Program-made: the position numbers and the translations under genes
Shown: one piece after another, positions 1 through 64,000 of the stretch
How the letters are laid out: each line of letters opens with the position of its first letter
How positions within the stretch are numbered: position 1 is the first letter of the stretch
Assembly: GCA_964549935.1 (NCBI GenBank)
Contig: CAZJVT010000001.1
Location: forward strand, 91,922 to 155,921
DNA from: an uncultured Candidatus Saccharibacteria bacterium
GTDB taxonomy: Bacteria; Patescibacteriota; Minisyncoccia; UBA6257; 1-14-0-10-44-23
DNA: 64,000 bases
Direction: 5' to 3'
The notes under the pieces: model-generated
Databases searched by the model: none
What the model was told of the DNA's origin: nothing
Seen by the model: the letters and a program-made list of their open reading frames with translations, nothing else

Positions 1-361
1 ATAGGAGCTCTAGTGATTTCTTTTTGTAATCCAGGGCTTACCTCGAAAGAATCTTTGCCCGCGATCTAGAAAAATTTGTATTAGCTCACGAAGGGACACC
101 GCAAGGAGTGTACGTAGTACACTTCGAGGATGTCCCGACAAAGAGATCATGCAAATTTGTCAGATCCCTCCGGGTTGCTGCCCGTTTCGCCGTCTGCAGT
201 GTTACGAGCGTCGAGCCGAAGCTCAAGCTTCTGTCTCGCCACTCGCGTCGCGCATACAGCGAAACGGACTAGCAACGCGGGGGAAAGATTCTTACGAGGT
301 GAGCCCTAATTATTTTTAGTAAAGGTCGTGCAAAAAGGGGAGCAACAATTTTTTTGAATCT

Positions 362-448
362 ATGAAAAAGAAAAAGGCAAAGAAAGTAGCAAAGCGCCGC
401 ACTGTAAAGAAGACCGCTAAGCGAAAGACTGCAAAGCGTCGTCGTTAG
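362..448 (+). CDS. Candidate tiny Lys/Arg-rich peptide (28 aa, MKKKKAKKVAKRRTVKKTAKRKTAKRRR) followed by a terminator
   Basis: ATG at 362 with an in-frame TAG at 446-448. A GC hairpin plus T-run follows at 455-482. It lies between an unexplained 360-nt noncoding stretch and the RNase J gene. There is no strong SD, and it is too short for the ORF track. Confidence 0.25.
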   Translation: MKKKKAKKVAKRRTVKKTAKRKTAKRRR

Positions 449-454
449 ACTCAA

Positions 455-482
455 ATCAAAAAGCCCCTCACGGGGCTTTTTG
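455..482 (+). terminator. Rho-independent terminator (caaaaagcccctcacggggctttttga)
   Basis: Perfect GC hairpin GCCCC/GGGGC flanked by an A-run and a T-run. It could act in both directions, ending the small ORF on + and rnj on -. Confidence 0.6.
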
Positions 483-590
483 ATTTGAAGGTGAGGTTCC
501 TCGGCTTCGGAATGACAGACGGGGGATGGGGGCTCTATCCCCGAAATCCCTCACCGCTGCTGCGGTCCCCTCCCTTTATAAAAGGGAGAA

Positions 591-2780
591 TTAGACTTCG
601 ATTATTACCGGAAGGATCATCGGGCGACGGAGCGTCTTGTTGTAGAGCGCTAAGCCAAGCTGATCGCGGATGATGCCTTTGATGTAATCGCTCTCCGCCT
701 CCTGGCGAACCTTGCTCTGGTTGACCTGGTTGACGAGCGTTTTTACCTTCATGCGGATATCGCTCATCAGCGTGCCCTGATCTTTCAGATAGATAAAGCC
801 GCGGCTGATGATATCCGGATTTTTTACGAGCTTACCGGTTTGTTTTTCGATAGTGCAGATGACGACGATCATGCCTTCCTGTGCGAGCAGTTTGCGGTCG
901 CGCAGTACGACGGCTTCAACATCACCGACACCGAGTCCGTCAACCATCACGTACGTTGAGTCGACGTGTTGTTCGGTTGGGCGAATACCGTTTTCGGTAA
1001 GTTCAACAATCTGTCCGTTGTCGACAACGATGACGCGGTCTTTCGGAATGCCGACGCTCTTCATGTTGTGATAGTTGGCGGCGCGCATATAAATGTGGCC
1101 GTGGACGGGGATGATGTACTTCGGCTTACAGAGCTTGGCGACGAGCGCTAAGTCTGGACCTGGGCAGTGACCCGAGGAGTGAATGTCTAAGTCGCTGTTG
1201 GTGTGTACTTCGGCACCCTGACGGACCAGGTTGTCTTTGACGGCCTGCACCGAACGCTCGTTACCCGGAATGACCGAGGAGCTAAAGATGACGGTGTCGG
1301 TAGTTTTAATTTTGACGTACTTGTGTTCGCCGTTGATGATACGCATCAAGCCGGCGTTTTCCTGACCCTGGGCACCAGTCGTTAGCACAAGGACTTTGTT
1401 GTCTTCGTACTTCTGGACCTCTTCGATTGGGATTAGCGAGCCGTTTTTGTAGGACAAGTAGCCAAGCTGACGGGCTATTTCGAGGTTGTCTTTCATCGAG
1501 CGGCCGTTGATGGCGACCTTGCGCCCGATTTTTTCGGCGATCTTAATGATTTCAGCTAGACGCTCGATCATCGAAGCGAAGGTGGAAAGAATGATACGGC
1601 CTTCGGACTTGAGGAAAAGTTTTTCGATGTTCTCGATAACAATTTCTTCGCTGACGGTGTGACCCTCTTCGTGGGCGTTGGTTGAGTCGATAAGGAGTGA
1701 GTGCACGCCCTGGGTGCCAAGCCACTCGTATTCCTGCAGGTTAAACGGATTGCCCGCGCGGTCGTACTCCAAACGGAAGTCGGCGAAGTGAACCATTTTA
1801 CCGGCCGGGGTTTCGAGCATGACACCAGTTGTATCCGGTACGGTGTGCGCGACGCCAAAGAACTCGGCGGTGAAGTGTTCGCTGATTTTTGAGCGGGTGT
1901 GGTTTTTGATAACCTCAAAGCGCATTTTCGGCGCATTCGGCATTTCGTCCAATCGCTTCTTCAAGATTTCACGGATAAGCTGGGTGCCGTAAATAACCGG
2001 GTTACCGAGTTTCTCAAGCACGTAGGGGACTGCGCCGAAGTGGTCGTAGTGCGCGTGCGTGATTATAAGGCCTTTGATGTTTTTCTTTTTCTTTTCCAGG
2101 TAGCTGATGTTCGGGATGATCCAGTCGATTCCCGGTGTGTCCTCTTCGGGGAACTGAATACCCATGTCGATGATAACGATCTCGTCGTTGTATTCAAAGA
2201 ACGAGCAGTTACGTCCAACCTCTTCGAGTCCGCCGAGCGGAATCCAGTAGAGCGTGTCGCGCTTGAGCGGGACATCTCCGGTTAAAGCACCTTCTTTTTT
2301 AATGAACTTGCGCTCGCTAAACATCGTGATCATCTGCTGGCGCGGCATTCGGTTGGTCCGGTTTTTAATCGGCTTGTTAGAAAGCTCGCGCGGGGTGATG
2401 CCACCCTTATCAATCTGCGGTCGGGCAGCGTGCTCCTGTGCGCGCTGGGCCTGGTGCTGCTTAGCCTCCGCATCGGTAAAGACGCGGCCACCGTCGATGT
2501 GGACGGCTCGGCGATTCGGCTGAATTTTAAACACCCCGGTTTTAATCGGCCTGCCCGCGTCGCCTTCGCTCGCGTGGCGGGCGGGCTGTGTCGGATTTTT
2601 TAATGCATTTTCTGCATCGCTGCCAAGAAGCGGCTTGCTGTTGGTGACAGAATGCGGAAGCTGCGGCTTAACCGGTCCACGGCTGACGATTGAACGGAAG
2701 CGCGGACGGTTGTTGTTGCGCCCGCCATGATTTTGCGCGGGCTTGCCCGCCGAGGCGGGTTTGTTTGTATTGGGAGTCAT
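591..2780 (-). CDS. rnj: Ribonuclease J (metallo-beta-lactamase/beta-CASP RNase) with a roughly 150-aa basic low-complexity N-terminal extension
   Basis: HAHYDHFG (HxHxDH) motif and the beta-CASP region are present. The core starts near ...LYWIPLGGLEEVGRNCSFFEY. The N-terminal 150 aa are rich in R/K/P/N/Q, and the true start may be internal. Confidence 0.88.
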   Translation of the reverse strand: MTPNTNKPASAGKPAQNHGGRNNNRPRFRSIVSRGPVKPQLPHSVTNSKPLLGSDAENALKNPTQPARHASEGDAGRPIKTGVFKIQPNRRAVHIDGGRVFTDAEAKQHQAQRAQEHAARPQIDKGGITPRELSNKPIKNRTNRMPRQQMITMFSERKFIKKEGALTGDVPLKRDTLYWIPLGGLEEVGRNCSFFEYNDEIVIIDMGIQFPEEDTPGIDWIIPNISYLEKKKKNIKGLIITHAHYDHFGAVPYVLEKLGNPVIYGTQLIREILKKRLDEMPNAPKMRFEVIKNHTRSKISEHFTAEFFGVAHTVPDTTGVMLETPAGKMVHFADFRLEYDRAGNPFNLQEYEWLGTQGVHSLLIDSTNAHEEGHTVSEEIVIENIEKLFLKSEGRIILSTFASMIERLAEIIKIAEKIGRKVAINGRSMKDNLEIARQLGYLSYKNGSLIPIEEVQKYEDNKVLVLTTGAQGQENAGLMRIINGEHKYVKIKTTDTVIFSSSVIPGNERSVQAVKDNLVRQGAEVHTNSDLDIHSSGHCPGPDLALVAKLCKPKYIIPVHGHIYMRAANYHNMKSVGIPKDRVIVVDNGQIVELTENGIRPTEQHVDSTYVMVDGLGVGDVEAVVLRDRKLLAQEGMIVVICTIEKQTGKLVKNPDIISRGFIYLKDQGTLMSDIRMKVKTLVNQVNQSKVRQEAESDYIKGIIRDQLGLALYNKTLRRPMILPVIIEV

Positions 2781-2901
2781 TAGATTAATTAATATTTTTA
2801 AATTACTTTGTTGATATTGAGTTCAGGGTGACGTGAACCAGAACAAGTACGGTTCACGTCTACCCCGAACCGTGTGCGCTTTGCGCGCTCTGGTTCTGGG
2901 G

Positions 2902-2983
2902 TGCCCGGGGTGGGACTTGAACCCACATGAGTTGCCTCGTACGCACCTGAAGCGTATGCGTCTGCCAATTTCGCCACCCGGGC
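2902..2983 (-). tRNA. tRNA-Leu (anticodon CAG), long variable arm
   Basis: Reverse complement reads GCCCGGG...GTGGGTTCAAGTCCCACCCCGGGCA. It has a 7-bp acceptor stem, a TTCAAGT T-loop and an anticodon loop TTCAGGT with anticodon CAG. Its 82-nt length is consistent with a class II tRNA. Confidence 0.85.
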
Positions 2984-2988
2984 ATTGC

Positions 2989-4050
2989 TTACAAACCTTT
3001 CTGCTTTGCGAGATCCTTGGTCTTGTTTACTACCTCAAGTCCCAGGGGATTGCGATTGTGCTGCGCTGCTGTGAAAAGTCCCAGCCACTGCGCCACCACT
3101 ATCCCATTCGCCGTCACCTCCAAAGGAGTCTTTCCGGGGACCTGTATAGTTTCTGATGCAATGCCGTACTCGTCAAGCGTTGCCGCGGTGAGTTCGAATT
3201 CTTGTTTTTTAGTCTTGTATTCCGCCTCGCTGGTTATAAAAAGGGCGAAAAGATTTTTCGGTTTTGTTTCTATTAAATTTAATTCGTTGTGATTAACTTC
3301 GGGAATCGTATTAGCAAAGGCGAGTGCCTTGCCGGTTTCGGTGATACTGATTTTTACGATTTGCCCGAGGTGAGAAAGCTGCTGTGTTGAATATACTAAA
3401 ACGGTTTTCCCAGACATCCGCGCGGCTATCTTTTCGGCGCGTTTCGCAAACCAGTTAGAATCAATCTGCGCGGAGAGGTCGGGAATTGTTAGGCGGGGGA
3501 ATACGGATTTCAGAATACTAAGTGCTGCGTAGAGCGTGAGCCCATATGCTTGCCGAGGCTGGAGCGTACTAGCTGCACTAAATGTTGCGTGCGCTAGCTG
3601 TTTCGCTCGGGCCTGTTCTAAGAGTGTTCCGCCACCAGCAACAACCGCGACGAGCCTTTTCGCTTTAAGGGCTTTTTGGAAGCCATCAAGCGTTTCGCGA
3701 GTATTGCCGGAGAAAGAAACTGCTATAAAGAGGGGATTTTTATAAGGAAGATTCGGGAGTCCCGAGTCCTTCCATGTCAAAACCGGTATATCTACAATAG
3801 CATAGTCTGCAATATTTTGCAAGACCCCACCCGGCGTTCCGGAGCCGCCCATGCCTAAAAAGACTATAGAATCAGGCTTTTTGGCCTTTACCGCCTTCCA
3901 CAAAGAGGCTAGATTTCCGGTCTTTATGCGCCCCAAAGTCAACTGCTCCGGGAACGCCAAAAGGTTCTTTTTAAAGAGATTTTGATCGGGGGTGAGGGGC
4001 ATAAATACTAGAGATTTACTGCAGCAGGAAACGAATTGTAAAATAGACAA
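2989..4050 (-). CDS. SIS-domain sugar isomerase resembling archaeal-type bifunctional phosphoglucose/phosphomannose isomerase (PGI/PMI)
   Basis: GMGGSG SIS motif with a two-SIS-domain architecture in about 340 aa. An alternative start is at MPLTPDQ (4002). Confidence 0.55.
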   Translation of the reverse strand: MSILQFVSCCSKSLVFMPLTPDQNLFKKNLLAFPEQLTLGRIKTGNLASLWKAVKAKKPDSIVFLGMGGSGTPGGVLQNIADYAIVDIPVLTWKDSGLPNLPYKNPLFIAVSFSGNTRETLDGFQKALKAKRLVAVVAGGGTLLEQARAKQLAHATFSAASTLQPRQAYGLTLYAALSILKSVFPRLTIPDLSAQIDSNWFAKRAEKIAARMSGKTVLVYSTQQLSHLGQIVKISITETGKALAFANTIPEVNHNELNLIETKPKNLFALFITSEAEYKTKKQEFELTAATLDEYGIASETIQVPGKTPLEVTANGIVVAQWLGLFTAAQHNRNPLGLEVVNKTKDLAKQKGL

Positions 4051-4192
4051 TCAACAGTAGGCCTAAAAATGCTAAGCCGAGATGCCATTGCTTCTTAGGG
4101 AAGGCTCGAAAATAACCAATAAAGATGAGTGCGATAAACCCGCAGGCAATAAGTAGGAGCAGAAGCGCCGAAGGCGAAAACATCACCATATT

Positions 4193-5875
4193 TTATTGCG
4201 GTTGAGTGCTGCTCGAATCCTTAAACACGCGGGCGGTTTTGAGGTACCACTCGTAGACATTGGCGAGGCGATCAGCCGGAGTGGCGATCATCGGACGGGC
4301 GACGCCACCGAGGTCGGTCGGCGCGGCGTACAAGTAGAGTGGGGAGTAGAGGAAGATGGCCGGCTTGTCGGTAAAGAGCTGTGTTTGAATTTTGGCGAGC
4401 GCGTCGGCGCGTGCCGGCAGGTCGAAGGTCGAGCGGGCGAGCTCGATGAGCTTGTCGACGTTTTTGTTGTTATACATCGCAAGGTTTAACCCCGGCGCAT
4501 ACTGCTGGCTGCTGTGCCAGAAGGAGAAGAGGTCGCTGTTGCCGCGCAGAATGTTGCCGAAGAGTAAAATCTGATACGCGCGCGGTGTGACGGCCTTGGC
4601 CTCTATCTCATCAGTATCAATCGTGATAATACTGACCTTTACGCCGATGGCCTGCCACTGTTGCTTGATAAGGTCGGCGGTCTGCGTAAGGAAGGGAAGA
4701 TTCGGCGTGGTGATTTGCAAGTCGAGGCGCTGGGTCGTTTTGCCGACGGTGCGGGTTTGAACGCCGTCTGCACCGATACGCCATCCTTGTTTTGCCAGCA
4801 GCGCCTTGGCCTCCTCGGCAGAGGAGTGGTCGGTTTCGTAGGTCGAGCTAGCGTAGTCAGTCATTTGCGCTCCCAGCGGACCGGCAATCGGCGTGGCTGC
4901 ATCACTGAAGACCTCGCTGATGATTGCGTTACGATCGGTGGCGAGCGTGAGCGCGGTGCGCACAGTTACGTCTTTAAGCACCGGGTTGACGGTCGGATTG
5001 AAGAAGGCGCCGTAGTACTGGGGGAGCGGGAGCTTGATGAGCGAGTGGTTGATTTTTAGTTCGTCGACGCTTTCCGGGCTGATGCCTCCGAGGCCATCGA
5101 TTTGCTTTTGGTTGAAAGCAATAATCGCATCCTGGTAGGTCGAGAAGAAGGCAAAGTTAATTTTTTCGATGAGCGCGCGAGTGCCGGGGTAGTTGTTGTT
5201 TGCAGTGACGTTGTAGTGCGTGATGTAGCCGTCGTTCTTTTTTTCGAAACTAGTGAAATTGTACGGGCCGCTGGTAACCGGCTTGATGTTGTAGTCGGAG
5301 AGGCGGATGTTGCTGATGGGAATGTTTTCGAAAACGTGTGCCGGGGCGATACGCAACTCTTTAAGCGCATCGGCGAAGTAGCTGTACGGGGCTTTGAGCG
5401 TGAAACGAACCTGGAGTTCACTGACGCGTTCAACGGTCACACCCTGCCAGCTGTTGAAGAGTGAGCTACCGGCGTCCGGGTGTTGGATGGTGTGAATAGT
5501 GAAAACGACGTCGTCGCTGGTAATCGGTTTGTCGTCACTCCAAACCATGTCTGTCTTGAGCGTCAGGAGCCAGACCTTGCCGGTCGAGCTGGTGGCGTAG
5601 CGCTCCGTCAGCGTGCCCAGGTCGGCAAACAATGCCGTGACCAGGTCGCGGTCGACAGGTGAGCTTCCTATATACATCGGGTTAATGGCGGTCGGTTGTC
5701 CGACGAGGCCTTCAGTGTATTCGCCGCCGCGGGCCGGAGCGATTGTCGTATGCAGTGTCAGGAGATTCCAGGTGGTGATGATACCGCTTGCCGCCGCAAT
5801 GACTGCGAAGGTGTAAAACACTCCGCGCTCCGTAGCGGTCAAAGTCTTAAAAAGGCGAATGAGGTAGCTTAGCAT
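4193..5875 (-). CDS. ABC transporter substrate-binding protein, family 5 (oligopeptide/dipeptide OppA/DppA-like), N-terminal membrane anchor
   Basis: 560 aa with an N-terminal hydrophobic segment and the family-5 SBP fold signature region. Confidence 0.7.
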   Translation of the reverse strand: MLSYLIRLFKTLTATERGVFYTFAVIAAASGIITTWNLLTLHTTIAPARGGEYTEGLVGQPTAINPMYIGSSPVDRDLVTALFADLGTLTERYATSSTGKVWLLTLKTDMVWSDDKPITSDDVVFTIHTIQHPDAGSSLFNSWQGVTVERVSELQVRFTLKAPYSYFADALKELRIAPAHVFENIPISNIRLSDYNIKPVTSGPYNFTSFEKKNDGYITHYNVTANNNYPGTRALIEKINFAFFSTYQDAIIAFNQKQIDGLGGISPESVDELKINHSLIKLPLPQYYGAFFNPTVNPVLKDVTVRTALTLATDRNAIISEVFSDAATPIAGPLGAQMTDYASSTYETDHSSAEEAKALLAKQGWRIGADGVQTRTVGKTTQRLDLQITTPNLPFLTQTADLIKQQWQAIGVKVSIITIDTDEIEAKAVTPRAYQILLFGNILRGNSDLFSFWHSSQQYAPGLNLAMYNNKNVDKLIELARSTFDLPARADALAKIQTQLFTDKPAIFLYSPLYLYAAPTDLGGVARPMIATPADRLANVYEWYLKTARVFKDSSSTQPQ

Positions 5876-5965
5876 AGTAGTTAGTAGACAGTAGTCAGTA
5901 GTTAGGCCTTAGAAATAGGGTACCACGGGTTCGGGCCCTCCTGTCTACTGTCTACTAGCCCCTGT

Positions 5966-6322
5966 CTACTGTTTTACGGTGCTCGTGCCGGGGACGATGT
6001 TGATCTGCTGGCCCTTGATAGGCTCCGGCAAGGTCGTCGTCGCGGTCGCGGTCGTGCTGGTTGCCGTGACCGAAGTGTCCGGTGCTACCGGAGACGGGTG
6101 GTAAAAGAGGCTGGCGAGTGCGAGTCCGGCAAAGACAACGATTAAGACGACGGTCAGCCAGTAAAAGGCTCGCTCAAGTCCGCGGCGCTGCTGGTAAAAG
6201 CCGCCACCCCCGCCACCGCCACCCAAAAAGCCCGAGACATCACTGTCGCGCTGCTGGAGGAGGATAAGGATGATAAGAGCAACAGAAACAACGATCTGGG
6301 CGATGATAATAGCTTGCTGCAT
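5966..6322 (-). CDS. secG: Preprotein translocase subunit SecG with a Ser/Thr-rich C-terminal extension
   Basis: Two TM segments flank a Gly-rich loop (FLGGGGGGGGF), typical of SecG. Confidence 0.65.
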   Translation of the reverse strand: MQQAIIIAQIVVSVALIILILLQQRDSDVSGFLGGGGGGGGFYQQRRGLERAFYWLTVVLIVVFAGLALASLFYHPSPVAPDTSVTATSTTATATTTLPEPIKGQQINIVPGTSTVKQ

Positions 6323-6342
6323 AAAGGGGATGGTGCGAGGAC

Positions 6343-6699
6343 CTATGATTTCGGTCGGTGCACGATATGAATAAGTACGTTGACGATAGTTATAATAAGT
6401 GTGCCCGCTACGAGTGCCGGCAATCCATTGATAGTAAGGTTTTGGCTGTACAAGTCAAGGATGTACAGTAGGGCGCCGGTAATAACCAGGTTAAAAAGAC
6501 CGAAGGTCAGTAGGATGAGCGGGCCAAGGAAGAAGCGGATCAGCGGCTTGATAACGACGTTTAAAACCGTGAAAACGCCGACCAGAGCGGCAAAGGCCTC
6601 CAAGTTCGAAAGGCTAAGATTGAAGCCGGCGATAAAATAGGCACTCGCGGCTATGGCGATTGCGTTACCGATAAGGCTCCAGATGAGTTGGACGAGCAT
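6343..6699 (-). CDS. Small 4-TM membrane protein of the DUF360/phage-holin-4-like family
   Basis: 118 aa with four hydrophobic helices and IKPL..LGPL..LLTFGLFNLV motifs like those of PF04020. Confidence 0.4.
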   Translation of the reverse strand: MLVQLIWSLIGNAIAIAASAYFIAGFNLSLSNLEAFAALVGVFTVLNVVIKPLIRFFLGPLILLTFGLFNLVITGALLYILDLYSQNLTINGLPALVAGTLIITIVNVLIHIVHRPKS

Positions 6700-6780
6700 A
6701 TGTTTAGTTTAACACGGGGCGGGGGGAACAGGCGGAGTGGCGTCATCATCGAGATGACACCACTCCAGCGGAGAAGACGA

Positions 6781-7026
6781 TCAGCCGTTGAACTTCGGCT
6801 CTTCGTCCTTCTCGTCCAAGCCCATGATGCGTCGCTCCCAAGATGTCGGGGGCGCCCACACGTCATAGGCTTGATCTGGCTGCGGCGGGGGTTCGACAGG
6901 GCGTTCGTGACGGTCGAGTCGCGGTCCAATCGGACGCAGCGATTTGACCGCGTCTTGCGCCTTCTTCAGCGCGCGGAAGCGCTTCGAACGTTGCCGAGTG
7001 CTGGACGGCTTCTTCTTTCCGGTCAT
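6781..7026 (-). CDS. Hypothetical basic/Pro-rich protein (81 aa) with a strong Shine-Dalgarno
   Basis: AAAGAGGAGGTG lies 6 nt upstream of the ATG on the minus strand. It is co-directional with the membrane protein and secG downstream. Confidence 0.5.
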   Translation of the reverse strand: MTGKKKPSSTRQRSKRFRALKKAQDAVKSLRPIGPRLDRHERPVEPPPQPDQAYDVWAPPTSWERRIMGLDEKDEEPKFNG

Positions 7027-7096
7027 GCGTACACCTCCTCTTTTTAGAGTAACAGCTTGCGCCCGCGTGTCAAAGGGAGGGGGCGGCCAAGGAAGA

Positions 7097-7116
7097 ATAT
7101 CTCATATATGATATAT
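7097..7116. promoter_or_regulatory. Near-palindromic operator-like site ATATcTCATATATGAtATAT (variant of ATATCATATATGATAT)
   Basis: Read directly; there is one mismatched pair. It is the first of two sites upstream of the HTH-murA gene. Confidence 0.45.
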
Positions 7117-7179
7117 TCCTGGAGGTAGAAAGCAGATTTAGCCCTATTATCAGCAGTTATCCACTTAGAATTACCAGAT

Positions 7180-7199
7180 TTATATCATATATGATATAA
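7180..7199. promoter_or_regulatory. Perfect 20-bp palindrome TTATATCATATATGATATAA (core ATATCATATATGATAT)
   Basis: Read directly. The same 16-bp core recurs at 19244, 37947 and (as a variant) 7097. Confidence 0.5.
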
Positions 7200-7245
7200 T
7201 GTACGAACTATGCCAAAACAAGCAAAAACACCACTTTCACCGTTT

Positions 7246-7379
7246 CCCCGTAGTACAAACTCGGTGTTTGCGCTTTGCGCTAAACATTTCAGAGCCAATT
7301 AAATTTTTCCTGCAATACCTTTTTACCAACATAATTTATTTCTACTTGTCCGAGCCGAGTTTGACTCCAAGGGCAGGCA
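7246..7379 (+). promoter_or_regulatory. Conserved 5' leader upstream of HTH-murA: block1 CCCCGTAGTACAAACTCGGTGTTTGCGCT and block2 CCGAGTTTGACTCCAAGGGCAGGCA
   Basis: Both blocks recur in gene orientation upstream of msrA (38500-38633 on the minus strand). The blocks contain mutually complementary CAAACTCGG/CCGAGTTTG segments. Confidence 0.5.
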
Positions 7380-7385
7380 CGCCAC

Positions 7386-8918
7386 ATGAAAAATACTAAA
7401 ACACCTTTGTCGGCATTTCATTCAAAAATTGGCAAACTGATTGAGGCGTTCCGTGAGCGCGGTGGATTAACGCAAGCTGAGCTCGCGAAGTTGCTCGGCA
7501 CCAGTCAGAGCGCTTTGGCGCGTATGGAGGACGGCGAACAAAACTTTACCGTCGAGACGCTGGAAAAAATCTCCAGTGCTCTCAAGCGCGACTTAGTCAC
7601 GCTTTCAAAAGGCACGGTTGATTTCGAAATTGAGGGCGGACACGCGCTACACGGGAGCGTCGTCACAAAAACTAGCAAAAACGCGGCCGTTGGCTTGCTC
7701 TGTGCGGCGCTGCTCAATCAAAACGCCACGACGCTTAAGAATATGCCGAAGATTGAAGAGGTGAAGCGCCTCATCGAGGTGCTAAAGAGCATCGGTGTCG
7801 CAGTTGAGTGGGTGGGTAATGATCTGGTAATTAATCCGCCGAAGAAATTAGAGCTCGAAAAGATGAACATCGAAGCAGCGATTAAAACTCGCAGCATTAT
7901 TATGTTTATCGGTCCGCTCATTCACCGCTTCAAAGAGTTTTCGTTGCCGCAGGTTGGGGGATGCAAACTTGGGAGTCGCACAGTGCGTCCGCACTTTTTC
8001 GCGCTCGAGAAATTAGGTGTAACTATCGAAGCAAAAAAGGATAGTTATATTGTGAAGCATAAGGGGCTGAAGCCGGCAGAGATTGTTTTATACGAATCCG
8101 GCGACACTGTCACCGAAAATGTTTTGATGGCTGCCGCGCTCATTCCGGGCACGACGACGATTAAGTTTGCCTCGGCAAATTATCAGGTGCAGGACATGTG
8201 TTTCTTTTTGGAATCACTCGGCGTCAAAATCGAGGGGATCGGCACGACGACCCTCGTTGTCCATGGAGTGAAAGAGATAAACAAAAATATTGTTTACTCT
8301 CCGAGCGAGGACCCAATTGAATCGATGTTTTTCATTGCCGCCGCTGCGGTTACGAACTCTTCGATTACCATCAAGCGCTGCCCGATAGACTTTTTGGAGC
8401 TGGAGCTTTTGAAGTTAGAAAAAATGGGTTGGAAGTTTACGCTTTCAAAGCCGTACAAGGCGGCGAACGGCCACACTAACTTGGTAGACATTAAAACAAT
8501 GCCGAGTAAGCTCGTCGCGCTCGAAGAAAAGCTCGAGGCGCGCCCGTATCCGGGTTTAAACATCGACAACCTGCCATTTTTCGCGGTCATTGCCACGCAG
8601 GCTGAAGGAAGGACTCTGATTCACGACTGGGTCTACGAAAAACGCGCTATCTATTATACAGAGCTCGACAAGCTCGGCGCCAACACCGTTTTGGCGGATC
8701 CACACCGTGTATTTATCCAGGGCGCTACACCGCTTCGGGCCGCGCAGGTGGTTTGTCCGCCGGCGCTGCGTCCCGCGACGATTATTTTAATCGGTATGCT
8801 GGCCGCCAAGGGTACAAGTATTTTGCGCAACGTCTACTCAATCAATCGTGGTTACGAGGATTTGGCGAATAGATTGAATGAACTGGGGGCGAAGATAAAA
8901 GTGTTGCGGGAGGAGTAG
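7386..8918 (+). CDS. murA: Fusion of an XRE-family helix-turn-helix domain with UDP-N-acetylglucosamine 1-carboxyvinyltransferase (MurA)
   Basis: N-terminal 75 aa match an XRE HTH (GLTQAELAKLLGTSQSALARME). The remainder aligns to MurA, including the catalytic Cys loop (QVGGCKLGSRTVRPH) and the C-terminal RGYEDLANRLNELGAKI region. Confidence 0.85.
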   Translation: MKNTKTPLSAFHSKIGKLIEAFRERGGLTQAELAKLLGTSQSALARMEDGEQNFTVETLEKISSALKRDLVTLSKGTVDFEIEGGHALHGSVVTKTSKNAAVGLLCAALLNQNATTLKNMPKIEEVKRLIEVLKSIGVAVEWVGNDLVINPPKKLELEKMNIEAAIKTRSIIMFIGPLIHRFKEFSLPQVGGCKLGSRTVRPHFFALEKLGVTIEAKKDSYIVKHKGLKPAEIVLYESGDTVTENVLMAAALIPGTTTIKFASANYQVQDMCFFLESLGVKIEGIGTTTLVVHGVKEINKNIVYSPSEDPIESMFFIAAAAVTNSSITIKRCPIDFLELELLKLEKMGWKFTLSKPYKAANGHTNLVDIKTMPSKLVALEEKLEARPYPGLNIDNLPFFAVIATQAEGRTLIHDWVYEKRAIYYTELDKLGANTVLADPHRVFIQGATPLRAAQVVCPPALRPATIILIGMLAAKGTSILRNVYSINRGYEDLANRLNELGAKIKVLREE

Positions 8919-8929
8919 GTCGTAGCATG

Positions 8930-8968
8930 CGGCATAAACAAAAAACCGGACTTAGTCCGGTTTTTTGT
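8930..8968. terminator. Bidirectional rho-independent terminator (aaaaaaccggacttagtccggttttttgtttg)
   Basis: Hairpin CCGGACT/AGTCCGG with A-runs and T-runs on both sides. It sits between the convergent murA and the 8973..9395 ORF. Confidence 0.65.
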
Positions 8969-8972
8969 TTGT

Positions 8973-9395
8973 TTACTGATTTTCAGACAAAGTTAGCTTT
9001 ATCTTTGCCTGGTCGACTGCTCGAACCGCCTCCTCCGAAATTCCCGGGTTGCGGATGAAGAAGTCATGCATTTCACTGCTTGTTCGGGCGAGGTCGGCTA
9101 CTTTAACCGCGTCCTCTCGAGAAATGAGTTGCCACTTCTTTTGGATATCGGCGAGATAATTTTCCATTTCTGGCGTGCCTCGAGCAAGGCGAAATGCGCT
9201 CGTGTTTTCAATTTTATCCTCGTGCAAATCAGCAGTACCTTTCTCTTTGCCCGCTTCGTAGCCAAGCGCTCCGCCTACGCCACCTGCAACCAGGATCATC
9301 AGGCCTAAAAGTCTTTTCGTTTCTTTGAGCTTCTCCTCAGGCGACTGCTGCTCTTCAGAATGCATTCCAAGGTCCGACTGTTCAAGATTTCCCAT
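8973..9395 (-). CDS. Hypothetical protein (140 aa), acidic N-terminus, one hydrophobic segment
   Basis: ORF only; no recognisable motif. Confidence 0.35.
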   Translation of the reverse strand: MGNLEQSDLGMHSEEQQSPEEKLKETKRLLGLMILVAGGVGGALGYEAGKEKGTADLHEDKIENTSAFRLARGTPEMENYLADIQKKWQLISREDAVKVADLARTSSEMHDFFIRNPGISEEAVRAVDQAKIKLTLSENQ

Positions 9396-9482
9396 ATAAT
9401 TTAATTAATAATTATTAACATCTAGTATAGCAGCTGCTATTTTTTTGTCATTTAGACTTGTTTTTGCTACTATAGCTCCACT

Positions 9483-10490
9483 ATGTTCATTCGCCGAATA
9501 GGAATTGATTTGGGTACGGCTAACACCATCGTGTTTGTGCCGGGGAAAGGCTTCGTTGTAAACGAGCCGACTATTGTCGCACTCGGACAGCCGAACAATC
9601 AGGTGCTCGCTGTCGGTCAGGAGGCGAAGAATATGATCGGCCGCACCCCGGCGGATATCGTTGCTTATAAGCCGCTCAAAGACGGCGTCATCGCCGACTA
9701 CTATATAACGAAGGCGATGCTGAAGTACTTTATCGGCAAAGCCATCGGTCAGTGGAACATCATCAAGCCCGACGTCGTTATTTCTGTGCCGGCCGGCATT
9801 ACGCAAAACGAGCGCCGTGCTGTGATGAACGCAACGCGCGAAGCGGGAGCAAAAGAAGTGTACATTGTCCGTGAGCCGATTTTGGCTGCGCTCGGTGCCG
9901 ACATTCCTATCAACTCGCATTCCGGAAACATGATCATCAACATCGGCGGGGGAACCAGCGAGGTGGCCGTCGTCTCACTTGGTTCAATTGTCAGCTGGGC
10001 TTCGGTGCGTATCGCGGGCAACAAGTTTGACGCCGCGATTATGGAGTACATCAAAAAGAAGTTTTCGGTGTACATCGGTGAGCAGACGGCCGAGCAGGTA
10101 AAAATTGAGGTTGGTTCGGCGCTGCCGATGAAGGACAAGCTTTCGATTAAGGTCCGTGGGCGCGACGTGGCCTCCGGGTTGCCGAAAGATATTTCGGTAA
10201 ACAGTAACGAAATCGCAGAGGCGCTTAACCCGCTGCTGATTGATGTGGCCACTAACGTGCAGACGGTGTTTAACTCGACCCCGCCGGAGCTCGTCGCCGA
10301 CATTATGGAGAAGGGCATTATGATTTCAGGCGGTGGCGGACAGCTGCGCAATATCGACGAGTTCTTTAAGCGTATGACCGGCGTTTCCTGCTACATCGCC
10401 GAGGAGCCGCTGTTTTGCGTTGCCAAAGGATCGGGTTTGATTCTCGATCACCTGGAGGTTTACAAGCGGACGCTGCTGAATAAGCGCTAA
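9483..10490 (+). CDS. mreB: Rod shape-determining actin homolog MreB (paralog 1)
   Basis: IGIDLGTANT phosphate-1 motif plus the GGG and ISGGG ATPase motifs; 335 aa. Confidence 0.9.
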   Translation: MFIRRIGIDLGTANTIVFVPGKGFVVNEPTIVALGQPNNQVLAVGQEAKNMIGRTPADIVAYKPLKDGVIADYYITKAMLKYFIGKAIGQWNIIKPDVVISVPAGITQNERRAVMNATREAGAKEVYIVREPILAALGADIPINSHSGNMIINIGGGTSEVAVVSLGSIVSWASVRIAGNKFDAAIMEYIKKKFSVYIGEQTAEQVKIEVGSALPMKDKLSIKVRGRDVASGLPKDISVNSNEIAEALNPLLIDVATNVQTVFNSTPPELVADIMEKGIMISGGGGQLRNIDEFFKRMTGVSCYIAEEPLFCVAKGSGLILDHLEVYKRTLLNKR

Positions 10491-10518
10491 CTCGCGTTTT
10501 CTTGTATACTGGGAGCAT

Positions 10519-11028
10519 ATGGCTAATCCAGAGGAGCTAAAGCCCGAATCTGTGGAGCCCGAAGCAAAGCGAGTCTCGGAGAAGACCTCGTTTGTCGAGG
10601 GGATTGATACTGATTATGTAAATGCATTCCCGACGATCTTAACGCATCTCGGCCTAATAAAAGAAGGGCAGCTTTTAAAATTTTTCAGCAGAGAAGATTT
10701 TATTGGAACGCTAAGCTTGCCTTTCCCGGCTTATGAAGAGTACATTAGAACCCGTCCGGGGTATCAAGTTGATCCGAAAGAAGCGGAGGAGATTATTGCC
10801 AGGGCGAAACCCGAGCGTCGTGCTGCGGTTAATGCCCAAATCCAAGTTTGCGACGAGCTCCGCAGCAACCTTTTGAGTATTTTGACCGGGAATTTTTCCT
10901 CAACGACGAAGGAACTACTCGGGGCAAAATTAGTCAAAACATTATTTCACGAAGTTCAAAACTTAAGCCTGATTCTTTATGGAAAGCCGATGATACCCCG
11001 GAAAAAAGAAAAAAATCAGGAGGCATAG
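10519..11028 (+). CDS. Hypothetical protein (169 aa)
   Basis: ORF with good coding appearance; no motif recognised. Confidence 0.45.
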   Translation: MANPEELKPESVEPEAKRVSEKTSFVEGIDTDYVNAFPTILTHLGLIKEGQLLKFFSREDFIGTLSLPFPAYEEYIRTRPGYQVDPKEAEEIIARAKPERRAAVNAQIQVCDELRSNLLSILTGNFSSTTKELLGAKLVKTLFHEVQNLSLILYGKPMIPRKKEKNQEA

Positions 11029-11034
11029 CAACTC

Positions 11035-11787
11035 ATGCCTAATCTCGGGACACTCGCAAAACAGTTCCAGCAGCTGGCAAAAAAGGATGTCTTAGCCCAG
11101 GCCTATGTTTTGCACGGACCGGTTGTGGCGGCGCAGTTTGCGTTTGCTAAAGAGCTGGCGAACTTTTTGGAGACTAAGGAGTGGCAGAAACCTACCAATA
11201 TTTTATTAGACGCAAAGTTTATCGACGGCAGCTCGCAGAAGCTCGGCGTAGAAGTAGCGCGCGAGTTTTCGGATTTTTTGTATCGTCAGCCGGCGGTCAG
11301 TTCGCGCCGGACGCTGGTGATTAATAACGCAACCGATTTTACCGATCAGGCTCAGAACGCGATTTTAAAAATTGTCGAAGAGCCGCCTAGTCACGCGCTG
11401 ATTATTTTGACCATGCGGGACGTCAACTCACTGCTTCCGGCACTCAAGTCTCGACTTCAGGCCGTGTACGTCGCTCCGGATAGTACGATGAAAGCTGCTT
11501 TGTCGCCGGTTGAGGAGCGTGCGCAGGAGATTTTAGAAAAGTTTTTGATGACCAGTGGCTCGGAGCGCAGCAAGTTACTCAAGTCGCTTGTTGATGAGGA
11601 TAAGGAGAGCGAGAAGGGGGAGCAGATAGTGGACGCCTTTGTCCGGGCTTTAATTGTCGAGCTAGCTAAGAAGCCGGAACAGAACACGCTTGCACTCAAG
11701 GAGCTTTTGAAGCGGCAGACGGCAATGGGGGACTTTAGTACCAGCAAAAAGCTCCAGCTAGAGGCGGCATTGCAATTTTTGCGTTAA
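11035..11787 (+). CDS. holB: DNA polymerase III delta-prime-like clamp-loader subunit
   Basis: AAA+ clamp-loader fold lacking an intact P-loop. It has the AQNAILKIVEEPP box and an SRLQ sensor-like motif. Confidence 0.65.
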   Translation: MPNLGTLAKQFQQLAKKDVLAQAYVLHGPVVAAQFAFAKELANFLETKEWQKPTNILLDAKFIDGSSQKLGVEVAREFSDFLYRQPAVSSRRTLVINNATDFTDQAQNAILKIVEEPPSHALIILTMRDVNSLLPALKSRLQAVYVAPDSTMKAALSPVEERAQEILEKFLMTSGSERSKLLKSLVDEDKESEKGEQIVDAFVRALIVELAKKPEQNTLALKELLKRQTAMGDFSTSKKLQLEAALQFLR

Positions 11788-11917
11788 TACGCAAAAATTG
11801 AAGCACGAAATCCGAAGTACGAAGCTCGAAACAAAGGATTCAAAGTTTAAATATTAGAAATTTAAAACTTCGATATTGTTTCGGATTTCGATATTCGAAT
11901 TTCGAACTTATTCCAAT

Positions 11918-12469
11918 ATGGACCAAATTCTTAAAGAAATAGAAAAGTCAGTCGCCGGAGCACTTTCCTTTATGGGTGGTGAGCTTGCCGGTGTTCGTAC
12001 GAGCCGTCCAACCGCCGCACTCGTTGAGGATATTAAGATTGAGTATTTTGATCAGCGGGTGCCGGTTAAGCAGCTGGGCTCGCTCTCTATCGTTCCACCC
12101 CGCGAGATGGTTATCAGCTTATGGGACCCGTCCGGGCTCGCCGTTGTTGCTAAGGCGCTGGAAGATGCAAAGCGCGGATTTGGTGTTTCAGTTCGAGGCA
12201 ATGCCGTTGTTGTGACCTTGCCGCCGCTCTCGCAAGACCGCCGCGAGGAGTTGATCAAGGTTGCCAAGACGATGGCCGACCAGGCGAAGATTCGTCTGCG
12301 TGGACTTCGTGATGATGCCAACAAAAAGCTCGCCGCCTCTAAAACCGCAAAAACAATCACTGAAGATATGGAATTTCGCGGTAAGAAAAAAGTGCAGGAG
12401 GTCATTGATAAGGCCAACAAAGAGATTGACGCACAGGTTGAGAAAAAGATTAAAGAAATCAATGAATAG
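11918..12469 (+). CDS. frr: Ribosome recycling factor
   Basis: Full-length match in architecture to Frr (MDQILKEIEKS...). The upstream in-frame extension from 11876 is probably not coding. Confidence 0.85.
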   Translation: MDQILKEIEKSVAGALSFMGGELAGVRTSRPTAALVEDIKIEYFDQRVPVKQLGSLSIVPPREMVISLWDPSGLAVVAKALEDAKRGFGVSVRGNAVVVTLPPLSQDRREELIKVAKTMADQAKIRLRGLRDDANKKLAASKTAKTITEDMEFRGKKKVQEVIDKANKEIDAQVEKKIKEINE

Positions 12470-12550
12470 TAGCTCGGAGACAGGAGTCAGTAGTTAGTAA
12501 AAGCAAAATCGGGTATACTCCTAGCTACTAACTTCTATCTCCTGACTACT

Positions 12551-13597
12551 ATGTGGACTGGTATTATTCTTTTCCTCGGACTCTCGCTTTTAGTTTTTAT
12601 TCACGAGCTTGGGCACTTTATCGCCGCTAAGCAGGCGGGAATTAAGGTTGAGGAGTTCGGGTTTGGTTTCCCGCCACGGCTCAAGGGTTGGAAGCGCGGC
12701 GAGACTACTTACAGTATCAATTGGCTACCAATCGGCGGCTTTGTGCGTATTTACGGAGAAAATAAATTTAAAGCCGAAGAGATTGCTAAAGAAACGGGAG
12801 TGGCGATTGAACACAAGCGCGCATTTTTTACGCAGTCTATCTGGCGCCGCTTTGTCGTTATCGCAGCCGGTATTTCAATCAACTTTATTGCGGGCTGGCT
12901 CCTGCTCTCGCTGGTGTACGGTATAGGCGACAGGCCGCGGGTTGTCGTAACGCAGCTTCAGCCTAGCAGTCCAGCGGTGGCGATTGATATGCGCGAGGGT
13001 GACGAATTGGTTGGCTATAAAAAGGCGGAGGAGTTTGTGCAGTTTGCAAAAAATAATCACGGCAAGGAGGTGACGCTCAAGTTACTCCGCAATGGAGAGG
13101 AGCTGACAAAAACAGTAACCTTGCGCGCTAATCCAAAAGAGGGCGAGGGAGCGCTCGGCGCAGCGGTTTCAGATTATGGCTTTGAGCGGGTGCCACTTGG
13201 CCAGGCCTTCGTCAAAGGATTTGCAGACGCCGTCGGGATGGTTGCGGAAATTTTTAAGGCTTTCGTTACGCTCATTGCCCAGCTTGTTACTGGCGCGCAT
13301 GTGCCGGACAACATCGTTGGCCCGGTTGGCATCTTCAGTATGGCGGGGGAGTTTAGTAAACTCGGGTTTACCTACGTTCTGCAGATTATCGCGATGATCT
13401 CGCTTAACTTAGCCGCGCTTAATGCTCTGCCGATTCCGGCCTTAGACGGCGGGAGGATTTTGTTCTTAATTATTGAAAAGATTATCGGCCGGCCAATTCA
13501 TCCGAAGAAAGAATTGATCGCAAACGGTATCAGTTTTGGGCTTTTGATACTGCTGATGATTATTATCACGGGGAGGGATATCGTTAGACTTTTCTAG
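12551..13597 (+). CDS. rseP: RIP metalloprotease RseP (site-2 protease, M50) with PDZ domain
   Basis: HELGHF zinc motif in the first TM segment, a central PDZ region and a C-terminal LDGG motif. Confidence 0.85.
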   Translation: MWTGIILFLGLSLLVFIHELGHFIAAKQAGIKVEEFGFGFPPRLKGWKRGETTYSINWLPIGGFVRIYGENKFKAEEIAKETGVAIEHKRAFFTQSIWRRFVVIAAGISINFIAGWLLLSLVYGIGDRPRVVVTQLQPSSPAVAIDMREGDELVGYKKAEEFVQFAKNNHGKEVTLKLLRNGEELTKTVTLRANPKEGEGALGAAVSDYGFERVPLGQAFVKGFADAVGMVAEIFKAFVTLIAQLVTGAHVPDNIVGPVGIFSMAGEFSKLGFTYVLQIIAMISLNLAALNALPIPALDGGRILFLIIEKIIGRPIHPKKELIANGISFGLLILLMIIITGRDIVRLF

Positions 13598-13621
13598 GCG
13601 GGAGCTGGTACTATAGATGGC

Positions 13622-14875
13622 ATGAGACAAAGTCAGCTTTTTACTAAAACCCGCCGTGAGGCTCCTTCTGAAGAGGTCGCAAAAAATGCGCAGCTTTTAA
13701 TTCGTGCCGGGTACATCAATAAAGAAATGGCAGGAGTCTATGACTACTTGCCGCTCGGATTGCGCGTAGTCGAAAAGATAAAGCAGATCGTGCGCGAAGA
13801 GATGAATGCCGTGGGTGGGCAAGAAATGATCATGACTGCGCTCCAGCGAAAGGAGCTTTGGGAAAAGACCGATCGATGGGATGACAAGAAGGTTGATATC
13901 TGGTTTAAGTCGGAGCTGAAAAGCGGCGGTGAAGTCGGTTTGGGCTGGTCGCACGAAGAACCGATTACCGAGATGATGAAGTCATATATCGCCAGTTACC
14001 GCGATCTGCCTCAGTGTGTGTATCAATTCCAGACCAAGCTGAGAAATGAATTACGCGCAAAGAGCGGAATTATGCGCGGTCGCGAGTTCGTGATGAAAGA
14101 TATGTATTCATACACTACCGATGAAGCTGCGCATAAAAGCATTTATGACGCGGCGACTAAGGCTTACCATCAAGTTTTTGCTCGCGTTGGACTTGGCGAC
14201 ATAACCTATCTTACCTTTGCGTCTGGTGGTGCGTTCACGCAGTTTAGCCATGAATTCCAAACGCTCTCATCGGCCGGTGAGGACACGATTTACGTGCACA
14301 AGGGCAAGAAGCTCGCAGTCAACAAAGAAGTTCTCACTGATGAAGTGCTTGCGCAGCTGGACATTAAACGTGATGAGCTAGAAGAATCTAAGGCGATCGA
14401 GGTCGGCAATATTTTTAGTTTCGGGAGTACTAAGTCAGAACAACTCGGGCTCTATTTCAAGAATGAAAAAGGAGAATCAAAGCCCGTTATTTTAGGTTCA
14501 TACGGCATCGGTATTACGAGGCTCATGGGTACACTTGTAGAAATTTTTGCAGACGAGAAGGGAATCGTTTGGCCGAAGAGCGTTGCTCCATTTGCGGTTC
14601 ACTTGGTTTCAATCGCCGGTAAAGCAGGCGAAAAGGTTAAGGCGGCGGCGGATGAGCTCTATGCGACACTGCAGAAGCAGGGCATCGAAGTTTTGTTCGA
14701 CGATCGGGATCTTTCTGCGGGTGCAAAGCTTGGTGATGCGGAACTGATCGGCATTCCGACGCGCGTGATTATCAGTGAGAAAACTTTGGCGAATGAGCAG
14801 GTTGAGGTGGCGGACCGGGCGAGCGGCAAGACCGAAATGATAGCCCTTTCGGCGGTTTTGAAGCACCTCGAATAG
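13622..14875 (+). CDS. proS: Proline--tRNA ligase, short form without the editing insertion
   Basis: Class II aaRS motifs and a C-terminal anticodon-binding domain; 417 aa. Confidence 0.85.
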   Translation: MRQSQLFTKTRREAPSEEVAKNAQLLIRAGYINKEMAGVYDYLPLGLRVVEKIKQIVREEMNAVGGQEMIMTALQRKELWEKTDRWDDKKVDIWFKSELKSGGEVGLGWSHEEPITEMMKSYIASYRDLPQCVYQFQTKLRNELRAKSGIMRGREFVMKDMYSYTTDEAAHKSIYDAATKAYHQVFARVGLGDITYLTFASGGAFTQFSHEFQTLSSAGEDTIYVHKGKKLAVNKEVLTDEVLAQLDIKRDELEESKAIEVGNIFSFGSTKSEQLGLYFKNEKGESKPVILGSYGIGITRLMGTLVEIFADEKGIVWPKSVAPFAVHLVSIAGKAGEKVKAAADELYATLQKQGIEVLFDDRDLSAGAKLGDAELIGIPTRVIISEKTLANEQVEVADRASGKTEMIALSAVLKHLE

Positions 14876-15022
14876 TTCTTTTAGTCCAGCATTGCTTTTC
14901 GTTCTCGTTTCCTGCTACCATACCGGAACGTGAATCGTATATCTTGTAACGTTGAACGTAAAACAGGAAATATGTTCCTGGCTTGCTGACGTTACACGCT
15001 CTACGCTCTACGTTATACGATT

Positions 15023-16078
15023 ATGAAGCTCAAGAACCCATTTCGATTTTTTAGACATAATGTTGGTATCGATTTAGGTACTGCCAACACCCTTATTTAC
15101 GTTTCTGGTCGCGGCATTGTCGTCAACGAGCCGACTGCAGTGGCCATTAATACTAAGACAAATAAAGTTGTCGCCGTCGGGCATGAGGCTAAGAGTATGC
15201 TCGGGCGCACACCACTGCACATGAGCGTGGTCCGTCCGCTCAATGGCGGAGTTATTTCTGACTTCGAAATGGCGCAGGAAATTTTGCGTCAGTTTTTAAA
15301 AAAGTTAGCGAAGGGTGCAACGTTTGCGTACTATCAGAACGCTGTTGTTGGTGTGCCTGCAGACCTCACCGAGGTTGAGCGCAAGTCGGTAGAGGACGCG
15401 GTTATCGGCGCCGGCGTGAGCCAGGCATATATTATAGAAAGCGCGATCGCTTCAGCGCTCGGCGCTCGTTTGCCGGTTGGTGAACCGGTGGCCAACATGA
15501 TTATCGATATCGGTGGAGGGACGACCGAGATCGCCATTATTTCTATGGGCGGCGCGGTTACGATTCGCAGTGTTAAAGTGGGCGGCGATAGATTTAACGA
15601 CGATATCGTTAAGTTTGTACGCGATGAGTTCCAGCTGATCATTGGTGAGCCGACTGCTGAGGCGATCAAAATTGAGCTTGGCACAGCGATTCCGGTTAAC
15701 GAGAAGCTCGAGATGGCGATTTCCGGCCGCGATCTTTTGACCGGCTTGCCGAAGGAGGTGCTGCTTAAAGATATGCACGTGCGAGCCGCCATTAACAAGT
15801 CACTTCGCCAGATCGTTGACGCTGCCAAGGAGGTTATCGAGACCGCTCCACCGGAGCTTGCTGGCGACCTGCTCAAGCGGGGAGTGTATATGTGCGGCGG
15901 CGGCAGTTTGCTGCGTGGTATCGATGTGCTTATGAGTAAAGAACTCGCGACGACCGCGACTGTCGTTGATGATCCGCTCACGTGCGCAGCGCGCGGAGCC
16001 GGCATTGCCGTCGAGAACCTGGAGAAGTATGACTATATTTTAAATAGTCCGCTGAAGCCGAGAGACATCAAGCTATAA
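15023..16078 (+). CDS. mreB: Rod shape-determining protein MreB (paralog 2), first gene of mreBCD-mrdA
   Basis: VGIDLGTANT motif; 351 aa. It is followed by mreC, mreD and a PBP2 gene. Confidence 0.9.
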   Translation: MKLKNPFRFFRHNVGIDLGTANTLIYVSGRGIVVNEPTAVAINTKTNKVVAVGHEAKSMLGRTPLHMSVVRPLNGGVISDFEMAQEILRQFLKKLAKGATFAYYQNAVVGVPADLTEVERKSVEDAVIGAGVSQAYIIESAIASALGARLPVGEPVANMIIDIGGGTTEIAIISMGGAVTIRSVKVGGDRFNDDIVKFVRDEFQLIIGEPTAEAIKIELGTAIPVNEKLEMAISGRDLLTGLPKEVLLKDMHVRAAINKSLRQIVDAAKEVIETAPPELAGDLLKRGVYMCGGGSLLRGIDVLMSKELATTATVVDDPLTCAARGAGIAVENLEKYDYILNSPLKPRDIKL

Positions 16079-16102
16079 TGATGGTACTAACCATATTTAC
16101 GC

Positions 16103-16846
16103 ATGCCTCGTAACCGTCTCATCGTCGCCCTCGCAATCTTTGTTGTTATTTTTTTGATTGGACAAATCTTTTTTATCCCGAAAACTGCCATGAATTCGGC
16201 TTTTTTAAGCGCGCTGCAGTCACCACGTGTATTTTTTAGCGGGTTTTATAACAAACATAAGCTGATTACACAGCTCCAGGATTTAACGGTTGAGAATCAG
16301 TCTTTGCGAGGACAGTTAGCACAGGCGCAGGCAGTCCCTCGGATTATTACGAGCGGCAAAGACAACTTTATCCGGGCCGTTGTGTATTCAGTTTATCCGC
16401 TCACAAGCTCAAAAACTTTGACTATTGGCGCCGGCATCAAAGAAGGGGTCGCCGCCGGAATGCCGGTTGTGATAGAGCCGGGACTCTTTATTGGTGAAGT
16501 CGCTCAGGTTTTTGACCACCAGAGTCTCGTGCGTACAATTTTTGATGCGACGCAGACAGCAACAAGCACGCCGTGGCAGCTTGCAGTCAAAATCGGAAAG
16601 AATGCGACTGACGCCTTGCTTGTGGCTGACTTGGAGCCTCGTTTAACGATTATTTCCCGCAAGAAGCAAATTGCTCCCGGCGACGACATTATCCTTGCGG
16701 GGAAGCAGTATCCTTACGGGTTGTCAGTCGGAGCAATCGGCGATTTAGTGGATAATCCGAGTAATGTTTTTTTGGAAGCAAAGCTGGCGGTACCGTACAG
16801 TTTTTCTGATTTAAATGAAGTCTTTGTGATGCTGCCACGGCAGTAA
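16103..16846 (+). CDS. mreC: Rod shape-determining protein MreC-like
   Basis: N-terminal TM segment, a coiled-coil and a beta-rich C-terminus. It sits between mreB and mreD. Confidence 0.7.
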   Translation: MPRNRLIVALAIFVVIFLIGQIFFIPKTAMNSAFLSALQSPRVFFSGFYNKHKLITQLQDLTVENQSLRGQLAQAQAVPRIITSGKDNFIRAVVYSVYPLTSSKTLTIGAGIKEGVAAGMPVVIEPGLFIGEVAQVFDHQSLVRTIFDATQTATSTPWQLAVKIGKNATDALLVADLEPRLTIISRKKQIAPGDDIILAGKQYPYGLSVGAIGDLVDNPSNVFLEAKLAVPYSFSDLNEVFVMLPRQ

Positions 16847-16850
16847 ACGT

Positions 16851-17318
16851 ATGACTACCTCAAGCCGTTTTACGTGGACCGCGCTCGTCAGTCTTGTGCT
16901 GGCCGCGGTTTTAGTCCGCGTGCCAATTCTTACAGTAGGCTTTATCCAGCCCAATCTAATCCTCGCAGTTTTAATCGCTGCGGCATTTTTCACGAATAAT
17001 GTCGCCTTTTATGCCTTGTTGCTCGCACTTGCTACGATTCTTGGCCGCGCGACTTCGCAGTTATTTGACCCGTTCATTGTCGGCATTGTCGTCGCGGCAG
17101 TGCTTTGTTTTTTAATCAAAAGACACATCGTTTGGCCAAATCGCATCGGCGTTTTGATTTTGGCAGCCCTTGGTACACTCGTTACGTATCTTATTGCTGC
17201 GCCGGGGTTTATCGGCGGGCACGTCTGGGCCTTTCTTTTTGAGGTAGCCGCTAACGTTGTTGCGAGCATCATTTTATTCGAAGTTTTTACGTTCACTGTC
17301 GGCAGGCGTAATGAGTAA
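16851..17318 (+). CDS. mreD: Rod shape-determining protein MreD-like polytopic membrane protein
   Basis: 155 aa, multi-TM, located between mreC and PBP2. Confidence 0.5.
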   Translation: MTTSSRFTWTALVSLVLAAVLVRVPILTVGFIQPNLILAVLIAAAFFTNNVAFYALLLALATILGRATSQLFDPFIVGIVVAAVLCFLIKRHIVWPNRIGVLILAALGTLVTYLIAAPGFIGGHVWAFLFEVAANVVASIILFEVFTFTVGRRNE

Positions 17319-17334
17319 GATAATGATTTTTTAA

Positions 17335-19215
17335 TTGTACTACTTTGATATGGCACGCAGAAAAGATCTTTACTTTGAGGAATTTACTCCTGAAACCTCG
17401 ACAAGTAGCGAAGTTGATTACATGGAGGTTCCGCTCTCCTCCAATATGTTTATGGCGGCGAGTATTTCAGTTGTTGTCGTCCTCGTTGCGCTTTTCGGTC
17501 GATTAGCGTATCTGAATTTAGGGCAGCACAGTTTTTACGCTGCTCGGGCAACGAGCAATGTAAACATGGATAAACCGGTGCCTGCGCAGAGGGGCACGAT
17601 TATGGATCGGTATGGCGAGGTGCTTGCAAAAAACACTGAAACATTCAGCGTCTTTGTCGACGCGGCAACGCTGCTCAAAGACAGGCAACAACTTGATGCG
17701 ACGTTAGCGCAGCTTTCGGCGGCACTTGATACACCGGTCGAAGAACTTGAGGCGGCGCTCGCTGCGGGAGATTATGAGCACAGCGTCGAGGTGCCTATCA
17801 TACGCAACATCAGCCCTGAGGTCGCGATTGCAGTACGTGGTTTAAATCTTGCTTCAGTTTCTGTCGAAAACGATTTGCGTCGTGAGTATATTGACGGCCC
17901 AATTTTTTCCTCGGTGCTTGGCTATACCGGCACGCAAGACAATAAGCCGGTTGTTATCGGCAAGGCCGGTCTTGAGCGCGCCTATGATGACCTTCTGCGA
18001 GGCGTAGATGGTGTTTTTGTTAGTAGCCGTGACGCGAAAGGTCATGTTCTTGATGAACGTCTAAGTCGAGACGCTACCTCCGGCAAATCAATTACAATGA
18101 CGATTGATGCGGGGTTGCAAAGATTCTTTTATCAACGCCTGCAGCAGGGCCTGCGTTCGCTTGGCGTTTTTTCCGGTGTCGGTATGGCAATGGACCCGAA
18201 GACGGGCGAGGTGCTTGCGCTCGTGAGCCTGCCGAGCTACGACAATAACGTTTTCGTGACGCCTGGGCAGAGCGCCGAGCGATCGAAATTATTGACCGAT
18301 AAAGTCCGCAAGCCGCTTTTCAACAGGGCGGTTTCAGGCGCGTATAACCCCGGTTCAACAATTAAGCCGATCGTTGCGCTGGCGGCACTTCATGAAAAGG
18401 TTATAACCCCGACACAGACAATTTATTCTGCGGGGTACATCGACGTGCCAAACCCGTACGTGCCGGACAAGCCAAGCCGCTTTGTTGAATTTAATATGCA
18501 CCAGTACGGCTATGTTGATGTGCGTAGTGCACTTGCAAAGTCCAGCAACATTTATTTTTATACTGTCGGTGGCGGATTCGGTACTATCGTCGGGCTGGGT
18601 CTTGATCGCCTACATCATTATTGGGAGAAGTTTGGCTTGGGTCAAAAGACGGGGATTGGGCTGGATCCGGAGACGAGCGGAAATTTGCCGACTGCGGCAG
18701 AGAAAGAAGCTCGCACGCATCAGCCGTGGCGCCTGGGTGACACTTTCAACGTTGCGATTGGGCAAGGAGACCTGCTCGTTTCACCTATTCAGCTTATCAA
18801 TTTTTATGCCTCACTAGCCAACAATGGTGTGATGTATAAACCGACGCTGGTTCACTCCCTCAGTGGCGGCGCTCCGGAAAAGCCGCAGGTAGTTCTGGAT
18901 TACAGTGATTGGAAGGAGGAGTTACGCGAGGTGCAGGCGGGACTGCGTGACGGCGTGGCTAAAACATACGGTACCTCCTATACTCTGGATGACTTGCCAT
19001 TCCATGCGGCGGCAAAAACAGGAAGTGCGCAGATAAAAAATAACACCGAGACCAACGCTTTCTTCGTCGGGTATGCACCATACGAAGATCCGCGCATTGT
19101 CGTCTCAATTCTTGTTGAAAACGCGCAAACCGGTACACTTAACGCCGTACCTATCGCTAAAGATGTTTTGAACTGGTACTACGAAAACCGGCTCAATAAG
19201 CAGGATACGGAATAA
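17335..19215 (+). CDS. mrdA: Penicillin-binding protein 2 (peptidoglycan D,D-transpeptidase)
   Basis: N-terminal TM segment and a PBP dimerisation domain. The transpeptidase motifs are STIKP (SxxK), a SxN-type region and KTGS. Confidence 0.85.
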   Translation: MYYFDMARRKDLYFEEFTPETSTSSEVDYMEVPLSSNMFMAASISVVVVLVALFGRLAYLNLGQHSFYAARATSNVNMDKPVPAQRGTIMDRYGEVLAKNTETFSVFVDAATLLKDRQQLDATLAQLSAALDTPVEELEAALAAGDYEHSVEVPIIRNISPEVAIAVRGLNLASVSVENDLRREYIDGPIFSSVLGYTGTQDNKPVVIGKAGLERAYDDLLRGVDGVFVSSRDAKGHVLDERLSRDATSGKSITMTIDAGLQRFFYQRLQQGLRSLGVFSGVGMAMDPKTGEVLALVSLPSYDNNVFVTPGQSAERSKLLTDKVRKPLFNRAVSGAYNPGSTIKPIVALAALHEKVITPTQTIYSAGYIDVPNPYVPDKPSRFVEFNMHQYGYVDVRSALAKSSNIYFYTVGGGFGTIVGLGLDRLHHYWEKFGLGQKTGIGLDPETSGNLPTAAEKEARTHQPWRLGDTFNVAIGQGDLLVSPIQLINFYASLANNGVMYKPTLVHSLSGGAPEKPQVVLDYSDWKEELREVQAGLRDGVAKTYGTSYTLDDLPFHAAAKTGSAQIKNNTETNAFFVGYAPYEDPRIVVSILVENAQTGTLNAVPIAKDVLNWYYENRLNKQDTE

Positions 19216-19242
19216 GATGTGTTCGGCTTCAAAGTAGGGTAC

Positions 19243-19260
19243 TATATCATATATGATATA
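19243..19260. promoter_or_regulatory. Palindrome TATATCATATATGATATA (third copy of the ATATCATATATGATAT site), overlapping the start codon of the next ORF
   Basis: Read directly. Confidence 0.45.
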
Positions 19261-19720
19261 TTCCCAGGCGGTCGTTTTAACCTTGCTTACTTCAGTCGTG
19301 CCCATCGCCGAACGCGGAGCGATTCCGCTCGGTATTACACTCGGGCTTTCGCCGCTTCTTTCCTATGTGCTAGTTACCGTTGGCAATGCGATTGTTATTG
19401 CTACCTTACTGCTTTTTCTCAAGCATTTTTCTGTATGGCTGATGCAGCATTCTGCGTATGCTAAGAAATTCCTAGAGAAGGTTTTTCACCATACTCGCGC
19501 CCATCAAGGTAAAAAATTCGAGCATTTTGGTTTTTGGACACTGGTTATTTTTGTGGCTATTCCTTCGCCGATTAATGGGGTTTGGACAGCCACGGTCTTG
19601 GGGTATCTTATCGGTATGCCGATACAAAAAGCCTTTTTTGCTATACTTACAGGAGGGGCTATCGCGAATGCCTTAGTTCTCGGCGGTACATTAGGCGTAA
19701 TCCATTTTATTCGAGGATAA
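19253..19720 (+). CDS. Small polytopic membrane protein (COG2426-like putative small multidrug export protein)
   Basis: 155 aa with four hydrophobic helices. The start codon lies inside the palindrome, so the exact start is uncertain. Confidence 0.4.
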   Translation: MIYSQAVVLTLLTSVVPIAERGAIPLGITLGLSPLLSYVLVTVGNAIVIATLLLFLKHFSVWLMQHSAYAKKFLEKVFHHTRAHQGKKFEHFGFWTLVIFVAIPSPINGVWTATVLGYLIGMPIQKAFFAILTGGAIANALVLGGTLGVIHFIRG

Positions 19721-20463
19721 TGAAAATTCTAGTCGCAAATTGGAAAGAGAATCCGGAGACTGTCGAACAGGCTATCACGCTTGCCAAAGCAAGCGATGCT
19801 AAAAGTGTCGTCATTTGTCCGCCGCATTTGTTCGTCGGGGCTGTCGGTAGAATTCTCAAGAACGCCTCTCTTGGCGGGCAGGACGGGTTTTATGAGCCGA
19901 CCGGACCATTTACTGGGGAGGTCTCAATGGCGCAGCTCAAAGCTTCCGGAGCGACATATGTGATAGTAGGGCATTCGCAGCGAAGGGCGCTGGGAGAGAC
20001 CGACGTGATTATTGCTAAAAAATTGGCGGCTGCCCTTGAGGTCAGACTTATCCCTGTGCTTTGTATCGGAGAGACGCGGGAGGAGCGTGACGCCGGCCGA
20101 ACGAAAGAGGTGATTGATCGCCAGTTACGGGCGGCGTTTTCGGTCATTCCGGCAGATATGCAGGCTCCGGGGGGCGAGGTATATATTACGTATGAACCGG
20201 TCTGGGCAATTAGTACTAATCAAGCGCCGGGATTAAAGCCTGTCAGCGATACGCCTGCCGAAGCACAAACAGTTATCCGCTATCTTGAAGGAATTGTCCG
20301 CGGGTTGCCGGTTACGGCAAGGTTTTTGTACGGCGGTTCGGTGACGGAGGACAATCTTGCCGCTTTTCTCGTTTGTCCGGAGTTCGCCGGAGCGCTTGTT
20401 GGGGGAGCAAGTCTGCGAGTCGGCGAGTTCAAGAAGATGATTGCGATCGCCGAGGGTTTGTAA
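19720..20463 (+). CDS. tpiA: Triosephosphate isomerase
   Basis: VANWKEN, the GHSQRR/ALGE region and YGGSV motifs. The ATG at 19720 overlaps the upstream stop. Confidence 0.9.
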   Translation: MKILVANWKENPETVEQAITLAKASDAKSVVICPPHLFVGAVGRILKNASLGGQDGFYEPTGPFTGEVSMAQLKASGATYVIVGHSQRRALGETDVIIAKKLAAALEVRLIPVLCIGETREERDAGRTKEVIDRQLRAAFSVIPADMQAPGGEVYITYEPVWAISTNQAPGLKPVSDTPAEAQTVIRYLEGIVRGLPVTARFLYGGSVTEDNLAAFLVCPEFAGALVGGASLRVGEFKKMIAIAEGL

Positions 20464-20518
20464 GTTTTTTAGTATAGCTTCGTCTGCTATACTATCACTA
20501 ATAATTAATATAAAATGT

Positions 20519-21292
20519 ATGACACACGATTATTCATCTAAGACAATTTTTTGGTATCTTATTAACGCCGCTATCGTTGTTGCCGTGGTGCTCGGTCTGA
20601 TGGGTATCGGTACGATGGTCCGCTACAGCAACGCAATCGCGCCGAGCCGCACTATTCAGGTAAACGGAGAAGGCAAGCTTGATATTACTCCGGACGTTGC
20701 CACGATTACCGCTTCGGTGGTAACGCGTGGGACCGATTCGGTAAAAGTGCAGGCCGAAAATACCCAGAAGATGAATTCTATCGTTGCCTTTGTGAAGAGC
20801 CAGGACATTCCGGCTGCTGACATTAAGACGACCGGCTACAATTTGTATCCGACCAACCGTTGGGACCCGAAGACGGGCGAGCAAATCCCGACCGGCTTTG
20901 AAGCCAGTCAAACAATCACCGTAAAGATTCGAGGCGTAGACCAGGCTAAAGAAAAAGCGGGTCGCGTGGCCAGCGGTTTAGTCCCGGCAGGTGCAAACCA
21001 GGTTGGTGGTATCCAGTACGATATTGAAAACCCTGAGGCGCAGCGCGCCCTTGCCCGCCAAATGGCGTTTGATAATGCCTTTTCGAAGGCTCGCAGTATG
21101 GCTGCGCAAAACCACGTTCGCATTGCTCGCGTGATTACTTTCTCGGAATCAACAAGCAACCCGGGCGGTCCAATTTACTATGCAAAGGCAATGAGCGCGA
21201 CGATGGATGCAGCCGCGCCGACTCCGTCGAGCATTGAGCCGGGGACGCAAGAGATTCAGGTCAATGTCGCAGTGACCTACGAAATTCGTTAA
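20519..21292 (+). CDS. SIMPL/DUF541 domain protein (26 kDa periplasmic immunogenic protein family), N-terminal TM anchor
   Basis: Matches the DUF541 domain layout. Confidence 0.65.
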   Translation: MTHDYSSKTIFWYLINAAIVVAVVLGLMGIGTMVRYSNAIAPSRTIQVNGEGKLDITPDVATITASVVTRGTDSVKVQAENTQKMNSIVAFVKSQDIPAADIKTTGYNLYPTNRWDPKTGEQIPTGFEASQTITVKIRGVDQAKEKAGRVASGLVPAGANQVGGIQYDIENPEAQRALARQMAFDNAFSKARSMAAQNHVRIARVITFSESTSNPGGPIYYAKAMSATMDAAAPTPSSIEPGTQEIQVNVAVTYEIR

Positions 21293-21300
21293 GAGATCTC

Positions 21301-21338
21301 CTAAAACAAGGCGCCGTGAGGGCGCCTTGTTTTGTTGT
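21301..21338 (+). terminator. Rho-independent terminator (aaaacaaggcgccgtgagggcgccttgttttgttg)
   Basis: Perfect hairpin AAGGCGCC/GGCGCCTT with a T-run. Confidence 0.65.
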
Positions 21339-21370
21339 CAGGCCTGCTCAAAGCCGAGTATACTAAGGGG

Positions 21371-21652
21371 ATGAAGTTCTTCATTGCTGCTTTTTTCGCC
21401 GTTATCGCTGTTTTTATTTGCGTACAAGGGTACCATTTATTTGTGCAGCATGATGAATACCGGCAGCGGACGGCAGAATTGCAGAAGCAGGCAGCGGATG
21501 TAGCCAAAGAAAATGAGGCGCTTGCTAAAGATATTCAGTTTTATCAAAACCCTGTTAACGCGACAAAAGAGCTGCAGTCAAAGATAAACTACCGTAAGCC
21601 GGACGAGCAGATGATCATCCTGGTGCCGCCGACTGATAACGCGACTCATTAA
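21371..21652 (+). CDS. Septum formation initiator (FtsB/DivIC-like) small coiled-coil membrane protein
   Basis: An N-terminal TM segment (MKFFIAAFFAVIAVFI) is followed by a coiled-coil. Confidence 0.45.
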   Translation: MKFFIAAFFAVIAVFICVQGYHLFVQHDEYRQRTAELQKQAADVAKENEALAKDIQFYQNPVNATKELQSKINYRKPDEQMIILVPPTDNATH

Positions 21653-21836
21653 GGAATTTGCTTTAGCAGCCGCAGAGACTGTATTATAAGCACATTCTAT
21701 CGCGGGATTAGTATCATGGGTTTTGGCCAGCAGGACAAAACGGGAAACTTCAGCTAAAATACTCGATAGAAAGTTGCCCTGGGACGTACGTGAACCCGCC
21801 AAAGGCGGGCAAGCTTCCCAAGCCGGGCAGTAGAGA

Positions 21837-21908
21837 TGCGGGCGTAGTATAATGGCAGTACGCGACCTTCCCAAGGTTGAGGCGTGAGTTCGATTCTCAT
21901 CGTCCGCT
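21837..21908 (+). tRNA. tRNA-Gly (anticodon CCC)
   Basis: Acceptor GCGGGCG/CGTCCGC with one G-U pair, D-arm GTAT/GTAC, anticodon loop TTCCCAA and T-arm GTGAG-TTCGATT-CTCAT. No CCA is encoded. Confidence 0.8.
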
Positions 21909-21910
21909 CA

Positions 21911-21973
21911 AAATAATCCGCATCACACTGCCCGGTTCAGTTAAGGCACGGGTTCGATTCCCGTATCCCGCTC
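21911..21973 (+). other. tRNA 3'-half-like remnant (T-arm ACGGG-TTCGATT-CCCGT plus acceptor 3' strand ATCCCGCTCA) with no 5' half
   Basis: GGTTCGATTCCCGTATCCCGCTCA mirrors the 3' end of the adjacent tRNA-Gly (TTCGATTCTCATCGTCCGCTCA). No complementary 5' acceptor strand was found. Confidence 0.4.
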
Positions 21974-21997
21974 ATGTTACTATAAGGAAACTTCAAG

Positions 21998-23833
21998 ATG
22001 CGAATTCTTATCAACCTTCGACATCCGGTCCTTGTCTTCCTACTTGTCCTACTTGTTGGTGCCCTGGTGGGCATTGGCGTTTTTCAGTTCCATTACGCGC
22101 ATCGTTTTTTGCCGGGGACAGTTTTGGGCGGCGAGAACATAGGCGGGCTGACATATGAGGAGGTCGTCGCTCGTGCCAGCCAAGTCGCCGACTCGCTTGC
22201 AAAAGACGGGATGCAGGTACTTTTTAAGAGCGGAGGTGGCGATAAGGTAATTATCATACCGTCACAATCGACCGGACTTACCCCGGATGTCGTCGTCGAA
22301 TATTTTAGTATCGGCAACTATCGCAAGGCGATAGACGCAGCTTTTGCTTTTGGACACACAGGCTCCATCTTTGTCCGTCTCAAAGAGCAGGCTAGGGGCT
22401 TAACAAAGCACTATGTCGGAGAATACGGAGTTTCATTTTTTGATGATTCGATCCATGCACTGCTTGTGAAGGAATCTCACGAACTATTACGCCAGCCTTC
22501 AGATGCTCATTTTGTAGTTAGCGGGTTAATCATGAATATTGCGACAGAGCAGGCGGGCGAAGCCATCGACGTTGAAGCTGCAACTACGGCTGTACAAAAA
22601 GCACTTCGGCAGCTGCAGACAAACAGATTGCAGGCAGCAGTAACCTCGGTCCCGGCTAAGGTGACAAAGGAGAAGTTGGAGACGATTCGTGATTTTGCGA
22701 CTGCGCTTGCAAACGGCGGCCTCTTTAAGCTTTTGTATCGAGGCAAGATTGTTTATTTAGGAGGCCAACGGCTTGGCTCATGGTTGACAGTTGACCCGGG
22801 CCAGCCCGGAGTCGTCATCAAGGTTTTGCAGGAGCCGCTTAAGAAGTTCGTCGAACAATATATTGACGGAGATTTGCCTGACGCGCCGATCAACAGTCGC
22901 TTTGCAATGCAAAATGGTAAGCTCGTCGAGATCGCTCCCGGTGTGGCGGGAACCATTGTTGATGTCGCCTCGCTCGCTTCACAACTTGAAGCCATTTTGA
23001 ACTCACGGTACGTTGCAACCGTGTTTAATGCCGCGAACAGATATGTCACGCTCGCAGCGACAACAGAGATCCCTATCTCATTCAGACAGGAGTACCCGCT
23101 TATTACCTCGTCAACGATTGCACAGTATAAAATTACGGATTTAATCGGAAGCGCCAAGACCAGTTTTAAAGGCAGCAGTAACGATCGAATTCAAAACATT
23201 AAGCTGGGATTGGAGCGTTCAAGCGGCGTACTTATTCCGCCGGGCGGCGAGTTCTCGCTCGTGACTTCAATCGGGGAGGTTTCGGAGGAAACCGGCTTTA
23301 CTAAAGAGTATGTCATCAAGGGTGACCGCAGTATCAAGGAGGCCGGCGGGGGCCTTTGCCAGCTCGCCACGACAGTTTTCCGCGGCGTGCTTGACGCTGG
23401 CTTGCCCATCACCGAACGTCAGAATCACAGCTATGTTGTCGGATATTATGGGCCGGGATTAGACGCAACAATTTATGGCCCGCATCCCGATTTAAAATTC
23501 GTGAATGACACCGGTAACTACGTGCTCTTCCAGATGCGCACTGAAGGAACGAATTTGATTGCCGAGCTTTATGGAACCTCGGATAAGCGACAGGCGACTA
23601 CTACAGAGCCGGTCCTTTCGGATTATATTGATCCGCCACCGACTCGTTACATTCCGGACCTTGAAGCAAAATGGGGGAGCGTTGAGTGTCACGATCAGCC
23701 GCGTAAAGGCCTGACTGCCGTTGCGACAACGACGGTTGCGTATGCTGACGGGCACGTTCGGACGAAGGTATTTAACAGTGTCTATACGCCTTGGCCAAAG
23801 GTTTGCTTGGTAGGCATTAAATTGGGGAAGTAG
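21998..23833 (+). CDS. VanW-family protein with an N-terminal TM anchor and peptidoglycan-binding-like domains
   Basis: The C-terminal VanW domain includes the GGGLCQLATTVFRGVLDAGL motif. Confidence 0.75.
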   Translation: MRILINLRHPVLVFLLVLLVGALVGIGVFQFHYAHRFLPGTVLGGENIGGLTYEEVVARASQVADSLAKDGMQVLFKSGGGDKVIIIPSQSTGLTPDVVVEYFSIGNYRKAIDAAFAFGHTGSIFVRLKEQARGLTKHYVGEYGVSFFDDSIHALLVKESHELLRQPSDAHFVVSGLIMNIATEQAGEAIDVEAATTAVQKALRQLQTNRLQAAVTSVPAKVTKEKLETIRDFATALANGGLFKLLYRGKIVYLGGQRLGSWLTVDPGQPGVVIKVLQEPLKKFVEQYIDGDLPDAPINSRFAMQNGKLVEIAPGVAGTIVDVASLASQLEAILNSRYVATVFNAANRYVTLAATTEIPISFRQEYPLITSSTIAQYKITDLIGSAKTSFKGSSNDRIQNIKLGLERSSGVLIPPGGEFSLVTSIGEVSEETGFTKEYVIKGDRSIKEAGGGLCQLATTVFRGVLDAGLPITERQNHSYVVGYYGPGLDATIYGPHPDLKFVNDTGNYVLFQMRTEGTNLIAELYGTSDKRQATTTEPVLSDYIDPPPTRYIPDLEAKWGSVECHDQPRKGLTAVATTTVAYADGHVRTKVFNSVYTPWPKVCLVGIKLGK

Positions 23834-23900
23834 AAAAGAAGCATAAGTGCGTCCATCTTTTTTATTGGAGATGGTCGTATTTCGTGTTATTATAAAAAGT

Positions 23901-24350
23901 ATGGCGAACAATAAAAAACTGCGGACGCCTTGTATGTTTTGCGGTAAAGAGCCCGATCGGGCTAGTTACAAATATTGTAGCAATGCATGCCAGCATGAAT
24001 ACGAATATTCGACTTATATTCGCCGGTGGAAACAAGGCAAAGAGAGCGGACTTCAGGGTCTCGGCATCGTTTCAGGATACGTAAAGCGTTATTTAAGAAG
24101 AAAATTCAACGACAAATGTTGTTTGTGCGGTTGGGATGCAATCCACCCCAAGCTCGGCTACTCGCCATTAGTCGCTGATCATGTCGATGGAGATTGGCGC
24201 AATAACGTCGAAAGCAACCTTCGTCTTATCTGTCCGAATTGCGATTCACTTACTTCTACATACGCCGGGCTTAACCGTGGGAAGGGTAGGGGCAATAGGG
24301 CCTTGAGTAAAAGAGCGAAAGAAGGTAGATTATTGGTTACGGGTAAATAG
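23901..24350 (+). CDS. HNH endonuclease with an N-terminal Cys4 zinc finger
   Basis: CMFCGK...CSNACQHE zinc ribbon, then CCLCGW...ADHVDGDWRNN...NLRLICPNCDS HNH core. Alternative upstream starts are a GTG at 23847 and an ATG at 23871. It ends at the first nucleotide of tRNA-Thr. Confidence 0.6.
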   Translation: MANNKKLRTPCMFCGKEPDRASYKYCSNACQHEYEYSTYIRRWKQGKESGLQGLGIVSGYVKRYLRRKFNDKCCLCGWDAIHPKLGYSPLVADHVDGDWRNNVESNLRLICPNCDSLTSTYAGLNRGKGRGNRALSKRAKEGRLLVTGK

Positions 24351-24423
24351 CCGATATAGTTCAGTGGTAGAACGCTACTTTCGTAAAGTAGAGACGTGAG
24401 TTCGATTCTCACCTTCGGCTCCA
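24350..24423 (+). tRNA. tRNA-Thr (anticodon CGT), CCA encoded
   Basis: D-arm GTTC/GAAC, anticodon stem CTACT/AGTAG with loop TTCGTAA, T-arm GTGAG-TTCGATT-CTCAC. The acceptor stem is imperfect (5 bp plus 2 mismatches at its base). Confidence 0.7.
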
Positions 24424-25154
24424 TGGATATCAACCCAGTACTTCCCAAATTAACCGGCCCTTACGATAAAGGGAATGTGCATGTTATTGCCTATGCCGGC
24501 ACGGGTGGTGATGACGCCAAAGACTGGGCACAGATGCTGCTGACGATGTATGCGCGGTTTAGCGGCGGGCAGGGATGGGGCGTGAGCCAGATCGATGACA
24601 ATGCCATCGAGATTAAAGGAGAGTACGCTTACGGACTTTTGAAAAAAGAGGCCGGAGTTCACAGGCTTGTGCGCATCTCGCCGTTTGATGCAAAGAAGTT
24701 GCGCCACACCTCGTTTGCGCTTATCGAAGTTGTGCCAATCTTGCCGGAGCTCGCGCGCAAATTAAATATTCCGCCGGAGGACTTACGGGTTGAGACGGCA
24801 CGCGCCGGTGGGCCGGGCGGACAGAATGTGAACAAGCGAGAGACTGCGGTTCGAATAGTGCATCTGCCGACCGGAATTGCCGTAACCTGTCGTGAGGAGC
24901 GCGGACAACTACAGAACAAGGAGAAGGCAATGGTCATGCTTAAGAGTAAGCTGCTGCATTTGCAAGACACCTACCAAAAGGCGACGCTCGCTGATTTGCG
25001 TACCCATGCCAAGCCGGACTTTGGCAGTCAGATCCGTTCGTATGTTTTGCATCCGTACAAAATGGTCAAAGATCACCGGACGGGGATTGAAACAGCACGG
25101 GCTGAAGAAGTTCTGAAGGGGAGTCTTGATAAGTTTATCGAGGCCGAGCTGTAG
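24423..25154 (+). CDS. prfB: Peptide chain release factor 2-like protein lacking the N-terminal domain 1 (SPF and GGQ motifs present)
   Basis: Contains RISPFDAKK (SPF tripeptide anticodon motif, RF2-type) and [10 protein letters not shown] (GGQ). It is only about 243 aa. The ATG overlaps the last base of the tRNA-Thr CCA, and no upstream frameshift site is possible. Confidence 0.75.
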
Positions 25155-26509
25155 TGCGTCGTGGTACACTGGGACTAATGCCCCGGTTTTTCAAAAATCG
25201 AGTTTTTTTATTGATTGTCGTTTGTAGCTTAGCGCTCGAGCTTGTTTTTGGTTTTTTTGTGTATCACTTCGCTGTTCAGTCCGAGCAGGAGTCTCTGGTG
25301 ATCCGCGCGCAAAGCGTTGCGGCGGTTTTTGATAGTCGAGAAATAGAGCAGCTGAGAGGTGACGAGAGCGATTTGCAAAATCCCGCGTACGCGTCAATCA
25401 AACAGAAACTGATTCGCATCGGCCACGTTGATACGGATGTCACTTCTGTGTATGTGACAGGATATCGGAATGGCGAAATATTTTTCTACGCCGATTCTGT
25501 TGATAATCACGAAGTCGGTGAAGCGACGCCGGGGCTTAGTTATCCTGAAGCGACGCCACTTTTTAAGAGCGTTTTTACAGAGGGTCGCTCAATCTTAGAG
25601 GGCCCACTCGCTGACAGGTGGGGGACCTGGGTTTCCGGCATCGCACCGATTGTTGACGGTCAAACGAATCGCGTTGTTGCTTCCATTGGTCTAGATATTG
25701 ACGCAAGCGTTTATCGATTGGGTGTCGCCACTAAGACACTCATTCCGATCCTTCTCCTTGGCGTCATTCTTTTGCTGGTCCTCATCTTTTACGGGCAGTA
25801 TGAGAAAAAGAAAGAAACGCTAGCGCTCAAGGCAAAATTTATTTCCATTGCTTCACACGAGTTACGCTCTCCGGTCGCAGGCATTGTTTGGGCGTGTCAA
25901 AGTTTATTGAAGCGCGGAGCCACTCAGCTTGATCCGTCGGTCGCAAAAACAGTCAGCTTAATCGAGCAGACAGGCCACCGGGTTATCAGCTCCGTGGGCG
26001 ACATTATGAATCTTTCGGCGCTCGAGAATGTAGACCCCGGTAAAATTGCATACGAACAGGTTAATATGACAGTTTTACTAGCCGATATTATCGAAAGCTT
26101 GGCGCTTGTTACAGCTGAACATCGCATAAAAATTCGCTTTGATGCCAGGTGGCCGGGTAAGCTGGAGCTGGAGTGTGATAGAGAGAAATGTAAGCGTATT
26201 TTCTCAAACGTTATCACGAATGCTCTCAAGTATTCACGGCCGGATTCGCAAATAGTACTTGGACACGAATCAAAAGGAGGTATGAGGATTATTTCCGTCA
26301 AAGATAACGGCATTGGCATCCCGCTCGCCGAGCAGGCTAACATTTTCAGGGGGGATTTCCGCGCCAGCAACGCGCTTGCCGCGCATGTCGCCGGCAGCGG
26401 TTTCGGGCTTCATTTCGTCAAAGAGCTCGTGGAAGCCCAAGGTGGGAAGATTTGGTTTGAGTCGGAGATTAATGTTGGTACGACCTTCTTCGTCGCTTTG
26501 CGGGGATAG
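25154..26509 (+). CDS. Sensor histidine kinase with a periplasmic sensing domain between two TM segments
   Basis: H-box ASHELRSPVAGI, N-box NALKYS and G-box GSGFGLHFVKELVEAQGG. Confidence 0.85.
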   Translation: MRRGTLGLMPRFFKNRVFLLIVVCSLALELVFGFFVYHFAVQSEQESLVIRAQSVAAVFDSREIEQLRGDESDLQNPAYASIKQKLIRIGHVDTDVTSVYVTGYRNGEIFFYADSVDNHEVGEATPGLSYPEATPLFKSVFTEGRSILEGPLADRWGTWVSGIAPIVDGQTNRVVASIGLDIDASVYRLGVATKTLIPILLLGVILLLVLIFYGQYEKKKETLALKAKFISIASHELRSPVAGIVWACQSLLKRGATQLDPSVAKTVSLIEQTGHRVISSVGDIMNLSALENVDPGKIAYEQVNMTVLLADIIESLALVTAEHRIKIRFDARWPGKLELECDREKCKRIFSNVITNALKYSRPDSQIVLGHESKGGMRIISVKDNGIGIPLAEQANIFRGDFRASNALAAHVAGSGFGLHFVKELVEAQGGKIWFESEINVGTTFFVALRG

Positions 26510-26541
26510 CCTCATTTTTGTCGGGAGAGTATACTTACTCC

Positions 26542-26928
26542 ATGGATACTCAAAAACGAATTCTTGTCGTCGAAGATGATGAGCTGATGCGGGATTCAGT
26601 AATAGGCGCGCTTAAGACGGCTGGCTTTGTGATCCTGGAAGCGGATAACGGCAAAGATGGACTTGCGACAGCACTTGCGCAGCATCCGGATGTTATCGTG
26701 CTCGATATCGCAATGCCGCAACTGGATGGAATCAGCGTGATGCGCAGCCTGCGGCAGGATGAGTGGGGTAAGACGGCGAATATTATTTTATTGACCAGTT
26801 TGGGCGTTTCGGATCTCATCATGCATGAGGTTGCCACTAACGAGCCTGCTTTCACGCTTACAAAAGACCAAATAACGGTTGATGAGGTCGTGGCTAAGGT
26901 CAAGCAGACGCTGGGAATGAACCAGTAG
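26542..26928 (+). CDS. Single-domain response regulator (receiver domain only, CheY-like)
   Basis: ILVVEDD...VLDIAMPQLDG...T/K conserved receiver residues. It has no output domain. Confidence 0.8.
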   Translation: MDTQKRILVVEDDELMRDSVIGALKTAGFVILEADNGKDGLATALAQHPDVIVLDIAMPQLDGISVMRSLRQDEWGKTANIILLTSLGVSDLIMHEVATNEPAFTLTKDQITVDEVVAKVKQTLGMNQ

Positions 26929-26976
26929 TGCTATACTTACTACATCGGGCGTTTTTGCGTTTAACGGCAGGCAACT

Positions 26977-27660
26977 ATGATTCAATTCATCAACGTATCT
27001 AAAATTTACGAAAATAGGGCCGTCGGCCTAGAAGACGTAAGCTTTACCATAAAGCCGGGTGAGTTTGTCTCGCTCGTGGGGCGTTCGGGCGCCGGCAAGA
27101 GTACGCTCATCAAGCTTTTGATTGGGGAGGAGATGCCCAGCAAGGGGCGTATTTTATTTGGCGCCTATGAGGTCAATAAGCTGCGGAGCAACGATATGAG
27201 TCAGCTTCGTCGCCAGATAGGTATCGTATTCCAAGATTTCCGCTTATTGTCGAACAAAACAGCTTTTGAAAATGTCGCCTTTGCGCTTGAAGCCGGCGGC
27301 AGACCGCAGTCGGAGATTGAGGAGTTTGTACCACAGGTCCTTGAGATGGTCGGGCTTGCCAGTAAGAAGAATCATTTCCCGCATCAACTTTCGGGCGGTG
27401 AGAAGCAGCGCGTAGCCATCGCTCGCGCTATGATTCACCACCCGGCGGTTATCATCGCAGATGAGCCGACAGGGAACTTAGACGACATTAACAGCGAGGA
27501 GATCATTAAGCTTCTGCTTCGTATCAACGAGTTGGGTACCACCGTTTTGCTCGCGACGCACAATAAGGAGATTGTGAATAAGCTCAAGCGCCGAGTCATT
27601 TCGATGGTGGACGGCCATATTGTTCGCGACGAGCCAAACGGTAAGTATATAATCATGTAA
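26977..27660 (+). CDS. ftsE: Cell division ATP-binding protein FtsE
   Basis: Walker A GRSGAGKST, ABC signature LSGGEKQR and Walker B IIADEPTGNLD. Confidence 0.9.
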   Translation: MIQFINVSKIYENRAVGLEDVSFTIKPGEFVSLVGRSGAGKSTLIKLLIGEEMPSKGRILFGAYEVNKLRSNDMSQLRRQIGIVFQDFRLLSNKTAFENVAFALEAGGRPQSEIEEFVPQVLEMVGLASKKNHFPHQLSGGEKQRVAIARAMIHHPAVIIADEPTGNLDDINSEEIIKLLLRINELGTTVLLATHNKEIVNKLKRRVISMVDGHIVRDEPNGKYIIM

Positions 27661-27676
27661 ACTGTAGTATACGAGC

Positions 27677-28585
27677 ATGGCAACTACTTTTTTGCGAATT
27701 CTAAAATACGGATTACAAAGCTTTTGGCGTAATGGCTGGCTTTCCGCCGCCACAGTGCTGGTTATGGTGCTTGCCTTAATGACGCTGCAGGGGCTGATGC
27801 TTTTTGACACGACTATGACAACGGCGGTTTCTTCAATCCAAGACAAAATAGATATCGCCGTTTATTTTAAAATTGGGGCAGCGGAAGACGAGATGCTGGC
27901 TCTTAAGAAGTCTGTGGAGCGGTTGCCACAGGTAAAGCAGGTGACATATGTTTCTAGCGATGAAGCTCTCGACCAGTTTAAGGCAAAGCACGTAGGCGAT
28001 GACGTTATAAATCAGGCGCTCGTAGAGGTCTCCGGCAACCCATTGCCGGCATCAATCAACATCAAGGCTAATGATCCGAATGATTACGGAGCGATTTCCG
28101 CATACCTCGAGAAGAGCGCGCCGGCGGGACTCGTGAAAGATGTCACGTATACGCAAAACAAGGACGCTATAGACAAGCTTAATAAGTTCATCGATACGCT
28201 TAACCGGATGGGTTTCGCCACGACCATCTTCCTCGCTTTTGCGGCGAGCTTAGTTGCGTTTAGCACGATTCGTCTGGCGATTTACTCGAATCGCGATGAG
28301 ATAGGCATTATGAGGCTCGTCGGAGCTTCAAACACGTTTATCAAAGGCCCATACCTGGTTACCGGCTTTATGTACGGATTTTTTGGTGTCATAACCGCGC
28401 TTATTTTTACTGCACCGCTGATTAATATCATTGATCCGTATGTCAGCCATCTAATCCCGGATGTTCATCTGCAAGCGTACTTCTACGCCAATATCTTTGC
28501 ACTTTTCATTTATATGCTGCTCTTCGGTGCTGCGCTTGGCGTGATAAGCAGCTGGATAGCCACTCGTCGTTACTTGAAGGTTTAA
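27677..28585 (+). CDS. ftsX: Cell division permease-like protein FtsX
   Basis: Four-TM FtsX topology with a large first extracellular loop, immediately downstream of ftsE. Confidence 0.85.
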   Translation: MATTFLRILKYGLQSFWRNGWLSAATVLVMVLALMTLQGLMLFDTTMTTAVSSIQDKIDIAVYFKIGAAEDEMLALKKSVERLPQVKQVTYVSSDEALDQFKAKHVGDDVINQALVEVSGNPLPASINIKANDPNDYGAISAYLEKSAPAGLVKDVTYTQNKDAIDKLNKFIDTLNRMGFATTIFLAFAASLVAFSTIRLAIYSNRDEIGIMRLVGASNTFIKGPYLVTGFMYGFFGVITALIFTAPLINIIDPYVSHLIPDVHLQAYFYANIFALFIYMLLFGAALGVISSWIATRRYLKV

Positions 28586-28586
28586 A

Positions 28587-30221
28587 CTAGAGAGCGTCAG
28601 GGTCGTAGCCCTCTTCTTCGGGGAGAGTGCTTTTTTCTTTTTTGAATTTCCAAACTACCAGCGCGATGATTCCTGCGACGCCGGCGAAGATTCCGAAGAA
28701 AATGAGATACGGCGTCACGCCGGTATCGCGCGTTACGGAGGTTGTGAGTGGTGCTGCAACTTTTTCGAATGTGCCGTCATCTTTGGCGGCGTAAACGACA
28801 ATAGTGTGCTGTCCGGTTAAAAGACCGGCGACATCTTTTGAGTTTGTACCCGCCGGTACTTTAATTGACCGCTCAAGATTGTGGTCTGCGTCGAAAATGT
28901 CGATGCGATACGAACTTGCTCCACCGCCGCCAAATGAAGGCCAACTAACTTTTGTTGTGTCTGATTTGTTGCCCGGATCAGCAGTGATGCCGCCGGCTCC
29001 GCCAGCCGAAGAGCCCGAGGATGTTCCGGAATTACCGCTTGAACTTGTAGAACTTGTTGCGTTTGTTGTCGTGGATGTTGCCGTGCCGGTTGACGAGGTT
29101 GGGTTTGCGCCGCTGGTCGAACTCGTTGACGTGCCGGTACTACTGGTACCACTCGGAGGAGGAGTTGAGCCCGGCGTTGTCGTTGTGGTAGTGCTCGTGG
29201 TTGTACTCGTCGTGCCGGTTGTGCTTGTTGTGCTGGTGGTACTGCTCGTTGTTGTAGTCGGGGGTGTTGTGGGTGGGGCGGTCGGCGGTGGCGTCACTGT
29301 TCCGGCTGCTGTTTTAAAGGCAATCGTGTAGGTTGTTAAAACGAGTTGATTGCCGGGACTCGAAAACATATCAGCAAAATAGCTGATTGAAGGCTGCAGC
29401 CCGCTTACGGTGACCAGATGTTCGAGCTCGAGAGTTTCGTCTGCGCTGCTGGCGACAACGTATGCAGGGTTGAGTTGCGTGCGGATGCCGACACGGGCAT
29501 CGGTAGCAATGTTCGTAGTCCAGGCGAGCGTTACCGTGGTTGCAGTACTTGTAGCGATGCGAGCGTTTGTGATGATGATACTGTTTTCTTGCTGCTGAAC
29601 CGTGCTCGTGGAGTTTGAAACCGCCTGGATGGTGCTGCTGGGGTCGCTGTTGTAGCTCGAGCCGGTGCTTATCGGAGCGTAGAGTGCAAATTTAAAAGTG
29701 AATGATTGTAAGTCCTGGCCAATTTTCGTTGTGCCGTTTACGTATTCATTCGTAAAGGCGCGGTTGTGTTCGAGGATTAAAATTCGGTCGGCGGTGTAGA
29801 GGCCAAGGCCCGTAAGAGACGAAGAAATTTGCAGGTAATAGGTCTGTGTTCGGATAATTGGAATTCCCGTCTGTAAATCAAAGTGCACTTTGTGGCCTCC
29901 GTCTATAGACGAGAGGTGGGTGACCGAGGCCGTAACGCTGCCGAGCTGTGAAAGTGCGGAGTCAAAGAGAGTGAGCGTAACCGGTCCGCTCGATCCTGTG
30001 TTATCCACCCAAAGATCAATCCCGGTAAGGCTTGCATCGGCCGGCGCCTGGAAGACCTCGTAAACCGGGCCGGTAGCGCCCGCAAAAGCAAAACGCTGCG
30101 ATTCCCACGGGTCCGGCGCGAATTCAAAAATAACGCTGTCGGCGCGGGCGGACGGGATACTAGTCAGTAGACAATAGCTGGTAGGCAGCAGGAATAAAAT
30201 AAGAAGGCTAACGCGCTTCAT
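28587..30221 (-). CDS. Secreted/surface protein: signal peptide, beta-rich domains, mucin-like Ser/Thr/Pro linker, C-terminal TM anchor
   Basis: The N-terminal signal is MKRVSLLILFLLPTSYCLL. The low-complexity Thr/Ser/Pro run is encoded at about 28950-29300, and the C-terminal TM is followed by a charged tail. Confidence 0.6.
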   Translation of the reverse strand: MKRVSLLILFLLPTSYCLLTSIPSARADSVIFEFAPDPWESQRFAFAGATGPVYEVFQAPADASLTGIDLWVDNTGSSGPVTLTLFDSALSQLGSVTASVTHLSSIDGGHKVHFDLQTGIPIIRTQTYYLQISSSLTGLGLYTADRILILEHNRAFTNEYVNGTTKIGQDLQSFTFKFALYAPISTGSSYNSDPSSTIQAVSNSTSTVQQQENSIIITNARIATSTATTVTLAWTTNIATDARVGIRTQLNPAYVVASSADETLELEHLVTVSGLQPSISYFADMFSSPGNQLVLTTYTIAFKTAAGTVTPPPTAPPTTPPTTTTSSTTSTTSTTGTTSTTTSTTTTTTPGSTPPPSGTSSTGTSTSSTSGANPTSSTGTATSTTTNATSSTSSSGNSGTSSGSSAGGAGGITADPGNKSDTTKVSWPSFGGGGASSYRIDIFDADHNLERSIKVPAGTNSKDVAGLLTGQHTIVVYAAKDDGTFEKVAAPLTTSVTRDTGVTPYLIFFGIFAGVAGIIALVVWKFKKEKSTLPEEEGYDPDAL

Positions 30222-30240
30222 CTATTAATGATACCACTGG

Positions 30241-30891
30241 CTAATGCGGTTGGCGGTGATATTCGCCAAGGTGCGCGTGATCGTTGAGAGTGAGAATATT
30301 CCAACGTTCTTTTGAGTGTTCGAGTGCGGTGATGCCGGTGTTGTGCAATGAGACGGAGTAAAAAATGTCTCGGAAGAGTTTCGCGGAAACGTCTTTGCCG
30401 TGGATAACAACCGCAAGCAAGACTTTCAGGGTATGCGCGTGACTTACAATGAGAATTCCCTTACTGCTCGTTGCCATGCCCTCCATTTTCGAGAGAAATG
30501 TAACGCAGCGTGCGCGAACATCAATGAACCTCTCTTCGTCACTGTAGCGCCACTCAGGATCGCTAAGCTCTTTTTCTTTGAGTAAGGCGATGATGTCTTT
30601 GATTGAAGAGTCATCCGAAGATCTGCCTTCGATTTCTTTTGGCCATCTTTTTTCGACTAAGAGAGGGTCACTCGTGATAGAAATCTTTTTGACAGCGGCG
30701 ACTTTTTCGGCGGTTTCGTGCGCGCGGGAGTAGGGGCTTGAGATGATTTGGTCAATAACAATTGATTCAAATCTTTTCGCTAAAAATTCCGCCTCCTGCA
30801 GGCCTTTATCGGAGATTTTATCGGTGTCATTTTGGTAGATATGAGCGAGATTGCCCTCGGTTTGTCCGTGTCGGACTAGATAAAGTTTCAT
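30241..30891 (-). CDS. Histidine phosphatase superfamily protein (phosphoglycerate mutase family)
   Basis: N-terminal LVRHGQTEGN catalytic motif (RHG). Confidence 0.8.
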   Translation of the reverse strand: MKLYLVRHGQTEGNLAHIYQNDTDKISDKGLQEAEFLAKRFESIVIDQIISSPYSRAHETAEKVAAVKKISITSDPLLVEKRWPKEIEGRSSDDSSIKDIIALLKEKELSDPEWRYSDEERFIDVRARCVTFLSKMEGMATSSKGILIVSHAHTLKVLLAVVIHGKDVSAKLFRDIFYSVSLHNTGITALEHSKERWNILTLNDHAHLGEYHRQPH

Positions 30892-30892
30892 A

Positions 30893-32665
30893 TTACTTTG
30901 CTGCGCGGAGTGCGTTAATGGTTACCCCGACGTCAATTAATTCCTGGATTGTAGCAGCAAGTACCGGAGTTATAAAGCCCGCAGCGGCAAAGCCCATGCC
31001 GATGACGGAGAGCCCGATACCGATCACGATGCTTTGGAGGGCGATCTGGGTGGCTCGGCGGGAGAGGGCGAGAGCCTCGGCGACCAGCAGCACGTCGTGT
31101 CCCAAGATGGCCACCGAGGCTGCCTCAATCGAAGCGGAGTTCTCGGTGCCGCTAAAAACGATCCCAGCATCAGCTAGAGCGAGCGCCGGCGCGTCGTTTA
31201 AGCCATCACCAACCATCACGACGCGTTCACCGGCCGCGCGAGCGGCTTTGACGATGGTGTATTTGGTTTCCGGTGTGGCGCGAGCGTAAATTTGCAGACC
31301 GACTTCGCCAAAGAGACGGCGCGCGTTTTCTTCTGAATCACCGGTAATGATTGCAACTTTGTATTTAAGTAGCAGATTCTTTAAAAACTCTTTGGCATTG
31401 GCCTTGAGCTCGTCGTCGAAGACGAAGCGGGCGATGCGCACTTCGTTTTTGAGCATATCGAGGGCGATACCACCTTCTTCAGTTTCAGAACTTTTTAGGA
31501 TTGTGTACGAAGCGCCATCAACTGTGCCGCTGATACCTTTGCCTATCGTCTCTGTAACCTTTGTCGCCATCAGCTCCGGCAGACTGCGGCGGGAGCGTTC
31601 GGCGGTGATTGCACGGGCTATTGGGTGGAGCGAGTGCAACTCGATTGCGGCGGCGATGACAAGTACGTGGCTCTCGTCGATATTTTTATTGTAGAGCTTT
31701 ACGCTCTTTAAGGTTGGCTCTCCGAGCGTGAGGGTTCCGGTTTTGTCTAAGTAAATCGTAGTCGCGCCACTAAGCACCTCGAGTACTGAAGGTTTCTTGA
31801 TGATAATCGTTTTGCGCGCCGCCTTACTCATTCCGCCTAAAAAGGCGATTGGTGCGGCGATAAGGAGAGGGCAGGGGGTGGCGATAGCCAGGACGGCGAT
31901 CGTGCGTGCCAGGTCCTGCGTGAAAAGGTAGGTAGCTCCGGCAATCACGAGCGAGACGGCGGTAAATGGCCAGTTAAACTTTTGGGCCATACGCACCATA
32001 TTGGCCGGGTGCTTTTTGCTTTCTTCGACGAGCTTGATGATTTTTTGATAACTCGAAGTGTCAAAGGTCCCCGAGGTTTCTAATTCAAACGCCGGTCCGG
32101 TGTTTACGATTCCGCTTTTAATGAAGTCTCCGACGGCGAGTTCAACCGGTAGGCTTTCACCGGTCAGGTTGGCTTCGTTGACCGTCGCGTGCTGTGAACG
32201 CAAAAAGCCGTCGAGCGGTACGAGCTCATTGGTCTTGATGAAGATAATTGATTTTTCAGTGACGCTCTGAATCGGCGTTTCTTTGTAGCCTTGGCCGTCT
32301 TTGACAAGACAGTTTTTCGGCAACCGCTCTAGTAGCGCTTTGAGTGAAGCCTCGGCGCGGGTGGCGCCAAACTCTTCCAGCGCGCCGGAAAGCGTGATCA
32401 TTAAGGCGACGATCGCTCCGGCCAGGTAGTAGTCCGCTCCAAGCAGGGCAGTGCCCATTGCGAGCATAGCAATGTAGTCGAGTGACCAGCGTCCCTCCCG
32501 GATTTTTTCGATTGACTCAGCTATCAGCTTCAGGAGTCCGATGGCGATAGAGACGACATAGAGGCCCGGGCGACCCAAAAAGACCCCGGTCAGGGTAATG
32601 ATCAGGATAATAGTCGGCACGGCGAAGAGGAGGTTCTTTTGAACGGCGACAAAGAGTTTCTGCAT
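30893..32665 (-). CDS. Cation-translocating P-type ATPase (probable P1B-type heavy-metal pump without an N-terminal metal-binding domain)
   Basis: DKTGTLT phosphorylation motif, MVGDGLNDAPALA hinge and a TPCP-like motif in the TM region. Confidence 0.8.
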   Translation of the reverse strand: MQKLFVAVQKNLLFAVPTIILIITLTGVFLGRPGLYVVSIAIGLLKLIAESIEKIREGRWSLDYIAMLAMGTALLGADYYLAGAIVALMITLSGALEEFGATRAEASLKALLERLPKNCLVKDGQGYKETPIQSVTEKSIIFIKTNELVPLDGFLRSQHATVNEANLTGESLPVELAVGDFIKSGIVNTGPAFELETSGTFDTSSYQKIIKLVEESKKHPANMVRMAQKFNWPFTAVSLVIAGATYLFTQDLARTIAVLAIATPCPLLIAAPIAFLGGMSKAARKTIIIKKPSVLEVLSGATTIYLDKTGTLTLGEPTLKSVKLYNKNIDESHVLVIAAAIELHSLHPIARAITAERSRRSLPELMATKVTETIGKGISGTVDGASYTILKSSETEEGGIALDMLKNEVRIARFVFDDELKANAKEFLKNLLLKYKVAIITGDSEENARRLFGEVGLQIYARATPETKYTIVKAARAAGERVVMVGDGLNDAPALALADAGIVFSGTENSASIEAASVAILGHDVLLVAEALALSRRATQIALQSIVIGIGLSVIGMGFAAAGFITPVLAATIQELIDVGVTINALRAAK

Positions 32666-32811
32666 AAGAATACCTCTAGTATACGATTTTTTCGGTATTT
32701 AAGCGAAGTCGCGGGATCGGCTTATTCTTATTAACACTTATCAACATCTTATAAATATTAATTAGTAGTATAATTATAATAATTAGTATAAAAATTAATA
32801 TAATTAATTAC

Positions 32812-34263
32812 ATGGAAAAGGTAACAGCGCTTAGGACGTTTTTGGAAATTCCGTATGATGAATTAGAGGAGCTGAATTTGAAGGCGCGGGAAAAGGCAGA
32901 GAGTATGAAACCCGAGGCGCTTGAAGCGGAGTATCGCGAGTATTTGAAGAAGGAGAAGCGGATCAAGGCGCTCACGCTTTGTTTCTCTGATCTCGAGGGG
33001 CGGTTTCATATGCTTGATTATGACAAGAAGTTTTTGCTCGCCAGCGCCGACAACTTAACTTTCGATGGTTCGTCTATCCGCGGATTTTCGCAGCAGCACG
33101 AAAGCGACCTGCGTCTCGATATTGATTGGGGGAGTTTTCGTTGGTTGCCTTCGGACATTTTCGGTCCGGGGAAGGTAATTGTTTTTGCAAACGTTTTAGA
33201 CCGTGACCGCAAGCCGTATGTTTCTGATTTTCGAGCGCAGCTGCAGCTTTTCACGGGATTGCTTAAGAAACAGGGGATGGTTGCTCAAGCGGCGGCTGAA
33301 ATCGAGGGCTTTTTAGTCGACGGCGTTAATGCCGAGCAGGAGTATGAGCAGAAGGGTTTCTCGCTGATTTCAACCGGCGGATATTATCATTCCTTGCCGA
33401 TGGACCGGTTACGGCAGTTTATCGATCGCGCTGCGGAGGCTCAGCGGGCAATGGGTTTTCGTAATGAGAAGGACCACCCCGAAGTTGCTCCGTCACAGTT
33501 CGAAATGAATTTTAGTTACTCCGACGTAGTGCGCGCGGCGGATAATATCCAGCTCTATAAGCTGGTGTGCCGCCAGGTCGCCAACAGTCTTGGTATGACA
33601 GCCACCTTTTTGCCGAAACCGGTTACGGGTATTAACGGCTCCGGTATGCATACCAATATTTCGCTCGCGAAAGCCATGCCTGACGGCAGGCAGGCGGGAA
33701 AGAATTTGTTTCATGACGCGAAGGGGAAGGACGGACTTAGTAAGCTCGCTTGGGACTTTTTACTCCGTATTTTGAACCACGCCCCGGAGCTCTGCTTGAT
33801 TTTAAATAGCAGCGTCAATGCCTATCGTCGACTGGACCCACATTTCGAAGCACCAAACCAGATAAAGGTTTCGCCGATTGATCGCGGGTCAATGATTAGA
33901 ATTCCCGTCGGCAATGAACGGTCAGCGCGTATCGAGGTTCGATCAGTCGCTCCCGATGCGAATCCGTATTTAGTTTTATATTCATTATTCCGAACCGGGC
34001 TCGAAGGAAAGCCTCTCAAAAAAGATACTGACAAGCGTGACCGACTCCGTTTTTTGCCGGACAATATTAATGATGCGATTAAGCTGTTTAAGACGGGGGA
34101 CCTTATTCAAAAGATGCTTGGCGAAGTCAATCAAGAGAAGTTTGCCCATTATAAGCAGATTGCCGCCGACAGAAGTCCGAAGGCTCTCGGCGCTTTTGTG
34201 AAGCCCGGCGAGATTATTTGCCACCACGAAGTCACCAATCAGGTGCTTTGGAACCGGTTTTAA
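32812..34263 (+). CDS. glnA: Glutamine synthetase family protein
   Basis: KPVTGINGSGMHTNISL, NAYRRL and RIPVG GS motifs; 483 aa. Confidence 0.8.
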   Translation: MEKVTALRTFLEIPYDELEELNLKAREKAESMKPEALEAEYREYLKKEKRIKALTLCFSDLEGRFHMLDYDKKFLLASADNLTFDGSSIRGFSQQHESDLRLDIDWGSFRWLPSDIFGPGKVIVFANVLDRDRKPYVSDFRAQLQLFTGLLKKQGMVAQAAAEIEGFLVDGVNAEQEYEQKGFSLISTGGYYHSLPMDRLRQFIDRAAEAQRAMGFRNEKDHPEVAPSQFEMNFSYSDVVRAADNIQLYKLVCRQVANSLGMTATFLPKPVTGINGSGMHTNISLAKAMPDGRQAGKNLFHDAKGKDGLSKLAWDFLLRILNHAPELCLILNSSVNAYRRLDPHFEAPNQIKVSPIDRGSMIRIPVGNERSARIEVRSVAPDANPYLVLYSLFRTGLEGKPLKKDTDKRDRLRFLPDNINDAIKLFKTGDLIQKMLGEVNQEKFAHYKQIAADRSPKALGAFVKPGEIICHHEVTNQVLWNRF

Positions 34264-34395
34264 AGGGCATGGAACATGTAACGTGTAACTTGTAGCGTTC
34301 AATCAGGTCAACAGACGGAGCATGGCGGGAGTTTTACGGTGTACGCTACACGATTAACGTTACACCTGCTGACCCCATGGTACTATAATAAGTAT

Positions 34396-34764
34396 ATGCG
34401 CCCCTTTACTGAAGAAAGGCCCTGGGGGAGTTTTCGGCGTTTTACGGATGGCGAACCCGTAACTGTTAAGATTTTGCGCGTAAAGCCGGGTCAGGCTTTC
34501 AGTTTGCAGTATCACGAGGGTCGTGAGGAGTTTTGGCATATTGTGAGCGGCTCGCCAATGGTGACTTGCGGCGAAAAGGTGATTACGGCAAAACCCGGCG
34601 ACGAATTTACGATTCCGGTTAAAACGCTACACAGGATACAGGCCGGTGGCGAGGAGGCGGTCATTCTTGAGATCTCCTCGGGCACGTTTGACGAGAGCGA
34701 CATTGTCCGGGTTGCAGATCAATACGGTCGTGTCGGGACACGTCCGGAAAATAAAAAAGAGTGA
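34396..34764 (+). CDS. Cupin-domain protein resembling the C-terminal cupin of type II phosphomannose isomerase
   Basis: Cupin motifs (G..FSLQYHEGREEFWHIVSG and PGDEFTIP..LHRI). The ORF-track start at 34339 is less likely than MRPFTEE. Confidence 0.55.
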   Translation: MRPFTEERPWGSFRRFTDGEPVTVKILRVKPGQAFSLQYHEGREEFWHIVSGSPMVTCGEKVITAKPGDEFTIPVKTLHRIQAGGEEAVILEISSGTFDESDIVRVADQYGRVGTRPENKKE

Positions 34765-35912
34765 AGTCTATGGCTACGCGCGCAAAAACAAAGGCAAAAA
34801 AAGTAACGAGCAAGCCTTCTGTGCGCCGAGTTGTAAAACAAAAAACAACCCGCAAAGTTGTCGCGCGTAAAACAACGAAAAAATCTTCCGGGTCCGGCTA
34901 TGTTAAAACCGAATCCTGGTTACAACGTTCTCATACGAATCCGATTTTGACGCCAAGTGAGCAACACTGGGAGTCTCGGGCGACCTTTAACCCGGCTGCC
35001 GCGATGCATGATGATAAGGTGCATATGTTGTATCGCGCCGTCGGCGCGGATGACCGATCTGTACTTGGTTATGCGGCGAGTGATGACGGTTTCAGCGTGC
35101 ACCACCGCAGCTCGGTGCCGGTATACGGAAGTAATCTGCAGCAGCCTTCCGGTGTCACCATTAAGATTCCGTATAGCTCCGGCGGGGGAACAAACGGCGG
35201 CTGTGAGGACCCGCGTATGACGATTATCGGCAGTAGAGCTTACCTTATTTACACCTCATTTGATGGATGGGGTTCGCTGCGACTGGCGATGAGTTCTATC
35301 AGTCTCGCAGATTTTATTAAGCAGAAGTGGAATTGGAAACAGCCGGTGATGATCTCGCCACCCGGGCAGATTCACAAAAACTGGGTTTTGTTCCCCGAGA
35401 AGATTAACGGGCAGTACGCACTCTTGCATAGTATCTCGCCGGAGATACAGATAGTGTATTTTGATGATCTCAATCACTTAGACGGTGCACATTTTGTGCA
35501 AAGTGCGTATCGGCCCGGCACGCCTCGCAAGGGCGCCTGGGACAGCTGGGTGCGCGGGGCCGGTCCGCCACCGATGAAGACAAAGTACGGTTGGCTGCTT
35601 TTGTATCACGCCATGGATTTTCGTGACCCGAATCGTTACAAGCTCGGCGCGATGCTGCTCGACCTCAAAGATCCGACGAAGATTTTGTATCGTGCGCAGG
35701 AACCGATTTTAGAGCCGGATGAGTGGTATGAGAATCACGGATTTAAATCCGGCGTTGTTTACTCGTGCGGCGCCGTGATTAAAGATGGTCAGTTGCTTGT
35801 ATACTATGGAGGAGCGGATACGGTCGTTTGCGTGGCCGCCGCGCCGATTGATTGGTTTTTGGAGCAGTTGCTTGCCAAGGGAAGCCCGAAGCTAACTATG
35901 CAAACAAAGTAA
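34761..35912 (+). CDS. GH130-family glycoside phosphorylase (DUF377, beta-1,4-mannoside phosphorylase-like) with a 45-aa Lys-rich N-terminal tail
   Basis: NPILTP...RATFNPAA...DKVHMLYRA and later 5-bladed propeller motifs typical of GH130. The start is a GTG overlapping the upstream stop, with an alternative ATG at 34770. The N-terminus ATRAKTKAKKVTSKPSVRRVVKQKTTRKVVARKTTKK is histone-H1-like. Confidence 0.7.
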   Translation: MKSMATRAKTKAKKVTSKPSVRRVVKQKTTRKVVARKTTKKSSGSGYVKTESWLQRSHTNPILTPSEQHWESRATFNPAAAMHDDKVHMLYRAVGADDRSVLGYAASDDGFSVHHRSSVPVYGSNLQQPSGVTIKIPYSSGGGTNGGCEDPRMTIIGSRAYLIYTSFDGWGSLRLAMSSISLADFIKQKWNWKQPVMISPPGQIHKNWVLFPEKINGQYALLHSISPEIQIVYFDDLNHLDGAHFVQSAYRPGTPRKGAWDSWVRGAGPPPMKTKYGWLLLYHAMDFRDPNRYKLGAMLLDLKDPTKILYRAQEPILEPDEWYENHGFKSGVVYSCGAVIKDGQLLVYYGGADTVVCVAAAPIDWFLEQLLAKGSPKLTMQTK

Positions 35913-35913
35913 A

Positions 35914-37845
35914 ATGGCGATTTCGTTTAAGCGTTCAGATGAAAATCCGGTTCTAGTGCCACGCGTGGATATTTTATGGGAGGCGCAGGGGGCTTTTAAC
36001 GGATGTCCGGTCAAAGACGGCAAAACGATTCATTTAGTATATCGGGCCAACGCCGTTAACCGTGACGTGCACGGTGCGCGGATGAGTTTGCCGACGATTG
36101 GTTACGCAAAAAGCACCGACGGCGTGCACTTTTCGGATCGCCAGCAACTGATTACACCGACGGAGGAGTGGGAGATGTATGGCTGCGAGGACCCGCGCGT
36201 CACAAAAATGGGCGATACGTTTTATATTTTTTATACCGCGCTTAGTAAGTATCCGTTTCGCGCCGACGGCATCAGAGTCGCCGTCGCCACCACCAAGGAT
36301 TTCAAAAAGATTTTAAGCAAGCACCTGGTCACGCCGTTTAACGCCAAGGCGATGGCACTGTTTCCGGAAAAGGTAAACGGCAAATATGCGGCGCTTTTAA
36401 CCGTGCATACCGATATGCCACCGGCCTCTATCGCGCTGGCTTACTTTGATCGTCTCGAAGACATCTGGTCAGAGGACTACTGGCACGCTTGGTATAACTC
36501 GCTTTCTGCGCATACGGTTTCGCTCCGCCGCGGTCACAGTGACCATATGGAGGTTGGCGCTGTGCCGATTAAAACAACGAAAGGGTGGCTCTTTTTGTAT
36601 TCTTATATCGAGAACTACTTCTCACCACCGGCGACATTTGGTGTGCATGCCGCACTGCTCGACTTAAAGAATCCGACTAAGATTATCGGTCGTTCGACCG
36701 AGCCGATGATTGTGCCGAAAGAGGAGTACGAGCACTTTGGCAACGTTCCGGATATCACGTTTCCCTCCGGCGCGCTGGTTAAGGGAAGTTCGCTTGTTTT
36801 GTATTACGGTGCCGCGGATACCACTACCTGTATCGCCAGTCTGCCGCTCGCTGATGTTTTAGAAGACCTGCTGCAGCCGCGCCAGCGCGTGGCGCAGCTG
36901 CAGCGCTTTGCCGGGAATCCGATTTTGCGTCCGGAGCCGAGTCATCCGTGGGAGGCAAAGGCGGTTTTTAATCCGGCGGCTTTGTATCTCGAAGGCAAGG
37001 TGCACCTTTTGTACCGCGCCTCATCAAACGACAATACCTCAGTCTTCGGTTACGCTTCGAGTAAAGACGGGTTTACGATTGATGAGCGATTGCCGGATCC
37101 GGTTTACGTACCGCGCCTGCCGTTTGAGCAAAAAATGGTTGCCGGCGGTAACTCCGGCTGCGAGGACCCGCGGCTCACTATCATCGATGATGTGATTTAT
37201 ATGCTCTACACAGCTTTTGACGGCCGAAGTCTGCCACACGTCGCACTTACCACCATTTTAGTCTCCGACTTCTTGGCCAAGCGCTGGAAGTGGGCGACTC
37301 CGGTTTTAATTTCTAAACTGGATCAGGACGACAAGGACGCCGCGATTTTCCCAAAGAAGTTTGGTGGCAAGTACGCCGTCTTTCACCGTATCGACGGGAA
37401 GATCTGGCTGGACTTCGTCGACAAGCTCTACGGCATTTGGAACAAGCCGCTTGATGGGCGAGTCATTATGGAGCCGCGCAGCACGCAGCACGACAGTCGC
37501 AAGATTGGTATCGCCGGTGTTCCTATCGAGACTCCGGACGGTTGGGTTTTGATTTATCACGGCGTTTCGCGCCGCGAGGACCACCACTACCACCTGCGCG
37601 CGGCGCTGCTCGACAAAAACGACCCGACCAAAGTGCTTGCCCGTACCCGCGATGAAATTTTAGATACCGAAACACCCTACGAGCGCTACGGGGTAGTTCC
37701 CAATGTCGTGTTTTCCTGCGGCCACGTCGTCAAAAATGGCCAACTGATTGTCTACTACGGCGCGGCTGATACGGTTGTTGGCGTCGCCTCAATGCCGCTT
37801 AGCGAGCTCGTACAGAAGCTCAAGAGCGAAAAGGGTAGTGCGTAA
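35914..37845 (+). CDS. Tandem double GH130 glycoside phosphorylase domains in one 643-aa protein
   Basis: Two repeats of the NPVL/NPIL...FN..A...GK.HL.YRA...GYA.S.DG...CEDPR pattern, around residues 1-320 and 330-643. Confidence 0.75.
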   Translation: MAISFKRSDENPVLVPRVDILWEAQGAFNGCPVKDGKTIHLVYRANAVNRDVHGARMSLPTIGYAKSTDGVHFSDRQQLITPTEEWEMYGCEDPRVTKMGDTFYIFYTALSKYPFRADGIRVAVATTKDFKKILSKHLVTPFNAKAMALFPEKVNGKYAALLTVHTDMPPASIALAYFDRLEDIWSEDYWHAWYNSLSAHTVSLRRGHSDHMEVGAVPIKTTKGWLFLYSYIENYFSPPATFGVHAALLDLKNPTKIIGRSTEPMIVPKEEYEHFGNVPDITFPSGALVKGSSLVLYYGAADTTTCIASLPLADVLEDLLQPRQRVAQLQRFAGNPILRPEPSHPWEAKAVFNPAALYLEGKVHLLYRASSNDNTSVFGYASSKDGFTIDERLPDPVYVPRLPFEQKMVAGGNSGCEDPRLTIIDDVIYMLYTAFDGRSLPHVALTTILVSDFLAKRWKWATPVLISKLDQDDKDAAIFPKKFGGKYAVFHRIDGKIWLDFVDKLYGIWNKPLDGRVIMEPRSTQHDSRKIGIAGVPIETPDGWVLIYHGVSRREDHHYHLRAALLDKNDPTKVLARTRDEILDTETPYERYGVVPNVVFSCGHVVKNGQLIVYYGAADTVVGVASMPLSELVQKLKSEKGSA

Positions 37846-37944
37846 AACGGGTAACGTGTAACGTCAGACCAGCCGGGCGCGCAGTAGCGCGCCCGGAAAC
37901 ACGGCACAAAAGCCAAAAAGCCTTATAAAATAAGGCCTCTGTGA

Positions 37945-37964
37945 ATATATCATATATGATATAT
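37945..37964. promoter_or_regulatory. Perfect 20-bp palindrome ATATATCATATATGATATAT (fourth copy of the ATATCATATATGATAT site)
   Basis: Read directly. It lies between the convergent GH130 gene and msrA. Confidence 0.45.
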
Positions 37965-37966
37965 TT

Positions 37967-38470
37967 TTAAGCGTTTGGTAACGTGTGGCAAACGCGAGGG
38001 TCGTCGGGATTCTTTTGGAAATACTTTTGGTGGTACTCTTCGGCGCGCCAAAACGCGGTTGCGGCAGTAACCTCGGTGACGATAGGGCGGGGATATTTCT
38101 TAGCTGCAGTTAACTCGGCGATGACTTTTTCGGCCGTCGCTTTTTGTTCGGGGGAGCGATAGAAAATTGCTGAACGGTACTGACTACCGACGTCGGGCCC
38201 CTGACGGTTCATAGTCGTCGGGTCGTGTAAATCGAAAAACGTCCGCGTCAGTTTTTCAAACGAGGTCTTTGTGGGATTGAAGGTGACGTTAACCGCCTCG
38301 GCGTGGCCGGTGTTTTCGTAACAGACCTGCTTGTATGTTGCATTGTCGACGTGCCCGCCGGTGTATCCGACTTCGGTTTCAATAACGCCGGGTTGCGCGC
38401 GGAGAATGTCCTCGACACCCCAAAAACAACCTGCTGCAAATGTTGCTATTTCTGATTTTTCGTTTTTCAT
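37967..38470 (-). CDS. msrA: Peptide methionine sulfoxide reductase MsrA
   Basis: GCFWG active-site motif near the N-terminus. The ORF-track extension to 38518 begins with TTG and covers a conserved non-coding leader block, so the ATG at 38470 is preferred. Confidence 0.88.
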   Translation of the reverse strand: MKNEKSEIATFAAGCFWGVEDILRAQPGVIETEVGYTGGHVDNATYKQVCYENTGHAEAVNVTFNPTKTSFEKLTRTFFDLHDPTTMNRQGPDVGSQYRSAIFYRSPEQKATAEKVIAELTAAKKYPRPIVTEVTAATAFWRAEEYHQKYFQKNPDDPRVCHTLPNA

Positions 38471-38499
38471 AGAATATTGTGTCCGCAGTGAGAGGCGAA

Positions 38500-38633
38500 T
38501 GCCCGCCCAAGGAGTCAAACTCGGCTGCTATCTCTCAAGCGCTATGCTATAGCATAGCAGTGAATATGATATGAGTTATTTTTCTAGTAAAAGTTCAGCG
38601 CTTTAGCGCAAACGCCGAGTTTGTACTACGGGG
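38500..38633 (-). promoter_or_regulatory. Conserved 5' leader upstream of msrA (blocks CCCCGTAGTACAAACTCGGCGTTTGCGCT and CCGAGTTTGACTCCTTGGGCGGGCA), which also encloses a 16-bp perfect palindrome CTATGCTATAGCATAG
   Basis: The two blocks are 27/29 and 22/25 identical to those upstream of murA at 7246-7379. Confidence 0.5.
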
Positions 38634-38650
38634 TAGCAACCTCATTCATA

Positions 38651-39016
38651 CTAGTAGTACATCCCGATGATGTAGTAGAGCGTCAGGAAGAAGGTGAAGA
38701 GCGAAAGGAGTAAGACGCCACCGGCGGCAAGCTCTTTAACTTTGGCGATGCCCGGGTGGTGTTCCTGAACGAGCGCGTCGGCGAGTTCCTCGATTGCGGT
38801 GTTAAATATTTCGGCGACAAGCGTGACGAAGATGAGGACGATGATAACGATACGCTCCGGAACCGGGACGGCGAAGAAGGCGAGTAAGGTTATCGCGATA
38901 ATACCGGCGACAATTAAGAGGCGGAAGTTGCGTTCCGTCGAGGCGTGGAGCCAGCCGCGCATCGCGCCGCCGAAGCTCGTCATAAATGGCTGCCGTTGTT
39001 TTGTAGGGTGTGTCAT
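38651..39016 (-). CDS. dgkA: Diacylglycerol kinase / undecaprenol kinase (prokaryotic DgkA family)
   Basis: Three TM segments plus the EIFNTAIEELAD motif; 121 aa. Confidence 0.8.
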   Translation of the reverse strand: MTHPTKQRQPFMTSFGGAMRGWLHASTERNFRLLIVAGIIAITLLAFFAVPVPERIVIIVLIFVTLVAEIFNTAIEELADALVQEHHPGIAKVKELAAGGVLLLSLFTFFLTLYYIIGMYY

Positions 39017-39191
39017 AGCCTAATCATAGACGATAAACAAGAAACAATAAACAAGTACAGAGGAGGCAGTGGATTACCCACCTATGCCGGTTTTTGGTGT
39101 GGAGGTATACTTACTCTATCGGTCGCTGGTCGAACGACCGTAGTATTGTTTAAGACTCAAAACTACTATGGAAGGAAAAGGAGGATGCTGT

Positions 39192-39434
39192 ATGGTATCG
39201 AAGATCGCTAAGATCTTAATAATCATCGGTGCTATCAACTGGGGTCTTGTCGGTTTGGGCTGGCTCTTTGGCGGCGCAGACTGGAACGTGGTCCACATGA
39301 TTTTCGGAAGCTGGATGACCGTCGAAGCAATCATTTACTTGCTTGTCGGTATCGCCGGTGTGATGAAAATCTTCGGCTGCCGCTGCAAGATGTGCACGGC
39401 CTGCACTGCAGGAGGCGAGCACGCTGCCCACTAA
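39192..39434 (+). CDS. DUF378-family small membrane protein with a Cys-rich C-terminal tail (CRCKMCTACTAGGEHAAH)
   Basis: GAINWGLVGLGWLFG motif. A terminator follows at 39446-39478. Confidence 0.55.
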   Translation: MVSKIAKILIIIGAINWGLVGLGWLFGGADWNVVHMIFGSWMTVEAIIYLLVGIAGVMKIFGCRCKMCTACTAGGEHAAH

Positions 39435-39549
39435 GGGTTTATATTCAAAGAGCGGCTGTGAGGGCCGCTTTTTGATTTTGACGATTGTCGGCACGGGTGC
39501 TATATTTCGTGTACGAAAGAAGGTCCTTAATTAATTTTAATTTTTTAGT

Positions 39550-40107
39550 ATGAAAAATAAGTCCTTGTGGATAGTGCTCGGTATTGTCGCCGTCATTGCG
39601 ATTTGGGCGATTAGCGGTTATAACCGACTCGTAACGCTTAACGCTTCTGTTGATAACCAGTGGGCACAGGTTGAGACTCAGTATCAACGTCGTTTTGATC
39701 TGATCCCGAACCTCGTTGCTTCAGTGAAAGGAGTGCTCAAGCAGGAGCAAACGGTCTTTGGTGAGATAGCCGATGCCCGCACGAAGTACGCCGGTGCCAC
39801 GACGATTGATCAGAAGGTTGCTGCCGCCAACGACATTGAGTCCTCGCTCGGTCGCTTGCTCGTCATTATGGAAAACTACCCGGTTTTGAAGTCTTCCGAA
39901 ACCGTTCAGACTTTGATGACCCAGCTCGAGGGGACAGAGAACCGCATCAGTGTGGAGCGTAAGCGCTTTAACGACGACGTGACCTCACTCAACGTTGCTA
40001 CCCAGCGCTTCCCGTCTTCAATCCTTGCCGGCATCTTTGGCTTCAAGGGCCGCGAGTTGTTTAAGGCCGTCGAGGCAGCCCAGACTGCTCCGCAGGTACA
40101 GCTCTAA
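39550..40107 (+). CDS. lemA: LemA-family protein
   Basis: N-terminal TM segment and LemA domain (NRLVTLNASVDNQWAQVETQYQRRFDLIPNLV). Confidence 0.8.
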   Translation: MKNKSLWIVLGIVAVIAIWAISGYNRLVTLNASVDNQWAQVETQYQRRFDLIPNLVASVKGVLKQEQTVFGEIADARTKYAGATTIDQKVAAANDIESSLGRLLVIMENYPVLKSSETVQTLMTQLEGTENRISVERKRFNDDVTSLNVATQRFPSSILAGIFGFKGRELFKAVEAAQTAPQVQL

Positions 40108-40127
40108 GTATTTCTTGTCTCCGGCTC

Positions 40128-40165
40128 ATCTCTATGGACCCGCTGTGCGGGTCCATAGTTTTTTA
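40128..40165 (+). terminator. Rho-independent terminator (ctatggacccgctgtgcgggtccatagtttttt)
   Basis: 12-bp perfect hairpin followed by a T-run. Confidence 0.7.
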
Positions 40166-40205
40166 AACACGCCTCGCTTGTTTTGATTCTTCTTGGGGGC
40201 TATAG

Positions 40206-40832
40206 TTGATGTATATGGGAATTTACGCTATTAAGCCGAAGTTTCAGAAAGTGCTGACTCCGGTTAAGGATTTTTTTGTGCGCCACCGCATCGGCCCTAC
40301 AACCATTAATGTCTGGGGGCTCATCTTTTCGCTTTTGATGGGATTCGCTTTGTATTATTCGTATGAAAATAAATGGCTGCTTATCGCCGTCCCTGTGCTT
40401 GCGTTCATTCGGACGGCTTTCAATGCTCTAGACGGTTTGGTTTCTCGCGAGCTGGGTGTCGCTTCTCGTTTTGGCGAGGTTCTAAATGAGCTCATCGACC
40501 GGATTTCCGACGCCGCAATTTTCATCGGCCTCGCACTCTCGCCGTATGCCGATTTTACGCTGGGGAGCATTGTCGTGATCGTTATTCTGCTCAACAGCTA
40601 TTTGAGCATCTTAAGTAAAGCCGCCGGAGCCTCGCGCCAGTACGGCGGGTTCATGGGTAAGGCGGATCGTATGTTTTATCTTGGCCTGGCGGCGATTATC
40701 GTCCTCGCATGGGGATACACCGCTGCTTGGAATTATCTGTTCTGGTTTATGCTCGCCGGTACCGTCCTGACCTTGTGCCAACGTTTTATGGCAACAAAAC
40801 GCGAACTCGCGGAAGAACATGCCAAGTCCTAA
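40206..40832 (+). CDS. CDP-alcohol phosphatidyltransferase (PgsA-like phosphatidylglycerophosphate synthase family)
   Basis: Signature DG..SRELGVASRFGEVLNELIDRISD (D-G-x2-A-R-x8-G-x3-D-x3-D). Confidence 0.75.
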   Translation: MMYMGIYAIKPKFQKVLTPVKDFFVRHRIGPTTINVWGLIFSLLMGFALYYSYENKWLLIAVPVLAFIRTAFNALDGLVSRELGVASRFGEVLNELIDRISDAAIFIGLALSPYADFTLGSIVVIVILLNSYLSILSKAAGASRQYGGFMGKADRMFYLGLAAIIVLAWGYTAAWNYLFWFMLAGTVLTLCQRFMATKRELAEEHAKS

Positions 40833-41772
40833 CTTTTTAAATCCGCTTCTTAATCCTGTCTTTCTGCCGGTCATCTTACGGACAGTTACGCTCTTTGTAG
40901 TCGGCTTTTTGGCGATTCTTGCGGCAAACAGATTCCACGTTAAAGACATCTTTGCCTCCAAGCTCGGCCAAATCTATCGCGGCTGGCTCATTTTGACTCC
41001 GATTTATTTTGCCGGCATTTTCCTTGGCCGCATTCCCGGACTTATCGTCATTATGATTTTTATGTGGTTGGCGGTTGGCGAAGTATCGAGAATAGCAAAA
41101 CTGCCGACGGCGTATAAAGCCGGCCTTTTGTTGCTCTCCGCCTGCAGCTTGTTAGTCGCCAGCTACTACACCGTTTATTTCTACTCGCTGCCGCTGTTTT
41201 ACTTTATCGTGATTACCGCGATCGCCATCAGGCGCAACGACAGCAAAGAGGGGTTTATGCATTTCGCTATCTCGCTGTTTACTTCGATTTGGATTATTTT
41301 TTCGCTCAGTCATTTTGTTTTACTCGCGCATCTTAACAACACAATTGACCCGAATCGGTCATTGCTACTGCTGGTTATTCTCGCTGTTTCGCTTAGCGAC
41401 ATCGGCGCGTATATTTTTGGCAAACTGTTCCATAAGCTGAACTTTTTCGACTCCTTTAAAATTGCTTCAAATATCAGTCCGAACAAAACCTACATCGGTG
41501 TGATCGGGCACATTTTGGGCGCGGCCGGCGGTATCGCAATCATGCATTTTGCCGTAAGCGGCTACCTCTCATTGCCGCAGTGGGCGCTGGTTGCGGTGCT
41601 TATTGGTTGCTTTGGTCTGGTTGGCGGACTGACTAATTCGCTGTTCAAGCGATACTATGAAGTCAAAGACAGCAGCAGCCTTCTGCCCGGGCTTGGCGGC
41701 GTTTTGGACCGCATCGACAGCCTGACCCGCGTGATTATCGTCCTGTACTACTACTTCTTATTTGTTTTCTGA
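40819..41772 (+). CDS. cdsA: Phosphatidate cytidylyltransferase (CDP-diacylglycerol synthase)
   Basis: C-terminal signature LLPGLGGVLDRIDSL. It is a polytopic membrane protein. Confidence 0.8.
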   Translation: MPSPNFLNPLLNPVFLPVILRTVTLFVVGFLAILAANRFHVKDIFASKLGQIYRGWLILTPIYFAGIFLGRIPGLIVIMIFMWLAVGEVSRIAKLPTAYKAGLLLLSACSLLVASYYTVYFYSLPLFYFIVITAIAIRRNDSKEGFMHFAISLFTSIWIIFSLSHFVLLAHLNNTIDPNRSLLLLVILAVSLSDIGAYIFGKLFHKLNFFDSFKIASNISPNKTYIGVIGHILGAAGGIAIMHFAVSGYLSLPQWALVAVLIGCFGLVGGLTNSLFKRYYEVKDSSSLLPGLGGVLDRIDSLTRVIIVLYYYFLFVF

Positions 41773-41832
41773 AGCTCTGAGTTACAGAACTCCTTCCGTG
41801 CGATTTTTTCCTTGCTCGTGGAGCTTCGTAAT

Positions 41833-42168
41833 TCAGAGCTTTGAAGCCAGCACGACGGCAAAGGCATACTCACCATCGTGTGAGATGCTGCATTCCAGTG
41901 CCAAACCTTCGGATTTTTCGTCTTTGATGATGAGCACCGGTTTACCGGAGTCTTCGTGTCGTACCTCGATATCCAGCCACTGATCGTTGCGAAGTCCGAG
42001 CGCTTTGATAGAGGCCTCTTTAACCGCAAAGATGCCGGATAAGTGTTCGGCGTTTGTACCGGTAAGCTCGCTCGGGTGAAAAAGTTTGGCGAGCAGGTTT
42101 TTGTCGGACAACATTTTCTCGACCCGGTTGATTTTGACGATGTCGCAGCCGATGTGGTTTTTAATCAT
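41833..42168 (-). CDS. acpS: Holo-[acyl-carrier-protein] synthase (4'-phosphopantetheinyl transferase)
   Basis: GCDIVKINRV and FAVKEASIKALG motifs; 111 aa. Confidence 0.8.
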   Translation of the reverse strand: MIKNHIGCDIVKINRVEKMLSDKNLLAKLFHPSELTGTNAEHLSGIFAVKEASIKALGLRNDQWLDIEVRHEDSGKPVLIIKDEKSEGLALECSISHDGEYAFAVVLASKL

Positions 42169-44650
42169 GTGTTTTGAATTTTTGTTCTAACTCTTCAGTG
42201 GCTTGTATATACGAGATTGTCTTTGGGAATCGAACGGGGCGACCGATGTGCGCCGTCGTGACGCCGTGGCGGGGGAGACTCGCGCCCTTCGGCAGGAGTT
42301 CGAAGTTGCCTTGGAGCTGAATAGGCACGATGGGCACGTCCATTTCCTGCGCGATAATGCCGATACCTTTCTTAAACGGGTGCAGTTTGCCGTCCTGGCT
42401 GCGTGTGCCTTCCGGGTAGATGATGAGCGACCATCCGGCGTCTAAGAATTTGCCGATCTGTGAGAAGTTTTCGTGGACGTTGGTGTCGCGGTCGAGCGGG
42501 AAGGCGTTAAAAAGCAGTGCGGCCAGAAAGGCTTTGCCGGGACTTGTGAAGAAATAATCTTTGGCTGCGGCGACCACCACCTTGCGCCGGATTCTAAGCG
42601 GCAGAGCCTTGAGAATCGTGGAGGTGTCCAGGTGGCTGGTGTGGTTGGCGATAAAAACAAAGGGCCCATTGCCGTGCAGATGTTCTGTGCCGGCAACGAC
42701 CAGCTTTTGGCGTAGCGCCATTACGGCAAACAGAATAGCTTGTAGCACGAGGCGCAGTGCCACAGCCGGTAAGGTAAGTGGCCACTTTTTTACGGCGTTC
42801 TGCTTTTTTGATTTCTCTTCAGAGGCGATATATTTTCGCAAATCCGCGACAGTGGTCTTTGCGTTAATGATTGTTTCGTCGAGCAGCGCGCCGAGATCCT
42901 CTTCGAAGCGCGAAACCATCTCCAGGCGCTTGATGGAGTCCATTTTCAGGTCGAGGGTTAGTACGCTGCTGTCGGTTATCGAGCCGGCGGGGAGTCCGGT
43001 GATTTCGCCGAGTATCTTGCAGAGCTCGTCAGTTTGTTTATTGCTCGCTGTTGCCTCGTGCGGACCGTTTGCAAGGAGGGTGAGTGCCTGTTTGTAGACG
43101 GCGTCACGCACCACTTTGCGAGTCGGAGTTCGGGGGAAGTCTGACCCGGGCCAGAGCAAGAAGTTTTGGATTTTTTGGTGCGAGGCGAGGTGTTCGTTGG
43201 CGGCGCTGATAATTTGCTTCGGTTCTTTTGTCTCTTCCCGCAGCAGCAAAACAGCTGTGAGCTCGATGTCGGCATTTTCGCGGGGGACACCGATTACGAC
43301 GCTGTCTTTTACTCCCGGCACTGCGTTTAAGACCTCCTCAATGTCTTCGGGGTAAATCTTCATACCTCCGGCACCAACCAGCATATTTTTCCGCCTGCCG
43401 GTTAAAAACAAAAAGCCATCCTGGTCCAGTTTGCCAATGTCGCCGGTTTTCAGCCAACCGTCCGCAAAAATTTTATGTGTTGCCTCCTGATCGCCGTAAT
43501 AGCCGGAGGTGATGTTGTCTCCCTGCGCGAGAATCTCTCCGTCTTCGGTGATTTTAATCTTTTGGCCGGGGAGCGCTCTGCCGACGGAGTGGGCTTTGTG
43601 CGTCTTAAGCGAATTAACGCTGACAAGCGGTGAGCCCTCGGTTAATCCGTAGCCCTGTAAAATAGTTACACCGATACTAGCCCAGAAGTCTTCGATGTTT
43701 GCGGCCAGTGGCGCGCCGCCGACAAAAAAGTTATTGAGATCTCTGCCGACCGCGGCCCGTACCTTTGCAAAAAGAATCTTTTTTAAAAACGCGGGCAGGG
43801 GAGCGGCGAATTTCAGCAACGAGGCGAAGCCTTTTTCGGCGCCGGCTTTTTTGACACCGCGTTCGATAGTGTCTTTCAGCAGTTTCAAAAAGATTGGCGT
43901 GCAGACGACCGAGGTGATTTTTTCTTCACGAATGGCGCGGGTTATTTCAATCGGCTTGATGGTATACGGGTAGCTGATTCGTGAGTCGAGCATGATTGGC
44001 ACGCAGAGGCCGACGGTCTGCTCGAGCAGGTGGCTTAGCGGGACTATCGAAAGAAATTTCTGATTCGGGGCGATTTGCACTGCTTCGCAAAGCGACTGCG
44101 CGTTGGCGATCAGGTTTCTGTGCTTAATCATCACGCCCTTGGGCGTACCGGTGCTGCCGGAGGTGAAAACAATTTCGAGCAGGTCCTCTTCGGTTATCTG
44201 CGGGCGTTCCGGCTGGTGGCCGCGTAGCGTGCTTAGTTCCTGTTCCAGATTTTCGACAAGGACGGTCGGGCAACCGATGTTTGCAGCGAGCGGTTTGTAA
44301 AAGGAGGTAAACAAAAGTTTTGCCTCCGTTTTTGCAATAATCGCTCGGATGAATTCGTCCGTTGAATTAAAGTCGAGTGGAACGAGTACGATGCCTTGCT
44401 GCGCACAGGCAAAAAAGATTGCCGCCCAGAGCGGGTGATTGTAGGAGCAGAGTGCGACGCGGTCACCCTTTTGCAGGCCCCGACTAATGAGCAGCTTTTC
44501 AATAGCTCGGACTGTCTCGGCGGTTTTGCGGTAGGTCCAGGGCTTGTTGCGGTATTTTTTGCGCTCGACAAAAAGGATTCGGTCCGGATGACGTAAAAAT
44601 GCAGAGGTAAGAATCGTCGGTAGGATGCGTGGCGCCTTTCCGCTGTTCAT
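42161..44650 (-). CDS. Tri-domain fusion of an AMP-dependent acyl synthetase/ligase, a carrier-protein-like segment and a lysophospholipid acyltransferase (PlsC family); Aas-like but in reversed domain order
   Basis: FTSGSTGTPKGV and GYGLTE adenylation motifs, the central LDLKMDSIKRLEM (DS phosphopantetheine-site-like) segment, and the C-terminal acyltransferase motifs FIANHTSHLD (HxxxxD) and YPEGTRS. Confidence 0.8.
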   Translation of the reverse strand: MNSGKAPRILPTILTSAFLRHPDRILFVERKKYRNKPWTYRKTAETVRAIEKLLISRGLQKGDRVALCSYNHPLWAAIFFACAQQGIVLVPLDFNSTDEFIRAIIAKTEAKLLFTSFYKPLAANIGCPTVLVENLEQELSTLRGHQPERPQITEEDLLEIVFTSGSTGTPKGVMIKHRNLIANAQSLCEAVQIAPNQKFLSIVPLSHLLEQTVGLCVPIMLDSRISYPYTIKPIEITRAIREEKITSVVCTPIFLKLLKDTIERGVKKAGAEKGFASLLKFAAPLPAFLKKILFAKVRAAVGRDLNNFFVGGAPLAANIEDFWASIGVTILQGYGLTEGSPLVSVNSLKTHKAHSVGRALPGQKIKITEDGEILAQGDNITSGYYGDQEATHKIFADGWLKTGDIGKLDQDGFLFLTGRRKNMLVGAGGMKIYPEDIEEVLNAVPGVKDSVVIGVPRENADIELTAVLLLREETKEPKQIISAANEHLASHQKIQNFLLWPGSDFPRTPTRKVVRDAVYKQALTLLANGPHEATASNKQTDELCKILGEITGLPAGSITDSSVLTLDLKMDSIKRLEMVSRFEEDLGALLDETIINAKTTVADLRKYIASEEKSKKQNAVKKWPLTLPAVALRLVLQAILFAVMALRQKLVVAGTEHLHGNGPFVFIANHTSHLDTSTILKALPLRIRRKVVVAAAKDYFFTSPGKAFLAALLFNAFPLDRDTNVHENFSQIGKFLDAGWSLIIYPEGTRSQDGKLHPFKKGIGIIAQEMDVPIVPIQLQGNFELLPKGASLPRHGVTTAHIGRPVRFPKTISYIQATEELEQKFKTHD

Positions 44651-44702
44651 TACGTGTAATAATACTAAATTTTGGGCACTTTAGCACGGCGCAATCCGGC
44701 TC

Positions 44703-44722
44703 TTGACACGGTTGGTATAATG
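44703..44722 (+). promoter_or_regulatory. Strong extended -10 promoter (TTGACA then TGGTATAAT) with no ORF downstream
   Basis: TTGACA at 44703-44708 and TGG+TATAAT at 44713-44721. The 7-nt spacing means the extended -10 probably drives initiation. Confidence 0.5.
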
Positions 44723-44727
44723 GACGG

Positions 44728-44872
44728 ACCAGGTTAGTTCTGCGCTGATTGTTGAGCGCCGGACTTTGTCGGACCTGGCGAACGGTAATCTACTATTCGA
44801 CTATTATGGACGGAACAAAGGGAGGTTGCAGCTGCTAAGGCAGTTTGCTCCGGGCGCGCCTACTGGCGCGCC
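44728..44872 (+). ncRNA. Candidate small RNA of about 145 nt with its own promoter and terminator; weak resemblance to SRP (4.5S) RNA domain IV
   Basis: Starts about 7 nt after the -10 and ends at the hairpin CCGGGCGCGCC-TACT-GGCGCGCCCGG followed by TTTGTT. The internal GUCGGACCUGGCGAACGG and GCAGCUGCUAAGGCAG resemble the SRP RNA helix-8 strands GUCAGGUCCGGAAGG and GCAGCCAAGGCAG. Confidence 0.35.
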
Positions 44873-45038
44873 CGGTTTGTTATGCACTTTCTTTTTTTTA
44901 GTAATGTCTCTATGCTGAAAGTGTAGCTCCCGATTGTCAGGCGGGAGAGGGTACCAGGAGGAAGCCTCTTGCGAAGGAGCCATCGTTGGTTCCGCGCGCG
45001 TTGGCCGTATCAGTCGCCCAGAAGGTGACTAGCGGCCC

Positions 45039-45057
45039 GGAAGGAGGTGATCCAGCC
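45039..45057 (-). other. Exact mimic of the 16S rRNA 3' terminus on the minus strand (GGCUGGAUCACCUCCUUCC), preceded by an h45-like hairpin. On the plus strand this reads as a perfect extended Shine-Dalgarno, GGAAGGAGGTGATCC, with no start codon.
   Basis: 17/17 identity to the conserved GGCUGGAUCACCUCCUU 3' tail. The surrounding minus strand carries at least three more CCUCC motifs. Confidence 0.4.
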
Positions 45058-45250
45058 AACGTAGGGCTAAGTAGACCCTACGAATCAGTTCGGCTTATAC
45101 CCGACTGACGCGCATCGCACGGACTGTTCCAACCGGCGGATAGTCATAGGTCCCCCGGTCGCCGTGTCGCTCGGTGGAGGTCTTGCCCGAAGCTCGACCT
45201 CCACCACCCACCCTCTGTGCATAAGATGTGGACTGTAGTCAAATTCCCGC

Positions 45251-45285
45251 ATAGCGGGATACTTTTTTATCTTTTTGTCCAGCAT
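45251..45285 (+). terminator. Rho-independent terminator-like hairpin (cccgcatagcgggatacttttttatcttttt)
   Basis: CCCGC/GCGGG stem followed by T-runs. Confidence 0.45.
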
Positions 45286-45553
45286 TTTGGGGCCCTTTTT
45301 GGACGGTATACTTAAGGAGAACTTCGCGAAAGTTCTTAGTCTCCTGATCAGAGACTTACCGTCGATAATTAACCGCGTTACTCAATACCAGTAGTGCGCG
45401 CAAGACTCACAAATCTAAAATTATGGACACAGTCAAAGCATTAGTAGGAGGCTCGGGTAAGCCGCAGCCGGGACAGCCGATGCCGCCGAGCCAGCCAATG
45501 GGAGGACACTAAGAATCTTACAAAAACCCGCCAAACAGGCGGGTTTTTGGTTG

Positions 45554-45586
45554 CAACGGCTCAACGAGCCGCCGTTGAGCCGTGAG
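45554..45586. repeat. Dispersed palindromic intergenic element, copy 1 (CAACGGCTCAACGAGCCGCCGTTGAGCCGTGAG)
   Basis: Inverted repeat CGGCTCAACG/CGTTGAGCCG. Related copies lie at 49215, 54473 and 59692. Confidence 0.7.
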
Positions 45587-45603
45587 AATATGCGAGAGTA
45601 GTT

Positions 45604-46509
45604 TTACTTAAACATCACCGTCCCGCTATCAAGCTTGAGGTCAAAAATAAGTTCACCCTTCGAGGTAAAGTGGAAGCTCTTGGTCTGGTTAAGCAGTTTG
45701 GCGAAGTCGGACTCCTGCGAGCCCTGACAAAACATCTGCGTGGACATGATATCGCTAAACGTCAGGTTCGTTCCGTTTACGGTATATGTTCCGCCGCCGT
45801 TATTACAGTCAGTGGCCATATCGAACTGGTTGTTGGTGCGGAATGTCAGCTTAAAGGCATCGATTTTGACCGGTGCGAGCACCTTGCCATCGCTGTAGGT
45901 CGCGCTGATCCAGGTCCAGGGTTTCATCGTGAGAGTCATGCGGCTTGGATCAGCCTCGCCCTCGAAGTTTTGTGCCACCTCGCCAAACTTCATCGTCGGG
46001 ATATCGAGGAGAAGCCAGATGCTTTTGCCGACGGACGGTTGCACACTAAAGCTCTCGCCGGTTTTGCGGTCCGCGTAGTTGACGATGACGATGTTACCTT
46101 TGCCCATCTCGGTCGTCTGCGGGGCTATACGGTCACCGAGTAAGACGGCGTCCGAGCCGACGTAGCCATTAATAGTATTCAGCGCTGCGACGACGTAGTA
46201 GTATACGCCGGTGCCGCCGGTTTCTTGTGTAAGCAGGAAGGCGACATCCTGACGCCCGTCGCCGTTAAAGTCGTGCTGCACCGCGTTACCAAAGTAGCGT
46301 GTTGTAATTTTTGAAGCCGAGCCCGGAGCCGCCTCGACTGAAGAAACGCCGCCCGTAAGCTTGACCGGAGTGCCGGCGATTATGTAAGTCGCATCCTTTT
46401 CGCTGGTCGTTGCCGTCTGCTCTTTGACGGTAGTACTGTTGTTAAAAATAAGGAAGGCGATGACGACTATGATAATGGCCCCGACTGCGTACAGGATTTT
46501 TTTGTTCAT
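45604..46509 (-). CDS. Membrane-anchored protein with a C-terminal META/HslJ-like domain
   Basis: N-terminal TM segment. The C-terminal DCNNGGGTYTVNGTNLTFSDIMSTQMFCQG matches the META (DUF306) core. Confidence 0.6.
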   Translation of the reverse strand: MNKKILYAVGAIIIVVIAFLIFNNSTTVKEQTATTSEKDATYIIAGTPVKLTGGVSSVEAAPGSASKITTRYFGNAVQHDFNGDGRQDVAFLLTQETGGTGVYYYVVAALNTINGYVGSDAVLLGDRIAPQTTEMGKGNIVIVNYADRKTGESFSVQPSVGKSIWLLLDIPTMKFGEVAQNFEGEADPSRMTLTMKPWTWISATYSDGKVLAPVKIDAFKLTFRTNNQFDMATDCNNGGGTYTVNGTNLTFSDIMSTQMFCQGSQESDFAKLLNQTKSFHFTSKGELIFDLKLDSGTVMFK

Positions 46510-46726
46510 AATGACAAAGTATAAAGTTTTCCGGCCCGGCAGGCCAGGGGTGTATAGATTAAGACGCAGACCTTCGCAAAGTATTACGATTCCCCAGATG
46601 ATTATCTTGCGGTGTAATGGTATGCTTTTTAAAACGGCTTAGATACCCACGCGGTAAAAAGCGTAATCTCAAAGGTCGCGCGACAGTTAAAAAAATATAA
46701 TCCAGCATTACTATATAAAAATACCT

Positions 46727-47695
46727 ATGCAAAAAAGTAGTTTTCGATATTTCGCAGCCGCAGTTGCAACGCTTTCAGTCCTTAGTTTCTTCCCGGCTCT
46801 CGCTTCCGCGGAGACGATCAGCGTGAACTTTGAAACGCCGACCTACACCCTTGGTGTGATTAACGCGCAGGACGGTTGGAGCAGCTTGGGTGCGGCCGGA
46901 CTTGGTTGCGCAGTCTATGATCACGCGGTTAATAGCAGCTTGAGCACGCCGGGCTTCGGCGGTCAGAGTCTGCGTATCTCAAACGCGGTTGTGAGCGGTT
47001 GCTTTGGCGACCAGACGTTTGCCAAGCCGCTTACTAACGCGGTCGGTGAGGCTGCGGCAACAGCCGGAGCTTTTTCCGTCGGCACACTTGCGAGCCATTT
47101 CGAGAGTGAGTTCGCGCTTGCCTCCGCCGTACCGGGCGCACAGCAGCCGGACTTGTACTTGTCAGTCTCTCCGGATCGAGGCGACGGCTCGCGTATGAGC
47201 TACCTCCGCTTCGAAGATCAGCCGGACGGCATCCACGCCTTCTTTGATGACGTAACCAGTACCCAGACGCCAAACAGCGATCAGTTCAATGAAACTGACA
47301 TTGCCACGCTTAACCGCAGTACGCCACACGTCGTGAAGTTTGTGATGGATATGGTAAATGGTCCGTCTAACGACGTCGTAAAGGTATACATCGATGGAGT
47401 CCTGAAGATTACCGGCACGAGCTGGGAGGATTACTACCGCTACGACAGCGAGGCAGCCGCCGAGCAGAGCCCGCGCATCATTAAGACGCTGCTCTTCCGC
47501 ACCGGTGGTGGGACAAACTACCCGGCGCTCTCGGGCAACGGCTTCTTAGTAGACAACCTTTCTTTGCAGTCCGGTCCGGTGCTTTTGACGCCGACGGATA
47601 AGAATCAGTGCAAGAAGGACGGTTGGCAGACCTTCAACAACCCGGTCTTTAAAAACCAGGGTCAGTGCGTAAAGTTTGTCGAGACCGGCAAATAG
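46727..47695 (+). CDS. Secreted hypothetical protein (signal peptide ending at ALASA)
   Basis: ORF with a clear Sec signal peptide, followed by the terminator at 47720-47752. Confidence 0.5.
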   Translation: MQKSSFRYFAAAVATLSVLSFFPALASAETISVNFETPTYTLGVINAQDGWSSLGAAGLGCAVYDHAVNSSLSTPGFGGQSLRISNAVVSGCFGDQTFAKPLTNAVGEAAATAGAFSVGTLASHFESEFALASAVPGAQQPDLYLSVSPDRGDGSRMSYLRFEDQPDGIHAFFDDVTSTQTPNSDQFNETDIATLNRSTPHVVKFVMDMVNGPSNDVVKVYIDGVLKITGTSWEDYYRYDSEAAAEQSPRIIKTLLFRTGGGTNYPALSGNGFLVDNLSLQSGPVLLTPTDKNQCKKDGWQTFNNPVFKNQGQCVKFVETGK

Positions 47696-47804
47696 TCAGC
47701 AAAAGACCAGATCTTTTTCCAAAACCCGCGTGCAAGCGGGTTTTGGGTTTTTTGTGCCCCGCTTCCGCGCCCCACGGCGCGGAAGCGGGGATATGCACAC
47801 CCGC

Positions 47805-47836
47805 AGTTGCCGGATTACAGCGTGGTTTGGTATACT
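47805..47836 (+). promoter_or_regulatory. Promoter TTGCCG-18-TGGTATACT upstream of the SAM riboswitch
   Basis: The hexamers and spacing were read directly. Confidence 0.45.
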
Positions 47837-47851
47837 GCTTGCACAACTAAA

Positions 47852-48025
47852 TAAGTATCAAGAGCGTGGCGAGCGCAACCGGCGCAACGACCCACCAGCA
47901 ACCTGCGAAAGCAAGGTGCTAATTCGGCTTCGGTCCGCCAAAGCATTCTGCGACGGCGACTCCCGGGGGAAGATAACCGTTTCATATTAAACACCTTCCC
48001 ACTCGGAAGGCGTTTTTGTTTTGAT
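47852..48025 (+). promoter_or_regulatory. SAM-I (S-box) riboswitch with an expression-platform terminator, upstream of metK
   Basis: TATCAAGAG P1 5' strand, GCAACC, AAGGTGCTAATTC and closing AGATAAC match the S-box consensus blocks. The terminator hairpin CCTTCC/GGAAGG plus T-run lies at 47993-48025. Confidence 0.65.
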
Positions 48026-48172
48026 TTTTGCTCGGCAAAAATCACCCCGTGAGACGTGAGCACAAGCTCGCTGTCTCTCCGGGGTATTCAGTGCTTATCA
48101 CTAATTAATAACTTCCCGCCTCCGTTCTTACCGATTAACTGATTAACTAATTAACCGATTAACTACCCCCCC

Positions 48173-49213
48173 ATGTATCAACCCCAAACCTACACCGTCG
48201 AAAGCGTTACAAACGGCCACCCAGACAAAGTCTGCGATCAAATCAGCGATGCAATTTTAGACGCGCTGCTTACCCAGGATCCTTTAAGCCGCGTCGCCGT
48301 CGAGACCTTTGGCGGGCACGACCTCTTAGTCATTGGCGGCGAGGTCACGACCCGGGCCAAAGTGAATTACGAAAAAATCGCCCGCAGCGTCTACCGCGAG
48401 ATTGGTTACGACGACAAGGCACTCAAAGTCATCGTCCACGTCGTGCAGCAGTCGCCGGATATCGCCATGGGCGTAGATACCGGTGGTGCCGGCGACCAGG
48501 GGATTATGTACGGCTACGCGACAAATGAGACGCCGGAGTTACTCCCGCGCGCCGTCGTGCTGGTACACAAGCTGGCCCAGGGCCTCGAAAAGCTGCGCAC
48601 GAGTAAAAAATTGAAGTGGTTAAAGCCCGACGGCAAGACGCAGATTTCTGTCCACAACGGCAAGATTACTTCGGTACTCGTAAGCACCCAGCATGATGCC
48701 GCCGTCTCGCAGGAGCAGCTGCGCGCGGATTTACTTAAGCATTTGATTACGCCGATAATCGGGGACCTCGCTGGCATCGAGGTGCTGACCAATCCGACCG
48801 GGCTGTTTGTCCAGGGCGGCTTTTCGGCGGACACGGGGCTCACAGGGCGCAAGATTATGGTGGACACGTATTGCGGCTTAGCCCCGCACGGTGGCGGAGC
48901 CTTCTCCGGCAAGGACGCGACCAAGGTAGACCGCAGTGCGGCGTATATGTGTCGCCACGTCGCCAAGTGGCTGGTCAAAAAGGGGTATGCCAAACAGGCT
49001 CTCGTTTCGGTATCGTACGCCATTGGCCGCGCCGAACCGCTGATGATCGAGGCGATCAACGAAAAAGGCAGGTCGCTCGCGTCAGTGGTCAAAAAGAACT
49101 TCGACTTCAAACCGAAGGCGATTATAGACAAGCTCGGCCTAAGAAAGCCCGTCTTTCGCCAAACGGCAGCTTACGGCCACTTCGGGAAGCGGGGCCTAAG
49201 TTGGGAGAAATAA
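48173..49213 (+). CDS. metK: S-adenosylmethionine synthetase
   Basis: GHPDKVCDQISDAILDA, GGGAFSGKDATKVDRS and related MetK motifs. Confidence 0.9.
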   Translation: MYQPQTYTVESVTNGHPDKVCDQISDAILDALLTQDPLSRVAVETFGGHDLLVIGGEVTTRAKVNYEKIARSVYREIGYDDKALKVIVHVVQQSPDIAMGVDTGGAGDQGIMYGYATNETPELLPRAVVLVHKLAQGLEKLRTSKKLKWLKPDGKTQISVHNGKITSVLVSTQHDAAVSQEQLRADLLKHLITPIIGDLAGIEVLTNPTGLFVQGGFSADTGLTGRKIMVDTYCGLAPHGGGAFSGKDATKVDRSAAYMCRHVAKWLVKKGYAKQALVSVSYAIGRAEPLMIEAINEKGRSLASVVKKNFDFKPKAIIDKLGLRKPVFRQTAAYGHFGKRGLSWEK

Positions 49214-49214
49214 C

Positions 49215-49249
49215 CTCAACGGCTCAACGGGCTACCGTTGAGCCGTTGA
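49215..49249. repeat. Dispersed palindromic intergenic element, copy 2 (CTCAACGGCTCAACGGGCTACCGTTGAGCCGTTGA), at the left border of the R-M island
   Basis: 15-bp perfect inverted repeat with a 4-nt loop. Confidence 0.75.
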
Positions 49250-49292
49250 TTGAAAAAAGGGCCTAAAAGTGAGATGATGGTCATGCACAAAT

Positions 49293-50837
49293 ATGGCTAC
49301 ACTGAATTGGATCGGGAAAGATGCCGTTGTAAATCATGATAAGGAAGTGCCTTTTAAGCTTATTCAAAAGATACCGGGTAATTCCGTTGGTAAAGAGTCT
49401 AAGAATCTGATCATCCACGGGGACAACCTTGAGGCGCTCAAGGCGTTGATGCCTTTTTACAAAGACAAGATTAAGTGCATTTATATTGATCCTCCATACA
49501 ACACCGGGAGCGAGGAATGGGTCTACAACGATAAAGTCAATTCTCCGAAAATCCACGAATGGATAAAAAAAGTTGTAGGACGAGAAGGCGAAGATCTTAC
49601 ACGACACGATAAATGGCTTTGTATGATGTATCCTCGTCTCAAGCTTCTTCGAGATCTTTTGGCTGAAGACGGGGTGATATTCATATCAATTGACGACAAC
49701 GAGCATTCTAACTTGAAGCTCGTAATGGATGAAATTTTCCAAGCAAAGAATTTTGTCACTAATATTGTCTGGCAAAAATCTTATTCGCCAGTCAATCTAC
49801 GTAAGAATTTTTCTCCTAACCATGATTTCATCATAGTTTATGCGAAGAATATTTCTAGCTTAAAACTTAATCAACTGAGTCGGAGCGAAGAAGCGATCCA
49901 AAGATACAAGAATCCTGACAATGACTCAAGGGGGCCTTGGAAATCAACAGATCTTTCTGTGGGTCCAGCAGTAAAAGAAAATATTTATGAAATCCTTACC
50001 CCAAAAGGGCGGAGTATTTTGCCTCCCAAGGGCAGGAGTTGGGTGTTGAATAAAAAGAGATTTCAGGAATTTTTGAACGACAAGCGTATCTGGTTTGGGG
50101 CAAACGGCAATGCCGTTCCTTCAATTAAGAAATTTCTCTCAGAAGTCAAGCCGGGCGTAACTCCAATGACAGTTTGGACTTATCAAGAGGTCGGGCATAA
50201 TCAAGATGCGAAGCGAGAGGTAAAAGAGATCCTTGAGCAGGAGTCGCCGTTTGAGACGCCGAAACCCTTAGGTTTGCTAAGGCGGATTCTTGAGATAGGC
50301 ACATTGCCGAACGATATCATACTTGATTCTTTTGCTGGTTCTGGTACGACCGGCCAAGCAGTTTTGGGGCTCAATAAGGAGGACGGAGGGAATAGGCAGT
50401 TTATCTTGGTGGAGATGGAAGATAGGATTGCAAAAAGTGTCACAGCTGAAAGAATTAAAAGGGCAATTAAAAAGTACGAATACAAAGCAGGTTTTGAGTT
50501 CTGCGAACTCGCTAAGCCTCTATTCGATGCGCAAGGGCAAATCAATGAGAATTGCTCGTATGATGATCTGGCGACCTATATTTATTTCGCCGAAACTCAA
50601 ACAAATACTGAGAAGAAAAATATCAAGAAGCCATTAATCGGTGAAAGCCAGGGGGTTTTCTACTACCTTCTTTTTGCCGAAAAGGGCAAAAATGATCTTA
50701 CTCGCAGTGCGCTTACGAAACTTAAACTCAAGGGGCAGGCTGTCGTATATGCTGATCGCTGCCTTATTGACGAGGACGAACTTAAGGCGAAAGGAGTTAT
50801 CTTCAAGCAAATCCCATACGAGATAAAAGTTTATTAA
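49293..50837 (+). CDS. mod: Type III restriction-modification Mod-like N6-adenine DNA methyltransferase
   Basis: The DPPY catalytic motif (IYIDPPYNTG) precedes the FxGxG SAM-binding motif (FAGSGTTG), the beta-class order typical of Type III Mod. Confidence 0.8.
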   Translation: MATLNWIGKDAVVNHDKEVPFKLIQKIPGNSVGKESKNLIIHGDNLEALKALMPFYKDKIKCIYIDPPYNTGSEEWVYNDKVNSPKIHEWIKKVVGREGEDLTRHDKWLCMMYPRLKLLRDLLAEDGVIFISIDDNEHSNLKLVMDEIFQAKNFVTNIVWQKSYSPVNLRKNFSPNHDFIIVYAKNISSLKLNQLSRSEEAIQRYKNPDNDSRGPWKSTDLSVGPAVKENIYEILTPKGRSILPPKGRSWVLNKKRFQEFLNDKRIWFGANGNAVPSIKKFLSEVKPGVTPMTVWTYQEVGHNQDAKREVKEILEQESPFETPKPLGLLRRILEIGTLPNDIILDSFAGSGTTGQAVLGLNKEDGGNRQFILVEMEDRIAKSVTAERIKRAIKKYEYKAGFEFCELAKPLFDAQGQINENCSYDDLATYIYFAETQTNTEKKNIKKPLIGESQGVFYYLLFAEKGKNDLTRSALTKLKLKGQAVVYADRCLIDEDELKAKGVIFKQIPYEIKVY

Positions 50838-50841
50838 TTTC

Positions 50842-51417
50842 ATGTTGCAAAAATTATATAAAACCACGAATCCAAGCCTTTTATGGGAGATTCGGGAGAA
50901 CACGGCCGGATACGATTATGTTTATTCGGAGCCATTTTGCTCCAACGATTCATGTCGTGTGCCTTTAGATCAAGCTTATCTTGGGACTAATAAGACAGGT
51001 CAATATATAAGCGGTTGGCTTTGTTCAAATTGCAAAAAAGAATATGAGTGTCCCGGCAATGACTATCAATCATTCGTCCAATCAATCCAGAAAAAATACG
51101 AAGGCTTTATTCGGCAGCGTCATGAAATAATTTCATTAGATTTAATTCCTACAAAAGTAGCTGCTGGTGCCGAGGATGAGCATTTTTGGCTGCGGGCGCG
51201 GATATTAGAAAAAAATGGCAAAAGACAAGCCGTCATTTTCATAGGAGAAAAAATAAAAGGAAAGCAGGAAAAAACCGATTATGCCCAGCTATTTCTTGAC
51301 CTAGAAGATGAGCAGGTTCGTTTCGATAAAAATAATAAAAATCCGATGGGGTTACTTTGTAGGTTGACGGCTGAATTCGAAAATTCAAGTACCGCTCTTT
51401 CTAAGAAGGGTAATTAA
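50842..51417 (+). CDS. Hypothetical Cys-rich (zinc-ribbon-like) protein encoded between mod and res
   Basis: CSNDSC...CSNCKKEYEC four-Cys cluster. It has 5-nt gaps to both neighbours and a low GC like the flanking R-M genes. Confidence 0.5.
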   Translation: MLQKLYKTTNPSLLWEIRENTAGYDYVYSEPFCSNDSCRVPLDQAYLGTNKTGQYISGWLCSNCKKEYECPGNDYQSFVQSIQKKYEGFIRQRHEIISLDLIPTKVAAGAEDEHFWLRARILEKNGKRQAVIFIGEKIKGKQEKTDYAQLFLDLEDEQVRFDKNNKNPMGLLCRLTAEFENSSTALSKKGN

Positions 51418-51422
51418 TAGAT

Positions 51423-53699
51423 ATGAAGCTAAAGAACTATCAGCAAAACGCTATAGATACGCTTGACCAGTTTTTGGTGCAGCTTAAGAAATTGAAGCCT
51501 CGCTATGCTTTCACCGAGGTAACCAACGAGCATTACAACCATGAATGGTTTGGCGATGTGCCGTTTGTCTGTATGCAAATGCCGACTGGTGCTGGTAAAA
51601 CCCTTGTGGCTTGTAAATCAGTCGAGCGGATTATGTCCACTATCCTGCAACACAAGATGGATACAGGCATCGTTATTTGGTTCGTGCCTTCAGATTCCAT
51701 TAAGACGCAGACGCTTAAAAAACTCCGAGACTCCAATGATTGGCACTACGAAATGATCAATGAGGCATTCGAGTCTAAGTTTAAGGTATTTTCTAATGAA
51801 GACGCTCTTTCGATGACGCGCGAGGATGTGCGGAACAATCTTTGCATTATAGTTGCTAGTCTTGATGCTTTCCGGAAGGAGGCCAAGATCCAAAACAAGT
51901 ATAAGGTGTACAAAGAGAATGGTGCATTAATGGATCATTTCCAGAATCTTAAGGATGATTCATCGCTCGAAAAAGATTCTGAGGGTACTGTCATCAACTC
52001 TCTCGCGAACGTTATCCGCAAGAACACTCCGCTGATCGTTATCGATGAGGGTCATCACACCCAAACCGAACTATCAGTGCAGTTTTTGGGCGACTTAAAA
52101 CCATCATTCATTATTGAATTCACGGCGACGCCGCGGGAAGGCAGTAATATCCTGGTGCATACGAACGCCTCCGAACTAAAAATCGAAGAGATGGTTAAGA
52201 TCCCGATCGTACTTGAAAGCCGCACGCAGTGGGAGCAGGTTGTCGCAGACGGTATTGCTAAGCGAGCTGAGCTAGAAAAGCGCGCTAGTAAGCTCAAAGG
52301 AGAGCGCATTCGCCCCATCGCATTGCTACAGGCCCAACCGAAGAGCAAGACAAAGGCAACGGTTACCGTGGAGGCGCTCAAGCAGATGCTTCTTGATAAA
52401 AAGATTCCTGAGGAGCAAATCAAGATTAAAACGTCGGAGCTCGACGAACTCGAGGGGATGGATCTCTTCGATAAGAAGTGTGAGGTGCGCTATATTTTGA
52501 CCGTAAATGCCCTTGCTGAGGGCTGGGACTGCTCTTTTGCTTATGTCCTTATCTCCGTTGCCAATCTTGGTGCTAAAGTTGCCGTTGAGCAAATCATTGG
52601 GCGCGTTATCCGTATGCCGAACGCGAAGCGCAAGGCGGACGAAGCTCTGAACCGTAGCTACGTGTTTGCTTCTGCTGCGAATTTTAATGACGCCGCCAGT
52701 AAAGTAATTAAGGGGCTTGAGGATAACGGATATAGCCGCAGTGATTTTATTGGCGCAGACAAAGAACAAGAATATACTGATCCGTTTGAGACAAAGAAGG
52801 CAATCAAGAAGAAACTCGCGGTGCCCCTGATGGCAATTGGCAAAAACAAGCTTTCATTCGAAGATCTTCTCGGAGAGGATTTTGAGCTCGCAAAGCAGAA
52901 TCCCGATTTTGATTTTCGGTTCCATTACGACCTTGACGGCCAAGCTACGATTGACATTAGCGAGGATAATGAATGGCTACGGGACAAGCAGCTCTCGCTC
53001 CCGTATCAATACCTCGAAGGCAATCATTCGGTCGACGAACTCGTGATGTGGCTTGATAAGAAGCTGCGTTTTCCGATGTTGAAACCGGGAGATAAGATTA
53101 CTTTTATTGCCAAAGCTGTCGATAGCCAAATCCAGAAGCGCCAACTTTCACTCCCTAAGCTGTCTGTTAATCGCTATTTATTTGCCGAACGTCTTTCAGA
53201 TGTAATCAATAATTTACTGGAGAGCTTTACTAAGAAAGCATGCGCCGGCCTTCTTGCGGAAAAGAAATTAATCGTCGCGACTTTCGAGGAATTCCCGTCT
53301 ACTATCGCGCTCAAGTCTCCTGTTCCCAAGGTATTCAATAAAAACCTATATGAGCGAGTTGATGCTATCAATGGAGAGGAACGTGGCTTTGTTGAGCGAA
53401 TTGATTTGGGCGCTCTCGAGAACATTGATTTCTGGGTTCGCAACCGTGAAAAAGTTGACCCCTTTTATATCCAAGGATGGAAGCGAGGTAAATTTTACCC
53501 CGATTTTATTGCGGTTACTAACAAAGGAGCCATTATTGCCTTAGAATGGAAAGGCGAAGATAGATTAGACAATCCAGATACGCTTTACAAAACAGAGATT
53601 GCTGAGAATTGGGCCAAGTTGGGTAAAGGCAAGCTTCACTTTTTCTTGGTTCACAGCAAGAACGTTGATGAGGTTCTAGAAAAAGTCAAAAAACTTTAA
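51423..53699 (+). CDS. res: Type III restriction enzyme Res-like subunit (SF2 helicase plus a C-terminal PD-(D/E)xK nuclease)
   Basis: Walker A MPTGAGKT, DEAH-box VIDEGHH and a C-terminal YPDF...ALEWKG nuclease motif. Confidence 0.8.
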   Translation: MKLKNYQQNAIDTLDQFLVQLKKLKPRYAFTEVTNEHYNHEWFGDVPFVCMQMPTGAGKTLVACKSVERIMSTILQHKMDTGIVIWFVPSDSIKTQTLKKLRDSNDWHYEMINEAFESKFKVFSNEDALSMTREDVRNNLCIIVASLDAFRKEAKIQNKYKVYKENGALMDHFQNLKDDSSLEKDSEGTVINSLANVIRKNTPLIVIDEGHHTQTELSVQFLGDLKPSFIIEFTATPREGSNILVHTNASELKIEEMVKIPIVLESRTQWEQVVADGIAKRAELEKRASKLKGERIRPIALLQAQPKSKTKATVTVEALKQMLLDKKIPEEQIKIKTSELDELEGMDLFDKKCEVRYILTVNALAEGWDCSFAYVLISVANLGAKVAVEQIIGRVIRMPNAKRKADEALNRSYVFASAANFNDAASKVIKGLEDNGYSRSDFIGADKEQEYTDPFETKKAIKKKLAVPLMAIGKNKLSFEDLLGEDFELAKQNPDFDFRFHYDLDGQATIDISEDNEWLRDKQLSLPYQYLEGNHSVDELVMWLDKKLRFPMLKPGDKITFIAKAVDSQIQKRQLSLPKLSVNRYLFAERLSDVINNLLESFTKKACAGLLAEKKLIVATFEEFPSTIALKSPVPKVFNKNLYERVDAINGEERGFVERIDLGALENIDFWVRNREKVDPFYIQGWKRGKFYPDFIAVTNKGAIIALEWKGEDRLDNPDTLYKTEIAENWAKLGKGKLHFFLVHSKNVDEVLEKVKKL

Positions 53700-53703
53700 T
53701 TTT

Positions 53704-54168
53704 ATGAATATTGATTTTTCACGGAAATTGATCAAAGGCAGAATCGCTGAAGTTATTTTTGAGCAAATGATCCGGGAAGAGGAGCGATATACTGTGATTC
53801 CATTTGGGTATGAGCACACGATGCCGACTTTATCGCAGTATCGTGCCATAGCTGAAGTTCCTAAAATCATCGACAACATTGCAGATGCGCCGGACTTTGC
53901 TTTGGTGTCTGAGGATAAAACGAAGATCTACTTGGTAGAAGTTAAATATCAAAAGAATTTCGATATAGAAAAAGTGAAAGAATGCGCGGCGAAATTGCGC
54001 GGGCGCTGGGAATATCCGTGGCTTTTTATCGCAACTCCACAGAGATTTTATTGCGGAATGGCGCAGGATATTCTTCGAGAAGGGAGTATCCACGAATTAT
54101 CGGAGAATTGGGTTAATAAAGACCGCCAACTCGCATATTTGAAATTACTAAACGAATTCGAAAAATAA
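53704..54168 (+). CDS. Hypothetical protein with a possible PD-(D/E)xK nuclease-like motif (PDFALV...YLVEVKY)
   Basis: Its motif pattern resembles that of the Res C-terminus. It is 5 nt downstream of res. Confidence 0.4.
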   Translation: MNIDFSRKLIKGRIAEVIFEQMIREEERYTVIPFGYEHTMPTLSQYRAIAEVPKIIDNIADAPDFALVSEDKTKIYLVEVKYQKNFDIEKVKECAAKLRGRWEYPWLFIATPQRFYCGMAQDILREGSIHELSENWVNKDRQLAYLKLLNEFEK

Positions 54169-54173
54169 TCTTC

Positions 54174-54470
54174 ATGACTCCAATTACATACTTCATACTC
54201 GGACTGGTGGTGGGTGGGGTGGTGCTTCTTTTGTGGTTGCGGCGTAGCAAGACCGGGCTCATCGCCCGGCAGCAGGGCGAGAAGGCCGCGCACAAGCAGG
54301 CCATCATCGCTGCCTTTGCCGGAAAGGGCCAACTGACCAACGACGAGGTCCAAAAGCTGCTTGGGGTTAGTGATGCAACCGCGACGAGGTATATGGATGA
54401 GCTCGAAAAGGAGGGCAAAGTGAAGCAGGTAGGCCCAACCGGCCAAAACGTATACTACGAGAGGATTTAA
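54174..54470 (+). CDS. Small membrane-anchored winged-helix DNA-binding protein
   Basis: An N-terminal TM segment (ITYFILGLVVGGVVLLLWL) is followed by an HTH (LTNDEVQKLLGVSDATATRYMDELEKEGKV). Confidence 0.45.
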   Translation: MTPITYFILGLVVGGVVLLLWLRRSKTGLIARQQGEKAAHKQAIIAAFAGKGQLTNDEVQKLLGVSDATATRYMDELEKEGKVKQVGPTGQNVYYERI

Positions 54471-54472
54471 GG

Positions 54473-54510
54473 CCTCAACGGCTCAACGGGACGCCGTTGA
54501 GCCGTTGAAG
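54473..54510. repeat. Dispersed palindromic intergenic element, copy 3 (CTCAACGGCTCAACGGGACGCCGTTGAGCCGTTGAAG), at the right border of the R-M island
   Basis: The same 15-16-bp inverted repeat as copy 2. Confidence 0.75.
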
Positions 54511-54584
54511 GTTTTGGACCGGGAAAAAGGACTGGAAGTGCCCCATAACTTGCATAGCGCATTCGGGCGAGGGATAATAGTGTT

Positions 54585-55364
54585 ATGAAAGAGAAATTTG
54601 ATTCGCACAAGGATTTTACTGACCAGGAGCTTGATCCGGCGAATATCTTTGTGGAGTCGGTGATAAAGGGAAGAATTGGCTATTGCGCCGATTTCATTTC
54701 GAAGGCAACGTATGAGCGTCTTTTCGATCGGCTGCCAGTACACGGTACTAAAATGCTGGACATTGGTGCGGGCGCTATGCCGTTAGTACAAGTGCGCGGT
54801 GGTGCCGGTACGTATTTAGAGGCCCTTGAAGACAGAGGCGCAACTGTGATCCCGGTTGAGCGTCGCACTTTGCCGATCCATACGTGGAAGCCGATGCGTG
54901 GCGAAACTGAACCATTTGGTGAGACTCGAGCCATGCCTGTACAAGCAGATGCGAATGCGCTTCCATTCAAAGCTGCTTCAGTAGAGGGCGCAATCTCCGT
55001 CAATTACATTAATTCTTTCGAAAAGAAGGCCAAGGAGTCGGTTAAGAATTTTTTGCAGGAGGTGTATCGCACCTTGAAGCCCAAAGGGTTCCTGATTATC
55101 AGCACTTTCGGATACACCTGCTCTATATCGTCGAAGGGGGAGATGACGGTTAACAACAGAATACCGTTTAATGAGTTCGTAACCGCAAAAATGGTCAAAG
55201 AGCTCGCGGCGGAAGTCGGTTTCACGAGCAGTGAAGATATACCTTTAGACAAGCAAGATATTGATCGGTCACGGGCAAAATGGTTGGAAGATGATCAGCG
55301 CCAAGGGAAAGATGTGACGGGGATACTGATGGAGGAGCCGATTGGTTTGTTGCTCAGAAAGTAA
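54585..55364 (+). CDS. Class I SAM-dependent methyltransferase
   Basis: Motif I MLDIGAGAMP and a Rossmann-like layout. Confidence 0.65.
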   Translation: MKEKFDSHKDFTDQELDPANIFVESVIKGRIGYCADFISKATYERLFDRLPVHGTKMLDIGAGAMPLVQVRGGAGTYLEALEDRGATVIPVERRTLPIHTWKPMRGETEPFGETRAMPVQADANALPFKAASVEGAISVNYINSFEKKAKESVKNFLQEVYRTLKPKGFLIISTFGYTCSISSKGEMTVNNRIPFNEFVTAKMVKELAAEVGFTSSEDIPLDKQDIDRSRAKWLEDDQRQGKDVTGILMEEPIGLLLRK

Positions 55365-55413
55365 CCCGGCCCACCATCTCCGCTTATTAATTCTCTACCG
55401 TCCTATTCTCTAA

Positions 55414-55442
55414 TTCGCGCGAATAGGTAAATAGGGTATACT
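55414..55442. promoter_or_regulatory. 29-bp operator-like motif TATTCTCTAATTCGCGCGAATAGGTAAAT, copy 1, containing the perfect palindrome ATTCGCGCGAAT; overlaps the arsR-family promoter
   Basis: Identical copies at 55800-55828 and 56323-56351. A TATACT -10 lies 4 nt downstream. Confidence 0.55.
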
Positions 55443-55481
55443 AGAATTAAAGTTAAAGTGAAAGCAAAAAAAGCGAAAGAT

Positions 55482-55748
55482 ATGGACCTCAAGGATCTCG
55501 AAAAGATACACAAAGCACTTGCAAACCGGCGCCGCCTCGCGATCTTAAAGCATTTGAAGCGGCGCCCGGGCGCGACCGTCGGCAGTTTGGCGGAGGCAAT
55601 TTCGCTTTCATTTAAATCGACCTCCAAGCACATGATTATTCTTTCGGCGGTCGGCCTCGTCGAGCGGGAACAGGTGAATTTGAATATGCGATACCGACTT
55701 GCCGGTACGTTGCCGCCAACCGCAAAAGCCGCGATCGAAATTCTCTAG
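55482..55748 (+). CDS. ArsR/SmtB-family metalloregulatory-type HTH transcriptional regulator
   Basis: LANRRRLAILKHL...ATVGSLAEAISLS.KSTSKHM wHTH pattern. An alternative GTG start is at 55458. Confidence 0.7.
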   Translation: MDLKDLEKIHKALANRRRLAILKHLKRRPGATVGSLAEAISLSFKSTSKHMIILSAVGLVEREQVNLNMRYRLAGTLPPTAKAAIEIL

Positions 55749-55799
55749 GCCTCGAGTTCTCTAGTTTTTCATTTTTTACCAACCCAACTCGCGCTGTCT

Positions 55800-55828
55800 T
55801 ATTCTCTAATTCGCGCGAATAGGTAAAT
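55800..55828. promoter_or_regulatory. 29-bp operator-like motif, copy 2
   Basis: Identical to copy 1; upstream of the secreted-protein gene. Confidence 0.55.
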
Positions 55829-55860
55829 GGCTCCAATAAGTAATGTGGCGAGGTGGGGGT

Positions 55861-56271
55861 ATGATAGTATTACGGCATATGCAGAAAGTGTTTTTAATTG
55901 CTTTCGTCAGCGTGCTCGTTGTAATCGGAACGGCCGGTTTTGTGCAGCGTGCTGATGCGGCCGCGAGCTCTCTGCCGCGCTATGTGGGTTCGCGGGTGAC
56001 CTACTACGCGACGTTGGCGCGGTTTTCTGGGAGTGGGGATATGCGGTTTCGCTGGCGCAATTCGAATGACTGGTTCTTTGCTTTGCCTAAAGACGTTCCG
56101 TTTGATGAAGCGGCGACTGATCGCTGGGTAAACTTTATTGCTGACAACGCCGGAGCGCTTTTTAAAATTACCGGTACGCGCGAAGAAAACGACTGTTCTT
56201 ATTATACGCAACCAATGCGCTGCATCGTCTCTGTTAACATCGACAAGATCACTCCGATTGCGGCCCGTTAA
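55861..56271 (+). CDS. Small secreted hypothetical protein (signal peptide, Cys pair)
   Basis: ORF with the signal peptide MQKVFLIAFVSVLVVIGTAGFVQRADA. In-frame alternative starts are at 55843, 55861 and 55879. Confidence 0.45.
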   Translation: MIVLRHMQKVFLIAFVSVLVVIGTAGFVQRADAAASSLPRYVGSRVTYYATLARFSGSGDMRFRWRNSNDWFFALPKDVPFDEAATDRWVNFIADNAGALFKITGTREENDCSYYTQPMRCIVSVNIDKITPIAAR

Positions 56272-56322
56272 TTCTAAGCGAGTCAAACTTTCGCTATTCA
56301 ACACCATTTTTAGTAGGAGTAG

Positions 56323-56351
56323 TGAGTTTTTTCTATTCTCTAATTCGCGCG
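56323..56351. promoter_or_regulatory. 29-bp operator-like motif, copy 3
   Basis: Identical to copy 1; upstream of the cupin gene. Confidence 0.55.
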
Positions 56352-56495
56352 AATAGGTAAATGGACTTGGGGGCCAACTCCTGCCTTCCGGTCTTTGGTT
56401 TTCTTTTCCTTGTTATCCTTTCCATTCTCATACGGCTTATGGGTATGGGGATGCTACTTAGTACCAAATATGGGTTTAAGGGCGAGATCGAAAAG

Positions 56496-56885
56496 ATGAC
56501 CCTGGAAAATAAAGATTTTCGCCGGGTTATTTATACCGCGGCGCACTGCCAAATTGTTTTAATGTCACTCGCACCCAGTGAGGATATCGGATTTGAAATT
56601 CATAAGACGGGGGATCAGTTTTTTCGCTTTGAGTCGGGGGATGGGCGCGTCGTAATCAACGGTCACGAGTACACCGTTGCCGCCGGTGAGGCCGTCGTGG
56701 TTCCCGCGGGGGCGCGGCACAACGTTACGAATGCCTCTGCGACTGAACCACTTAAGATGTATACCATTTACGCTCCGCCGCATCATCGCGACGGCGTCGT
56801 GCACCAATCAAAAGCCGCCGCGCAGGCGGACAAAGAAAGTTTCGACGGGCAGGTGAGCGGGGCGGCTCCCAGGGCTGTTGTTTAA
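56496..56885 (+). CDS. Cupin-domain protein
   Basis: Conserved cupin pattern (G..F.FESGDGRVVINGHEY.V..GEAVVVPAG..HNV.N). The hydrophobic extension from the ORF-track start at 56361 is probably not coding. Confidence 0.55.
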   Translation: MTLENKDFRRVIYTAAHCQIVLMSLAPSEDIGFEIHKTGDQFFRFESGDGRVVINGHEYTVAAGEAVVVPAGARHNVTNASATEPLKMYTIYAPPHHRDGVVHQSKAAAQADKESFDGQVSGAAPRAVV

Positions 56886-56888
56886 TCA

Positions 56889-57512
56889 GTGTGTTACTCT
56901 AAAAGTATGAAACGATTTTTTACCATTGCCGCGGTCGTTATCGTCCTTGGTGGAGCGTATCTTTATTTTGCCCAGCCGGTAGTGCCACAGCCGGGCGGTT
57001 CTTTGACTGAAGCACAGGCGCGAGTCATCGCCGAGAACTCCTGTATCAAAGGCGGAGCGGCGCTCGAGGCGGGCCAATATAATGCGGTTACAAAAACCTG
57101 GCGGTATAGTGCGAATTTAAATGCGACGCGGCCCAGTTGTACGCCTGCCTGTGTTGTGAGCGAGGCACAGGGGACGGCGGCCGTCGCATGGGAGTGTACG
57201 GAGGTCAATCAAGCGGATAGTATCGACGGTGATACGGTTATCGTCGCCGGCAAAGTGGTTGCTATTAATCTTGAGCAGGCGATGGTGGACGGGCCGTATC
57301 TGATCACCTTAGAATCTGCGAAAAGTAAAAAGTATACCGTCGCTGTCCCGGCGCGCGGGTTTACGATGTGCGTTGCCAATCAAAGCAATTCAGTTGCTGA
57401 TGTTTCCCAGATTAAAACCGGTGAGCAGTATGAGGTACGGGGAAGCGTGAACGCGAATGGCTACATCATGCCCTGTGAGTCAGCAGATCATTACTTGCGG
57501 TTGGTGCGGTAG
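56889..57512 (+). CDS. Secreted hypothetical protein with several Cys residues
   Basis: ORF with signal peptide. Confidence 0.45.
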   Translation: MCYSKSMKRFFTIAAVVIVLGGAYLYFAQPVVPQPGGSLTEAQARVIAENSCIKGGAALEAGQYNAVTKTWRYSANLNATRPSCTPACVVSEAQGTAAVAWECTEVNQADSIDGDTVIVAGKVVAINLEQAMVDGPYLITLESAKSKKYTVAVPARGFTMCVANQSNSVADVSQIKTGEQYEVRGSVNANGYIMPCESADHYLRLVR

Positions 57513-57534
57513 AGGATTTTAAAGCGACGGGCGG

Positions 57535-58380
57535 TTACCGAAAGCTACTGACAAACTGCAACGGGTCCACCGAGACGCCGTTTATTTTTATCGAGAGGTG
57601 CAGGTGCGGGGCGCTGGCCAGGCCGGTTTCGCCGAGCGTGCCAACTATGGCGCCTTTGGAAACCGTTTCGCCGGTTGCGACTCGTAGCGTGTCGAGGTGG
57701 AGGTAGAGGCTGTAGATGCCTCGGCCGTGATTAATAATCACAGAGTTGCCGTAGACCGAGTCGAGGTAGGCTTTGGCGACGAGGCCGTCATTAATTGCCG
57801 CGACCGGTGTGCCTTTGGGTAGATCGAAGTCGGTGCCGAGGTGGGTGATTTTTTCTGTTCCTGTTTTGCGAGTCTCGCCGAAGCGGCTGGAGATTTTGTT
57901 ATCAGTCAGAGGAAGGGCGAAGGGCGCGCCAAAGAGCGTCGTCCCGGTTATGGTTTTTACGAAGCTGTTGATGCTGGAGTTAGTGACGGCGAGATTTTGG
58001 ACCAGCTGCTTGGGCGTTTGGTTGAGCTTGGGCGGCACGGGGAGATTGATGACGTTTGGCGTGAAGCGGGTGATGCGAAACGTTTTGGTGACGCTGAGAG
58101 GCTCGCCCGTGGTACTCCTTAGGGTTTTAAACTGCGTTACGAGTTTGACTGAGCCGGTATAGGCGCCGAGTGAAAACGGGACGACCAGTCGCCAGCCGTT
58201 TTGATACGGGAATGGGGTAAGTGCATTTTTGCCCAGCGTGACTTTGGTCGGCTGCTCGTCGAAGGCGACGATGAGGGTCTGCCCCTGCTGCACGGTCGGC
58301 GTGACGAGGTCCACCGTCGCGGCGTGGGCCGGCAGGGTCATAGCGAGCAGAAGGCCGGTTATGAGAAGAAGTTTACGCAT
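57535..58380 (-). CDS. M23-family (LytM-like) peptidoglycan endopeptidase with signal peptide
   Basis: HLGTDF and HLHLSI zinc-ligand motifs. Confidence 0.85.
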   Translation of the reverse strand: MRKLLLITGLLLAMTLPAHAATVDLVTPTVQQGQTLIVAFDEQPTKVTLGKNALTPFPYQNGWRLVVPFSLGAYTGSVKLVTQFKTLRSTTGEPLSVTKTFRITRFTPNVINLPVPPKLNQTPKQLVQNLAVTNSSINSFVKTITGTTLFGAPFALPLTDNKISSRFGETRKTGTEKITHLGTDFDLPKGTPVAAINDGLVAKAYLDSVYGNSVIINHGRGIYSLYLHLDTLRVATGETVSKGAIVGTLGETGLASAPHLHLSIKINGVSVDPLQFVSSFR

Positions 58381-58499
58381 AGGTGCCTGTTAAGTATAAG
58401 ACGAGCAGCGAGGCCGGATGTTACTAGAGCTTTGTTATAAAGTTGAATGTCGCACGTCTAATACGGTAGAGTAAGGTAGTAACCAAAGTAATTTATCGT

Positions 58500-59666
58500 A
58501 TGAAAATTAAATTTTTGAACGTGGCGACGCTGGTTGTATTAGTCATCGCAATTGCCGGGGCCTGGTGGTATGGCACGCGGCACAACGCGACCTGGACGAG
58601 CATCACGACCTTTGAGCAGTGTGCACAGCTTTACCCAGTGATGGAGAGCTACCCGGAGCAGTGTGCCACGCCGGATGGGCGTAGTTTTGTGCGCGACATT
58701 AGTAATGACATGCAAAACTTGATTCAAGTTAGTTATCCGCAGCCAAATGCGCCGGTCGCTAGTCCGCTGACTGTCACCGGGCAGGCGCGCGGCAACTTTT
58801 ACTTCGAAGCCAGCTTTCCCGTAAAACTCTTGGATGCAAACGGCGCCGTTTTAGCGCAGGTGCCGGCGCAGGCCCAGGGGGAGTGGATGACGGAGGAGTT
58901 TGTCCCATTTAAAGCCTCGCTCAACTTCAAAACGCCAACGACGAAGACCGGTGTGTTAGTTTTACAAAACGACAATCCGTCCGGCGATCCGGCTAAGAGT
59001 AAGGAGCTCCGAATTCCGGTGCAGTTTGGTGAGTCGGGAGTTGTGAAGTTTGGCCAGAAATTTACTCTAACGACGGGTGATACTGTGTTTTTGCCGGATG
59101 ACTTAGAGGTGAAATTAGCTGAAATTACAGACTCACGCTGCAAGCCTGGTGTCCAGTGTATTTGGGCGGGAGAATTATCGCCGCTTTTATGGGTTACGCG
59201 AAACGGAGCGACGCCATCGCCGCTGAAAGATGTTCAGCTTGGCACGCTTGATCATAAGGTTGTTTATTACGATACCTATTCGTTTACATTAGTTGAAGCG
59301 ACTGAGACGAGCGCGACTATCATTGCAGACGTTGCGGCCCAGGGGAAAGGCGGGAGTGGGGTTGTCGGATATGTTCATGTCGGGCCGACCTGCCCGGTTG
59401 GAAAAAATCCTCCGGATCCGAAATGTGCCGACAAGCCGGCGGCGAATATTGAGGTTGTGTTTACGAAAGTTGGAGGGGCAGTTGCAGCTCGGGTTGATAG
59501 TACAGAGCAGGGGCACATTCGCGTTGCCCTGCCGGCAGGCTCTTATGTCGTGACCGCAGTTTCGCCAGCTAATAACCAGCTGCCGCGGTGCGAGACAAAA
59601 ACGATTGCGCTCAAAACAGGTGAGCTGCAGGCTCTTGATATCAGCTGCGACAGCGGAATTCGGTAA
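58500..59666 (+). CDS. Secreted hypothetical protein (N-terminal anchor, beta-rich)
   Basis: ORF only. Confidence 0.45.
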   Translation: MKIKFLNVATLVVLVIAIAGAWWYGTRHNATWTSITTFEQCAQLYPVMESYPEQCATPDGRSFVRDISNDMQNLIQVSYPQPNAPVASPLTVTGQARGNFYFEASFPVKLLDANGAVLAQVPAQAQGEWMTEEFVPFKASLNFKTPTTKTGVLVLQNDNPSGDPAKSKELRIPVQFGESGVVKFGQKFTLTTGDTVFLPDDLEVKLAEITDSRCKPGVQCIWAGELSPLLWVTRNGATPSPLKDVQLGTLDHKVVYYDTYSFTLVEATETSATIIADVAAQGKGGSGVVGYVHVGPTCPVGKNPPDPKCADKPAANIEVVFTKVGGAVAARVDSTEQGHIRVALPAGSYVVTAVSPANNQLPRCETKTIALKTGELQALDISCDSGIR

Positions 59667-59691
59667 AATTTCTCAAGGCGGAGCGACAGCT

Positions 59692-59708
59692 CGTTGAGCC
59701 GTGAGAAT
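59692..59708. repeat. Partial copy (3' half) of the dispersed palindromic element (CGTTGAGCCGTGAGAAT)
   Basis: Matches the 3' half of copy 1 at 45570-45589. Confidence 0.5.
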
Positions 59709-59744
59709 TTCCGGCCTCTTTTCTGCTACACTGGAGGCATCTTT

Positions 59745-60269
59745 ATGCAGATTGTTACTAGTACACGAGCCCGGCGGGTGCGCATTACAATTCGTCCGGG
59801 TGGGGAGGTCGTGGCGACGCTGCCGCGCGGGGTGAGTCGGGCGGTACTCGACCGATTTTTGGCGCGCAAGGCGGCTTGGATCGCCGGTGCTGTCGCTCGG
59901 ATGAAAAAGGTGGCCACACCGGTTAAGCTGCCACGCGGACACTATAAGGCCAATCGCGCTGCGGCGCTCAAGTTTGTCCGCGAACGAATCGTCGTGCTTA
60001 ACGCGCAGTACGGGTTTACGTTTCAATCAATCACAATTCGCAATCAGAGGTCTCGCTGGGGGAGTTGCTCAAAGCGGGGCAACTTGAGTTTTAACTATCG
60101 TTTGCTGCTTTTGCCGCCGGAGCTGGCTGATTACGTCATCGTGCACGAGCTCTGCCACCTGCAAGAGCTCAATCACTCACCGCGGTTTTGGGCGCTGGTT
60201 GCCCGTGCTATTCCGCACCCGAAAAAGGCCCGAGCCGCTCTGCGGCGGTACAGCTTGAAATTGGGATAA
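59745..60269 (+). CDS. YgjP/SprT-like DUF45 zinc metallopeptidase (M48 family)
   Basis: HELCHLQELNHSPRFW (HExxH...H) with a GGAGG SD 9 nt upstream. Confidence 0.7.
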   Translation: MQIVTSTRARRVRITIRPGGEVVATLPRGVSRAVLDRFLARKAAWIAGAVARMKKVATPVKLPRGHYKANRAAALKFVRERIVVLNAQYGFTFQSITIRNQRSRWGSCSKRGNLSFNYRLLLLPPELADYVIVHELCHLQELNHSPRFWALVARAIPHPKKARAALRRYSLKLG

Positions 60270-60330
60270 CAAAAAACGCCTTTGTGGGCGTCTTCTGTTG
60301 AGAGTTGCGGATATGGGACGAAGTTGGAAC

Positions 60331-60603
60331 TTATTTTAAGCAAATATAGAAAATACTAGTTAGTAGTATTTGGATAAAAATCACCAACGAAAGCTTCTTG
60401 AGGTTGGTGAATGATACTAGGGAGAGGTGCTGGAATAACCGATATATCGCCAAAGACAAAAAGTATACAATCACTGCCATCCCCATGACCACGAGAAGAT
60501 TTGGACCTTCAGGGTCATTAAACAACCAGAACATTGTTCTAGAGAACACAACAGCTGTTATGCCAAGGATGAGCAATGAGGTATTTTTTGGATTGAACTG
60601 CAT
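60331..60603 (-). CDS. Hypothetical small membrane protein (90 aa, low GC)
   Basis: ORF only, with two or three hydrophobic helices. It sits directly downstream of tRNA-Gln. Confidence 0.3.
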   Translation of the reverse strand: MQFNPKNTSLLILGITAVVFSRTMFWLFNDPEGPNLLVVMGMAVIVYFLSLAIYRLFQHLSLVSFTNLKKLSLVIFIQILLTSIFYICLK

Positions 60604-60618
60604 AGGAAAATGTATTTG

Positions 60619-60689
60619 TTGGGAGACTAGGATTCGAACCTAGATACACGCCTCCAGAGGGCGCGGTCCTACCATTAGACGATCTCCCA
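60619..60689 (-). tRNA. tRNA-Gln (anticodon CTG) with a U1-A72 pair
   Basis: Reverse complement reads TGGGAGATCGTCTAATGGTAGGACCGCGCCCTCTGGAGGCGTGTATCTAGGTTCGAATCCTAGTCTCCCAA. Anticodon stem GCGCC/GGCGT, loop CTCTGGA, T-loop TTCGAAT. Confidence 0.8.
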
Positions 60690-60824
60690 GGCGGTAGAAA
60701 CGGTCCAGTTATTTTGCCTCAATTTAGCTTATTTTGCAACTTTTCTCGTGATATACTGAAGTAAGTTCCGGTTTTGGCGGTTTTCCCGCTGCCTGCTTTC
60801 TACTAACTACTATCTACTATCCCG

Positions 60825-62063
60825 ATGGCTGACGGAGACGCAAAAATAGACATGTCGGTTATCGACGCGGAGGTTAATAAAAAACCTCCGTTTCGCTCCA
60901 TCATCAAAATCGTGGACGCCTTTATTGCGCAGGCGTTTTTTGCTCGCTCATCCGATGTGCACCTTGATCCGGAGGAGAAGCGGCTGCGTGTCCGGTTCCG
61001 TATCGACGGCGTGCTGCACGACGTCTACGCCTTCCCGAAAGAGCTGCACCAGGAAATCATCACGCGTATTAAAGTGCTCTCGGCATTACGTACCGATGAA
61101 CACCAGGCGGCGCAGGACGGCCGTATGCGCATTTTGATTCCGGAGAATCCGCCGGTAGACGTCCGTGTTTCAATTACGCCGACCTACTTCGGAGAAAACT
61201 GCGTTATGCGTCTGCTCATCGCGCACGCTGATGACTTTACGCTTAAAAACTTGGGCTTCTCGCCGCACAACCTGGCTATCATCGCGCGGGCAATTAAAAA
61301 GCCGTATGGACTGATGCTGGCGACCGGTCCGACCGGTAGCGGTAAGACGACGACACTGTACATGGTGCTTAAAGAAATTAATCGTCCGGAGGTTTCGATT
61401 ATTACCATCGAAGACCCAATCGAATACTCGCTGCCCGGCGTGGACCAGATTCAGGTCAATGCCAAGACCGGTTTAACGTTTGCTAACGGTCTGCGTTCAA
61501 TCTTGCGTCAGGACCCTAATGTCGTAATGGTCGGTGAAATTCGTGACGGTGAGACGGCGAGCATCGCCGTCAACGCCGCTATGACCGGTCACTTAGTGCT
61601 TTCCACATTGCACACCAACGACGCACCGACGACTATTCCGCGTTTACTCGACTTGGGCGTTGAGCCGTTTTTGATTGCGTCCACCGTCAACATCGCTATC
61701 GGTCAGCGTCTGGTGCGTACTATTTGTTCTGATTGCAAAGTTAAAAAAGAATTAACCGAGGAGGAAATAGAGGGACTTAAAGAAGCCTTTCCGGCGGAGC
61801 TTTTGGCAAACAACAAAATCTTTTATCGTGGCGAGGGCTGCAACCGTTGCTCGGGCAGCGGCTACCGCGGGCGTGTCGGTATTCATGAAGTCTTAGAAGT
61901 CGACGAGGTGATTCGTCAGTTGGTTATGCGACGCGCTAATGCCGACGAGGTACGTGCAACTGCAATTAAAAACGGAATGATTACGATGACGGTAGACGGA
62001 TTTTATAAGGCGGTACAGGGGATTACGACACTCGACGAGATTCTGCGTGTGTTCCACGAGTAG
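60825..62063 (+). CDS. pilB: Type IV pilus assembly / type II secretion ATPase (PilB/GspE family)
   Basis: Walker A LATGPTGSGKTTTL, Asp box, His box and a C-terminal CxxC...CxxC tetracysteine. Confidence 0.85.
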   Translation: MADGDAKIDMSVIDAEVNKKPPFRSIIKIVDAFIAQAFFARSSDVHLDPEEKRLRVRFRIDGVLHDVYAFPKELHQEIITRIKVLSALRTDEHQAAQDGRMRILIPENPPVDVRVSITPTYFGENCVMRLLIAHADDFTLKNLGFSPHNLAIIARAIKKPYGLMLATGPTGSGKTTTLYMVLKEINRPEVSIITIEDPIEYSLPGVDQIQVNAKTGLTFANGLRSILRQDPNVVMVGEIRDGETASIAVNAAMTGHLVLSTLHTNDAPTTIPRLLDLGVEPFLIASTVNIAIGQRLVRTICSDCKVKKELTEEEIEGLKEAFPAELLANNKIFYRGEGCNRCSGSGYRGRVGIHEVLEVDEVIRQLVMRRANADEVRATAIKNGMITMTVDGFYKAVQGITTLDEILRVFHE

Positions 62064-62092
62064 TCGGCTCTTTGAGGGGGTATACTTAGTAT

Positions 62093-63649
62093 ATGGAAGA
62101 GCAAGCCTCTGCAGGAGGTCAATCAGTCATGCCGGCAACTACGCCGGCGGTCAAACCGGTCGTTGATCCGGTTATTCCGGCTGGCGCGAAAGACAGCTCT
62201 GTACTGCCGGAAATTCACATAGAGCCCGTCAGTTCGCCGTCGGTGGAAGAGCCCGCACCGGCTACCGCAGCACCGGCATCGTTGCAGTCTCCGGAGGTTA
62301 TGACTGATGTCGCCGGGCAGCCCGCGCAGGCACCACAAACCTATACCTCTGCCTTTGACGCGCCGAAGCCCGAGTCCGCAGCGGACGCACACTCTGTACT
62401 AGACACAAAAGCGCCCGACTCCAATATCCCTAGTGATTTGCGTATTCAGTTGCCGGCTGACGAGCTTCGCGGGCAAAATCCTACCCAAAAAGCAGCACCG
62501 GCTATTGTAGCCGAGCCACCGCCGGCGACTAAGAAAAAGGCTGCGCTCAATTTGAATTTCAATGTTGAAAACGCGAGCAACTCTTTCATGGCAAAGCTGA
62601 ATTATTTGCACGTGAGCCTGGAGGAGCGCGTACTCTTTGCCCGCCAGCTTTCTGTTGGTGTTAAGGCCGGGCTCTCGATGCAAGACAGCTTAATGCTGCT
62701 GCGTTCCCAGACAAAGTCGCCGTCAATGAAGAAGATTTTGAGTGCAATCGTTCACGATACGGCTAACGGTATGTATTTATCGGCGAGTTTAGAAAATTAC
62801 AAAAATATCTTCGGTCAGCTCTTTATCAACATCGTCCGTGTCGGTGAGCAGACCGGTACGCTTATCGAAAACTTAAACTATCTCGCAGAAGAACTCAAGA
62901 AAAAGCAGGAGCTTGTTTCGCGGGTGCGCGGCGCTTTAATTTACCCGGCGGTCATCATGGTCGCGACGATTGGTATCGTCGTTACCCTCATTGTCGGCGT
63001 ATTTCCAAAGATTTTGCCGGTGTTTACGAGTTTGAATATCAAGCTCCCGCTTACGACCCGTATTTTGATTGCGACGACGCACATTTTGACGACTTACACG
63101 CTTTGGATCGGCCTCGGCCTCGTTGCTTTGATTATCACTTTCATATTGCTCTCGCGTCAGGAATGGTTTAAAAACTTTTTCGATCACGCGCTGCTTCGGT
63201 TGCCGATTTTGAGTTCTATCGCCATGAAGGTGAACCTCGTCAACATTACCCGTGTCCTCGGTTTGCTGCTTAAGAGTGGCGTGCAGATTATTGAAGCGGT
63301 TAACATTACCGCCGACGCGCTCGACAACCGGTTTTACCGGTACGAGCTGAAAGTCGCAGGGGAGACGCTGCGACGCGGTGAGTTTTTCTCTGTGCACCTC
63401 GCGAAAAATACCATGCTCTTTCCGCCGATTTTTACCAACATGATTCAGGTTGGCGAAAATACCGGCAACTTAAGCGAAAACCTAGCGTATCTCGCTTCGT
63501 ACTACGAAGAGGATGTCGACAACTTCTTAAAAAACCTCAACAGCATTATCGAGCCGGTGCTGCTGCTTTTCATGGGACTCCTCGTCGGGTTTATGGCGCT
63601 TTCGGTCATTACTCCGATTTACCAAATTAGTCAGACGCTAACTCGTTGA
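62093..63649 (+). CDS. pilC: Type IV pilus / T2SS platform protein (PilC/GspF family) with a 170-aa Pro/Ala-rich N-terminal extension
   Basis: Two GspF repeats. The N-terminal region is low-complexity (PATTPAVKPVVDPVIPAGA...). Confidence 0.8.
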   Translation: MEEQASAGGQSVMPATTPAVKPVVDPVIPAGAKDSSVLPEIHIEPVSSPSVEEPAPATAAPASLQSPEVMTDVAGQPAQAPQTYTSAFDAPKPESAADAHSVLDTKAPDSNIPSDLRIQLPADELRGQNPTQKAAPAIVAEPPPATKKKAALNLNFNVENASNSFMAKLNYLHVSLEERVLFARQLSVGVKAGLSMQDSLMLLRSQTKSPSMKKILSAIVHDTANGMYLSASLENYKNIFGQLFINIVRVGEQTGTLIENLNYLAEELKKKQELVSRVRGALIYPAVIMVATIGIVVTLIVGVFPKILPVFTSLNIKLPLTTRILIATTHILTTYTLWIGLGLVALIITFILLSRQEWFKNFFDHALLRLPILSSIAMKVNLVNITRVLGLLLKSGVQIIEAVNITADALDNRFYRYELKVAGETLRRGEFFSVHLAKNTMLFPPIFTNMIQVGENTGNLSENLAYLASYYEEDVDNFLKNLNSIIEPVLLLFMGLLVGFMALSVITPIYQISQTLTR

Positions 63650-63675
63650 ACGTAAAACGTGCAACTTGTAACGCA

Positions 63676-64000
63676 TGAATAAAAAAAGTGTGAAAAAACA
63701 GGATCCTACGTTCTACGCTCTACGTTCTACGCTCTACGCAGCGAAGGGCTTCAGCCTCATCGAGATTGTTATCACTATCGCGATCTTCCTGATTCTCTCG
63801 GGTGGTATTTATGCAACCTATGCCAATATTTTGGAGGTCATTGGGAAAACACATCTGCGTACTCTGGCGGTTTCGTTGCTTACCAAAGAAATTGAGTATG
63901 TCCGCAATTTGAAGTATGACGACGTCGGTATCATCGGTGGCGCGCCGGCAGGGGTTATACCGCAAACAAAGACTGTTAATTATGAGGGTCAGCAGTTTAC
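63676..64000 (+). CDS. Type IV pilin/pseudopilin precursor (partial; runs off the window end)
   Basis: Class III signal with the prepilin peptidase site AAKG/FSLIEIVITIAIFL and E+5. Confidence 0.6.

Follow-up and report, generated by a model that had tools for sequence, protein, structure and literature searches.

A palindromic candidate operator overlapping the promoter of HTH-murA fusion genes in Patescibacteria

In the window analyzed here, which is the whole 64-kb stretch of DNA and derives from a Patescibacteria (CPR) genome, the 16-bp palindrome ATATCATATATGATAT is probably an autoregulatory operator: judged from sequence comparisons, it lies across the core promoter of an HTH-murA fusion gene and would be bound by a dimer of the HTH-MurA protein. 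Exact copies are present at 7182-7197, 19244-19259, and 37947-37962, and a copy with one mismatch, ATCTCATATATGATAT, is present at 7099-7114; a scan of the 64-kb window with up to 3 mismatches allowed returned zero copies beyond these four. In 100 dinucleotide-preserving shuffles, the mean number of copies was 0.13 and the maximum was 2, with none of the 100 shuffles reaching 4. The first-pass annotation had described a 16-mer present four times and far in excess of chance. The excess is borne out, and the copy it gave as a variant begins at 7099, 2 nt from the 7097 originally given. The 18-mer TATATCATATATGATATA is an extension common to all three exact copies, and at 37947 the palindrome lengthens to 22 bp (AATATATCATATATGATATATT). 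The copies and the features around them, with no strand assigned to the sites, are the following.

6781 to 7026, minus strand: gene for an 81-aa basic protein, with a Shine-Dalgarno AGGAGG leader; candidate second target via site 1
7099 to 7114, no strand: site 1, ATCTCATATATGATAT, one mismatch, 83 bp centre-to-centre upstream of site 2
7171 to 7200, plus strand: promoter-like element, with a -35-like TTACCA at 7171-7176, TG at 7192-7193, and a -10 TATAAT at 7195-7200
7182 to 7197, no strand: site 2, exact palindrome, putative main operator and core promoter of HTH-murA
7211 to 7303, plus strand: relic 5' gene end (MPKQAKTPLSPF..., then a stop), from alignment with relatives L199 and L200
7386 to 8918, plus strand: HTH-MurA fusion gene, 510 aa, with an XRE-type HTH, a short low-confidence linker, and a full-length MurA domain
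19244 to 19259, no strand: site 3, exact palindrome, 29 nt past the mrdA (PBP2) stop and holding the ATG at 19253
19253 to 19720, plus strand: gene for a small membrane protein, PF06695 (Sm_multidrug_ex), by Pfam
37908 to 37937, minus strand: terminator-like hairpin GCCTTA/TAAGGC with a T-run, downstream of msrA and site 4, read from sequence
37947 to 37962, no strand: site 4, exact palindrome, 22 bp long when its flanks are counted, past the msrA stop (37967) and ahead of the msrA terminator hairpin
37967 to 39016, minus strand: convergent operon of DAGK_prokar (38651 to 39016) and msrA (37967 to 38518), by Pfam, with site 4 in the 3' UTR

The placement of the copies agrees with what had been noted from the sequence at first: two lie upstream of the HTH-MurA gene at 7386 to 8918 (Pfam HTH_3 and EPSP_synthase), one overlaps a start codon, with the ATG at 19253 of the PF06695 membrane protein inside the palindrome, and one falls in the gap from the GH130 stop (37845) to that of the convergent msrA (37967). 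At site 2, the right arm of the palindrome plus 3 nt forms the -10 TATAAT, and a promoter scan gave TTACCA-18-TATAAT with TG at a sigma-70 score of 10/12. The TG stands one base before the TATAAT-like hexamer and makes this an extended -10 (TGATATAAT at 7192-7200). As is sought in an operator of the XRE family, a dyad-symmetric site, here a perfect palindrome of 16-20 bp, overlaps the -10 of the regulator's own promoter.

The same pairing of site and gene recurs across genomes. A biased set of 118 listed loci was fetched for holding the 18-mer; at least 71 of the 118 listed are of CPR origin, and in 35 of those listed CPR loci an HTH-MurA fusion gene, with a MurA-domain E-value between 1e-8 and 1e-194, follows immediately after the 18-mer. 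An unbiased set consisted of 80 metagenomic HTH-MurA loci chosen by the peptide TSQSAVAR[MI] alone, a choice by which the recognition helix is fixed, and the palindrome, with up to 3 mismatches, was found upstream of HTH-murA in 79 of the 80 (22 exact, 37 with 1 mismatch, 15 with 2, and 5 with 3). The sole locus without it has just 19 bp of upstream DNA. As a control, 75 of 1235 400-bp windows from the same 511 kb match with up to 2 mismatches, and nearly all of these are the murA-upstream sites. Record labels place the sampled lineages that carry the pair in Saccharibacteria, Paceibacteria, Zambryskibacteria, Nomurabacteria, and Colwellbacteria. Site and regulator type co-occur across genomes, as is expected of an XRE autoregulatory operator, and the palindrome does not behave as an abundant AT-rich repeat devoid of promoter association, the finding that the first-pass annotation had named as one that would speak against its proposal. 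Comparative genomics strongly supports that proposal, namely that the palindrome is a candidate operator for the XRE-type HTH of the MurA fusion.

The geometry of these loci points to a palindrome that is also a promoter. In a logo built from 78 sites, TG-n-TATA-n-T is conserved toward murA and the -35 region is not, and on each strand an extended -10 (TGnTATAnT) is formed by a palindrome arm plus the next three bases. The distance from the end of the palindrome to the ATG is mostly 8-13 nt, with peaks at 8, 9, and 11 nt when counted from the 18-mer, and in about half of the loci the hexamer lies 6-11 nt from the start codon. The partner gene in other genomes is most often murB and sometimes mreB; the palindrome often fills a gap of ~35 bp to a divergent murB, which in about 20 loci lies ~8 nt off the other side of the palindrome.

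Based on these observations, we propose that the sequence T-ATATCA(T/C)AT(A/G)TGATAT-A would be recognized by the XRE-type HTH at the N-terminus of MurA and would double as the core promoter, with one extended -10 (TGnTATAnT) per strand. With the start codon usually 8-13 nt past the palindrome, leaderless or near-leaderless mRNAs are implied, and since an HTH-MurA dimer on the palindrome would cover both -10 elements, it would repress its own gene. Where a divergent gene is present, it would be repressed as well, this being murB in many lineages and the small basic-protein gene in the window. The putative operator is duplicated upstream of murA both in the window and in the nearest relative (83-85 bp apart). 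That HTH-MurA binds, that it represses instead of activating, and that transcription is leaderless are steps that we infer, and any effect of MurA ligands on DNA binding is speculative.

Being a promoter too, the palindrome may owe some of its conservation to recognition by RNA polymerase and not to binding of a repressor. Taken to its limit, this would make the palindrome a promoter only, with back-to-back extended -10s driving bidirectional, leaderless transcription without a dedicated repressor. We consider this unlikely, even though each arm with its flank does read TGnTATAnT, site 2 has the sigma-70 score and TG given above, and the start codons of murB-murA pairs stand at leaderless distance on both sides. 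The left arm keeps its conservation in loci that lack a divergent gene: mismatches occupy 3/108 positions across the 18 loci whose upstream neighbor is co-directional, versus 3/120 beside a divergent murB. The fixed CA-YATR-TG center and the GATAT arms are not needed by a -10 element, and the same loci contain generic promoters without the palindrome: TGnTATAAT occurs 62 times elsewhere in the loci, whereas TGATATAnT is nearly palindrome-specific (77/103 occurrences). Moreover, the palindrome tracks one type of HTH across unrelated operons and phyla, and sites 3 and 4 are conserved yet unable to act as promoters for the protein genes next to them.

MurA catalyzes the first committed step of peptidoglycan synthesis and is the target of fosfomycin. 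The fusion in the window carries its XRE-type HTH at aa ~10-66 (Pfam PF01381 HTH_3, E 4.9e-14, aa 19-71), and its MurA domain aligns full-length to MurA structures (PDB 5ujs, E 2.8e-61), contains the catalytic Cys loop GGCKLGSR as well as SKNAA, NIDNLP, and NRGYE, and passes NCBIfam PRK09369 (345 bits, cut-off 297). The AlphaFold2 model (pLDDT 86.9) gives the MurA fold at high confidence and the HTH as a separate 4-helix domain on a low-confidence linker. Judging from sequence and model, the enzyme domain is complete and apparently active. MurA enzymes are generally monomers, and we count this, together with the presence of only four helices in the HTH, against the dimer model. The nearest PDB sequences to the HTH are HipB, HigA 6af3, C.BclI, SinR, and the 434 repressor (E 1e-5 to 1e-3), and the recognition helix TSQSA(V/L)ARME is near-invariant among the fusions, within the longer pattern TSQSAVARME.G.QN.

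The 18-mer is not confined to murA. It also overlaps the -10 (TTGACA-N4-18-mer) of Gp49 (PF05973)/XRE toxin-antitoxin operons at 15 loci, which belong to CPR, Bacillota, Chloroflexota, and other groups, and the antitoxins of these loci have the recognition-helix pattern SQS.(V/I)(A/S)R(M/L/I)E.G..N and match the HTH of MurA with E-values from 1e-5 to 1e-15. Autorepression of the promoter by the antitoxin is established for the HigB/HigA family, as in A. baumannii HigBA2 (PMC5906591). The HTH-murA loci thus share with HigBA-type operons the 18-mer and a similar recognition helix, and differ in that the partner of the HTH is an enzyme rather than a toxin. The HigA2 operator of V. cholerae, TGTACGC-N5-GCGTACA, is also unlike the HTH-murA palindrome (PMC11006873). 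Same-specificity XRE proteins such as antitoxins, encoded elsewhere in the genome, could compete for the sites or own them. In its strongest form, this would make the palindrome the operator of a separate, free-standing, HigA-like antitoxin and leave the HTH of MurA with some other role, and free-standing XREs with a near-identical recognition helix do adjoin the 18-mer in CPR loci L004, L044, L102, L009, L073, and L114. We nevertheless regard it as improbable. The palindrome accompanies the fusion gene in all 79 informative loci of 79, which is the signature of autoregulation, and the helix is conserved to the same degree in the fusions and in the antitoxins. A phmmer search of the 64-kb window found no murB, no second XRE of the MurA-HTH type, and no Gp49-like ORF, the toxin gene by which a type II toxin-antitoxin operator would be recognized, and such an XRE and toxin are likewise missing from most of the 10-kb loci. 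The ORF at 54174 to 54470, which matched weakly, was rejected as a second binder, being a membrane-anchored protein with a different HTH.

In the nearest relative, GCA_964641225.1, all four sites are found at orthologous positions with 63/64 bases identical, while the 40-bp flanks of these sites are 25-57% identical. The ortholog of site 1 (ATCTCATATATGAGAT, L199:9880) stands 85 bp from that of site 2 (L199:9965). Site 3 has an exact ortholog (L204:11976) that likewise holds the start codon, and site 4 has an exact ortholog (L206:12016) 8 nt past the last stop of a convergent dgkA-msrA-acetyltransferase operon. At the same junction, site 3 is missing in the more distant L200 and L205, and site 4 is missing in the more distant L207. 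On this comparison, sites 3 and 4 appear to be further selected copies in the lineage of the window and its nearest relative. The gene at site 3 lies downstream of mreB-mreC-mreD-mrdA and is followed by tpiA and a SIMPL gene, an arrangement that is syntenic in L200, L204, and L205, and the N-terminus of its product, MIYSQ..., agrees with homologues beginning MSQ.... A role for this PF06695 protein as a DedA-like lipid-carrier flippase was also entertained and set aside, as a relaxed Pfam scan gave no such link.

The positions of sites 3 and 4, the first on a start codon within an operon and the second in the interval from a stop codon to its terminator, are non-classical for operators. Because they lie off the promoters of protein genes, simple promoter occlusion fails to explain them, and action as a roadblock, an antisense promoter, or a decoy is speculative. 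The small envelope-related regulon suggested in the first-pass annotation accordingly stands on weaker ground than the operator itself: the partners murB and mreB elsewhere, and murG, which is preceded by a separate palindrome site in one genome, favor it, and these two positions do not.

The same two sites are an argument for a dispersed REP- or MITE-like palindromic repeat or a recombination site devoid of regulatory meaning, as they are lineage-specific gains at non-promoter positions; a right flank ATTCC... is common to site 1, site 3, and the site 1 of L199, and Abiotrophia genomes hold the 18-mer within longer intergenic hairpins. Such an origin is very unlikely in light of the numbers and the surroundings of the sites. 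The 64-kb window has four copies and the 511 kb of CPR DNA roughly one per locus, nearly all at murA, so that the sampled DNA lacks the many copies, extended conserved flanks, and indifference to genes that characterize REP or MITE elements. No conserved terminal repeats or target duplications were found, the flanks diverge between species while the 16-mer stays near-identical, and the spacing between the palindrome and the murA start codon stays fixed over phyla-level distances. A longer repeat unit (the palindrome followed by ATTCCCAGG...) common to sites 1, 3, and 4 was tried and rejected, the similarity being short and inconsistent. Finally, an RNA hairpin in a 5' or 3' UTR affecting translation or stability, which the start codon within site 3 and the 3' UTR location of site 4 might bring to mind, is hardly credible, since C at position 7 (26/78) and G at position 10 (16/78) rarely occur together and are mostly non-compensatory, the sequence itself is conserved beyond pairing, an A/U-only 6-bp stem is weak, the transcript at murA would start downstream of the palindrome, and the palindrome region has no match in Rfam of the kind that a structured RNA might give.

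An autoregulatory operator bound by HTH-MurA, the reading we prefer, would resemble several known systems without coinciding with any of them. Like 434 Cro/cI, SinR, HipB, and HigA, it would pair an HTH_3 fold with a perfect inverted repeat of 16-18 bp over the -10 of its own promoter; unlike these, its HTH forms one polypeptide with a complete MurA and lacks the usual dimerization or sensor domain, and the operator sequence is not among the characterized ones of the XRE family. In the "trigger enzymes" BirA, PutA, and NadR, a DNA-binding enzyme sits on promoters of its own gene or of genes of its own pathway, and ligand-dependent DNA binding has been demonstrated. HTH-MurA would follow a similar logic with another fold and in another pathway, ligand-dependent binding being hypothetical in its case. 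Bidirectional promoters arising from symmetric -10 elements were reportedly described by Warman et al. in 2021, and the loci discussed here likewise appear to be transcribed in both directions from a single compact, symmetric, AT-rich element; in contrast to that type, they have two separate -10 hexamers ~14 bp apart around a conserved center, and the symmetry is kept where there is no divergent gene. The one related sequence met in the literature is Motif_112 (WNRTTATCATATATGATAAYNW) in the supplement to a computational catalogue of XRE motifs (Wang et al. 2025), where it is predicted upstream of XRE-family genes and has seed proteins from Flavobacteriia (PMC12565409). The motif as given there shares the 14-bp core TATCATATATGATA with the HTH-murA palindrome and differs in the outer bases, TTATCA...TGATAA as opposed to ATATCA...TGATAT (PMC12565409). 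The supplement contains no "carboxyvinyltransferase" and ties neither MurA nor CPR to Motif_112 (PMC12565409). Full-text literature searches returned no description of an HTH-MurA fusion or of its operator.

A broader scheme, which as a whole we hold to be possible yet rather doubtful, is that HTH-MurA might be a conserved, metabolite-sensing enzyme-repressor and possibly the main controller of peptidoglycan precursor synthesis throughout Patescibacteria. The occupancy of its active site by UDP-GlcNAc/PEP, or by UDP-MurNAc as feedback, would set the hold of the HTH on the bidirectional leaderless murA/murB promoter; antitoxins and HTH-MurA could cross-regulate via the same operator, linking toxin-antitoxin activation to cell-wall synthesis; and in the lineage of the window the operator would have been recruited to extra loci (mre/mrdA-PF06695 and dgkA-msrA), acting there in a non-classical way such as a roadblock or antisense control. 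Patescibacteria account for a large part of bacterial diversity and have tiny genomes with few recognizable regulators, and to our knowledge almost none of their regulatory circuits are known experimentally. HTH-MurA and the palindrome offer a concrete, testable protein-DNA pair at the first committed step of cell-wall synthesis. Should DNA binding respond to the catalytic state of MurA, the fusion would add a new case of an enzyme directly regulating its own pathway. The pair also points to an evolutionary link between the antitoxins of toxin-antitoxin systems and a housekeeping enzyme, and the compact, bidirectional, and apparently leaderless promoter/operator cassette may be usable in building genetic tools for those few Saccharibacteria that can be cultivated.

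The HTH-murA locus of the window departs from the common arrangement in one respect. The relic 5' end begins 12 nt past the 18-mer and is the first part of an insertion of ~175 bp lying between the operator and the present ATG; the N-terminus of the L199 HTH-MurA protein reads MPKTKPEARTPFH. Because of this insertion between site 2 and the murA ATG, the leaderless geometry is not applicable in this window. A riboswitch or sRNA within the 175-nt insert was rejected because it has no Rfam match and folds no better than shuffles (z = -0.49); across the whole window, Rfam returned only four tRNAs at the gathering threshold, and for 7000-7450 it returned zero matches at E <= 1. On the other side of site 1, the divergent gene for the 81-aa basic protein, which belongs to no Pfam family, starts (7026) 71 nt away, and an equivalent uncalled ORF with a Shine-Dalgarno sequence, read from the sequence, is present upstream of site 1 in L199.

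The palindrome ATATCATATATGATAT occurs exactly at 7182, 19244, and 37947 in a 16-mer scan of the window, and a further copy at 7099, ATCTCATATATGATAT, differs from it by one mismatch; no other site with three or fewer mismatches was found in the window. The first-pass annotation had reported a 16-mer present four times, which stands as three exact copies and one variant, with the variant at 7099 rather than 7097. Its judgment that this is far more than chance was borne out, as 100 dinucleotide-preserving shuffles averaged 0.13 matches with no shuffle attaining four, and low complexity is no explanation for the copies because the window is ~50% G+C throughout. The exact copies lengthen to an 18-mer, TATATCATATATGATATA, and at 37947 the palindrome reaches 22 bp. 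It had also placed two copies upstream of the gene for HTH-MurA (an XRE-type HTH fused N-terminally to MurA), one over the start codon of a membrane protein, and one between GH130 and msrA, and each placement proved correct.

Palindrome copies in the window, with their orthologs in the nearest relative (loci L199, L204, and L206)
Site 1, 7099: upstream of the gene (7386..8918, + strand) for the 510-aa HTH_3 plus full EPSP_synthase/MurA protein; ortholog L199:9880; distance to site 2, 85 bp in the relative and 83 bp in the window
Site 2, 7182: upstream of the same gene; ortholog L199:9965, exact
Site 3, 19244: holds the ATG (19253) of a PF06695 membrane protein gene, right after mreB-mreC-mreD-mrdA; ortholog L204:11976, PF06695 ATG again inside
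Site 4, 37947: between the GH130 gene and convergent msrA; ortholog L206:12016, 8 nt past the stop of the gene that ends the convergent dgkA-msrA-acetyltransferase operon

The nearest available relative, GCA_964641225.1 (contig CAZXKC010000006.1), is syntenic with the window over ~50 kb, with amino-acid identities of 86% for MurA, 80% for PBP2, and 74% for GH130, and it carries the palindrome at all four orthologous positions. Between the two genomes, 63 of 64 palindrome positions are identical vs 25-57% in the 40-bp flanks; selection therefore acts on all four copies in this clade. At murA, relatives farther away (L200, L202, L205, and L207) have just one site, and both the PBP2/PF06695 junction and the GH130 end lack one, so sites 3 and 4 are clade-specific gains. 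The relative's genome has extra exact copies ahead of murG and of a 72-aa gene, and another in the gap between an M50 protease gene and proS (L029, L070, and L199:17837).

The association with HTH-MurA also holds for all but one of an unbiased sample of 80 metagenomic loci chosen by N-terminal protein alignment only (peptide TSQSAVAR[MI] plus tblastn), all 80 of which hold open reading frames of HTH plus MurA length. Within 400 bp upstream of HTH-murA, the closest 16-mer match had 0 mismatches in 22 loci, 1 in 37, 2 in 15, 3 in 5, and 7 in 1, a locus whose upstream DNA is just 19 bp long; in a control, matches with two or fewer mismatches fell in 75 of 1235 400-bp windows across the same 511 kb, nearly all of them murA-upstream sites. 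The consensus, T-ATATCA(T/C)AT(A/G)TGATAT-A, continues on its gene side as n-T to give TG-n-TATA-n-T, an extended -10 element, and no conserved -35 was found in these upstream sites. Most often, 8, 9, or 11 nt separate the 18-mer from the start codon, with the murA ATG 6-9 nt past the -10 hexamer, a spacing from which we infer that the murA mRNAs would be leaderless.

An exact 18-mer scan of one genome per GTDB species returned at least 118 loci, a sample biased by its selection for the 18-mer itself. Among the 118 listed, at least 71 belong to Patescibacteria (assigned by record title or gene content), which make up only a few percent of the GTDB collection. The HTH-MurA gene (phmmer, window protein as query) adjoins the 18-mer in 35 of the loci listed, typically with 8-13 nt from the 18-mer end to the ATG, and 15 more have the 18-mer at or inside Gp49 (PF05973) toxin/XRE antitoxin operons of CPR, Bacillota, Chloroflexota, and others. 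The CPR examples of these operons show the arrangement TTGACA-N4-18-mer, and TATAAT is therefore supplied by the right arm. Their antitoxins, like a few small XRE proteins that stand alone, match the MurA HTH at E values of 1e-5 to 1e-15 and share the recognition-helix pattern SQS.(V/I)(A/S)R(M/L/I)E.G..N.

The palindrome could be a symmetric bidirectional promoter, as in ~20 of the loci chosen by protein a divergent murB starts ~8 nt from its other end, within an intergenic region of ~35 bp in all, and in six the divergent gene is mreB. However, the 18 loci with a co-directional upstream neighbor keep the left arm just as well (mismatches at 3 of 108 positions, all in one locus, vs 3 of 120 beside murB), which speaks against a promoter alone. 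Of the 103 occurrences of TGATATAnT on the two strands, 77 fall in the palindrome, to which the element is thus almost restricted, and the same loci hold 62 generic TGnTATAAT elements. Most changes at positions 7 and 10 are non-compensatory, which argues against an RNA hairpin, and a single HTH type goes with the palindrome even in the toxin-antitoxin operons of other phyla. In combination, these lines carry the signature of a dimeric protein-binding site overlapping a promoter, i.e., a predicted autoregulatory operator. For the window palindrome, a REP/MITE-type repeat and a known RNA were rejected, and so was a toxin-antitoxin operator, because there is no toxin; the 64-kb window encodes no other XRE protein of the MurA-HTH type, no Gp49 toxin, and no murB.

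The proposal that the palindrome is the operator for the MurA-fused HTH thus gains strong comparative support. Its extension to an envelope-related regulon is supported more weakly: murB, mreB, and murG adjoin sites elsewhere, but sites 3 and 4 lie outside promoter positions and are clade specific. The pair offers a directly testable regulator and operator for cell-wall synthesis, conserved across the sampled CPR lineages.

All close homologs of the window protein share the HTH plus MurA architecture, and those that are named come from Patescibacteria/Parcubacteria-type MAGs. The whole of the MurA part can be aligned to solved MurA structures; in sequence alignment it retains the catalytic Cys loop along with further active-site motifs, and it passes the NCBIfam MurA subfamily cut-off. 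An AlphaFold2 model (pLDDT 86.9) has a four-helix HTH (10-25, 30-37, 41-48, and 56-66) joined by a low-confidence 10-residue linker to a canonical MurA fold. Helix 41-48 is the recognition helix, SQSALARM, and a diverse alignment shows no variation at T39, S40, Q41, S42, A43, R46, E48, G50, Q52, and N53. Among solved structures, the closest HTH sequences belong to generic XRE proteins (HipB, HigA, C.BclI, SinR, and 434), at E values of 1e-5 or weaker.

Most likely, an HTH-MurA dimer would bind the palindrome and occlude the extended -10 elements on both strands, repressing HTH-murA itself and the divergent gene, here that of an 81-aa basic protein (6781..7026), probably via site 1. We favor repression over activation only because the palindrome overlaps the -10, and control of DNA binding by a ligand of the MurA domain is speculation. 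Promoter occlusion of the adjacent protein genes is ruled out for sites 3 and 4; site 3 might instead act as a roadblock to mrdA read-through into PF06695-tpiA, site 4 might control an antisense promoter facing dgkA-msrA, and either might be a decoy or looping site. The system would work like autoregulated XRE repressors and is similar in logic to the enzyme-repressors BirA, PutA, and NadR. Its palindrome is related to the core TATCATATATGATA of Motif_112, a computational prediction for Flavobacteriia XRE proteins (PMC12565409), and differs from the characterized V. cholerae HigA2 operator (PMC11006873). The literature searched, which did not cover all journals, yielded no description of the fusion or its operator.

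Tandem pairs of palindromes also occur in other lineages, with center-to-center spacings of 20, 33, 34, 48, 55, 61, 62, 72, 72, 73, 74, 74, 74, 83, and 85 bp. Most are near whole numbers of helical turns, which suggests same-face cooperative binding. In three Saccharibacteria-labelled loci (L002:5650/5724, L015:5152/5226, and L062:4054/4128), away from murA, the two palindromes of a tandem pair are spaced by exactly 74 bp, the pair of L015 lying between a choloylglycine-hydrolase-like gene and one for a 414-aa multi-pass membrane protein, suggesting a recurrent two-operator module.

An insertion of ~175 bp (7199-7385), which the two closest relatives, L199 and L200, lack, parts site 2 from the murA ATG in the window. 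It starts with a decayed duplicate of the murA 5' end, MPKQAKTPLSPF..., at 7211, 12 nt past the 18-mer, which runs for 30 codons to a stop at 7301; the present murA start, MKNTKTPLSAF, is at 7386. The murA mRNA here would therefore have a ~180-nt leader with a short upstream ORF. The insertion matches nothing in Rfam, and its folding energy is unremarkable.

Several other features were observed around these loci. Two MreB/Mbl paralogs lie in the window, one just downstream of HTH-murA (9483..10490) and one heading mreBCD-mrdA (15023..16078), an arrangement kept in L199, L200, and L205. A divergent DUF4446 membrane protein gene (~160 aa) lies 300-600 bp upstream of HTH-murA in many metagenomic loci (L149, L150, L161, L170, L175, L190, L196, and L144); the palindrome near it has a degenerate left arm, ggTTTTGTCATATATGATATaaa, in L149, L175, and L196, and in the latter two this copy is a second palindrome upstream of the main site. 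The M50-proS gap of the relative spans 780 bp without called genes (L199:17237-18019; 25 bp in the window), and ~58 nt left of its palindrome a GGAG Shine-Dalgarno precedes a hydrophobic ORF of 36 aa, followed by a 70-aa membrane ORF; the same operator may thus serve small membrane peptides. GCA_964641225.1 is labelled "uncultured Candidatus Saccharibacteria," whereas the best named homologs of the window proteins are of Harrisonbacteria/Taylorbacteria/Paceibacterota type, and this label, perhaps with those of other "Saccharibacteria" TPA bins listed, may be unreliable.

The remaining 18-mer loci outside CPR are of other kinds. Abiotrophia has the sequence in many places inside longer perfect intergenic hairpins, e.g., tcccaT-18mer-Atggga and ttgcccga-18mer-tcgggcaa (L043, L060, L090, L106, L067, L096, L092, L093, L101, L059, and L112), and this has the look of a dispersed palindromic repeat specific to the genus, with no relation to the CPR operator. 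Four unrelated assemblies (Mycobacterium sp., Senimuribacter, Muribaculaceae, and an Armatimonadota MAG; L020, L055, L065, and L088) have, on short contigs, nearly the same very AT-rich sequence with the 18-mer, which probably comes from a shared contaminant. In L083:6381 and L116:4305, the palindrome separates the toxin gene of a Gp49/XRE module from its antitoxin gene rather than lying upstream of the toxin, implying a putative internal promoter or operator for the antitoxin. Finally, in four oral Saccharibacteria-labelled genomes (L012, L075, L076, and L091), just 3 nt separate the 18-mer from a downstream gene for a 199-aa RNase H-like (RVT_3/RNase_H) protein, a candidate conserved non-envelope target.

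What the first reader, a model, noticed from the sequence alone, without database searches (positions are those of the whole stretch)
7246..7379. Two conserved leader blocks shared by the murA-fusion and msrA 5' regions (second copy at 38500-38633, opposite orientation)
Block 1 (CCCCGTAGTACAAACTCGGYGTTTGCGCT) and block 2 (CCGAGTTTGACTCCWWGGGCRGGCA) appear in the same order and gene orientation about 90 nt apart, directly upstream of two unrelated genes 31 kb apart on opposite strands. Block 1 contains CAAACTCGG and block 2 its complement CCGAGTTTG, so the two can form a long-range stem enclosing the intervening AT-rich segment. No SD is present in either leader. This looks like a shared cis-regulatory RNA structure or protein-binding leader, possibly tied to envelope or oxidative stress. 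The inverted homologous copies could also act as recombination substrates for a 31-kb inversion.
Basis: seen in the sequence. Interest (0 to 1): 0.6.

Follow-up and report, generated by a model that had tools for sequence, protein, structure and literature searches.

The report
Hairpin insertion element splitting gene starts
The two "shared leaders" are copies of a small, previously undescribed hairpin-forming repeat element of Saccharibacteria that has inserted just inside the start of unrelated genes, each of which survives because a second start codon and a re-coded copy of its first codons lie behind the element.

Summary
Both blocks occur exactly twice in the window, at 7246-7379 (+) and 38633-38500 (-). 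The proposed long-range stem is real: with four further copies found in related metagenome genomes, 6 of its 18 pairs show compensatory changes.

The blocks are the ends of a 132-142 bp dispersed insertion element, not a conserved leader. Orthologous murA, msrA, sod and S41-peptidase loci in relatives lack it. One relative carries three copies in 8.6 kb, including one at the 3' end of a pilin gene. There is no Rfam match and no copy in the viral contigs.

Each 5' insertion sits 1-12 codons inside the ancestral coding sequence. The old promoter and ATG now head a short uORF that runs into the element. The real gene restarts 0-29 nt behind the element, in three of the four independent cases with a duplicate of its N-terminal codons that differs mostly at synonymous sites.

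Most likely this is a MITE-like element that turns leaderless genes into genes with a structured leader plus a 5'-terminal uORF. A regulatory role is possible but not shown. How the duplicated starts arise is unresolved and is the most interesting part. The 31-kb segment is not inverted relative to an element-free relative.

The parts
7246..7379 (+). Element copy A (134 nt). P0 5' strand 7246-7250; P1a 7252-7254; P1b 5' strand 7256-7265; P2 hairpin 7266-7273 with 7277-7285; variable interior 7286-7353; P1b 3' strand 7354-7363; P1a 3' 7364-7366; P0 3' strand 7369-7373 (only GGG 7371-7373 pairs in this copy); conserved tail CAGGCA 7374-7379.
   Evidence: (covariance model, 139 bits).
7210..7302 (+). 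Ancestral start of the murA-fusion gene, now a 30-codon uORF. ATG 7210 plus 12 codons (MPKQAKTPLSPF, 7210-7245) abut the element, and the frame then runs into it to a TAA at 7300-7302. The ortholog in L015 starts MPKTKPEARTPFH at the same distance class from the same promoter and operator.
7171..7200 (+). Promoter-like site TTACCA-18-TATAAT. It lies 9 nt upstream of the old ATG (leaderless type) and is overlapped by the 20-bp palindrome 7180-7199.
7386..8918 (+). XRE-HTH/MurA fusion gene as now expressed. Its first 11 codons (7386-7418, MKNTKTPLSAF) are a diverged duplicate of the upstream copy. Only 6 nt (7380-7385) separate the element from this ATG.
38500..38633 (-). Element copy B (134 nt, minus strand). 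P0 5' strand 38633-38629; P1a 38627-38625; P1b 5' strand 38623-38614; P2 38613-38606 with 38601-38593, followed by UUUU (flagged as terminator-like); interior 38592-38526; P1b 3' strand 38525-38516; P1a 3' 38515-38513; P0 3' strand 38510-38506 (GGG 38508-38506); tail CGGGCA 38505-38500.
   Evidence: (152 bits).
38626..38649 (-). Ancestral msrA start, now a 7-codon uORF (ATG 38649; MNEVATP; stop TAG 38628-38626, which is the TAG inside the element's CCCCGTAG). It begins 1 nt after the dgkA stop codon (38653-38651). The ortholog starts MTELATF and overlaps dgkA.
37967..38470 (-). msrA as now expressed (MKNEKSEIATF...). A 29-nt tail (38499-38471) lies between the element and its ATG.

Best explanation
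Both sites are copies of one family of small, non-coding, hairpin-forming insertion elements (MITE-like, 132-142 bp) confined, as far as the searches reached, to a narrow group of Saccharibacteria.

A unit has these parts:
- a conserved 20-nt left end (CCCCGTAGTA + 10 nt);
- a conserved right end of about 26 nt (10 nt + ACTCCWWGGGCRGGCA). The two ends are imperfect inverted repeats and pair as P0/P1;
- a hairpin (P2) directly after the left end;
- a fast-changing interior.

Shown:
- The element is present or absent between close relatives at four loci.
- It sits in the sense orientation at gene boundaries.
- In four independent 5' cases it sits 1-12 codons inside the ancestral coding sequence.
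- The old promoter and ATG are kept upstream as a short uORF.
- A second ATG lies 0-29 nt behind the element, in A, B and C/D followed by a duplicate of the N-terminal codons; in F the ATG itself is the only repeated sequence.

Inferred: these genomes mostly use leaderless mRNAs. The insertion therefore converts a leaderless gene into one whose transcript starts with a 5'-terminal AUG/uORF, continues through a roughly 134-nt folded leader, and reaches the true start only afterwards. Ribosomes loading at the 5'-terminal AUG run into or through the left strand of P0/P1, open the helix, and free the downstream start, which is translational coupling or reinitiation. The helix, and in copies A-C the U-tailed P2, can dampen or condition expression. 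For murA and msrA in this window, the element is thus an acquired structured leader, not an ancestral one.

Not resolved: whether the host now uses it for regulation, and how the duplicated starts are made.
For: Family and structure.
- Six copies from five independent insertions in three genomes: A and B (window), C (L001), and D, E, F (L022).
- All six fold into the same architecture.
- In the terminal helix, 88.9% of cells pair. Six pairs changed on both sides, against 1.4 +/- 1.0 in shuffles (0 of 500 reach it) and 0-1 in the slid controls.
- P2 is a hairpin of different sequence in A-C, D, E and F.
- The interiors of A, B and C are homologous (z = 2.8-7.4) even though the copies lie at different genes and in different genomes.

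Insertion rather than ancestral leader.
- Empty orthologous sites were read in L012, L013, L014, L015, L016, L021, L020 and L024.
- Synteny is kept at every one of these loci except L014, where the gene upstream of msrA differs.
- In L012, dgkA and msrA overlap.

Start duplication.
- The up and down peptides are MPKQAKTPLSPF / MKNTKTPLSAF, MNEVAT / ..SEIAT, and MKNRKDYIAD / MRNRKDYIAD.
- A scan of all held loci for upstream N-terminal duplicates picks out the element loci A and C; its three other hits are an edge self-match, tandem GH130 paralogs in L012 and a probable chance match in L016.

Leaderless context. In A the -10 box lies 9 nt upstream of the up ATG, and in F it lies 4-7 nt upstream.

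Precedents from the literature.
- Bacterial MITEs occur between and inside genes, carry RNA structure motifs and can fuse to ORFs (PMC2229807, abstract).
- 5'-terminal uAUGs bind 70S ribosomes and can affect the downstream cistron (PMC4965119, abstract).

Negative results consistent with this reading: no Rfam family matches, and there are no copies in the viral contigs.
Against: - No transposase or other mobilising enzyme was found near any copy.
- There is no conventional short, fixed-length target duplication. The repeated segments run from 3 to 36 nt and are diverged.
- Copy number is low in the window (2 in 64 kb). A genome-collection scan for one 21-nt pattern found a single exact match.
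- C and D are the same insertion event, yet their ends are 43/46 identical while the adjacent tail is 17/25 and coding DNA about 78%. The ends are therefore kept by selection or by conversion in place, which a dead selfish relic would not show.
- All five independent insertions are in the sense orientation (two-sided p about 0.06).
- Two of the five hit oxidative-stress genes.
- The upstream start copies evolve like coding sequence: 5 of the 6 differences between C-up and D-up are at third codon positions.
Confidence: 0.55

Rival explanations
1. It is a host cis-regulatory RNA (riboswitch-like or protein-binding leader) of an oxidative or envelope-stress regulon, spread to several genes and kept by selection.
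For: - The structure is conserved with covariation.
- All copies are in the sense orientation.
- msrA and sod are among the five targets. murA, the S41 peptidase and pilin are envelope-related.
- The ends are conserved in place, far better than the neighbouring non-coding DNA, in the orthologous pair C/D.
- P2 with a U-tract is scored as terminator-like in B.
Against: - It is absent from all eight orthologous loci read in relatives.
- One copy lies at a gene's 3' end.
- The conserved parts are the helix strands. P2 and the interior, which include the junctions on the interior side of P1, are not conserved, and that is the opposite of known riboswitches.
- The U-tract after P2 is missing in D, E and F.
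- There is no Rfam match.
Confidence: 0.15
2. It is an intervening sequence that is removed, or hopped over by the ribosome, so that translation from the old start continues in frame into the gene. The mechanism could be intron-like RNA removal, translational bypass, or precise DNA excision.
For: - Deleting exactly the conserved element (134, 134 and 133 nt) puts the upstream and downstream ATGs in one open frame in A, B and C. The junction phases are 0, 1 and 2, so chance is about 1/27.
- In D the fused frame is the only one of the three that stays open across the tail (read).
- The helix brings both boundaries together.
- The upstream copy evolves like coding sequence.
Against: - At 134 nt it is far below the size of group I or II introns, and no ribozyme family matches.
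- Copy F fits only if its 3' boundary is moved by 5 nt.
- The open frame across the tails is uninformative in A, B and C.
- Take-off and landing codons do not match.
- A spliced product would carry a pointless tandem N-terminus.
- The predicted fused or single-copy proteins are absent from a collection of 15 billion proteins.
- The empty sites in relatives show no footprint.
Confidence: 0.08
3. It is a start-replacement cassette. The mobile unit is the element plus its tail plus a foreign copy of the target gene's first codons, and it enters the homologous position of the same gene in other lineages by homing-like or att-like recombination. The resident start is left behind as the upstream copy.
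For: - In L022 the upstream copy is 27/29 identical to the start of the empty relative L024. Codons 1-8 of the downstream copy are about 67% identical, while the gene body from codon 9 on is 89% identical.
- The two sod start types seen in empty relatives correspond to the upstream copies (CGC type, L024) and the downstream copies (AGA type, L020).
- On the SOD tree the element-bearing genes are scattered among empty ones.
- From my own knowledge, phage 21 and e14 integrate into E. coli icd and bring a re-coded gene end.
Against: - L001's upstream copy is not of the type of its nearest empty relative.
- The same pattern can arise from one old insertion followed by repeat-mediated deletions. 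L020 reads like upstream codons 1-3 joined to downstream codons 4 onward.
- Copy F duplicates only ATG.
- No recombinase was found.
- Each comparison rests on only about 30 nt.
Confidence: 0.1
4. It is a DNA-level recombination site: an invertible switch flanked by the 10-13 bp inverted repeats, or a substrate for a 31-kb inversion between the two window copies.
For: - Inverted repeats flank a variable 90-bp segment upstream of genes.
- Wobble evidence does not favour one strand (sense G-U in A, B and F; sense A.C in D and F), so a DNA-level palindrome is not excluded.
Against: - P2 is next to the left end in all six copies and in the independent assemblies L010 and L011, so no flipped form has been seen.
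- No promoter-like site is predicted inside the two copies scanned (B and D) or their tails; the only promoter-like site in the scan of the A region lies upstream of the element.
- 90 bp is very short for invertase synapsis (my own knowledge).
- Gene order from murA to msrA is collinear with the relative that lacks both copies.
- No recombinase gene lies nearby.
Confidence: 0.05

Closest known systems
Bacterial MITEs with RNA-level effects (Correia/NEMIS of Neisseria, ERIC/RU-1, RUP, BOX), as reviewed in PMC2229807
   Same: About 100-170 bp and non-coding. Inverted-repeat ends fold into a long hairpin in transcripts. Copies are dispersed and differ in presence between relatives. They are found at gene boundaries and sometimes inside genes, and can alter expression of the neighbouring gene.
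   Different: There is no short fixed target duplication (Correia elements duplicate TA; my own knowledge). The paired repeats are subterminal and the outermost nucleotides are asymmetric. Copy number is very low in the window. The interior is not conserved between copies. The insertion is accompanied by a duplicated, diverged gene start. No parent IS is known.
Rickettsia palindromic elements (RPE), covered in a section of PMC2229807
   Same: Palindromic repeats that land inside protein-coding genes without killing them.
   Different: RPEs are translated in frame as part of the protein (my own knowledge). This element is 132-142 nt in the six copies (only D and F are multiples of three) and interrupts translation from the old start in every 5' copy. 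The gene is rescued by a second start instead.
REP/REPIN elements mobilised by RAYT transposases
   Same: A GTAG tetranucleotide next to a palindrome, paired inverted units that form a hairpin, and structural covariation.
   Different: REPs are 20-40 nt units present in tens to hundreds of copies with a RAYT gene (my own knowledge). Here the unit is about 134 nt, few copies are seen, no RAYT is seen, and the GTAG lies in the bubble between P0 and P1.
Integration of phage 21 / e14 into the E. coli icd gene (my own knowledge, not checked here)
   Same: An insertion near a gene end is flanked by two versions of the gene end that differ mostly at synonymous sites, and the gene stays functional.
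   Different: That case is a whole prophage with its own integrase, at the 3' end of one specific gene. Here a 134-nt non-coding element sits at the 5' ends of several different genes.
5'-terminal uAUG/uORF mRNAs and translational coupling (PMC4965119, PMC12548453)
   Same: An AUG at the 5' end binds ribosomes, and translation of a short uORF can influence the downstream cistron. This resembles the mechanism I propose for how the downstream start is reached.
   Different: Those are ordinary leaders in E. coli. They were not created by an insertion element and carry no duplicate of the gene's own N-terminus.

Membership tests
MITE (non-autonomous transposable element) | Several dispersed copies of one short non-coding sequence | tested here: met
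   Six copies from five insertion events in three genomes. No ORF is shared between copies.
MITE (non-autonomous transposable element) | Presence/absence polymorphism at orthologous sites | tested here: met
   Empty msrA, murA, sod and S41-peptidase sites were read in relatives; flanking genes are the same at all but the L014 msrA site.
MITE (non-autonomous transposable element) | Terminal inverted repeats | tested here: inconclusive
   There is a 20-nt imperfect inverted repeat with a 7-nt bubble (CCC-N7-CAAACTCGGY). However, it is offset from the ends: the left end has 1 extra nt and the right end 6.
MITE (non-autonomous transposable element) | Short target-site duplication of fixed length | tested here: not met
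   The flanking repeats are ATG (F), about 9 nt (E), and 16, 29 and 36 nt of coding sequence plus an unrelated tail (B, C/D, A). They are also diverged.
MITE (non-autonomous transposable element) | A parent IS or transposase with matching ends | not testable with these tools
   None is present in the roughly 200 kb held. The complete genomes could not be fetched.
Riboswitch / conserved cis-regulatory leader | Conserved upstream of orthologous genes across species | tested here: not met
   Absent from 3 msrA, 3 murA, 2 sod and 1 S41-peptidase orthologous loci. It is shared only by the sod genes of L001 and L022.
Riboswitch / conserved cis-regulatory leader | Conserved unpaired junction or loop nucleotides with covarying stems | tested here: inconclusive
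   The stems covary. GUAGUA, ACUCC and CRGGCA are conserved in A-E but differ in F. P2 and the interior are not conserved.
Riboswitch / conserved cis-regulatory leader | Match to a curated RNA family | tested here: not met
   Rfam 15 gives no relevant hit even at E <= 10.
Group I / group II self-splicing intron | Catalytic core and minimum size (over about 200 nt and over about 400 nt respectively) | tested here: not met
   The element is 132-142 nt and matches no intron model in Rfam. The size limits are from my own knowledge.
Inverton (invertible promoter) | Both orientations of the segment occur, with a promoter inside | tested here: not met
   The orientation is the same in all six copies and in the two independent assemblies L010 and L011. 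No promoter-like site is predicted within the two copies scanned, B and D, and the one found in the scan of the A region lies upstream of the element. Read-level data are not available.
Integron attC site | RYYYAAC ... GTTRRRY core sites, an array next to an integrase, and a position 3' of cassettes | tested here: not met
   The ends read ..TACAAAC.. and ..GTTTGAC.., which do not fit the cores. There is no array or integrase. The core-site consensus is from my own knowledge.

The most novel reading that the evidence does not exclude
The element is the visible part of a so far undescribed way of inserting DNA into the first codons of leaderless genes without inactivating them. The inserted unit would bring, or create, a replacement start codon plus a synonymously re-coded copy of the N-terminal codons. 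It would then spread between lineages to the same position of the same gene, homing-like. Alternatively, it would be removed in frame from the RNA. Either way both gene starts would be kept under protein-level selection.
Probability: 0.15. Interest if true: 0.85.

Novelty: new variant of a known kind. Interest (0 to 1): 0.5.

Why it matters
Saccharibacteria and other CPR bacteria have tiny, tightly packed genomes and, as this window suggests, largely leaderless translation. That leaves almost no room for mobile DNA or for 5' regulatory RNA.

This element shows one way both can be accommodated. It inserts just behind a leaderless start and restarts the gene behind a folded leader. That creates uORF-plus-hairpin leaders on essential and stress genes (murA, msrA, sod) in a single step, so it is a ready source of new regulation.

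For annotation, it explains odd long "intergenic" gaps and start-codon calls in these genomes.

The duplicated starts, which differ mostly at synonymous sites, may turn out to reflect a specific insertion or homing mechanism. If so, that would be a new kind of mobile-element biology.

Tried and rejected
- Rfam at gathering and at permissive thresholds on all three first copies gave nothing relevant.
- A junction-based pattern scan of the JGI metagenomes returned only 8 chance hits in GC-rich coding DNA.
- Viral contig scans gave no hit for two patterns and, for block 2, only chance coding hits.
- I tested whether the variable interior acts as a guide complementary to the flanks. Duplex energies are no better than shuffles or cross-controls.
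- An internal promoter was not predicted inside B or D or their tails, and the A-region scan found only the upstream promoter. Only copy D has a TATAAT in its tail, read by eye.
- P2 as a general intrinsic terminator does not hold, because the U-tract is present only in A-C.
- I considered fishing for more copies through translated uORFs. Such small ORFs are not in the protein collection.
- Predicted "excised" or "fused" protein variants were looked up and none is on record.
- The truncated MurA calls P0129 and P0130 were checked as possible further insertions. The one looked up, P0130 in L021, is only a start mis-call.
- A custom scan that allows any P1 sequence found no extra copies in the held loci. 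One probable chance hit lies inside a CDS at window 57132.
- attC, bulge-helix-bulge, k-turn, hammerhead and HDV readings were rejected by eye against the conserved nucleotides.
- Strand assignment by G-U wobble is undecided: three cases favour the sense strand and two the antisense strand.
- The claim of strong in-place selection on the upstream copies was weakened once two allele types were found among empty relatives.

Full report
**1. The observation**

Reading both regions and aligning them shows two near-identical blocks around an unalignable middle. Block 1 occurs only at 7246-7274 (+) and 38633-38605 (-). Block 2 occurs only at 7355-7379 (+) and 38524-38500 (-). This holds even with three mismatches allowed, and none is expected by chance.

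The complementary cores CAAACTCGG and CCGAGTTTG are exactly 90 nt apart in both copies. The downstream genes are an XRE-HTH/MurA fusion (ATG 7386) and MsrA (ATG 38470, minus strand). Both copies fold into the same shape:
- an outer CCC/GGG helix (P0);
- a 3-bp and a 10-bp helix made by the two blocks (P1a and P1b);
- a hairpin (P2) directly after block 1.

**2. Where else it occurs**

No Rfam family matches, at gathering or at permissive thresholds.

One scan of 185,579 species genomes with a 21-nt core found a single locus, in a Candidatus Saccharibacteria MAG (L001). There the element lies in front of a Fe/Mn superoxide dismutase gene. A junction-based scan of the JGI metagenomes gave only chance hits. 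The viral contigs hold no copy.

I then fetched orthologous loci through protein homologs. That route yielded a third genome (L022) with three copies in 8.6 kb:
- D, at the same place in sod as copy C;
- E, a divergent copy that starts in the stop-codon region of the upstream pilin gene;
- F, directly behind the ATG of a PDZ/S41 peptidase gene.

A covariance model and a custom scan found no further copies in the roughly 200 kb held.

**3. It is an insertion, not an ancestral leader**

In the MAG that carries copy C, the msrA ortholog (82% identical) overlaps dgkA by ATGA, so there is no intergenic DNA at all. Its murA ortholog (86%) has the same promoter and the same palindromic operator-like sites, but its ATG follows directly.

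Further empty sites:
- msrA: L013, L014;
- murA: L016, L021;
- sod: L020, L024;
- S41 peptidase: L024.

Flanking gene order is kept in every case except L014, where the gene upstream of msrA is a different one.

**4. Structure**

All six copies fold alike. I aligned only the two ends (A5, five distinct rows). On that alignment 88.9% of cells form standard pairs. Six of the 18 pairs changed on both sides, against 1.4 +/- 1.0 in shuffles (0 of 500 reach the observed value) and 0-1 in the slid controls.

P2 is a hairpin at the same position but with unrelated sequence in the four groups:
- A-C: GUUUGCGC/GCGCURAAC;
- D: GUUGUGC/GCACAAC;
- E: CCGCC/GGCGG;
- F: GGCGC/GCGCC.

Whether it acts as RNA or as DNA is not settled. 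Three variant pairs are G-U in the sense strand (A P1, B P2, F P2). Two are A.C, which would be G-U only in the antisense strand (D and F P1).

The interiors of A, B and C are significantly alignable with one another (z = 2.8-7.4). Those of D, E and F are not alignable with anything.

**5. The unexpected part: split gene starts**

In every 5' case the element lies inside the ancestral coding sequence.

| Copy | Gene | Upstream: old ATG and codons | Behind the element | Ortholog start |
|---|---|---|---|---|
| A | murA fusion | ATG 7210, 9 nt after the TATAAT box, then MPKQAKTPLSPF, then the element | 6 nt later ATG 7386, MKNTKTPLSAFH | L015: MPKTKPEARTPFH |
| B | msrA | ATG 38649, 1 nt after the dgkA stop, then MNEVAT; stop is the TAG inside CCCCGTAG | 29 nt later MKNEKSEIATF | L012: MTELATF |
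| C | sod (L001) | MKNRKDYIAD | 25 nt later MRNRKDYIADKN | see note below |
| D | sod (L022) | MKNRKDYSAD | 25 nt later MRNRKDYIADKN | see note below |
| F | S41 peptidase | ATG, then the element | ATG directly after GGGC | - |

Note on sod: the N-terminus MKNRKDY(I/V/L)AD is conserved in about a hundred orthologs.

A scan of all held loci for upstream duplicates of a gene's N-terminus picks out the element loci A and C; its three other hits are an edge self-match, tandem GH130 paralogs in L012 and a probable chance match in L016.

The two copies differ mainly at synonymous positions. By my own count from the sequences, there are about 18 synonymous and 6 non-synonymous differences overall, and 9 to 1 in copy C.

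This genome hardly uses Shine-Dalgarno sequences. Most ATGs are preceded at 6-12 nt by a -10-like box, the leaderless type. The old start is therefore very probably still the 5' end of the transcript. That last step is an inference.

**6. How old, and how the duplicates arose**

C and D are one event. They share the same junction (29 nt after the ATG), tails of the same length that are 17/25 identical, the K2R change in both downstream copies, and CGC against AGA at codon 4.

Since the two lineages separated, conservation has been very uneven:
- coding DNA is about 78% identical;
- the element ends are 43/46 identical;
- the interiors, including P2, are unalignable (z = -0.1).

The ends are thus kept in place by selection or by conversion between copies, and the interior was probably swapped.

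On a neighbour-joining tree of SOD, the two element-bearing genes fall in different clades, each next to empty relatives.

The start of the empty relative L024 is 27/29 identical to D's upstream copy, while D's downstream codons 1-8 are only about 67% identical to it. The start of the empty relative L020 reads like C's upstream codons 1-3 joined to C's downstream codons 4 onward.

Two histories fit these data. One is a single old insertion followed by several deletions between the direct repeats. The other is spread of element + tail + foreign start into resident genes. With only about 30 nt per comparison I cannot decide between them.

Five of the six differences between the two upstream copies (C against D) are at third codon positions. 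My binomial estimate is p about 0.02. This suggests that the upstream copy is translated and constrained, or is repeatedly refreshed by recombination with empty alleles.

**7. The frame coincidence**

Removing exactly the conserved element (134, 134 and 133 nt) places both ATGs in one open frame in A, B and C. The junction phases are 0, 1 and 2, so chance is about 1/27.

F obeys the rule only if its 3' end is set 5 nt earlier. The open frame across the tails is uninformative in A-C; in D it is the only open frame of the three. No fused or single-copy protein variant is on record.

I treat an intron-like, bypass or excision reading as possible but weak. The element is too small for known self-splicing introns, and no ribozyme model matches.

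**8. Other ideas tested**

- The interior is not complementary to the flanks.
- No promoter is predicted inside copy B or D or their tails. The only promoter-like site in the scan of the A region lies upstream of the element.
- P2 with a U-tract is terminator-like in B, but D, E and F have no U-tract.
- No transposase or recombinase gene is in the window.
- The 31-kb segment between the two window copies has the same gene order and orientation as in the relative that lacks both copies. No inversion is evident.

**9. Verdict**

The finding is real, and the stem is real. But the blocks are the ends of a lineage-restricted, MITE-like hairpin element. It has inserted into the first codons of murA and msrA, and elsewhere into sod, an S41 peptidase gene and a pilin gene end. 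It is not an ancestral shared leader.

Its most probable effect is to replace a leaderless start by a 5'-terminal uORF, a folded leader of about 134 nt, and a re-created start. Expression of the gene would then be coupled to translation of the uORF. This mechanism is inferred, by analogy with 5'-uAUG mRNAs (PMC4965119) and with the RNA effects of MITEs (PMC2229807).

An adopted stress-regulatory role cannot be excluded, because two of the five targets are msrA and sod, all copies are in the sense orientation, and the ends are conserved in place.

The diverged, duplicated starts are not explained by any known MITE mechanism and deserve follow-up.

Noticed in passing
window 7180-7199 and 7097-7116; L015 9876-9897 and 9964-9985; L016 about 8030-8050; L021 about 6058-6078: A perfect 20-bp palindrome, TTATATCATATATGATATAA, overlaps the -10 box of the HTH-MurA gene, and a second near-palindrome lies about 80 bp upstream. 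The pair is conserved in front of the orthologs in three other genomes. It is a likely auto-operator for the XRE-HTH domain fused to MurA.
   Followed up: partly
window, upstream of most genes, e.g. 5876-5905 (-), 12521-12550, 60795-60824: The genome almost never uses Shine-Dalgarno sequences. Start codons are preceded either by a -10-like TAnnnT box at 6-12 nt (leaderless type) or by CTACT/ACTACT-rich leaders, which may be a lineage-specific initiation signal.
   Followed up: partly
L021 5953-6055: An unrelated hairpin element with a perfect 26-bp inverted repeat (GCCACCCCACCCTGCGGCCTGGCCAG ... CTGGCCAGGCCGCAGGGTGGGGTGGC) sits upstream of the murA promoter in another relative. These genomes therefore carry more than one family of palindromic insertions.
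   Followed up: no
L022 3562-3570 and 3700-3708: The right flank of copy E repeats the element's own left end, CCCGGTAGT. The first repeat supplies the last codons and the stop codon of the pilin gene. The second can pair with the P0 3' strand (ACCGGG-CAGG-CCCGGT) and was flagged as terminator-like. It could be a circle or tandem junction, a 9-bp target duplication, or an alternative pairing partner.
   Followed up: partly
L022 3976-4000: The tail behind copy D contains a perfect TATAAT 6 nt upstream of the downstream sod ATG. In that genome the restarted gene may therefore have its own leaderless promoter. The orthologous tail in L001 lacks it.
   Followed up: no
window 49293-53699: A type III restriction-modification pair: an N6/N4 DNA methylase and a ResIII helicase-nuclease, with a small ORF of unknown function between them.
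   Followed up: no
window 24350-25154: An ORF with RF-1 and partial PCRF domains lacks about 90 N-terminal profile positions. Its longest reading frame starts inside tRNA-Thr (24350-24423). It may be a shortened release-factor paralog or a mis-started prfB.
   Followed up: no
window 57132-57290: The custom scan produced a weak element-like hit inside a coding region (CCCAGTTGTAC... with a 9/10 complementary partner 139 nt downstream). It is probably chance.
   Followed up: no

What the first reader, a model, noticed from the sequence alone, without database searches (positions are those of the whole stretch)
7386..8918. XRE-type HTH domain fused in-frame to a complete, apparently catalytic MurA
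The first 75 aa have a canonical XRE helix-turn-helix. The remaining 435 aa align end-to-end with MurA and retain the active-site Cys loop. I am not aware of DNA-binding MurA fusions being standard. This single polypeptide would couple the first committed peptidoglycan step to DNA binding or autoregulation. Two palindromic ATATCATATATGATAT sites upstream are candidate operators.
Basis: partly seen in the sequence, partly recalled or inferred. Interest (0 to 1): 0.6.

Follow-up and report, generated by a model that had tools for sequence, protein, structure and literature searches.

The report
DNA-binding MurA enzyme with conserved operator
The first enzyme of cell-wall synthesis (MurA) is fused to a DNA-binding domain here and across the Patescibacteria, and a conserved palindrome on its own promoter and on the glmS promoter suggests the enzyme also represses both genes.

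Summary
ORF 7386-8918 (+) is one uninterrupted 510-aa protein: an XRE-type HTH (residues 19-71) joined by a very short linker to a full MurA fold. The catalytic residues Cys, Lys22, Arg120, Asp305 and Arg397 are all kept.

The fusion is not an artefact. It is the usual MurA form in Patescibacteria: at least 592 species-level genomes have a relative, and 79 of the best 80 include the HTH.

An 18-bp palindrome, TATA[T/G]C[A/G]TATA[T/C]G[A/C]TATA, lies upstream of 71 of 75 fused genes. Only 2 of 800 control windows match as well. It overlaps an extended -10 box and typically ends 8-13 nt before the ATG, a leaderless-mRNA layout.

Three unfused relatives lack the palindrome. Five of six independently fetched Patescibacteria glmS promoters carry it, and so do stand-alone XRE/Gp49 toxin-antitoxin operons.

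Best reading: a bifunctional "trigger enzyme" that represses murA and glmS. DNA binding, catalysis and any ligand control are inferred, not shown. I found no paper describing this.

In this genome about 170 bp have been inserted between the operator and the gene, leaving a relic start codon.

The parts
7386..8918 (+). HTH-murA gene: one 510-aa ORF including the stop codon
   Evidence: A 100% identical protein, P0001, is on a 357,676-bp NCBI contig.
7440..7598 (+). XRE/Cro-C1 type HTH domain (residues 19-71). The predicted recognition helix is residues 41-48, QSALARME (nt 7506-7529).
   Evidence: Pfam HTH_3 E 4.9e-14. AF2 predicts helices at 10-25, 30-37, 41-48 and 56-66. Q41, S42, R46, E48, G50, Q52 and N53 are invariant in 26 orthologues.
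7599..7622 (+). Short junction between the domains (residues 72-79, TLSKGTVD). It is conserved in orthologues.
   Evidence: Alignment A1. pLDDT is below 50 at residues 72-74.
7623..8906 (+). MurA (UDP-GlcNAc enolpyruvyl transferase) domain, residues 80-507. The catalytic Cys193 codon is at 7962-7964.
   Evidence: NCBIfam NF006873 scores 345 against a cut-off of 297. Foldseek to PDB MurA gives E 4e-39 and TM 0.84.
7180..7199 (.). Proximal operator: the perfect 20-bp palindrome TTATATCATATATGATATAA. Its right half forms an extended -10 box, TGATATAAT.
   Evidence: Orthologous sites are found in 71 of 75 loci.
7171..7200 (+). The only sigma-70-like promoter match in 6950-7450: TTACCA-18-TATAAT with an upstream TG.
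7095..7118 (.). Distal imperfect palindrome GAATATCTCATATATGATATATTC, 83 bp upstream of the proximal one, facing the divergent small ORF. It is conserved in the 86%-identical relative L081.
7210..7302 (+). Relic of the ancestral leaderless start codon, 11 nt after the operator. It now opens a 30-codon ORF (MPKQAKTPLSPF...) whose first residues resemble the true N-terminus.
   Evidence: (repeat D2)
7247..7379 (+). Core of an insertion of about 170 bp that is absent from three close relatives. Its two ends recur in inverted orientation upstream of msrA (38511-38632).
8940..8967 (.). Hairpin CCGGAC-TTA-GTCCGG flanked by an A-run and a T-run, just after the stop codon. It reads as a likely two-way terminator.
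   Evidence: Read directly from the sequence. The simple terminator scan did not call it.
19244..19259 (.). Third, exact copy of the palindrome. It lies 29 nt after the PBP2 stop codon and at the start of a Sm_multidrug_ex membrane-protein gene followed by tpiA.
37947..37962 (.). Fourth, exact copy of the palindrome. It lies 4 nt beyond the msrA stop codon, between msrA and its terminator.

Best explanation
The gene encodes a bifunctional protein of the 'trigger enzyme' kind. The C-terminal 430 residues are the organism's MurA, which catalyses the first committed step of peptidoglycan synthesis. The N-terminal XRE helix-turn-helix binds, presumably as a dimer, the palindrome TATA(T/G)C(A/G)TATA(T/C)G(A/C)TATA. 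That palindrome covers the spacer and the extended -10 box of the gene's own promoter, so a bound protein would block RNA polymerase and MurA would limit its own synthesis. The same operator sits on the glmS promoter in related Patescibacteria. The enzyme would therefore also throttle supply of its substrate, UDP-GlcNAc. In some lineages the operator also lies between murA and a divergent murB or mreB. A plausible but untested extension concerns ligands. MurA closes on binding UDP-GlcNAc, and it forms a UDP-MurNAc 'dormant' complex; either change could alter DNA affinity and turn simple autoregulation into metabolite feedback. Shown here: the fusion, the fold, the conserved residues, and the conservation, position and specificity of the palindrome. 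Inferred: DNA binding by this HTH, repression, leaderless transcription, catalysis, and ligand control.
For: 1. The fusion is real and ancient. All 120 closest proteins carry PF01381 plus PF00275. At least 592 GTDB species genomes have a relative, and 79 of the best 80 matches begin at query residue 1-15. Fused forms persist down to 33-40% identity.
2. The recognition helix is nearly invariant (QSAxARxExGxQN).
3. The operator is specific to this gene. The 16-mer at up to 2 mismatches gives 70 hits within 320 nt upstream of the gene and only 3 in the remaining roughly 630 kb of 80 loci. The 18-mer at up to 3 mismatches is found upstream of 71 of 75 fused genes, against 2 of 800 control windows.
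4. Its position fits a repressor site. The last 4 nt of the palindrome plus the next 2 nt form the -10 box. The median distance from the operator end to the start codon is 11 nt, and it is 8-13 nt in 37 of 71 loci. In the window, the only promoter-like match overlaps the palindrome.
5. There are natural controls. Three unfused murA genes of the same clade (L050, L211, L212) best match the palindrome at only 4, 5 and 7 mismatches. Two of them (L050, L211) still show the extended -10/leaderless layout; L212 does not.
6. The palindrome goes with this HTH subfamily. In a metagenome sample of exact palindromes, the largest group of neighbouring genes (27 of 108 ORFs) is XRE proteins. These are HTH-MurA plus roughly 96-aa stand-alone XREs, often paired with Gp49/HigB-like toxins.
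7. It marks a regulon. Five of six freshly fetched Patescibacteria glmS loci have TATAGCATA(T/A)ACGCTATA 9-16 nt before the ATG. In L155 the operator lies between murB and murA.
8. No other XRE of this family is encoded in the 64-kb window.
9. The catalytic residues K22, N23, R91, C115, R120, D305, R331, R371 and R397 are all conserved, and the model has the MurA fold.
Against: No binding or activity data exist; everything rests on comparative genomics. A separate stand-alone XRE encoded elsewhere in these genomes could be the true ligand of the palindrome, because only 64 kb of this genome was visible. The match between operator flavour (G or T) and the residue before the Q-S motif (Thr or Ser) is perfect, 25/25 and 27/27, but it traces to only 1-2 events on the tree, so it is weak as independent evidence. 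The MurA domain is divergent. It falls below the TIGR01072 equivalog cut-off (334.6 against 392.7). It lacks Asp369 (CPPALRP in place of ATDLRAS) and differs at residues 160-164. MurA is normally described as a monomer (from memory), so how a palindrome would be read by a dimer is unexplained. In this window the operator is 186 nt from the ATG and a relic uORF intervenes, so regulation here may be altered. Two further palindromes (19244, 37947) are not in obvious promoter positions.
Confidence: 0.65

Rival explanations
1. The MurA-like domain is no longer an enzyme. It serves as the ligand-sensing domain of an XRE transcription factor that senses UDP-GlcNAc, UDP-MurNAc or PEP, and it regulates glmS and itself. 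Peptidoglycan synthesis would then start with another enzyme, or the precursor would be scavenged.
For: The domain scores below the murA equivalog cut-off. Asp369 is replaced, residues 160-164 differ, and the clade carries a 9-11 residue insertion. The operator on glmS fits a sensor-regulator.
Against: Cys115, Lys22, Asn23, Arg91, Arg120, Asp305, Arg331, Arg371 and Arg397 are all invariant across the family. A pure sensor would not need the catalytic Cys and Asp. NF006873 (MurA subfamily) passes its cut-off. Unfused members of the same clade exist and look like plain enzymes. murB is a frequent divergent neighbour. No second murA was seen, although whole genomes could not be searched.
Confidence: 0.12
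2. The HTH is not the protein that reads the palindrome. A separate stand-alone XRE regulator binds it. The HTH on MurA is instead a protein-protein module like the XRE-type HTH of RodZ, which binds MreB, and it would tether MurA to the MreB elongation machinery.
For: RodZ's cytoplasmic HTH belongs to the XRE family and interacts with MreB (PMC9804626). mreB is the divergent upstream neighbour in 21 of 80 loci, and it lies downstream in the window and its close relatives. Stand-alone XREs that share the palindrome exist in Patescibacteria.
Against: The RodZ-type model HTH_25 is not matched at E <= 0.01, whereas HTH_3 and antitoxin-type models are. The palindrome disappears exactly where the HTH is missing. 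The recognition helix is nearly invariant. Operator flavour tracks a recognition-helix residue. No other XRE of this family is in the window. The two roles are not mutually exclusive.
Confidence: 0.1
3. The palindrome is only a strong, symmetric (two-way) extended -10 promoter element for leaderless genes and is not bound by any regulator.
For: Each half reads TGnTATA(A/T)T. In L155 it lies between murB and murA, which both start within a few nucleotides of it. Two of the three unfused genes (L050, L211) keep the right half as a promoter.
Against: The left half is as conserved as the right even where no divergent gene is nearby (information profile). A general promoter element would be common, yet only 3 extra hits occur in about 630 kb. 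The left half is lost in the unfused genes while the -10 box stays in two of them. The element is strongly associated with XRE genes.
Confidence: 0.08
4. The fusion is a sequencing or assembly artefact that joins a small XRE gene to murA.
For: None found.
Against: The ORF is continuous. The same fused frame and junction occur in hundreds of independent assemblies from different projects.
Confidence: 0.01

Closest known systems
Canonical MurA (UDP-N-acetylglucosamine 1-carboxyvinyltransferase; E. coli, E. cloacae, C. jejuni; PDB 1uae, 1naw, 5ujs)
   Same: Same two-lobed fold (TM 0.82-0.87). It aligns end to end from residue 80 to 507 and has the same catalytic Cys loop. K22, N23, R91, R120, D305, R331, R371 and R397 are all present.
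   Different: Identity is only about 28-31%. It has an extra N-terminal HTH, lacks Asp369, differs in the 160-164 stretch and carries a 9-11 residue insertion. It scores below the TIGR01072 equivalog cut-off. No solved MurA has a DNA-binding domain.
Trigger enzymes that carry their own DNA-binding domain: PutA (ribbon-helix-helix plus proline dehydrogenase), BirA (HTH plus biotin ligase), NadR (HTH plus NMN adenylyltransferase). The concept is from Commichau & Stulke 2008, as cited in PMC6524683.
   Same: One polypeptide combines a metabolic enzyme with a DNA-binding domain. An operator lies at its own promoter or at promoters of its pathway, so it is expected to act as a repressor reporting on pathway state.
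   Different: The enzyme, the pathway (cell wall and hexosamine) and the HTH family (XRE) are all different. Ligand dependence is unknown here. The details for PutA, BirA and NadR are from my own knowledge and were not tested here.
XRE-type antitoxins of Gp49/HigB-like toxin-antitoxin modules in Patescibacteria (for example P0276, Gottesmanbacteria)
   Same: The HTH is 44% identical over 52 residues and has the same recognition-helix pattern, T-x-Q-S-x-x-x-R-x-E-x-G. The same palindrome lies at their own promoters.
   Different: They are about 96-aa stand-alone proteins paired with a toxin. HTH-MurA has no toxin neighbour and carries an enzyme instead. These modules are probably the evolutionary source of the HTH and its operator, which is an inference.
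RodZ (XRE-family HTH that binds MreB)
   Same: It is an XRE-type HTH on a cell-wall morphogenesis protein, genetically linked to mreB (PMC9804626).
   Different: RodZ's HTH model (HTH_25) is not matched. HTH-MurA has no transmembrane segment or DUF4115. A conserved DNA palindrome accompanies the MurA HTH.
Known glmS control systems (the glmS ribozyme in Firmicutes, GlmY/GlmZ sRNAs in enterobacteria)
   Same: They would serve the same purpose: feedback control of hexosamine supply for the cell wall.
   Different: Those act on RNA and sense GlcN6P. Here the signal is a DNA operator shared with murA. Rfam found no glmS ribozyme or other RNA element in the window apart from tRNAs, and glmS itself is not in the window. 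The comparison rests on my own knowledge.

Membership tests
MurA / EPSP-synthase superfamily enolpyruvyl transferase | Two-domain inside-out alpha/beta barrel fold and a Pfam EPSP_synthase match | tested here: met
   PF00275 E 2.4e-50, covering profile positions 2-416 of 417. Foldseek to MurA structures gives E 4e-39 and TM 0.84.
MurA / EPSP-synthase superfamily enolpyruvyl transferase | Catalytic Cys (or Asp) in the flexible 111-121 loop, plus K22, R120, D305 and R397 | tested here: met
   C193, K98, R198, D394 and R488 align to these positions and are invariant in 26 orthologues. The loop has low pLDDT, as expected for a mobile loop.
MurA / EPSP-synthase superfamily enolpyruvyl transferase | Asp369 and the conserved ATDLRAS motif | tested here: not met
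   The motif is replaced by CPPALRP across the whole clade, fused and unfused. The functional consequence is unknown.
MurA / EPSP-synthase superfamily enolpyruvyl transferase | Curated family score cut-offs | tested here: inconclusive
   The NF006873 MurA subfamily model passes (345.2 against 297). The TIGR01072 murA equivalog model fails (334.6 against 392.7).
MurA / EPSP-synthase superfamily enolpyruvyl transferase | Transfers enolpyruvate from PEP to UDP-GlcNAc | not testable with these tools
   Needs an enzyme assay or complementation.
XRE / Cro-C1 helix-turn-helix DNA-binding domain | HTH_3 profile match above the gathering score and a helical bundle | tested here: met
   52.6 bits against a cut-off of 23. 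AF2 predicts four confident helices at 10-66.
XRE / Cro-C1 helix-turn-helix DNA-binding domain | Binds a palindromic operator as a dimer | not testable with these tools
   Only indirect support: a conserved palindrome at 71 of 75 promoters, absent where the HTH is absent. Dimerisation could not be modelled.
Trigger enzyme (enzyme that is also a transcription regulator) | Catalytic and DNA-binding functions in one polypeptide | tested here: met
   Domain architecture. Both functions are inferred from sequence, not measured.
Trigger enzyme (enzyme that is also a transcription regulator) | Operator at its own promoter or at promoters of its pathway | tested here: met
   murA promoters, glmS promoters and a murB-murA intergenic region.
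Trigger enzyme (enzyme that is also a transcription regulator) | Regulatory activity changes with substrate or product | not testable with these tools
   Requires EMSA with and without UDP-GlcNAc, UDP-MurNAc, PEP and fosfomycin.
RodZ-type MreB-binding HTH | HTH_25 profile, followed by a transmembrane helix and DUF4115 | tested here: not met
   No HTH_25 hit at E <= 0.01. The HTH is followed directly by MurA.
Type II toxin-antitoxin XRE antitoxin | Adjacent toxin gene in the same operon | tested here: not met
   The neighbours are a small GC-rich ORF, a holin_4_2-like membrane protein and mreB. The related stand-alone XREs do have Gp49 partners.

The most novel reading that the evidence does not exclude
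HTH-MurA is the master regulator of a hexosamine and peptidoglycan regulon in Patescibacteria, covering glmS, murA and, in some lineages, murB or mreB. Its DNA affinity would be switched allosterically by the open-to-closed transition of the MurA domain on binding UDP-GlcNAc or the feedback inhibitor UDP-MurNAc. The first enzyme of wall synthesis would then directly measure pathway flux and set transcription from leaderless promoters. The module would have been built by capturing an antitoxin-type XRE domain together with its operator.
Probability: 0.3. Interest if true: 0.85.

Novelty: new variant of a known kind. Interest (0 to 1): 0.7.

Why it matters
Patescibacteria (the candidate phyla radiation) make up a large share of bacterial diversity. 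They have tiny genomes, few recognisable regulators and almost no experimentally defined regulons.

If MurA doubles as the repressor of murA and glmS, this would be one of the first predicted regulons for the group. It comes with a defined 18-bp operator and a purifiable protein, so it is directly testable.

It would add a cell-wall enzyme to the short list of enzymes that carry their own DNA-binding domain. It would also show a new solution to a general problem, matching UDP-GlcNAc supply to wall synthesis, which other bacteria solve with a ribozyme, small RNAs or regulated proteolysis.

There is a practical consequence too. Thousands of database entries named simply 'MurA' hide a DNA-binding domain. 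The operator can be used to find co-regulated genes in uncultured genomes.

Tried and rejected
- **Frameshift or artefact.** Rejected by ORF continuity and orthologue conservation.
- **RNA element in the long leader.** Rfam at gathering thresholds found only four tRNAs in the window. Folding 7207-7400 gave a z-score of -0.38, no better than shuffles.
- **Covariation between HTH residue and operator flavour.** The association is perfect (Fisher p = 2e-15). A neighbour-joining tree of the MurA domain shows it reflects only 1-2 changes, so I do not count it as independent proof.
- **Literature.** Seven searches on MurA, HTH, XRE, Patescibacteria, CPR, trigger enzyme, glmS and regulon found no description of the fusion or the operator. 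The library holds only open-access papers and bioRxiv, so absence is not proof.
- **Closest relative P0002 (87% identical).** The gene layout was returned but no DNA, so its leader could not be compared.
- **Promoter scans at the two extra palindromes** (19244, 37947). They gave only weak or oddly placed matches, and the role of these sites stays open.
- **Dimerisation and DNA docking.** These could not be modelled, because only a single-chain AF2 model was available.
- **Whole-genome regulon scan and second-murA check.** Neither was possible, because only 64 kb of this genome and roughly 9-kb pieces of the others were held.
- **Taxon labels.** 'Uncultured Candidatus Saccharibacteria' on many MAGs look generic. 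I did not rely on them for taxonomy.
Full report
**What is in the sequence**

Window 7386-8918 (+) is a single ORF of 510 codons, starting at the first start codon after an in-frame stop. Pfam finds an XRE/Cro-C1 helix-turn-helix (HTH_3, residues 19-71, E 4.9e-14). It also finds an EPSP_synthase-superfamily domain covering residues 83-496, almost the full profile. NCBIfam places the C-terminal part in the MurA subfamily NF006873 (345 bits against a cut-off of 297). It leaves it below the stricter murA equivalog TIGR01072 (334.6 against 392.7).

All the best solved-structure matches are MurA, aligned from residue 75-80 to about 507. An AlphaFold2 model (mean pLDDT 85.8, pTM 0.79) shows four helices at residues 10-66 and three low-confidence residues at 72-74. 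The rest is a fold that Foldseek matches to MurA crystal structures at E 4e-39 and TM 0.82-0.87.

**Catalytic residues**

I aligned the protein and seven orthologues to MurA from E. cloacae, C. jejuni and A. baumannii. These E. cloacae residues map as follows:

| E. cloacae MurA | This protein |
|---|---|
| K22 | K98 |
| N23 | N99 |
| R91 | R169 |
| C115 | C193 |
| R120 | R198 |
| D305 | D394 |
| R331 | R420 |
| R371 | R462 |
| R397 | R488 |

All are invariant in 26 orthologues. Three things are not conserved:
- Asp369: the motif ATDLRAS becomes CPPALRP.
- Asp123, which becomes Arg.
- The 160-164 stretch, where KVSVG becomes ESGDT.

There is also a 9-11 residue insertion near residue 355-365. 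'Apparently catalytic' is therefore fair, but this is a divergent MurA clade and activity is inferred.

**The fusion is real and widespread**

The 120 best of several thousand database hits (67-100% identical, about 500-515 aa) all carry both Pfam domains. Sources name them simply 'UDP-N-acetylglucosamine 1-carboxyvinyltransferase'. Where the organism is named, it is Harrison-, Taylor- or Liptonbacteria, Parcubacteria, Paceibacterota or 'Patescibacteria group'. The junction, (V/I)TLSKG(T/A)(V/I)(D/N)F-IEGG, is conserved.

In 79 of the best 80 loci the match begins at query residue 1-15, so it includes the HTH. These loci come from Parcubacteria lineages and from Uhr-, Kerfeld-, Doudna- and Saccharibacteria-labelled genomes.

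An exhaustive HMMER search of 50%-identity cluster representatives shows fused forms down to 33-40% identity. It also shows some unfused members of the same clade, for example P0121 (66% identical, 443 aa). A frameshift or assembly artefact is excluded.

**The palindromes**

The proximal site is a perfect 20-bp palindrome, TTATATCATATATGATATAA (7180-7199). The distal site (16-mer at 7099-7114, extended arms 7095-7118) has one mismatch in the 16-mer. The window holds two more exact copies, at 19244 and 37947. That makes four in total where 0.13 are expected.

The only sigma-70-like match in 6950-7450 is TTACCA-18-TATAAT with an upstream TG, and its -10 box is the right end of the proximal palindrome.

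**Conservation of the palindrome**

In the 80 GTDB loci (651 kb), the degenerate 16-mer ATAKCRTATAYGMTAT at up to 2 mismatches occurs 70 times within 320 nt upstream of the fused gene, in 66 loci. It occurs only 3 times anywhere else. With the 18-mer at up to 3 mismatches, 71 of 75 fused genes have a site upstream, against 2 of 800 random windows of equal size from the same loci.

Both halves are equally conserved. The last four bases of the 18-mer plus the next two form the -10 box (TATAAT or TATACT). A TTGACA-like -35 box often precedes the palindrome. The distance from the operator end to the start codon has a median of 11 nt and is 8-13 nt in 37 of 71 loci. Transcription normally starts about 7 nt after a -10 box (established knowledge), so this implies leaderless or nearly leaderless mRNAs. 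It also places the palindrome over the spacer and -10 region, the classic position for a repressor.

**Linking the palindrome to the HTH**

Four observations connect the two.

1. Three unfused murA genes of the same clade best match the palindrome at only 4, 5 and 7 mismatches, which is background level. They are L050, L211 (66% identical) and L212 (53%). L050 and L211 still have an extended -10 box 6-7 nt before the ATG, but the left half-site is gone. L212 sits just downstream of a tRNA gene and shows no comparable -10 box.
2. I sampled exact palindromes from metagenomes: 85 sites in 80 contigs. The largest family of adjacent genes, 27 of 108 flanking ORFs, is XRE-type HTH proteins. It consists of HTH-MurA itself plus roughly 96-104-aa stand-alone XREs, many next to Gp49/HigB-like toxins (9 ORFs). 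One such XRE is annotated from Gottesmanbacteria. It is 44% identical to the MurA HTH and has the same T-x-Q-S-x-x-x-R-x-E-x-G recognition helix. Autoregulated antitoxins are the textbook case of an XRE protein binding a palindrome at its own promoter. The MurA HTH and its operator were probably captured from such a module, which is an inference.
3. The operator comes in two flavours, ATAGC...GCTAT and ATATC...GATAT. They match Thr or Ser before the Q-S motif perfectly (25/25 and 27/27). A tree of the MurA domain shows only 1-2 changes, so this is consistent with co-evolution but is not independent proof.
4. No other XRE of this family is encoded in the 64-kb window.

**A regulon**

Two metagenome palindromes lay 11-17 nt before glmS (L109, L136). 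The GlmS of L136 is closest to named Parcubacteria, Kaiser- and Nomurabacteria proteins.

I then fetched six further glmS loci chosen only by protein similarity (60-82% identical). Five have TATAGCATA(T/A)ACGCTATA 9-16 nt before the ATG, and the sixth has a degenerate copy. GlmS makes the precursor of UDP-GlcNAc, which is MurA's substrate.

In the 80 murA loci the divergent upstream neighbour is mreB in 21, a serine hydroxymethyltransferase-like gene in 9 and murB in 7. In L155 the palindrome lies between murB and murA, which both start within about 11 nt of it.

**Proposed mechanism**

The protein is MurA and also a repressor. The HTH binds the palindrome over the -10 box of murA and glmS, giving negative feedback on enzyme level and on substrate supply. 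MurA is known to close around UDP-GlcNAc and to form a tight UDP-MurNAc/PEP 'dormant' complex. Such structures appear among the fold matches, for example 3swd and 3su9. Coupling that conformational change to DNA binding would give true metabolite feedback. This step is speculative.

[quoted passage not shown] PutA, BirA and NadR are the closest architectural parallels, from my own knowledge.

**Rivals**

- **Sensor-only MurA-like domain.** This is weakened by the invariant catalytic residues.
- **RodZ-like MreB-binding HTH.** RodZ's HTH is XRE-family and binds MreB (PMC9804626). This is weakened by the lack of an HTH_25 match and by the operator evidence. It could coexist with DNA binding.
- **Regulator-free symmetric promoter.** This is weakened by the element's rarity and by loss of the left half in unfused genes.

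**Peculiarities of this window**

Here the operator is 186 nt from the ATG. Alignment with three relatives (80-86% protein identity) shows an insertion of about 170 bp. An ATG at 7210 sits exactly 11 nt after the operator and opens a 30-codon ORF, MPKQAKTPLSPF... Its beginning resembles both the true N-terminus (MKNTKTPLSAFH) and that of L081 (MPKTKPEARTPFH), so it is a relic of the ancestral leaderless start.

The ends of the insert (7247-7274, 7353-7379) recur in inverted orientation just upstream of msrA (38605-38632, 38511-38526). They contain the complementary sequences CAAACTCGG and CCGAGTTTG. msrA also has the fourth palindrome 4 nt beyond its stop codon. Whether this is a small mobile element, a recombination scar or an RNA element is unresolved.

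**Novelty**

The domain architecture is visible in public databases but is named only 'MurA'. Seven full-text searches found no description of the fusion, the operator or a murA-glmS regulon in Patescibacteria. I class it as a new variant of a known kind: an enzyme fused to a DNA-binding domain and acting as an autoregulator. The prediction is directly testable.

Noticed in passing
window 7200-7385 (relic ATG at 7210, uORF 7210-7302): About 170 bp are inserted between the operator/promoter and the HTH-murA start, relative to three close relatives. A relic leaderless start codon remains and opens a 30-codon ORF whose N-terminus mimics the real one.
   Followed up: yes
window 7247-7379 (+) and 38511-38632 (-): A two-copy element of about 125 nt sits in the 5' leaders of HTH-murA and msrA. 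Its ends are conserved (a 28/28 block and a 16/16 block) and its middle is not. The ends carry complementary CAAACTCGG/CCGAGTTTG. There is no Rfam hit, and the fold is no more stable than shuffles.
   Followed up: partly
window 19244-19259: An exact copy of the operator lies 29 nt after the PBP2 (transpeptidase) stop codon. It overlaps the first ATG of a Sm_multidrug_ex membrane-protein gene, which is followed by tpiA. It may be a regulon member, but the promoter geometry is unclear.
   Followed up: partly
window 37947-37962: An exact copy of the operator lies 4 nt beyond the msrA stop codon and just before msrA's intrinsic terminator, between convergent genes. This is not a promoter position.
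   Followed up: partly
window 6781-7026 (-): An 81-aa basic ORF with 62% GC (window average 51%) and a strong GAGGAGG ribosome-binding site lies divergent from murA next to the distal palindrome. It has no Pfam match. Relatives have GC-rich small ORFs at the same place (L081 about 5560-5827, L084 5693-5890) that do not look homologous.
   Followed up: partly
L206-L210, L109, L136 (glmS loci of Patescibacteria): glmS carries the same operator, TATAGCATATACGCTATA, 9-17 nt before its ATG in 7 of 8 loci examined. The layout looks leaderless.
   Followed up: yes
L089, L091, L125, L139, L148 and others (metagenome contigs): Gp49/HigB-like toxin and XRE antitoxin pairs, and lone 96-104-aa XRE genes, have the same palindrome at their promoters. 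One is annotated from Gottesmanbacteria.
   Followed up: partly
L155 1157-1192; L132: murB and HTH-murA are divergent, with a single palindrome between them. Both start codons lie within about 11 nt of it, which suggests a symmetric two-way leaderless promoter.
   Followed up: partly
window 8760-8780 (residues 457-463) and orthologues: The whole Patescibacteria-type MurA clade, fused and unfused, has CPPALRP where other MurAs have ATDLRAS, so Asp369 is lost. It also gains an invariant Cys457.
   Followed up: partly
window 8973-9395 (-): A 140-aa ORF with no Pfam match lies between murA and mreB on the opposite strand. Relatives have either nothing there or a different 290-aa gene, so this is a variable spot.
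   Followed up: no
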